This document shows, piece by piece, positions 1 to 15,154 of a stretch of 15,154 nucleotides of DNA. Source of the stretch: Pseudobacteriovorax sp. Lineage in GTDB: Bacteria; Bdellovibrionota_B; Oligoflexia; Oligoflexales; Oligoflexaceae. The notes beneath the pieces were generated by a model that worked only from the letters and a program-made list of their open reading frames with translations, was not told where the DNA came from and made no database searches. The stretch lies in the NCBI GenBank assembly GCA_050293845.1, contig JBNKNM010000130.1, positions 1 to 15,154 of the forward strand, given 5' to 3'. The stretch's first letter is position 1. Every line of letters starts with the position of its first letter. Position numbers and translations under genes: made by a program.

Positions 1-1275
1 AACAACTATCCTGTAAAAATCTATCAAAATCCACTCTATTTAAATATTGAACAAAAATATCATATTAAACACCGGGCTCGCGACAATGTTGGTTATGGCA
101 GCCATGACATTAGTGAAAACTTTGTGGTGGACTTGAATGCTCCTCAAACGCAAGCTTCCATACAAAACAATTTCCAGGGTTCTATACTGTCCACTGATTC
201 CATCATAAGACTTAGTTCCAAAGATAATCTAGCGGGTGTCAAAAAAATTCTGTACAAGTTTAATAATCAGGAAAATTATAGTGATTACGATGAATCTGTA
301 GGTATTTCCGTTTCTAACTTAGATGATGGCAGCCAAATTTTAAAGTACTACTCAGAAGACAGAGTTGCTAACAAAGAAGTTCCTAAAGAAATGTTTTTCA
401 AACTAGATCGCACTTCTCCTAGTATTGCCTACACGTTTTCAGGTAATTATTTTGTGAGCGGTAAATTAAGTTATATATCTTCCCGTACGCGTATAGTCTT
501 AGATGCTAGCGACAATCATGTAGCCGTAAAAGCAGTAAAATATGCCATTAATGACGGTCAAGAAAAAATCTATAAAGCTCCATTCAAGCCACAAGTTGAA
601 CAGGGAAAATGGCAACTGCACTATAGTGTTACTGATGCACTAAATAATCAAAGTACACGCTTTATGAAGGAGATTATTATGGATACTACTCCTCCTAAAT
701 CCAAGCATACTATTACTGGAATTACATACACAGATAGAAATAAAGTTGTATACCTTAATCAAGAATCGACCATAGCTTTAAGTTCAAAAGATGAGCTTTC
801 TGGAGTCGCTAATATTCAATACCAACTAAATGGGGTATCTCCTACTTCCTACTCTCAATCATTTACTCTTCCCCGTGAAGGTCGATTTTTGTTCCGTTAT
901 TGGGCAACTGATAATGTTAACAATCAAGAACAGTATCAACCTATACTATTAATTTCCGATCGCAGCGCTCCAGAAATCACACATACTTTTAGTACGGAAC
1001 CTTTGGGTTTTCAAAAAAATGCAGGAAGAGAGATAGCTGTATACCCTCAAGGAGTTTCGATAGCCATTTCCGCTCGCGACAGTTCTTCAGGAATAAAAAG
1101 TGTACAGTATAACATAGAAAGAGACAAATGGATTGAATATTCAAAAAGGTTAACGTTCAACCAGCCTGGTAAATACCAAGTCAAGATCAAATGTCAAGAC
1201 AATGTCAATAATGAACAATTAGCAACTTTAAGTTTTGAAGTGGTCGATCAACAATGGAATCAAATGGCTCATTAA
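1..1275 (+). CDS. OmpL47-type Ig-like repeat protein, 5'-truncated by the window edge
   Basis: Frame 1 is open from base 1 (NNYPVKIYQNP...RARDNVGY...ENFVVDLNAP), so the start at 124 is internal. It has four complete and one partial ~90-aa repeats: D-x-x-x-P ... D-x-x-S/A-G-V ... Y ... D-x-V-x-N-x-E. Confidence 0.8.
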   Translation, partial: NNYPVKIYQNPLYLNIEQKYHIKHRARDNVGYGSHDISENFVVDLNAPQTQASIQNNFQGSILSTDSIIRLSSKDNLAGVKKILYKFNNQENYSDYDESVGISVSNLDDGSQILKYYSEDRVANKEVPKEMFFKLDRTSPSIAYTFSGNYFVSGKLSYISSRTRIVLDASDNHVAVKAVKYAINDGQEKIYKAPFKPQVEQGKWQLHYSVTDALNNQSTRFMKEIIMDTTPPKSKHTITGITYTDRNKVVYLNQESTIALSSKDELSGVANIQYQLNGVSPTSYSQSFTLPREGRFLFRYWATDNVNNQEQYQPILLISDRSAPEITHTFSTEPLGFQKNAGREIAVYPQGVSIAISARDSSSGIKSVQYNIERDKWIEYSKRLTFNQPGKYQVKIKCQDNVNNEQLATLSFEVVDQQWNQMAH

Positions 1276-4200
1276 AATTAGTTTTAGGTCTCGGCCTCTA
1301 CATAAGCAATTTTTGTGCATATGGCAAAGCAGATGTCGATTCTAGCTCGAAAAAAAAACCCTTATGCCCTCTTCAATCTTATTATCAGGTACAAAAACGA
1401 AAGTTTTTTGTACCTAGTACATTGGGCTACCGCTTTCTCATTCAATCTCAATCAGAAAACAGCCCTATGATTCCCCTTTCAAAGACAACTGTAAATCCGG
1501 AAAAATACCTTCAATTTATCGAAGGTCAGCATGATATTCCAGTAAGTTCCTCAACAAAGCAAAACTATACTTTAATTTCAGATGGTTCCCCTCCAAGTAC
1601 CAAGGTAGGCATCAGCAACTCCCCTCGTATAGAAAAAGATGGTTGGATGTATTACGGCAAAGGTTTTTTCCTATCAGTGACTTCAAAAGATCAGATCTCA
1701 GGAGTCAAGCATATTTTTTGGTCGGAAAATAACTCAGATTATATTTCGTTAAAAAAAGATAAGATTGGATATGCTAAGGACGGAGTTTATCGCGTTTCCT
1801 ACTTCGCATGTGATATGGTTGGAAATAGAGAGACCTTAAGAAACATACGATTTAAAATTGATGTCAGCGCTCCAAAATCGATACTACGTGAAATCAAAAA
1901 TAATTTTACCATATTGAATCCACAGTCTTTTATTTCTTTGTTAAGTCAAGATAACGGAACTGGTGTACATAGTATCTTTTACAAGTTTGATCAAAGTCAT
2001 GAGTTTACGAAATATAACAGTGAGCTATCCCTAGGCCATCTCACTGCAGGAAAACACGCGATTACATACTATGCCAAGGATTTATTGGGTAACATGGAAG
2101 AGCATAAAACTCATGATTTCTTCTTTGACCCTCAGCCACCAAAGCTTGATATCGCCATGCCAATTAGCAGTTTTCAAGATGGTGACATTCACTACTTATC
2201 ACTTGCAACTCCCATTATTTTTTCAGCCGTTGATGAAGAATCGCAGATCTTTAGCAAAAAATTATGGATTGATAAAAAAGCTTGGCCGGAAATAGAAAAA
2301 CCAATTTATTTGGAAGGTAAGGAAAGATTGCTAGTCATCACTGGTGAAGGCAAAGATAAGGCAGGAAATACGGCTAAAATTGAAAGAAAAATATTCTTAG
2401 ATACCCAACCACCTACTATAGAACATGAAATTCTGGGACCAGCTTTTAAAAAAAATGATCTTTATATTGCAACACTTCCGCTTAGAGTGCGTTTGAGAGC
2501 CGAGGATACAGCTTCGGGAGTCAAGGAGATCTTCTTTTGCCTTAACGATAGTCCCTGCCAAATTTATAAGGATAATATAGCCATCAATGATCCGGGAGCT
2601 CTCAAGCTCAGCTATTACGCAGTTGATAAAGTAGCTCAAAAAAGTCCGTTACGCACTCTTAACTTTAGACTCAAAAAAGCTGCGGTGGCAAAGGATATTA
2701 AGATCGCAGCCGTAAAGCGATCTTGGGTGTCCCACCCCAGTTATGGTGCTATTGGACCGCATGACAGACCTTTTAGACTTGTTATTAGTGACACTCCTGA
2801 TGATAGTGGTCATCAGTTCTTTTTGACTTTACCTCATGATGCGTTGCAAAAAGAGGACATCATAGATTCTTTCCGCCATTTTATTGTTAGTGCTGCTGGA
2901 TACAGTGCAAAATTAAAAATTCCTATAGATCAAACTTCTCCGATCACTAAACATAAGTATAACAATTCCAGTAGCTATGAAATTAATAGCAAAGCTTTTT
3001 TCGGACATAACTTATCAATCTCCCTAAGCGCTATAGACGAAACATCACTCCCTCAATCTGGAGTTAAGAATATTTTTTTCAGCATTAATGGTGAGCCTTA
3101 TGCAGTGTATAAAAATAACTTAGATACTTTTATTCGCGAGCAAAATTATGTGGTAAAATATTATGCCATAGATCGCGTTGGTAATAGAGAGGATGTAAAA
3201 ACGTTGAAATTCCTGGTAGATCTATCACCTCCAAAAACCAAAGTTTCCTATAACCCACCTTTTTATAGGAATATCATAAGACGTGATAAAGGACTTGATT
3301 TAGAAGGAGAGGACGCTTTATCAGGACTAAAGCAAATTTATTTTCGTTTTAATAAGGATCAATATCAAAAATATCACCCTAAAAAGTTAGCTACTGTCAT
3401 AGCGACACTAAAAGCCGGTAATCACGTCCTTAACTTTTATGGTGTGGATCAAGTGGGAAATCTCGAAAAGGAAAATACTGTTGAAATTAAAATTGATGAT
3501 CTCCCCCCTCTACTCTCTTTCCATATGGAAGGTCAATCACATACGATTGGTCAGAACCTGTATGTCGACCGCCATGCTAGGATTAAAGCAATTGCCAAAG
3601 ATGATTTCAGTGGAACCCATCAAATATCTTATCGTATTGATGACGGTAGTATTACAACTTACCAAGATCCCATTCAAGTGACATCAATACCAAATCAAAG
3701 TAACATTGAGATATGGGCTGAAGATAATCTTCACCAGCAATCTCATTCCATTAAGTACCAGGTTATTCAAGATCAAACTCATCCCCAAACCAATATCACA
3801 TTCAAGGGTACTAGCTATCGGTACGAAGATAAAATTTATATCCAACCGGATACCACCATTAAACTCAAAGGTGATGATGAAGAATCAGGAGTAGCAGCGA
3901 CTTATTATCGCATAAACGCAGGAGAATACGAAAAGTTTCATAATGTACTAAAATTTAAAGATAAAGGAGAAAAGCAGTTAACTTTTTATAGTACTGACTA
4001 TGTTGGCAATCGAGAGCCTCCACAAACTTATCGCATTATTGTTGACAGTGAATCGCCGCAAATTTATATTACCACAAATGAAGGACAGCAAATTAATACT
4101 GCGCAAACGATCTCTAAAGGGTCGTTAATTTATATTTCTGCTATTGATACTCATGCAGGAATCAAAAGTATATCCTATAGCATCAATGGACAACAGTCAA

Positions 4201-4316
4201 AGTTATACCGTCATCCGATTGCTGTCAATTACGATAAGTCCATGCGTTTGGAAATTAAGGCCACTGATTTTATGGGAGCAGTGAAGCAAGCTACATGGAA
4301 CTACAAGGTGAGATGA
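1254..4316 (+). CDS. Secreted OmpL47-type Ig-like repeat protein (signal peptide, 9 repeats, 2 cap segments)
   Basis: 1020-aa ORF with a hydrophobic N-terminus (LKLVLGLGLYISNFCAYG). Nine repeats start DGSPP, DVSAP, DPQPP, DTQPP, DQTSP, DLSPP, DDLPP, DQTHP and DSESP, most with DxxSGV and DxVGNxE motifs. Confidence 0.8.
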   Translation: MESNGSLKLVLGLGLYISNFCAYGKADVDSSSKKKPLCPLQSYYQVQKRKFFVPSTLGYRFLIQSQSENSPMIPLSKTTVNPEKYLQFIEGQHDIPVSSSTKQNYTLISDGSPPSTKVGISNSPRIEKDGWMYYGKGFFLSVTSKDQISGVKHIFWSENNSDYISLKKDKIGYAKDGVYRVSYFACDMVGNRETLRNIRFKIDVSAPKSILREIKNNFTILNPQSFISLLSQDNGTGVHSIFYKFDQSHEFTKYNSELSLGHLTAGKHAITYYAKDLLGNMEEHKTHDFFFDPQPPKLDIAMPISSFQDGDIHYLSLATPIIFSAVDEESQIFSKKLWIDKKAWPEIEKPIYLEGKERLLVITGEGKDKAGNTAKIERKIFLDTQPPTIEHEILGPAFKKNDLYIATLPLRVRLRAEDTASGVKEIFFCLNDSPCQIYKDNIAINDPGALKLSYYAVDKVAQKSPLRTLNFRLKKAAVAKDIKIAAVKRSWVSHPSYGAIGPHDRPFRLVISDTPDDSGHQFFLTLPHDALQKEDIIDSFRHFIVSAAGYSAKLKIPIDQTSPITKHKYNNSSSYEINSKAFFGHNLSISLSAIDETSLPQSGVKNIFFSINGEPYAVYKNNLDTFIREQNYVVKYYAIDRVGNREDVKTLKFLVDLSPPKTKVSYNPPFYRNIIRRDKGLDLEGEDALSGLKQIYFRFNKDQYQKYHPKKLATVIATLKAGNHVLNFYGVDQVGNLEKENTVEIKIDDLPPLLSFHMEGQSHTIGQNLYVDRHARIKAIAKDDFSGTHQISYRIDDGSITTYQDPIQVTSIPNQSNIEIWAEDNLHQQSHSIKYQVIQDQTHPQTNITFKGTSYRYEDKIYIQPDTTIKLKGDDEESGVAATYYRINAGEYEKFHNVLKFKDKGEKQLTFYSTDYVGNREPPQTYRIIVDSESPQIYITTNEGQQINTAQTISKGSLIYISAIDTHAGIKSISYSINGQQSKLYRHPIAVNYDKSMRLEIKATDFMGAVKQATWNYKVR

Positions 4317-6169
4317 TGCTTCTACTACTAATCATTTATGCAATAACATATACTTCCCAAGTTCTGGCGCAAGAAAAAGAGTTTTTCTTGAAACAGTTTG
4401 AAGGCAATCAAAACCAAGCAACTAGGGCTCCTGTAAGTGACTTGCTAGAAGATAAACGCGGACTTATCTATGTAGCCAATCAGTATGGATTACTAGAATA
4501 TGATGGCATCCAGTGGCGTCATATAAACCTTCCACATAACCAGCCTGCCCTTGCATTAGGAGCTGATCACAACGGTCGTGTGTATGTTGCCGGACAGGCC
4601 AACATCGGCTATCTTTCTCCTGATTTGACCGGTAAAATGATATATAAATCCCTTATTGAGGAAGTTCCCAGTCACCTTATCCCAGAGATCAAAGGTTATC
4701 TATCCATAAGCTATTTTGGTGAGAAAATAGCATTTATTTCTGAAAATTTTGTTTTGATTTGGGATGGTCATCATATGGAAAGTATTGAGACTCCTTTTAA
4801 AATATATGCAGGAATAGGTTTTAAAGATCAGCTTTATGTTTCAACAGATACCAAGGGATTTATGATTCTTAAAAAGGAAGGCTTTAGTCCAGTACCTGGC
4901 GGTAGAAACTTTACTGCTTCAAGCTTTATCACAGTTGATAGTCAATTAAACGCTGGTACCTTGGGCCGTGGTATTAACGAAATTAAATGGGTGAACGATA
5001 GCGTGACCTTTCAAGGCCTTAAGAATCATGATCCCTCTATGTTTAAAGGATTCCAGATTAGTCATTTTCAAATTAGAGATTCAATCGCCTTTACAGGAAC
5101 TATCGGTGGAGGTCTTAATATATTTGACCTCAAACATCGAAAGAGAATAGAGCTTTCATCTAAAACCAAGCAAGCACTAGGGGATGATATTTTTGCCATC
5201 AAGGCAGATCGTAGAGGTCGTATCTGGCTTGGTACGAACCATGGTATCTATGTCCTTATGGATAAACAACCTTCCTCCTCTCCAGTAGGGAAGGTGGCTT
5301 CCCAGGAATTTATAGCCTATATTAGAAGTTGCTTAAGTTTGAAGGATCAGAGTACCGTTTTTGGTGGAGCTTTTTTTAAAGAAATTGGAGGCGTGCAAAC
5401 TTTAGAAGCTTCTGAACTGAACAAACCCACATTGGCATTCGCCCAAAACTCCCTTCGCTTTACCTATTCCTCAAGTGACCTTGTTAATGCAGATATTATA
5501 GAATATCAAACTTACCTTGAAGGTTTTGATAGTCAGTGGTCCGATTGGTCTGAACGAACCTATCGCGAATTTACTAATCTGGTATGGAAGGAATATCAAT
5601 TCCATGTTAGAGCACGTCGCGGTGATGGAACTATTAGTAAAGAAGCAAGGTTCGAATTTACTATAGATCCTCCTTGGTATGAGCAGTATTGGTTTTATAG
5701 CTTGCAATTATTTATCCTAACTATTGTATTTTTAATCGTGGTATACATCAATGGCTGGACAGATCCCACACAGAGAAAGGATAGATCAAAAAAACTAAAC
5801 AACATCATCGTTGGTACTATTTGGGGTTATTCTTTCAGTAAAATAGGTGTACAGGGAGCTTTATGGGCATTTTCGGGAGGGGCTGCTTTCTTAGCTGTAA
5901 TATCAAAAGTGGTTATGGGTATTTTTCTTAAACCGATGCAAAAGAAGGTAGAGCTTAAAATTATCGATTCCCAGAAAAACCTGGTTAAAAAACTTCAAAG
6001 AAAACAGAAATCTAAAGAAAAAAGAATTGAGAATATTCAAATAAGTGTTGCTCAAAAGATACGACCAGGGAAGGCTAAAAAAGAAGCCATGAACGCAAAC
6101 AGACCTTATATTCGCTCCCGTCCTACTTCGCAAAATCTTAGACTTAAGAAGCAGCGCATGTCTCACTAA
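4313..6169 (+). CDS. Beta-propeller + Y_Y_Y (triple-tyrosine) sensor-like membrane protein with C-terminal TM helices and basic tail
   Basis: Likely start at the ATGA overlap (4313) after AAGGTGAG, with signal peptide MMLLLLIIYAITYTSQVLAQ. Propeller blades (EDKRGLIYVANQYGLLEYDG; ADRRGRIWLGTNHGI) are followed by a Y_Y_Y domain (YQTYLEGFDSQWSDW...FTNL...YQFHVRAR...FTIDPPWY) and 2-3 hydrophobic segments. Confidence 0.8.
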   Translation: MMLLLLIIYAITYTSQVLAQEKEFFLKQFEGNQNQATRAPVSDLLEDKRGLIYVANQYGLLEYDGIQWRHINLPHNQPALALGADHNGRVYVAGQANIGYLSPDLTGKMIYKSLIEEVPSHLIPEIKGYLSISYFGEKIAFISENFVLIWDGHHMESIETPFKIYAGIGFKDQLYVSTDTKGFMILKKEGFSPVPGGRNFTASSFITVDSQLNAGTLGRGINEIKWVNDSVTFQGLKNHDPSMFKGFQISHFQIRDSIAFTGTIGGGLNIFDLKHRKRIELSSKTKQALGDDIFAIKADRRGRIWLGTNHGIYVLMDKQPSSSPVGKVASQEFIAYIRSCLSLKDQSTVFGGAFFKEIGGVQTLEASELNKPTLAFAQNSLRFTYSSSDLVNADIIEYQTYLEGFDSQWSDWSERTYREFTNLVWKEYQFHVRARRGDGTISKEARFEFTIDPPWYEQYWFYSLQLFILTIVFLIVVYINGWTDPTQRKDRSKKLNNIIVGTIWGYSFSKIGVQGALWAFSGGAAFLAVISKVVMGIFLKPMQKKVELKIIDSQKNLVKKLQRKQKSKEKRIENIQISVAQKIRPGKAKKEAMNANRPYIRSRPTSQNLRLKKQRMSH

Positions 6170-6323
6170 TGACTCTCTACACGCAATTACTTACTACGCT
6201 TGTAAAGACTATTTCTTATCTATAAAAAAAGCTGTGCTATCGATAAGTAACTAGTGAAATCACTCATTATAATTTTTTTGCTATTACCCGATGGAATAAT
6301 AGATTCACTATATGAGGCGATAT

Positions 6324-8099
6324 ATGGGAGATGCTGCAAAGAAAATCCAAGATTCTATTGATGATAATTCAGAATCTGTATCTGAAAATGACTCTAAGAT
6401 CAAGATTCAAAATTTAACTGAGAATCCAGATCCGAATCAAATCGAGGATGACAACCAGGAGAATGGCTCTAACCTCAATCCCTCTCTTAACAATGTTAAA
6501 GAGAAAGTCACTAATTTTTTAAATGACAAGCAGCAATCTACTTTATCTCTTTTGACCCTCTCATTAGCTTTCACCGATGACCGGGAATGCGATGAAAATC
6601 ATCATTTTATCAAATTACTAGATCAGACATTAACAAATGACATGCATCTTGTTGACGCTTGCTTGCTTTTTGAAGAAAAAAGAGAGGCATTGAACCTTTT
6701 ACTAGATAATCTTGAAACTATCGAACAACAAGCAGCAGCTATTGAAACACTACATTTCTTTTTAAAAGATAAGAAAATCGATCCAGCATCTCGCCAGAAC
6801 ACGTCTTTAAACTATCAAAACATTCAATCCAAAATCACTAGCGATGATGTATTGAAAGACATTGTAGCATTCTATTTACAACTAAACTTAAAAAAAGCTA
6901 AAATGAATGATTCTTCCGCTGATCCTGAAGAAATTTTCTTAACCTTACTCCCTCACCTACAAGATAAGTATACATTAAAAGAGATGATACGATCACGATA
7001 CCAGGGACGCTGGTCAACGGTATTAAATAAATCCCAACAGCAAGTACTCGGGATTAAGAAACGCTTAAGCATACTGCATGCACCTTTTCAAACGGCTCAC
7101 TATTCCACCCATTGTTTGACACAAAACAAAGTCATCGCTTTGCTTGATCAAGAGATTGGCTTTCCCAAACAACTCGAAGAAGAAGAAACTTACACTCTTC
7201 TTGGTGCTGTTGGTCATGCATCTTCTGCTGACGGCCAGCAAACAGATGCCGCCGAAGCTACATATATCAAGGGACTTATCGAAAGGCTTAAAATTCAGGT
7301 TAATGTTAAAAAGTTTTCTCAGTATGTAAGTTTTGGATTGGATGAACTTTTAGCAAAAGTGGAAATGATTGAATTGCAACATGCTATTTATTACGAGGCT
7401 TTAAGTGTCGTTGTTGCCAACCTTGAAATTGATGATGATGAAAAGATACTTTTAGATAAGATAAGGGATACCTTTCATATCGATGAACAAAAGGTTATCC
7501 AGATGCATACGAAGTACTATCTTGACAGTGGTTTAAGGGGGGCTCTAGATAGCCTCAAGAATATACCTATTACAGAAAGTAAAAATGGCTGCATGCATCG
7601 CCTTCAAGAAGTACTTGTTGAAGCCGATCTTGTTCCTCTTAAAGAAATGGTACCTCTAGCTATTCAATACCTTGAGCGTATTGAGACGGTAAAACTTCCA
7701 CAGGAAGCGCCAACAGAAGTTCGTATGGCTGTTTTTTCGTTGGTAGGAAACGCTATGAGACTGGATAACAAGTTTGATGATGATGAGAAAAAATTTCTGA
7801 TTTCAGTCATGAATGAATTTGAACTTTCCAGTGATGACCTCAAGTCCCACGCAAAAATAATGAAGGAACTCAACCTTAAAGATCTTTGTAAAATAATCAA
7901 GAGCTGGGCTCGCAAACATAACCAAGATGCCCTGTTACCAGCTCTTGTCTATTATGTTTTAAAGGCATTTGCAGCCGACGGCGTGATTGATCCTGAGGAA
8001 GTTGCTTTTAAAGATCTATTTTTTAAAGAACTTGGTTTAAAAGCTCCCCCATATGCCAGAATGCTTTTAAGAGTCGTCTTGGAAGAGGTTATTATATAA
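6324..8099 (+). CDS. Multi-domain TerB-like (tellurite resistance B fold) protein
   Basis: Repeated TerB-type acidic motifs: SSADGQQTDAAE, VANLEIDDDE, RLDNKFDDDE, AADGVIDPEE, plus degenerate N-terminal copies. ATG 6324 follows GAGG; ATG 6312 is the alternative start. Confidence 0.7.
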   Translation: MGDAAKKIQDSIDDNSESVSENDSKIKIQNLTENPDPNQIEDDNQENGSNLNPSLNNVKEKVTNFLNDKQQSTLSLLTLSLAFTDDRECDENHHFIKLLDQTLTNDMHLVDACLLFEEKREALNLLLDNLETIEQQAAAIETLHFFLKDKKIDPASRQNTSLNYQNIQSKITSDDVLKDIVAFYLQLNLKKAKMNDSSADPEEIFLTLLPHLQDKYTLKEMIRSRYQGRWSTVLNKSQQQVLGIKKRLSILHAPFQTAHYSTHCLTQNKVIALLDQEIGFPKQLEEEETYTLLGAVGHASSADGQQTDAAEATYIKGLIERLKIQVNVKKFSQYVSFGLDELLAKVEMIELQHAIYYEALSVVVANLEIDDDEKILLDKIRDTFHIDEQKVIQMHTKYYLDSGLRGALDSLKNIPITESKNGCMHRLQEVLVEADLVPLKEMVPLAIQYLERIETVKLPQEAPTEVRMAVFSLVGNAMRLDNKFDDDEKKFLISVMNEFELSSDDLKSHAKIMKELNLKDLCKIIKSWARKHNQDALLPALVYYVLKAFAADGVIDPEEVAFKDLFFKELGLKAPPYARMLLRVVLEEVII

Positions 8100-8155
8100 T
8101 ATCTAACTGGAAATACTTAGTAAATTAGCCTAAACTAGTCTTTTACAAATATTTC

Positions 8156-8182
8156 TTAACATTCCTCCCCATTTTCCGATAG
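8156..8182 (+). promoter_or_regulatory. Putative sigma28 (FliA)-type promoter
   Basis: TTAA-N15-TCCGATAG versus consensus TAAA-N15-GCCGATAA, ending 28 nt upstream of the lipoprotein ATG. Confidence 0.45.
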
Positions 8183-8210
8183 ATATCCCCGGATATTTAA
8201 GGGGGCCAAA

Positions 8211-8987
8211 ATGTTACATTTATGTAAAGTATTATTAACTTTAATCCTTACCTGTTTGCTAGCTTCATGCTTAGAGTCAGACGCTCAATTCAATAGCTTG
8301 AACCAGGAAAAAGACGATGAACTAGCCATTGAAGCTACTGATGCTATTTCAGTACCTCCAGAACCATTTGATACAGAAGAAAGTGTCGAATACCATGAGA
8401 AATTCGATTTGTGCAGTCATCTTGAAAAAAAGGTTAAAAATTCGGTTCTACAATTTCCAGCTACCGAAGCTTGCACCTTTGGTATGGGGGATAACTTAGA
8501 GGCTAAAGACAGTTTTCTCCAAGCCATTGTTTCACAAACCTCACAGGTTAAGCTAGAGGGTCGTAAAACTGTTCTTTGTGATCTGAAGATGACCACAGTA
8601 AGCCCCGAGCTGCAGTACGATGACTTCATCGTTCTCACAATCAATGATCGCGTACTAATGTCCAGCAATCAAGAAATCCTGAAATTTCTTGATTATGACA
8701 CATCGTATCAATGGAATTTCAAAAAAGCGCGGGGAAACATGCTGGACTTCAGTGGCCAGGCCTATTGTTTTGGAAATGAATTGAGCCTTTGCGAAATTCC
8801 TGAGACCGACACTTTTGGCAAGCTAAAGTTAGACTTTAACTCGGAAGTCATGGCTCAGTTAGCAAGCAACCTAAAAACAAAAGATACACTTAATTTCCAG
8901 CTCATTTCCACAGGAGACAATGATCCAGATGACTGTCTACACAGCGATTTTTCCTTGAGTTATGAGTTGAAGTATGTCAGTTACTGA
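8211..8987 (+). CDS. Cys-rich lipoprotein of unknown function
   Basis: Lipobox LAS|C after a hydrophobic stretch, an acidic linker, and six further Cys in the mature domain ending TGDNDPDDCLHS. RBS AAGGGGG. Confidence 0.7.
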   Translation: MLHLCKVLLTLILTCLLASCLESDAQFNSLNQEKDDELAIEATDAISVPPEPFDTEESVEYHEKFDLCSHLEKKVKNSVLQFPATEACTFGMGDNLEAKDSFLQAIVSQTSQVKLEGRKTVLCDLKMTTVSPELQYDDFIVLTINDRVLMSSNQEILKFLDYDTSYQWNFKKARGNMLDFSGQAYCFGNELSLCEIPETDTFGKLKLDFNSEVMAQLASNLKTKDTLNFQLISTGDNDPDDCLHSDFSLSYELKYVSY

Positions 8988-9002
8988 AGGACTAGACATT
9001 TT

Positions 9003-9605
9003 TCATCGGTGTGTGTTCGCATTTTTCCGGCTATCCTCTAGAGCTTTCAGGGATCGGTAGCGGCGTTTGAGTGGGTCACCTGGGGTTAATTTTTCAAGCT
9101 CCTCCTGGGCAATTTGAGGCTGAATCTCCTTGAACTGCTCCATAGCCCGCCAACGAAGGATTGTAGGTTGGTTTTTGTCGCGGATAGTACCTAACAGCTG
9201 TTTGAGGCTACCTGGCATTCTTATATCTTTTATAGCTGCAATGGAAGCTTTGAGGCTTTGTTCGGGATTGCTGCTATTGTATTCTGAAGGTCGCATGCGC
9301 TGCAACCGTTCATTTTCAGGGTTTTTCTGACTTTTTATAGACTGCGCCTTTGCTGCGCCTTGCTCTTCAGGTCGTGGCATAATAATGGCATTAGAGGATT
9401 CTAAAGGAACTTGGATTGGTTGAACTTGCCTATCTATCATACCTTCTCTATCGAAAGATTTTTCAGGTATAGCATGAGACTCTATGGCATTCTCAGAAAC
9501 TACTTCCAGAGACTTCTCCTGTAGGCGGCTTCTTGCAGAAAAAAGTAAATAGATACCCGCTACAAAACCAATACAGGAAAGTGCAACACCGACTTTCAAA
9601 GCCAT
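9003..9605 (-). CDS. Hypothetical single-pass membrane-anchored protein with small helical (HEAT-like) C-terminus
   Basis: 200-aa ORF with an N-terminal TM segment (VGVALSCIGFVAGIYLLF), a low-complexity linker and LKQLLGTIRDKNQPTILRWRAMEQF. RBS AAGGA; 9 nt downstream of sixA. Confidence 0.6.
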   Translation of the reverse strand: MALKVGVALSCIGFVAGIYLLFSARSRLQEKSLEVVSENAIESHAIPEKSFDREGMIDRQVQPIQVPLESSNAIIMPRPEEQGAAKAQSIKSQKNPENERLQRMRPSEYNSSNPEQSLKASIAAIKDIRMPGSLKQLLGTIRDKNQPTILRWRAMEQFKEIQPQIAQEELEKLTPGDPLKRRYRSLKALEDSRKNANTHR

Positions 9606-9614
9606 ATGATTTCC

Positions 9615-10088
9615 TTATATAATCTTTTCCAATTTCCAGCACTGAATGCTAGTAAGACAGACAACCCAACTTTCGTCTTCCTGATTTTGCAGTAATGCCG
9701 CCTGCCCAGTGCCTAAGTTATGGTAGTGGCCCGTCAAGACCCCAACAGCATCACTCCACCCAGGATTATGACCAATAAGTAAAAGTGTTTCATGAGCCTC
9801 CAGTTCTGCAACCTCTTCTATGATCTGGTCATATCCAGCCAAATAAAATTTTGGGCTTACCTTCTCAAACTTAGGCTTTAAACCTGTGAAATTTGATATA
9901 ACCTGCATGGTTTCTAAAGTGCGGCGGCTATCGCTGCAAATAATAGCATCGGGAAACCAACCTCGAGCTGACAATTCTGTTGCCACAGCTACAATTTGTT
10001 CACGCCCATAGCTGGTTAAGGCACGACTATGATCATCTCCTTTCGATAATACTGCTTCTCCATGACGGAGTAAGATGATGCGTTTCAA
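9615..10088 (-). CDS. sixA: SixA-family phosphohistidine phosphatase
   Basis: LLRHGEA catalytic motif, DHSRALT, SDSRRTLET and LLIGHNPG; 157 aa; TTG start. Confidence 0.88.
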   Translation of the reverse strand: MKRIILLRHGEAVLSKGDDHSRALTSYGREQIVAVATELSARGWFPDAIICSDSRRTLETMQVISNFTGLKPKFEKVSPKFYLAGYDQIIEEVAELEAHETLLLIGHNPGWSDAVGVLTGHYHNLGTGQAALLQNQEDESWVVCLTSIQCWKLEKII

Positions 10089-10091
10089 TGC

Positions 10092-11324
10092 TTAGCTGGC
10101 CTCTTGTCCATTATTTGACTCCTGTTTATATTCTTTTAACTTTTCTTCAGCTTGCTTAAAGTCAGGGTATTTAGCAACGATTTTTTCTAAAAGCTTCACA
10201 GCTTCGACCAAAGTTCCCTTTGATTTTAACAAAATTGCCTTGTTAAACAAAGCAGGCTTGTTTTCTGGATCAAGCTTAATCACGGCGTTATAGGTGCGCA
10301 AAGCCTCTTCATACTGCTCCGATTCTTTGTAGGATATTCCAAGCTGGTTTAAATAAACGACATTATTCGGCTCGTGGCCAAGTGCTGACCTGATATGGCG
10401 AATAGCTTTTTTGAAATCCCTCAGAACGTAGTAACCTTGGCTTAGATAGTGATGGATGGCGGGAAAAACCAACTCATTGCTAATAGCTATATTCAAAAGA
10501 TCGACTGCCTCTCTGTGACGTTTGAGATCGAATAGTAACCCAGCAGCTTTTTCATAGCGCACAGGATTTAAGGGAGATAGCTTAATAGCCATCTTAAACT
10601 GTAAGACAGCGTCTTCGATGCGATTTTGATTAGCATAAAATGATCCACGCTCCACGTAGGTATGCACATAATGGCCATTTCTTTTTTGGGCATCGTTAAA
10701 TAACTTCTCCGCTTCCTCAGCATGGCCCTGTTGAGCGGCAATCATAGCAAGGCCCACTATGGGACGAGCGGCTTTTTGGGTGACTTCCGATAAACTTAAG
10801 AAAATCTTCTTTGCCAGATCTAAATTCCCCTGCTTAAATTGCTTTTTAGCAGCTTCATACAGCAGCTCTGGATTATTTGGGTTATGATAGGTTTTAAATG
10901 CCTGCTTAAGCTTAGGCAGAATATCTTTTAAGGTAAAAGGTTTTACCAGCACTCCGTCAACACCATTCTCTGTGGCAAGCATGATTTTCTCACGACTTGC
11001 CTGCTCGATGGCAATTGCAAAGGGACCACGTGTCAGATTTGCATCTGACTTAATCTCTTGTAAAAAATCAAAACCATTCATCACCGGCATCTCATGATCA
11101 CAAACCGTCAGGGAGATACCACCTTGCCCTTTTCCAAGCCATTCCAAGGCTTCTAGACCATTGGAGAATTGCTTGATATTTTTAAATCCCAACTTGTTGA
11201 GATGATGGGCAATAATCAAGCGCATATCGATTTGATCTTCGACAATGACGATCACTTCTTCTTGATCGATAATTTTGGGAAAGGTAATTTTATATGTGGT
11301 GATTAAATCTCGAATTTCGGCCAT
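10092..11324 (-). CDS. Response regulator: CheY-like receiver domain + TPR repeats
   Basis: VIVEDQ, VCDHEMPVMNG (phospho-Asp) and VKPF, followed by multiple TPR-like helices (e.g. YLNQLGISYKESEQYEEALRTYNAVIKLDP). Strong RBS GAGGAGG. Confidence 0.9.
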   Translation of the reverse strand: MAEIRDLITTYKITFPKIIDQEEVIVIVEDQIDMRLIIAHHLNKLGFKNIKQFSNGLEALEWLGKGQGGISLTVCDHEMPVMNGFDFLQEIKSDANLTRGPFAIAIEQASREKIMLATENGVDGVLVKPFTLKDILPKLKQAFKTYHNPNNPELLYEAAKKQFKQGNLDLAKKIFLSLSEVTQKAARPIVGLAMIAAQQGHAEEAEKLFNDAQKRNGHYVHTYVERGSFYANQNRIEDAVLQFKMAIKLSPLNPVRYEKAAGLLFDLKRHREAVDLLNIAISNELVFPAIHHYLSQGYYVLRDFKKAIRHIRSALGHEPNNVVYLNQLGISYKESEQYEEALRTYNAVIKLDPENKPALFNKAILLKSKGTLVEAVKLLEKIVAKYPDFKQAEEKLKEYKQESNNGQEAS

Positions 11325-11351
11325 AGCAGAACCTCCTCATCGGTACTATTT

Positions 11352-11378
11352 GATTCGGAGGTTTCACTTTATACTTTA
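11352..11378 (-). promoter_or_regulatory. Putative sigma28 (FliA)-type promoter upstream of REC-TPR/sixA
   Basis: Minus strand reads TAAAGTAT-N11-TCCGAATC versus extended consensus TAAAGTTT-N11-GCCGATAA. It lies in the only sizeable gap (68 nt) of the minus-strand run. Confidence 0.5.
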
Positions 11379-11392
11379 GGGTGTTAGCCGAA

Positions 11393-12511
11393 TTATCTTT
11401 GCATGGCCCTGAGAAAAAACTCGTTTTCATCCTGCGTGCCAATACTTACCCGCAGACATCCAGCCAAACCAGGGCCACCAGATATATTGCGCACAAGGAC
11501 ACGATTCTTTACTAAATTATGGTATGCCTCTTGGCAAGATTGCTGATTTTGCCACTGCAATAGTAAAAAATTGGCCTTCGAGGGAATGACTCTAAAATTA
11601 TTAGCTTTTGCTAGAGGGATTAGTTTGGTTCGGACGCTTTCTCGCTCTGCAATAGCGTTCCTAACATTATTTTGGACAAATTCTTGCATTTCAGGGTCAC
11701 TTAGAATGACTTTAGCAGCTTCCATCGCGAAATGATTAAGCAAGTACGGAAGTCTTACTTTTTTCAACTGGGCGATAAGAGGAGCAGCTCCGATTAAATA
11801 TCCAAGCCGGATGCCCGCAGCTCCCATTGTCTTAGACATAGTTCGCAGTATCATCAGATTAGAGTGACGCTGCAGTAGCTCTATGTACGGCTGATCATTG
11901 AACTCAAAGTAAGCTTCATCTGCCAAAAACATCGATCGGGGATGATCTCCTAAGAGTTTGTCCAATAAATTAATGTCCAAGCTAGTACCAGTGGGATTAT
12001 TGGGACTGGCGAAAACCACTAAGGATTGTTCCGGTAATGGGGGCAAACTTGCTAAATCGTACTCAAAGTCCTTATTTAAGTTCCAAGGTTCATAGGATAT
12101 GCCCGCATATTGGCAATGCATCTCAAAAAGAGCAAAGCTGGGGCGGGCAATTACAACCTTTCCTTTAACATTTCTCCCCATTGTATCAATGATCAGCGGG
12201 ATTAATGCATTCGATCCAGGGCTGGTCAATAAGCACTCCGGAGAAACCCCCACATAAGAACCGAGTAAGTGATGCAAATCAACGCCATAGGATTCAGGGT
12301 AGCGGTTCCAGGACTTAGCACGAACGCGATCGAGAATTCTTTGCTTTAACGCTGGAGGCCAGTCCCAAGGACTTTCATTCTGATCAAGTTTAACTTCAAC
12401 CTCAGGGGTATCGATCTTATAGGGGTTCGTACTGAGTAAGCTAGGCAAAAAGAATTGTTCTAGCCAAGGCTTTTCCGGCTCCTTAGGAATTATGATTCTA
12501 TCTGTACTCAT
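11393..12511 (-). CDS. hisC: Histidinol-phosphate aminotransferase (PLP-dependent class I/II)
   Basis: KLDQNESP, NRYP, SPNNPTG, DEAYFEF, RTMSKTMGAAGIRLGY (PLP lysine), SKANF and LRVSIGT motifs. Confidence 0.88.
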   Translation of the reverse strand: MSTDRIIIPKEPEKPWLEQFFLPSLLSTNPYKIDTPEVEVKLDQNESPWDWPPALKQRILDRVRAKSWNRYPESYGVDLHHLLGSYVGVSPECLLTSPGSNALIPLIIDTMGRNVKGKVVIARPSFALFEMHCQYAGISYEPWNLNKDFEYDLASLPPLPEQSLVVFASPNNPTGTSLDINLLDKLLGDHPRSMFLADEAYFEFNDQPYIELLQRHSNLMILRTMSKTMGAAGIRLGYLIGAAPLIAQLKKVRLPYLLNHFAMEAAKVILSDPEMQEFVQNNVRNAIAERESVRTKLIPLAKANNFRVIPSKANFLLLQWQNQQSCQEAYHNLVKNRVLVRNISGGPGLAGCLRVSIGTQDENEFFLRAMQR

Positions 12512-12526
12512 ATGAACTCTCCACTA

Positions 12527-12988
12527 TTAAAACAAGTTTCTTTGGCGTAGCTGATCATAAACGACGATGGACACCGCATTTGCTAGATTCAGGCTGCGGA
12601 CATTATCATGGAACATAGGGATTTTATACATTTTATTATGGTGGTGATGGTGAAAATCTTTAGGAAATCCAGCAGTTTCTTGTCCAAACACCAAAACCTC
12701 GGTATCGGTAGGAACCTCTACATAGCTAGCCTGCGCAAATTTTGAGAAAAAAGCAACTCGCCCGTCAACCTGATCATATAGCTGTTCAAAACTATTATGA
12801 ATTTCTAGATCTAAAAAAGGCCAATAATCCAGCCCTGGACGTCTGACATTTTTGTCGTCCATGGAAAACCCAAAGGGTGTTATCAAGTGCAAGCGACAGG
12901 CGGTTGCAGCTGCCAACCTTCCAATATTGCCAGTATTCTGTGGGATCTCAGGACGATACAAACAGATTTGCGGGTGACCTTGCTTCAA
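12527..12988 (-). CDS. trmL: tRNA (cytidine/uridine(34)-2'-O)-methyltransferase, SPOUT family
   Basis: LYRPEIPQNTGNIGR, RRPGLDYW, VFGQETAG and IPM..VRSLNLANAV motifs. TTG start after AAGGA. Confidence 0.93.
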   Translation of the reverse strand: MKQGHPQICLYRPEIPQNTGNIGRLAAATACRLHLITPFGFSMDDKNVRRPGLDYWPFLDLEIHNSFEQLYDQVDGRVAFFSKFAQASYVEVPTDTEVLVFGQETAGFPKDFHHHHHNKMYKIPMFHDNVRSLNLANAVSIVVYDQLRQRNLF

Positions 12989-13000
12989 GCTATTTCCTTT

Positions 13001-13624
13001 TCATTGTTTAGTTTGGATAATATTCCCATCTGTCTGTTGCATCAACTTCTTAAAGGCCCGCCTATAAAGCATAAAGCTTGCGATTTTAACGATAATGTGA
13101 CCCAAAAGTGAGGGCCATATACTTGCAGTGACTGCATACATCCAAGCGAAAATAATACCTGTTATAAAGGCCATGAGAGTCCAAGAACCGATGCGGTTTC
13201 CAGGGCCCAGGTGAACTAGGGTAAACAAGACCGCCGTGAAAGGGGCTCCTACCTCGGGTTGAATGGCACCCTGAAACATCAATTGCTCTGCCACAGCAGT
13301 AATGACCGCCAAATAAATTCCCACACTGCTCTGTAACCCGCCAATATATTGCACGAGAACGCTCTTATAGGCTTTGAAGCTGGGGAAAAACTCCTCAAGA
13401 AGAAATTGACCGATAAGTAAGACCCCAATGGATAGAGCTGTTAAGGTAAGGAGCTGAGTGATGGAAAAACTCGGGACATTCCAGGAGAATAGCACCGGTA
13501 TCCCTTGATGCTGGAAATGAACTATCAGCAAGGCAATGACTGCCATACCTCCGTAGAAGAGCGTCGAGTTCAAGAGCATTTGACCTATCGGTACGTTTTT
13601 TTGACTAACATCTTGTCTGCTCAT
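13001..13624 (-). CDS. CPBP (CAAX protease/Abi)-family intramembrane protein with degenerate motifs
   Basis: Several TM helices; motif positions AEQLMFQG, FTLVH and HIIVK. Start probably ATG 13624 (MSRQD); the ORF track extends to 13669. Confidence 0.75.
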   Translation of the reverse strand: MSRQDVSQKNVPIGQMLLNSTLFYGGMAVIALLIVHFQHQGIPVLFSWNVPSFSITQLLTLTALSIGVLLIGQFLLEEFFPSFKAYKSVLVQYIGGLQSSVGIYLAVITAVAEQLMFQGAIQPEVGAPFTAVLFTLVHLGPGNRIGSWTLMAFITGIIFAWMYAVTASIWPSLLGHIIVKIASFMLYRRAFKKLMQQTDGNIIQTKQ

Positions 13625-13729
13625 TTTATATCTCATGTGATTATCAGGAACAGCTTCACCTAGAACCAAAATGTCTTAATGGTTTTTTATTGAAAAATCA
13701 CGTAATTTCGGGAGCTGAGGAGGCAATTT

Positions 13730-14794
13730 ATGACAAGATCACAGTCCACCTACATCTGTTTTACACTAATCCTAGTCTTACTGACATTACCGATTAAGGC
13801 GAATGTACGGCTGCAAACGCAACAGCTTGACGAGGTCATCGGTCTACTGGAACTCAAAAAACCATATGCTGATAGGGAGTTGTGGCTAAAGAATGCTGCA
13901 TCCCTGCATAGAATTATTCAGAAAAATAAGCTTACAGACCAGCAGTTTGCCGTAGCATTAAATCAGTTACTGGCTTCTTCTGGCATCTACAGCCCTGCGG
14001 TATTTTCTACGGACTCATTCCCCTATCTGCAAATGCTGCACCCTGAGAAAAGCCACCTTTGGGGTTACATCGCAAAGTTGCATGGCAGCGCCTCCTACAT
14101 TCAATATGTACTGAATGCCGGATCTACTCTACAGAGAGGGGATCGCTTGGAAAAGCCTCCATCCCTACCTAAGCCAAAAGGATCTATTTCCTTAATTATT
14201 AAAAAATCTCCCCTGAAAGCCAATCAAGTGCTCAGCACTCCCCAAGATCATAGAAGCCTCCGCGAGGCATTTTTTGACTTCAGCTATCGTAGTATAGGGA
14301 CATTTACAGCACAGAATCAGCAACACCCCTACATTCATTTGCTGGATTGCGGGTCCTCCAGTCTTCCCTTAATAAAAACCTGGATAGGGAAGGCAAAAAA
14401 AACGGCCCATTTCTTTTTAGACCTGAGAGATTGCTACTGCGAAGATTCCACTGCTATTACAGCAACCATTCACAAACAGCTCCCGCAGTCCAAAATCGTC
14501 ATTCTGCAAAACAAGGGGACCCGCTTGGGAGCTGAACACCTCATCCAAAGTATAAAATCATCATGGCGAGAAAATTCTGTCAGCATAGGTGAGCCAACAG
14601 GAGGTTTTAGTAGTCCTCGCCAAGCCTTGAAGCTTAGTATGGGCGATCTATGGCTATTGATACCGGAGCACAAGCAGACTGTTGCTCCCCTGGCTCCAGA
14701 CTTTTTTACTAAGGACAGTTTTATATATGCACAGGGGCAAGACGATCTTTTAAATGCAGCACAAGCCTACGTGTTCTCGAAAAAAAGTCATTAA
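13730..14794 (+). CDS. Exported S41 (tail-specific protease)-like protein, probably catalytically degenerate
   Basis: Signal peptide (…LTLPIKA) and RBS GAGGAGG. S41 landmarks in the expected order: YIHL, FLDLR, IVILQNKGTRLGAE, IGEPTGG, APD. Confidence 0.7.
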   Translation: MTRSQSTYICFTLILVLLTLPIKANVRLQTQQLDEVIGLLELKKPYADRELWLKNAASLHRIIQKNKLTDQQFAVALNQLLASSGIYSPAVFSTDSFPYLQMLHPEKSHLWGYIAKLHGSASYIQYVLNAGSTLQRGDRLEKPPSLPKPKGSISLIIKKSPLKANQVLSTPQDHRSLREAFFDFSYRSIGTFTAQNQQHPYIHLLDCGSSSLPLIKTWIGKAKKTAHFFLDLRDCYCEDSTAITATIHKQLPQSKIVILQNKGTRLGAEHLIQSIKSSWRENSVSIGEPTGGFSSPRQALKLSMGDLWLLIPEHKQTVAPLAPDFFTKDSFIYAQGQDDLLNAAQAYVFSKKSH

Positions 14795-14801
14795 TTCGGG
14801 A

Positions 14802-14996
14802 TCAGAAATATTTTCTTTTTGGTTTGGATCTATAAAGACCAATTTCAATAGAATAGTTTTCGTAGTTTAACTTAAAATTATTTGAAAGATTGGAACTAAC
14901 AACACCACTGATGTCTCCTAACAAATTATTTGCTACCTTTACGTTAAGTGTGTTGCTTTCAGTGTAGAACTCATAACCTTCATCGGTATAATACCA
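14802..14996 (-). pseudogene. Possible orphan 3' gene fragment next to the IS end
   Basis: 64 stop-free codons in AT-rich DNA (WYYTDEGYEFYTESNTLNVKV...YRSKPKRKYF*), preceded by an in-frame TAA and with no ATG. Confidence 0.3.
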
Positions 14997-15154
14997 TTAA
15001 TCCTTCAGTGACATCTTCTCTCGACTGAAGTCGAAAGCATCCTGTAGTTAGGATGTCCGAAGCATGGTCACATGAGCCACGCTTACTTGAGGTTTGCAGG
15101 AGAATGGAGCCAGCTCTAGTTTCCTGCTACTATCGGGAAGATTTCCAGAAAGGC
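14988..15154 (-). ncRNA. Putative TnpB-associated omega/reRNA (3' part of scaffold plus ~20-nt flanking guide), 5'-truncated
   Basis: Four consecutive hairpins whose G-U wobbles favour the minus strand: GCAGGA/UCCUGC, AGCGUGG/CCAUGCU, CAUCCU/AGGAUG and CUUUCGAC/GUCGAGAG. A loop GUGAC is complementary to the terminal GUCAC. Confidence 0.6.
15008..15041 (-). mobile_element. Right end (RE) of an IS200/IS605-family element; element body extends beyond the window
   Basis: Minus strand reads GATG-CTTTCGAC-TTCA-GTCGAGAG-AAGATG-TCAC: a 4-nt guide, an 8-bp stem with one G-T pair, a 6-nt spacer and a tetranucleotide cleavage site. This is the IS608/ISDra2-type RE layout. Confidence 0.78.

Follow-up and report, generated by a model that had tools for sequence, protein, structure and literature searches.

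The last 167 nucleotides of a 15,154-nt stretch of Pseudobacteriovorax DNA (contig JBNKNM010000130.1 of assembly GCA_050293845.1; the whole stretch is called the window here) raise the question of what the minus strand encodes at the very point where the contig breaks off. A preliminary description, made from the letters of the window, read this edge as a candidate TnpB omega RNA that overlaps both the 3' end of tnpB and the transposon right end (RE), with the adjoining flank as its guide. The core of that reading is supported by five covarying hairpins, a fixed end, and a TnpB tail. We put at roughly 0.88 the probability that positions 15008 to 15154 (minus strand) are the RE of an IS200/IS605 element, containing the tail of tnpB together with an omega-RNA scaffold, that the flank is the guide, and that this particular copy is most likely a relic.

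A transposon right end with a TnpB tail

The window is an entire contig (C130) of a genome assembled in 741 contigs (one relative in the same family is Oligoflexus tunisiensis), and it ends within a multi-copy repeat. A BLAST search of the same genome with the 167-nt query 14988-15154 gives 22 matches, 12 of which span most of the 147-nt scaffold; none extends into the flank beyond chance similarity. When the genomic copies are aligned on their 3' ends, all 20 that reach this end finish with TCAC (19 with GTCAC and 1 with ATCAC) at the position of window 15008, and the DNA that lies beyond is unrelated from copy to copy. A terminal (G/U)UCAC is likewise nearly invariant among 37 aligned homologues. 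The boundary at 15008 that had been proposed from the single sequence is therefore exact. The parts of the locus that it defines are as follows:

15008..15154, minus strand: RE, corresponding to the omega-RNA scaffold; 147 nt, its 5' side cut by the contig end (from the BLAST copies and the match to covariance model R1, described below)
15008..15012, minus strand: terminal GUCAC, a motif resembling a cleavage site, and the scaffold end; the UCAC columns are invariant in alignment A2 (37 sequences)
15048..15152, minus strand: last 34 codons of tnpB and the TAA stop (from the ORF list); the TAA, at 15048-15050, falls at the start of the loop of hairpin S4
14988..15007, minus strand: flank read as guide, UGAAGGAUUAAUGGUAUUAU; a length of 16-20 nt is assumed from known TnpBs, and no relationship is seen between the flanks of the 20 copies

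One minus-strand frame is open from the window edge to the TAA at 15048-15050 and reads LSGNLPDSSRKL...MLRTS. The suggestion that this frame could be a TnpB tail is borne out by comparison with homologues. The stretch of 34 residues encoded here, LSGNLPDSSRKLELAPFSCKPQVSVAHVTMLRTS, matches without exception the C terminus of an intact TnpB of 426 residues on a metagenome contig (L082), and they fit the conserved RLxGNLPxxSxRxxLxPFSxKPQ of an alignment of 22 TnpB homologues (A1). The break in the contig falls within the element and cuts off whatever precedes this tail.

The anatomy of the element is given by its longest copy, on contig C43 (locus L009), which is near-complete at about 1.9 kb and the sole such copy in the assembly. 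It encodes a Y1 (HUH) TnpA of 149 residues (PF01797, E 8.9e-45; NF033573, E 5e-48), whose gene is divergent from tnpB. The tnpB gene itself is split in two frames of 269 and 213 residues (PF07282, E 1.5e-13) and differs from the intact L082 protein by a single frameshift at residue 254/255; the frameshifted product retains the same motifs as the aligned homologues. At the left ends of the copies, TTTAG stands directly 5' of a conserved AAYAAYGAGCC in seven of nine cases, with TTTTG in one and a degenerate sequence in the other. The element inserts just 3' of TTTAG, which is its TAM. The presence of TnpA, a divergent tnpB, and TTTAG left ends together make this an IS605-type member of the IS200/IS605 family. 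At the other end of the C43 copy (L009 217-364), the 5' arm of S4 (compare window 15038-15055) has lost 2 nt and the tnpB stop is gone as a result, so that the frame continues past the transposon end into the flank.

The protein family is a recognizable one. An intact homologue of 429 residues from Oligoflexus tunisiensis (L027 294-1580) scores 148.9 bits with the guided_TnpB model NF040570, whose cut-off is 100, and the family matches the PF07282 profile (E 4.4e-17). The best solved relative of the Oligoflexus protein, TnpB of ISDra2, is a distant one (E 6e-11, 45 bits). The preliminary description had pointed to the RuvC D-E-D residues of the gene as something to be checked, and in A1, with the residue numbers of the Oligoflexus protein, D193 (in FDPG), E341 (in DERG), and D378 (in PRD) are indeed invariant, as are the four cysteines of the zinc ribbon. 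The position of the RuvC-II glutamate that is canonical in ISDra2 is, in contrast, unconserved in A1 (positions 288-294). It is preceded by an invariant glycine, G288, and the invariant glutamate, E341, lies within DERGTTRTC, 52 residues downstream of the RuvC-II site. In the available text of Altae-Tran et al. 2023 (PMC10691335), large TnpB clades are described in which the RuvC-II glutamate has changed to glycine and an alternative glutamate downstream takes over. The family here is like these RIIr clades in that G288 and E341 are invariant while D193 and D378 are kept, and the alignment thus suggests that it belongs to the RuvC-II-rearranged class of TnpB. Whether of the rearranged class or otherwise, the family is predicted from these residues not to be nuclease-dead.

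Five covarying hairpins and a long-range helix

The minus strand of 14988-15154 folds with a minimum free energy of -51.4 kcal/mol (z = -3.0), and none of 200 shuffled sequences folds to a value as low. Four adjacent hairpins had been seen here by eye; all four exist (S2 to S5), while the total is five, with the addition of S1. In order from the 5' side of the RNA, the structural features are:

15133..15149, minus strand: hairpin S1; 7 pairs, with one U x C mismatch in the window copy; 7/7 pairs changed on both sides, 89.0% of cells paired
15096..15127, minus strand: hairpin S2, with an outer and an inner stem and a tetraloop; 10/11 pairs changed on both sides, 84.6% paired
15090..15092, minus strand: CCU in the S2/S3 linker, 5' strand of the long-range helix; covaries with 15015-15017
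15061..15083, minus strand: hairpin S3, variable in sequence and length, containing GUGAC at 15067-15071; 9/9 pairs changed on both sides, 72.4% paired
15038..15055, minus strand: hairpin S4, with the conserved loop AACUAC; 6/6 pairs changed on both sides, 92.3% paired
15018..15037, minus strand: hairpin S5, the final one before the end; 7/8 pairs changed on both sides, 98.2% paired
15015..15017, minus strand: AAG in place of the consensus AGG, forming the 3' strand of the helix with CCU; a C x A mismatch at its middle base is unique to the window copy

S5 probably also acts at the DNA level, as a hairpin of the RE for TnpA.

Support for these helices comes from the 3' ends of homologues collected from the same genome, relatives, 18 genome loci, and 38 metagenome loci. 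In a MAFFT alignment of 37 distinct sequences (A2), RNAalifold finds compensatory changes in 15 of the 21 pairs it predicts, all of them within S1, part of S4, and S5. The variable hairpins are out of register in this alignment and S2 and S3 have no support there; a covariance model, R1, was therefore built from A2 and the five-hairpin structure taken from the window row. When the 37 sequences are folded segment by segment, every one forms a hairpin at S1, S2, S3, and S5, and 35 do so at S4, the exceptions being two decayed genomic copies that fold to nothing in this segment. Searched against 70 sources, R1 gives 62 matches, each of which lies at the 3' end of a TnpB homologue locus. Its 20 matches in the genome of the window include 12 above 100 bits, and the window copy itself scores 152.6 bits (E 3.6e-38, with the 5' end marked as cut), compared with 163 for the top match.

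Realignment of the 62 matches to R1 yields 57 distinct rows (A3). All five helices are supported in A3, with compensatory changes at 39 of 41 base pairs, so the covariation of stems among homologues, which had been named as one test of the omega-RNA reading, is present. Paired cells amount to 87.3% in A3, versus 65.0% in shuffled alignments (0/500 reach the observed value) and 37-48% when partners are slid by 1-3 columns; since A3 is fitted to our own model, it leans towards the structure of R1, and these percentages are to be read with this in mind. With the tnpB stop codon placed where the S4 loop begins, the covariation of S1 to S3 falls within the coding sequence. Rfam contains no model that matches the window at gathering thresholds over its whole length, and none that matches the loci L009, L050, and L025 at E <= 1, so that the RNA is unplaced in any curated family.

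The preliminary description also proposed a pseudoknot between GUGAC (15067-15071) and the terminal GUCAC (15008-15012). Both sequences are present and they are complementary, but the pairing is not conserved. Of 37 aligned homologues, only 11 have GUGAC within the S3 region, 2 of them at another place. Across the 57 rows of A3, the five pairs would form in 58.6% of cells, compared with 58.1% when columns are shuffled; the observed figure is attained in 182 of 500 shuffles. S3 changes freely from homologue to homologue, the terminus hardly at all, and the proposed pseudoknot fails.

A different long-range pairing does covary. CCU of the S2/S3 linker (15090-15092) pairs with AGG just past S5 (15015-15017) in 96.4% of cells versus 86.9% after shuffling (0/500). 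Its variable pair is C-G in 42 cases, A-U in 5, G-C in 2, U-A in 2, U-G in 2, and G-U in 1, and the two triplets change in step (CCU/AGG 29, CUU/AGG 8, ACU/AGU 4, GCU/AGC 2, UCU/AGA 2, AUU/AAU 1). The combination CCU/AAG occurs in 1 of the 57 distinct rows, that of the window copy. Taken alone, this helix is nested and unknotted, with AGG at positions -10 to -8. RNAalifold had paired the AGG of the tail with a CCU of the 5' lead (15151-15153). This pairing does no better than chance, its observed value being attained in 322 of 500 shuffles, and the variable pair is unformed in 15 of 57 rows; the lead CCU thus carries no signal, and the linker CCU is preferred as the partner of AGG.

A second candidate joins GUA (15128-15130) to UAC of the S4 loop. 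These sequences are conserved, and the pairing is found in 87.2% of cells versus 87.0% after shuffling, with no compensatory change; some homologues have shifted complementary stretches at this site (seen by eye, uncounted). Should this pairing form, it would, together with the CCU x AGG helix, make the fold a true pseudoknot. A pseudoknot guessed from a single sequence may be wrong even though the call of the family is right.

The state of the window copy and the presumed role of its flank

If the element behaves as its known relatives do, the scaffold would consist of the five hairpins and a long-range helix between the S2/S3 linker and the bases that directly follow S5. Transcription would run out of the element past ...GUCAC, and as a consequence the 16-20 nt of flank that follow GUCAC would become the guide. 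We infer that such an RNA would be made and bound by TnpB, with a guide of about this length. In ISDra2 and the Geobacillus elements, excision by TnpA has been shown to leave a rejoined empty site, composed of TAM and flank, at which TnpB loaded with an RNA of this kind cuts; recombination with a sister chromosome then restores the element. This is the homing model discussed by Meers et al., who also describe PATE-like elements, gene-less but encoding omega RNAs used in trans (PMC10055086, available text).

The window copy is most likely a decaying relic, since the assembly lacks an intact cognate tnpB, the majority of copies are RE-only, and the window alone has a mismatch in the covarying long-range helix. 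A tblastn search of the genome with both pieces of the C43 TnpB finds no other complete gene, and the N-terminal 269 residues give one complete match and 9 short fragments. Among the 11 other copies with a full scaffold, 1 has a near-full tnpB, which is frameshifted, 2 keep about 640 nt, and 8 lose homology 135-420 nt from the end; RE-only remnants make up the majority of copies in the genome. Signs of decay in the genomic copies include mismatches in S1 and S4 as well as deletions.

Could the window copy nevertheless be full length, with an intact gene for an active TnpB just past the contig end and an RNA that is a working guide? The reading frame of its tail is intact, the scaffold score is near that of the best copies, and the contig end hides whatever lies upstream. 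Moreover, the assembly is fragmented and its repeats are collapsed: the summed depth of Logan contigs from run X1 is 135-400 over the repeat versus 9.4 over the unique flank, suggesting that there are more copies than were assembled. Against this stand the truncated state of nearly all the other full-scaffold copies and the C x A mismatch noted above. Furthermore, the end of another contig, C55 (position 28088), abuts the window end at 15154 in element coordinates, with a 3-nt overlap (GCC), and element homology in C55 starts just 102 nt further in, directly behind TTTAG. If the two contigs are joined, the window copy would be a 244-nt remnant flanked by TTTAG. A search of contig ends in the same genome finds no contig that starts with a window suffix of 8 nt or more, and the Logan contigs of three DNA runs are broken inside the repeat, with none bridging the contig end. 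A search of 12 relatives for the orthologous empty site gives no usable match, the sole other hit being a 36-nt stretch in one of them (G024). On balance, a full-length, working copy seems rather unlikely.

The truncated copies raise a further issue. Five of 15 begin at internal points of the element directly behind TTTAG, while the other 10 have no TTTAG at the breakpoint. The five are:

C85 2094-2157; C300 4004-4067; C67 8330-8393: identical 64-nt copies consisting of S4, S5, and the tail, behind TTTAG
C76 18564-18617; C55 27987-28088: other truncated copies preceded by TTTAG

The first bases of the 64-nt pieces are GTGACC. In full copies GTGACC is preceded by CTCAC, which resembles the terminal GTCAC cleavage motif. 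This suggests that RE fragments with no left end can be excised and pasted by TnpA. A separate arrangement is seen at C69 20648-20849, where a left end of 67 nt is joined to 135 nt of RE scaffold in a mini-element of about 200 nt that contains no gene, much as in a PATE.

Such observations bear on the idea that the window copy is an orphan guide module, that is, a short, gene-less, PATE-like RE remnant whose RNA would serve in trans a TnpB from another locus. RE scaffolds (12 full, 20 in total) far outnumber tnpB bodies in this genome, the TTTAG at five left breakpoints looks as if these copies had been inserted short, and PATEs that encode omega RNAs for use in trans are described in the available text of PMC10055086. 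An intact cognate TnpB, however, is lacking from the assembly; the other TnpB families of the genome, with 17 PF07282 matches, differ from this one and are expected to use their own RNAs; and the copies are decayed. We therefore regard an orphan guide as unlikely for the window copy. A more general form of the idea, in which the RE-only copies would be mobile guide-only mini-elements of 54-244 nt that carry the 3' part of the omega RNA, have no left end, and may serve as orphan guides, is similarly tentative and improbable. If it were true, TnpA would cut at internal look-alike sites, for example CTCAC|GTGACC, which mimics GTCAC|, and would paste the resulting short circle behind a genuine TTTAG; the window copy, possibly together with the C55 piece, would be one of these elements and might feed an orphan guide RNA to a TnpB made at another site, and guide modules would exceed nuclease genes by about 10:1.

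PATEs resemble what is seen at C69 in that they are short, lack protein genes, and keep the RE and its RNA (PMC10055086, available text). The difference is that many copies here have no left end, with the five truncated ones that start internally behind TTTAG among them, and the available text of PMC10055086 contains no description of such internal starts.

A purely DNA-level explanation, in which the hairpins are subterminal structures needed by TnpA and there is no functional RNA, would account for the last nucleotides being almost invariant, as for a cleavage site, and for the 64-nt mini copies, which consist of S4, S5, and the terminal motif alone and were apparently inserted at TTTAG; this part is probably sufficient for TnpA. 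However, S1 to S3 lie 60-145 nt from the end, within the coding region, and yet 26 of their 27 pairs are compensatory; the long-range helix also covaries, and the layout as a whole matches that of known omega RNAs. We give this explanation little credence.

Least probable of all is the possibility, raised in the preliminary description, of a domesticated, nuclease-dead TldR whose fixed guide represses a host gene: a general resemblance exists, in that a TnpB-type scaffold is followed by flank, but TldRs are described as immobile, nuclease-dead, and equipped with guides aimed at host promoters (PMC10705468, available text), and none of these traits hold for the element here. Its roughly 20 copies have unrelated flanks and occur alongside TnpA and transposon ends, and its protein family keeps the catalytic residues. 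Matches to the guide, which the preliminary description proposed to seek next to a TAM, were looked for in the same genome with up to 2 mismatches over 20 nt; there is no second one, behind TTTAG or elsewhere. The guide therefore resembles the flank of a transposon rather than the guide of a domesticated repressor. A mobile element with TnpA, conserved catalytic residues, and a guide that has no second genomic target makes a TldR very unlikely.

Known TnpB systems and the genomic neighbourhood

The preferred reading, that of a TnpB omega RNA at a transposon end, places the locus beside ISDra2 of Deinococcus radiodurans, whose TnpB structures (PDB 8BF8/8EXA/8H1J) represent the same general design. 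In both cases the gene for an RNA-guided nuclease sits at the right end of an IS200/IS605 element, with a guide RNA that shares the gene's 3' end, has a scaffold halting where the transposon does, and reads its guide from the flank. Both also combine several stems with a long-range pairing to which nucleotides shortly ahead of the guide contribute (PMC10097598, available text). The details differ. According to the same text, the ISDra2 omega RNA has four stems, and its nucleotides -6 to -2, beside the guide, form a pseudoknot by pairing with the stem-1 loop. In the present scaffold, five hairpins are spread over 147 nt, against four stems over 116 nt in ISDra2, and the long-range helix is formed by nucleotides -10 to -8 (AGG) and the S2/S3 linker. 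The TAM is TTTAG here and TTGAT in ISDra2.

The element is thus an ordinary one, a TnpB/omega-RNA transposon end of an already known kind, and it changes no general picture. Of modest value is a guide-RNA structure backed by covariation for a TnpB family that matches no Rfam family. The TAM (TTTAG) and the scaffold boundary have also been established, and intact relatives (the L082 and Oligoflexus proteins) identified, as a test of such a nuclease would require.

Elsewhere in the genome, at least 17 PF07282 matches come from several other TnpB families, on contigs C56, C143, C60, C323, C220, C258, and C61, with ORFs of up to 352 residues (C143). Within the window, the ORFs next to the element look by eye like ordinary housekeeping genes. 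They include an aminotransferase-like protein of 372 residues (11393-12511) and a SpoU/TrmL-like methyltransferase of 153 residues (12527-12988), followed by a membrane protein of 222 residues (13001-13669) and a secreted protein of 354 residues (13730-14794). About 213 nt separate the last of these from the element, which is downstream of it and in convergent orientation.

Follow-up and report, generated by a model that had tools for sequence, protein, structure and literature searches.

The minus strand of positions 15008-15154 is almost certainly the right end of an insertion-sequence copy of the IS200/IS605 family, of the IS605/IS608 type. The window (the whole stretch of DNA analysed, 15,154 nt long) is the entire contig C130 of a 6.68-Mb assembly in 741 contigs; 15154 is its last base, and only 147 nt of the copy are visible, with no tnpA, tnpB core, or left end in view. 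The right end proposed in the initial annotation is supported by (i) the boundary shared by other copies in the genome, (ii) the tnpA and tnpB genes to which this end is joined elsewhere, and (iii) a hairpin at the opposite end of the element. It is an ordinary right end of its family in a host from the GTDB family that also holds Oligoflexus, and its identification leaves current understanding unchanged. The features discussed below are the following.

15008..15154, minus strand: right-end portion of an IS200/IS605-family element, with 15008 as the point where all copies lose similarity
15008..15011, minus strand: terminal tetranucleotide TCAC, putative right cleavage word (CR), present in 20 of 20 copies
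15012..15017, minus strand: 6-nt spacer AAGATG from hairpin foot to TCAC, with the copies in register
15018..15037, minus strand: subterminal hairpin (IP_R) with an 8-bp stem CTTTCGAC/GTCGAGAG and loop TTCA, from fold and covariation
15038..15041, minus strand: putative guide tetranucleotide (GR) GATG, adjoining the hairpin foot on its 5′ side, intact in 16 of the 20 copies of this genome
15038..15055, minus strand: second conserved stem-loop, CATCC(T) AACTAC (A)GGATG (helix 6), from alignment A1 and an 18-sequence alignment
15048..15152, minus strand: C-terminal tail of TnpB, an ORF of 34 codons open at the contig end and finishing in LAPFSCKPQVSVAHVTMLRTS and a stop
15056..15154, minus strand: helices 2-5 of a putative omega RNA scaffold, from alignment A1
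15072..15075, minus strand: internal word TCAT, which is TCAC in most copies, from copy comparison
14988..15007, minus strand: flank outside the element, placed by sequence, with a presumptive role as RNA guide

On the minus strand, 15041-15008 reads GATG CTTTCGAC TTCA GTCGAGAG AAGATG TCAC, exactly the string and coordinates first quoted for it. The hairpin comprises CTTTCGAC (15037-15030), TTCA (15029-15026), and GTCGAGAG (15025-15018), and its stem of eight pairs includes one T·G (15035/15020). Folded as DNA, it has an energy of −3.9 kcal/mol (z = −0.62), which 51 of 200 shuffles equal. Since the hairpin does not rise above chance on energy alone, the evidence that it is real comes from the comparison of copies.

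A BLAST search of window positions 14900-15154 against the same genome yields 21 other matches, of which 18 start at query positions 105-109 (window 15004-15008), one starts at 97, and two are internal pieces. When the copies are placed in register, window copy included, 20 of 20 end in TCAC and 19 of 20 in GTCAC, and the DNA past the end is unrelated in every copy. Both the existence of other copies and a stop of similarity at 15008 had been anticipated, and the genome bears them out with a boundary at exactly that position; cleavage would fall 3′ of the C at 15008. Contigs assembled from public runs show loose ends at the same two borders of the element (places 949 and 2840 of L026). GATG is intact in 16 of the 20 copies, has one altered letter in three, and is missing with its region from one. 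The segment 15008..15154, truncated by the contig end, corresponds to the last 145-147 nt of a reference copy of 1892 nt (C43:4916-6807), to which it is 95% identical; its identity to the copy on C238 is 98%. The contig stop at 15154 is explained by its position inside a repeat present about 20 times, and no host feature is hidden at 15008-15041.

The reference copy carries a tnpB gene split by a frameshift, on the strand matching the minus strand of the window, and a divergent Y1 transposase gene, tnpA, on the opposite strand and upstream of tnpB. The tnpA and tnpB genes and the left-end hairpin that were predicted to lie inside the element are all present in this full copy, the interior of the window copy being beyond its contig. 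The two tnpB ORFs (255 and 198 codons) overlap by 20 nt and cover positions 2-260 and 267-388 of the TnpB model NF040570; singly they score 61.3 and 45.6 bits, below its cut-off of 100, and the second also matches PF07282 with 51 bits. Contigs from two public runs (X1 and X2) have two extra letters at position 1503 of L026 (about 5470 of C43), inside the ORF overlap. By arithmetic, these letters would put both ORFs in one frame, and the frameshift of the reference copy may be specific to that copy or an assembly error. An intact TnpB of 446 codons, 56% identical and with the RuvC and zinc-ribbon parts, occurs in Oligoflexus tunisiensis Shr3 (G013) and scores 148.9 bits against the same cut-off of 100.

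The Y1 (HUH) transposase of the reference copies lies outside the window. The tnpA gene of C43 (6360-6716) matches PF01797 with 152 bits, and the tnpA copy on C354 reaches 157.8 bits with NF033573, the IS200/IS605 equivalog model (cut-off 55). The motifs HCH and SYYVGTVG are both recognizable. The gene starts with an I codon (ATA/ATT) in C43:6360-6716 and with M (ATG) in C354:4006-4365. The C354 protein has G for D immediately before the HCH motif.

In the window, the only coding part of the element is the TnpB tail (15048..15152), which is in the same frame in C43. Its stop codon TAA (15050-15048) lies inside the sequence CCTAACTAC, which is invariant in the window, the C-type copies, and the relatives, and intact relatives stop at the same TAA. 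The tail extends past the conserved TnpB profile, which in a relative ends at about residue 387 of 429, some 40 residues before the protein end, and it overlaps the RNA scaffold described below.

At its left end, the reference copy has TTTAG directly before the border, followed by AATAATGAGCCGT AATC and an 8-bp hairpin with a TTCA loop. Ten left ends are found in the assembly, each reading on the top strand as flank, TTTAG, AATAATGAGCCGT, AATC, CCACCTTT TTCA AAGGGTGG, and ATATAAGG, with TTTAG ahead of the end in eight of the ten and the letters AT after the hairpin. Both ends of the element have an 8-bp stem with one T·G pair and a TTCA loop. In the copy on C417, a C-G pair of the left stem is replaced by A-T on both sides, changing CCACC/GGTGG to CCAAC/GTTGG. 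The termini AATAATG… and …GATGTCAC are not inverted repeats, so that the element carries a subterminal hairpin near each end, both on one strand, and lacks terminal inverted repeats. The two-ended copies on C43 and C69 have flanks with no duplication; C417 has the 7-letter word ATTATTC in both flanks, not abutting the ends, which is taken as chance.

The letters TTTAG are probably the target word, judging from the left ends. Because no empty site was found, they could formally belong to the element instead of to the target. A search of 30 relatives with window positions 14300-15154 returned matches to the element part only and never to the flank. Likewise, the contigs of four public runs contain no joint that skips the whole element of the C43 copy, in a search that used contigs only and would miss rare forms. 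No left end could be placed by eye in the Oligoflexus tunisiensis element, which is single-copy in its own genome, or in L034, and the left-end rule has therefore been tested in one family only.

Relatives in Oligoflexus and in metagenomes keep GATG, the spacer, and TCAC and alter the hairpin by compensatory substitutions. The Oligoflexus tunisiensis element ends GATG CTCGGGAA TTTA TTCCCGAG AGGATG TCAC, a further relative genome locus ends GATG CCATCCAA TTCA TTGGATGG AGGATG TCAC, and another ends GATG CTTGGGAA TTCA TTTCCGAG AGGACG TCAC. TCAC is invariant in the genome loci of relatives, and GATG is kept in L033, L034, and L035. A scan of metagenome contigs in which the letters around the hairpin were fixed and its 20 letters left free found 19 loci with eight distinct hairpins, each with 7-8 of the 8 pairs; their TCAC is set by the search pattern, and their flanks past TCAC differ except in one duplicate pair. 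Across 18 aligned family members, all eight pairs of the right hairpin are kept, with two-sided changes at six of the eight. L037, a locus from Paenactinomyces with a 37% identical TnpB, was left out of all counts. There, a similar TTCA hairpin is accompanied by a TCAC, but the locus has no defined end, and the tetranucleotide adjoining the best-paired stem on its 5′ side does not fit the guide rule.

Among the closest known systems is IS608 of Helicobacter pylori. As set out in excerpts of PMC5934647, its cleavage words are TTAC (CL) and TCAA (CR) and its guides AAAG (GL) and GAAT (GR), which agrees with the words GAAT…TCAA named for it in the initial annotation. The same excerpts give the left-end pairs T-4:A+17 and T-3:A+16 and the triplets T-4/A+17/A+42 and T-3/A+16/T+43. 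At the right end, C-3 pairs with G-35 and T-4 with A-34, whereas A-2 has no partner; A-10 and G-9, immediately 3′ of the foot, take part in triplets, and CR and CL lie 10 nt 3′ and 19 nt 5′ of their respective hairpin feet (excerpts of PMC3201880).

The present element resembles IS608 in having a Y1 transposase together with tnpB, in carrying its subterminal hairpins on a single strand, and in the 4-letter guides that adjoin each hairpin foot on the 5′ side. The right cleavage word is likewise internal to the element, and its last letter is 10 nt 3′ of the foot (AGGATGTCAC), which is the length of the spacer plus TCAC, and the letters after the feet are AG at the right end (19 of 20 copies) and AT at the left. 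The words appear to follow the same scheme, with guide letter 1 opposite cleavage letter 2, guide letter 2 opposite cleavage letter 1, and A at the third cleavage place. At the right end, GATG with TCAC would give G1:C2 and A2:T1; at the left, AATC with TTAG would give A1:T2 and A2:T1. The fourth letters are also complementary, G with C on the right and C with G on the left. Such fourth-letter pairing is said to occur in IS608 as well, according to a structure paper of 2008.

The guide reading of GATG/TCAC made at the outset holds up for its first two letters, which fit the interactions described in the excerpts of PMC3201880, and AATC/TTAG fits likewise. Both ends thus seem, on their letters, to conform to the IS608 guide/cleavage pattern. 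A fit at three positions of both ends would arise with a nominal probability of 1 in 4096, a figure to be read with the fact that the position of the left foot was chosen after seeing the sequence. Guide and cleavage words do not covary among the family members examined, and the rule therefore rests on the two ends of one family and on the comparison with IS608; the metagenome loci, with guide and TCAC fixed by the pattern, are uninformative on this point.

The element differs from IS608 in its words (TTAG/AATC and TCAC/GATG as opposed to TTAC/AAAG and TCAA/GAAT), in its third guide letter (T at both ends, where IS608 has A), and in its left spacing from cleavage to foot (17 nt as opposed to 19). 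The tnpA and tnpB genes are divergent in C43, and those of IS608 point in the same direction. The window copy has its own peculiarity: the second letter past the hairpin foot (15016) is A in this copy only and G in the other 19. This letter is the counterpart of G-9 in IS608, and the window copy may be a poorer substrate. What the comparison adds is a natural word pair, AATC/TTAG and GATG/TCAC, that appears to obey the base-pairing rule of IS608 at either end of a single element.

On its top strand, the full element of about 1.89 kb reads as TTTAG (the putative target word), left hairpin, divergent tnpA, tnpB, and right hairpin ending in TCAC. By analogy with IS608, TnpA would bind both 8-bp TTCA-loop hairpins on the single-stranded top strand and find its cleavage points by guide pairing: on the left, AATC would pair with TTAG, and on the right, GATG with TCAC. 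A single-stranded circle would be excised and then inserted 3′ of TTAG. Any activity of the window copy itself is conjectural.

Two readings that do without an insertion sequence were weighed against this one. The hairpin lies in intergenic DNA about 215 nt past the stop of the upstream 354-codon gene (13730-14794), where it could be an intrinsic terminator or regulatory stem-loop of that gene that resembles an insertion-sequence end by chance. Positions 14600-15154 hold no terminator-like site, however, and no T-run follows the stem, on which grounds the terminator was ruled out; the roughly 20 copies, their sharp border, and the continuity into the tnpB frame argue against it as well and make this reading scarcely credible. 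A repeat of the REP/BIME type mobilized by a RAYT is very improbable too, if slightly less so. Its appeal is that the hairpin is repeated in intergenic DNA and that the tnpA product weakly matches the RAYT model NF047646 (26.8 bits against a cut-off of 80), but the tnpA passes the IS200/IS605 equivalog model with 157.8 bits, the repeat unit runs on unbroken into tnpB and, in C43, to a tnpA and a left end, and the short copies are 5′-truncated versions of one and the same end, not independent REP units.

The insertion-sequence end also appears to encode part of an RNA. In an alignment (A1) of the last ~175 nt of ten family members, seven helices with 40 pairs are conserved. The scaffold cells are paired in 93.7% of cases, a figure that drops to 39-48% once the partners are shifted by 1-3 columns. 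Double changes occur in 21 pairs, and none of 500 shuffles reaches any of five measures. Helices 2-5 are visible in the window (15056..15154), and helix 1 is lost at the contig end. Helix 6 is the stem-loop at 15038..15055, which contains the guide GATG and the tnpB stop TAA; in the 18-sequence alignment it corresponds to pairs 151-156 with 163-168 and shows one-sided changes to G·U and no double changes. Rfam gave no match at gathering score for the window and L004, and none at E values up to 10 for L004 1450-1800.

The last ~175 nt are thus a candidate guide-RNA (omega RNA/reRNA) scaffold for TnpB, as judged from their conserved pairing. In ISDra2 of Deinococcus radiodurans, an RNA of ~150 nt is produced from the 3′ end of tnpB together with the right end, its last ~16 nt coming from the flank, and the TAM is the target word of the transposon (excerpts of PMC8612924). 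The TnpB/reRNA pair of ISDra2 is matched here in that the conserved helices overlap the 3′ end of tnpB. The target word differs, being TTGAT in ISDra2 and probably TTTAG here; another difference is that the present tnpB frame comes within 40 nt of the end of the element. If the end were transcribed as in ISDra2, the flank at 14988..15007 would be the guide part of the RNA, read from 15007 downwards, and TTTAG would be the TAM. A TnpB guide-RNA scaffold family from Oligoflexus-like bacteria, with clear covariation, would be an addition to those known.

The insertion-site neighbors, at window 12527-14794, are a SpoU-type methylase, an Rce1-like (CPBP) membrane protease, and the 354-codon ORF, for which there is no Pfam match (13730-14794). 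Their order is kept in four relatives.

Most right ends in this genome are far from complete elements. The assembly holds one full-length element, two two-ended derivatives (C69 and C417), 20 right ends, and ten left ends, so that a full-length element is attached to only one of about 20 right ends. C69:20648-20849 (L009) is a gene-less derivative of 202 nt made up of 67 nt of left end and 133-135 nt of right end, and contigs from two public runs share its joint (1078 to 2777). The C417 copy has an internal deletion. Both resemble the non-autonomous IS200/IS605 derivatives known as PATE/MITE-like elements. Unlike such derivatives, most of the remnants here consist of the right end only, as the 20 right and ten left ends attest.

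The window copy may itself be such a stub, of about 244 nt, whose other part forms the end of contig C55 and whose 5′ break is at TTTAG, a reading that falls just short of an even chance. From its end, C55 starts with GGCCCTGCC and matches reference positions 1649-1750 at 98% identity, and C130 starts at 1748. Six contig ends match the element (C377, C130, two C354 pieces, C55, and C364), and no other two of them are complementary. The break falls in the palindrome GCCCTG..CAGGGC, and most right ends of the genome are stubs, 15 of them with a visible 5′ break. Set against this pairing, the overlap is only 3 nt and no read or contig was shown to bridge it, the identity to C43 differs between the two pieces (95% vs 98%), and in four relatives the gene on C55 was not found within 1.5 kb of the homologues of the neighbor gene. 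The C130 end shares no exact overlap of 21-127 letters with any contig end. Synteny via the 354-codon neighbor gene failed to link C130, its homologues being only 30-33% identical and the C55 gene not beside them. As a stub, the window copy would no longer be autonomous but would retain most of the RNA scaffold.

Among the 15 right-end stubs with a visible break, five have TTTAG exactly at the break, against a background of 0.0016 per position: C85:2094-2157, C300:4004-4067, C67:~8330-8393, C76:18564-18617, and C55:27987-28088. Those on C85, C300, and C67 are independent stubs that break after an internal CTCAC, at reference 1827-1830 and 62 nt inside the end, one of ten TCAC words on the top strand. 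In the consensus, this internal TCAC (window 15072..15075) is the break point of the three short stubs. In the C76 and C55 stubs, the break follows TTCG (at 1841 and 1649, respectively), a word with 11 occurrences, and can shift within TT-G. The only departure of TTCG from TTAG is at the unpaired third place.

The TTTAG joints suggest deletions made by the transposase and not random decay. Such stubs could have arisen if TnpA cut after a true TTTAG and at an internal look-alike word and the donor was then resealed. That the stubs are TnpA footprints which leave behind gene-less right ends encoding the scaffold beside a new flank is a tentative proposal and on balance unlikely to be correct; the window copy may be among them by way of its possible partner, C55. 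If the proposal were true, orphan ends could act as extra guide-RNA genes for TnpB supplied in trans. The TTTAG-joined right-end stubs are the one mildly new lead.

The genome has 23 Y1_Tnp matches in all, and several such families are thus present. At C453:480-640, another high-copy repeat abuts a fragment of the element whose end is the internal TCAC, with TTTAGAAGG after it; identical 76- or 77-nt pieces of this other repeat occur at the ends of C179, C91, C88, C1, C132, and C429, and 59 nt of it at C155. The element copies at C238:~7133-7180 and C309:~5422-5500 are interrupted by a different repeat ending in …CAATTGTTCAATGTCACA, which is probably another insertion sequence. Outside this genome, a right-end stub of 196 nt that is 93% identical to the C43 reference lies in another genus of the same family (G002:C27:238529-238724, L020). 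The host genes near it have only ~33-74% protein identity, and the comparison hints at a recent horizontal spread of the element.
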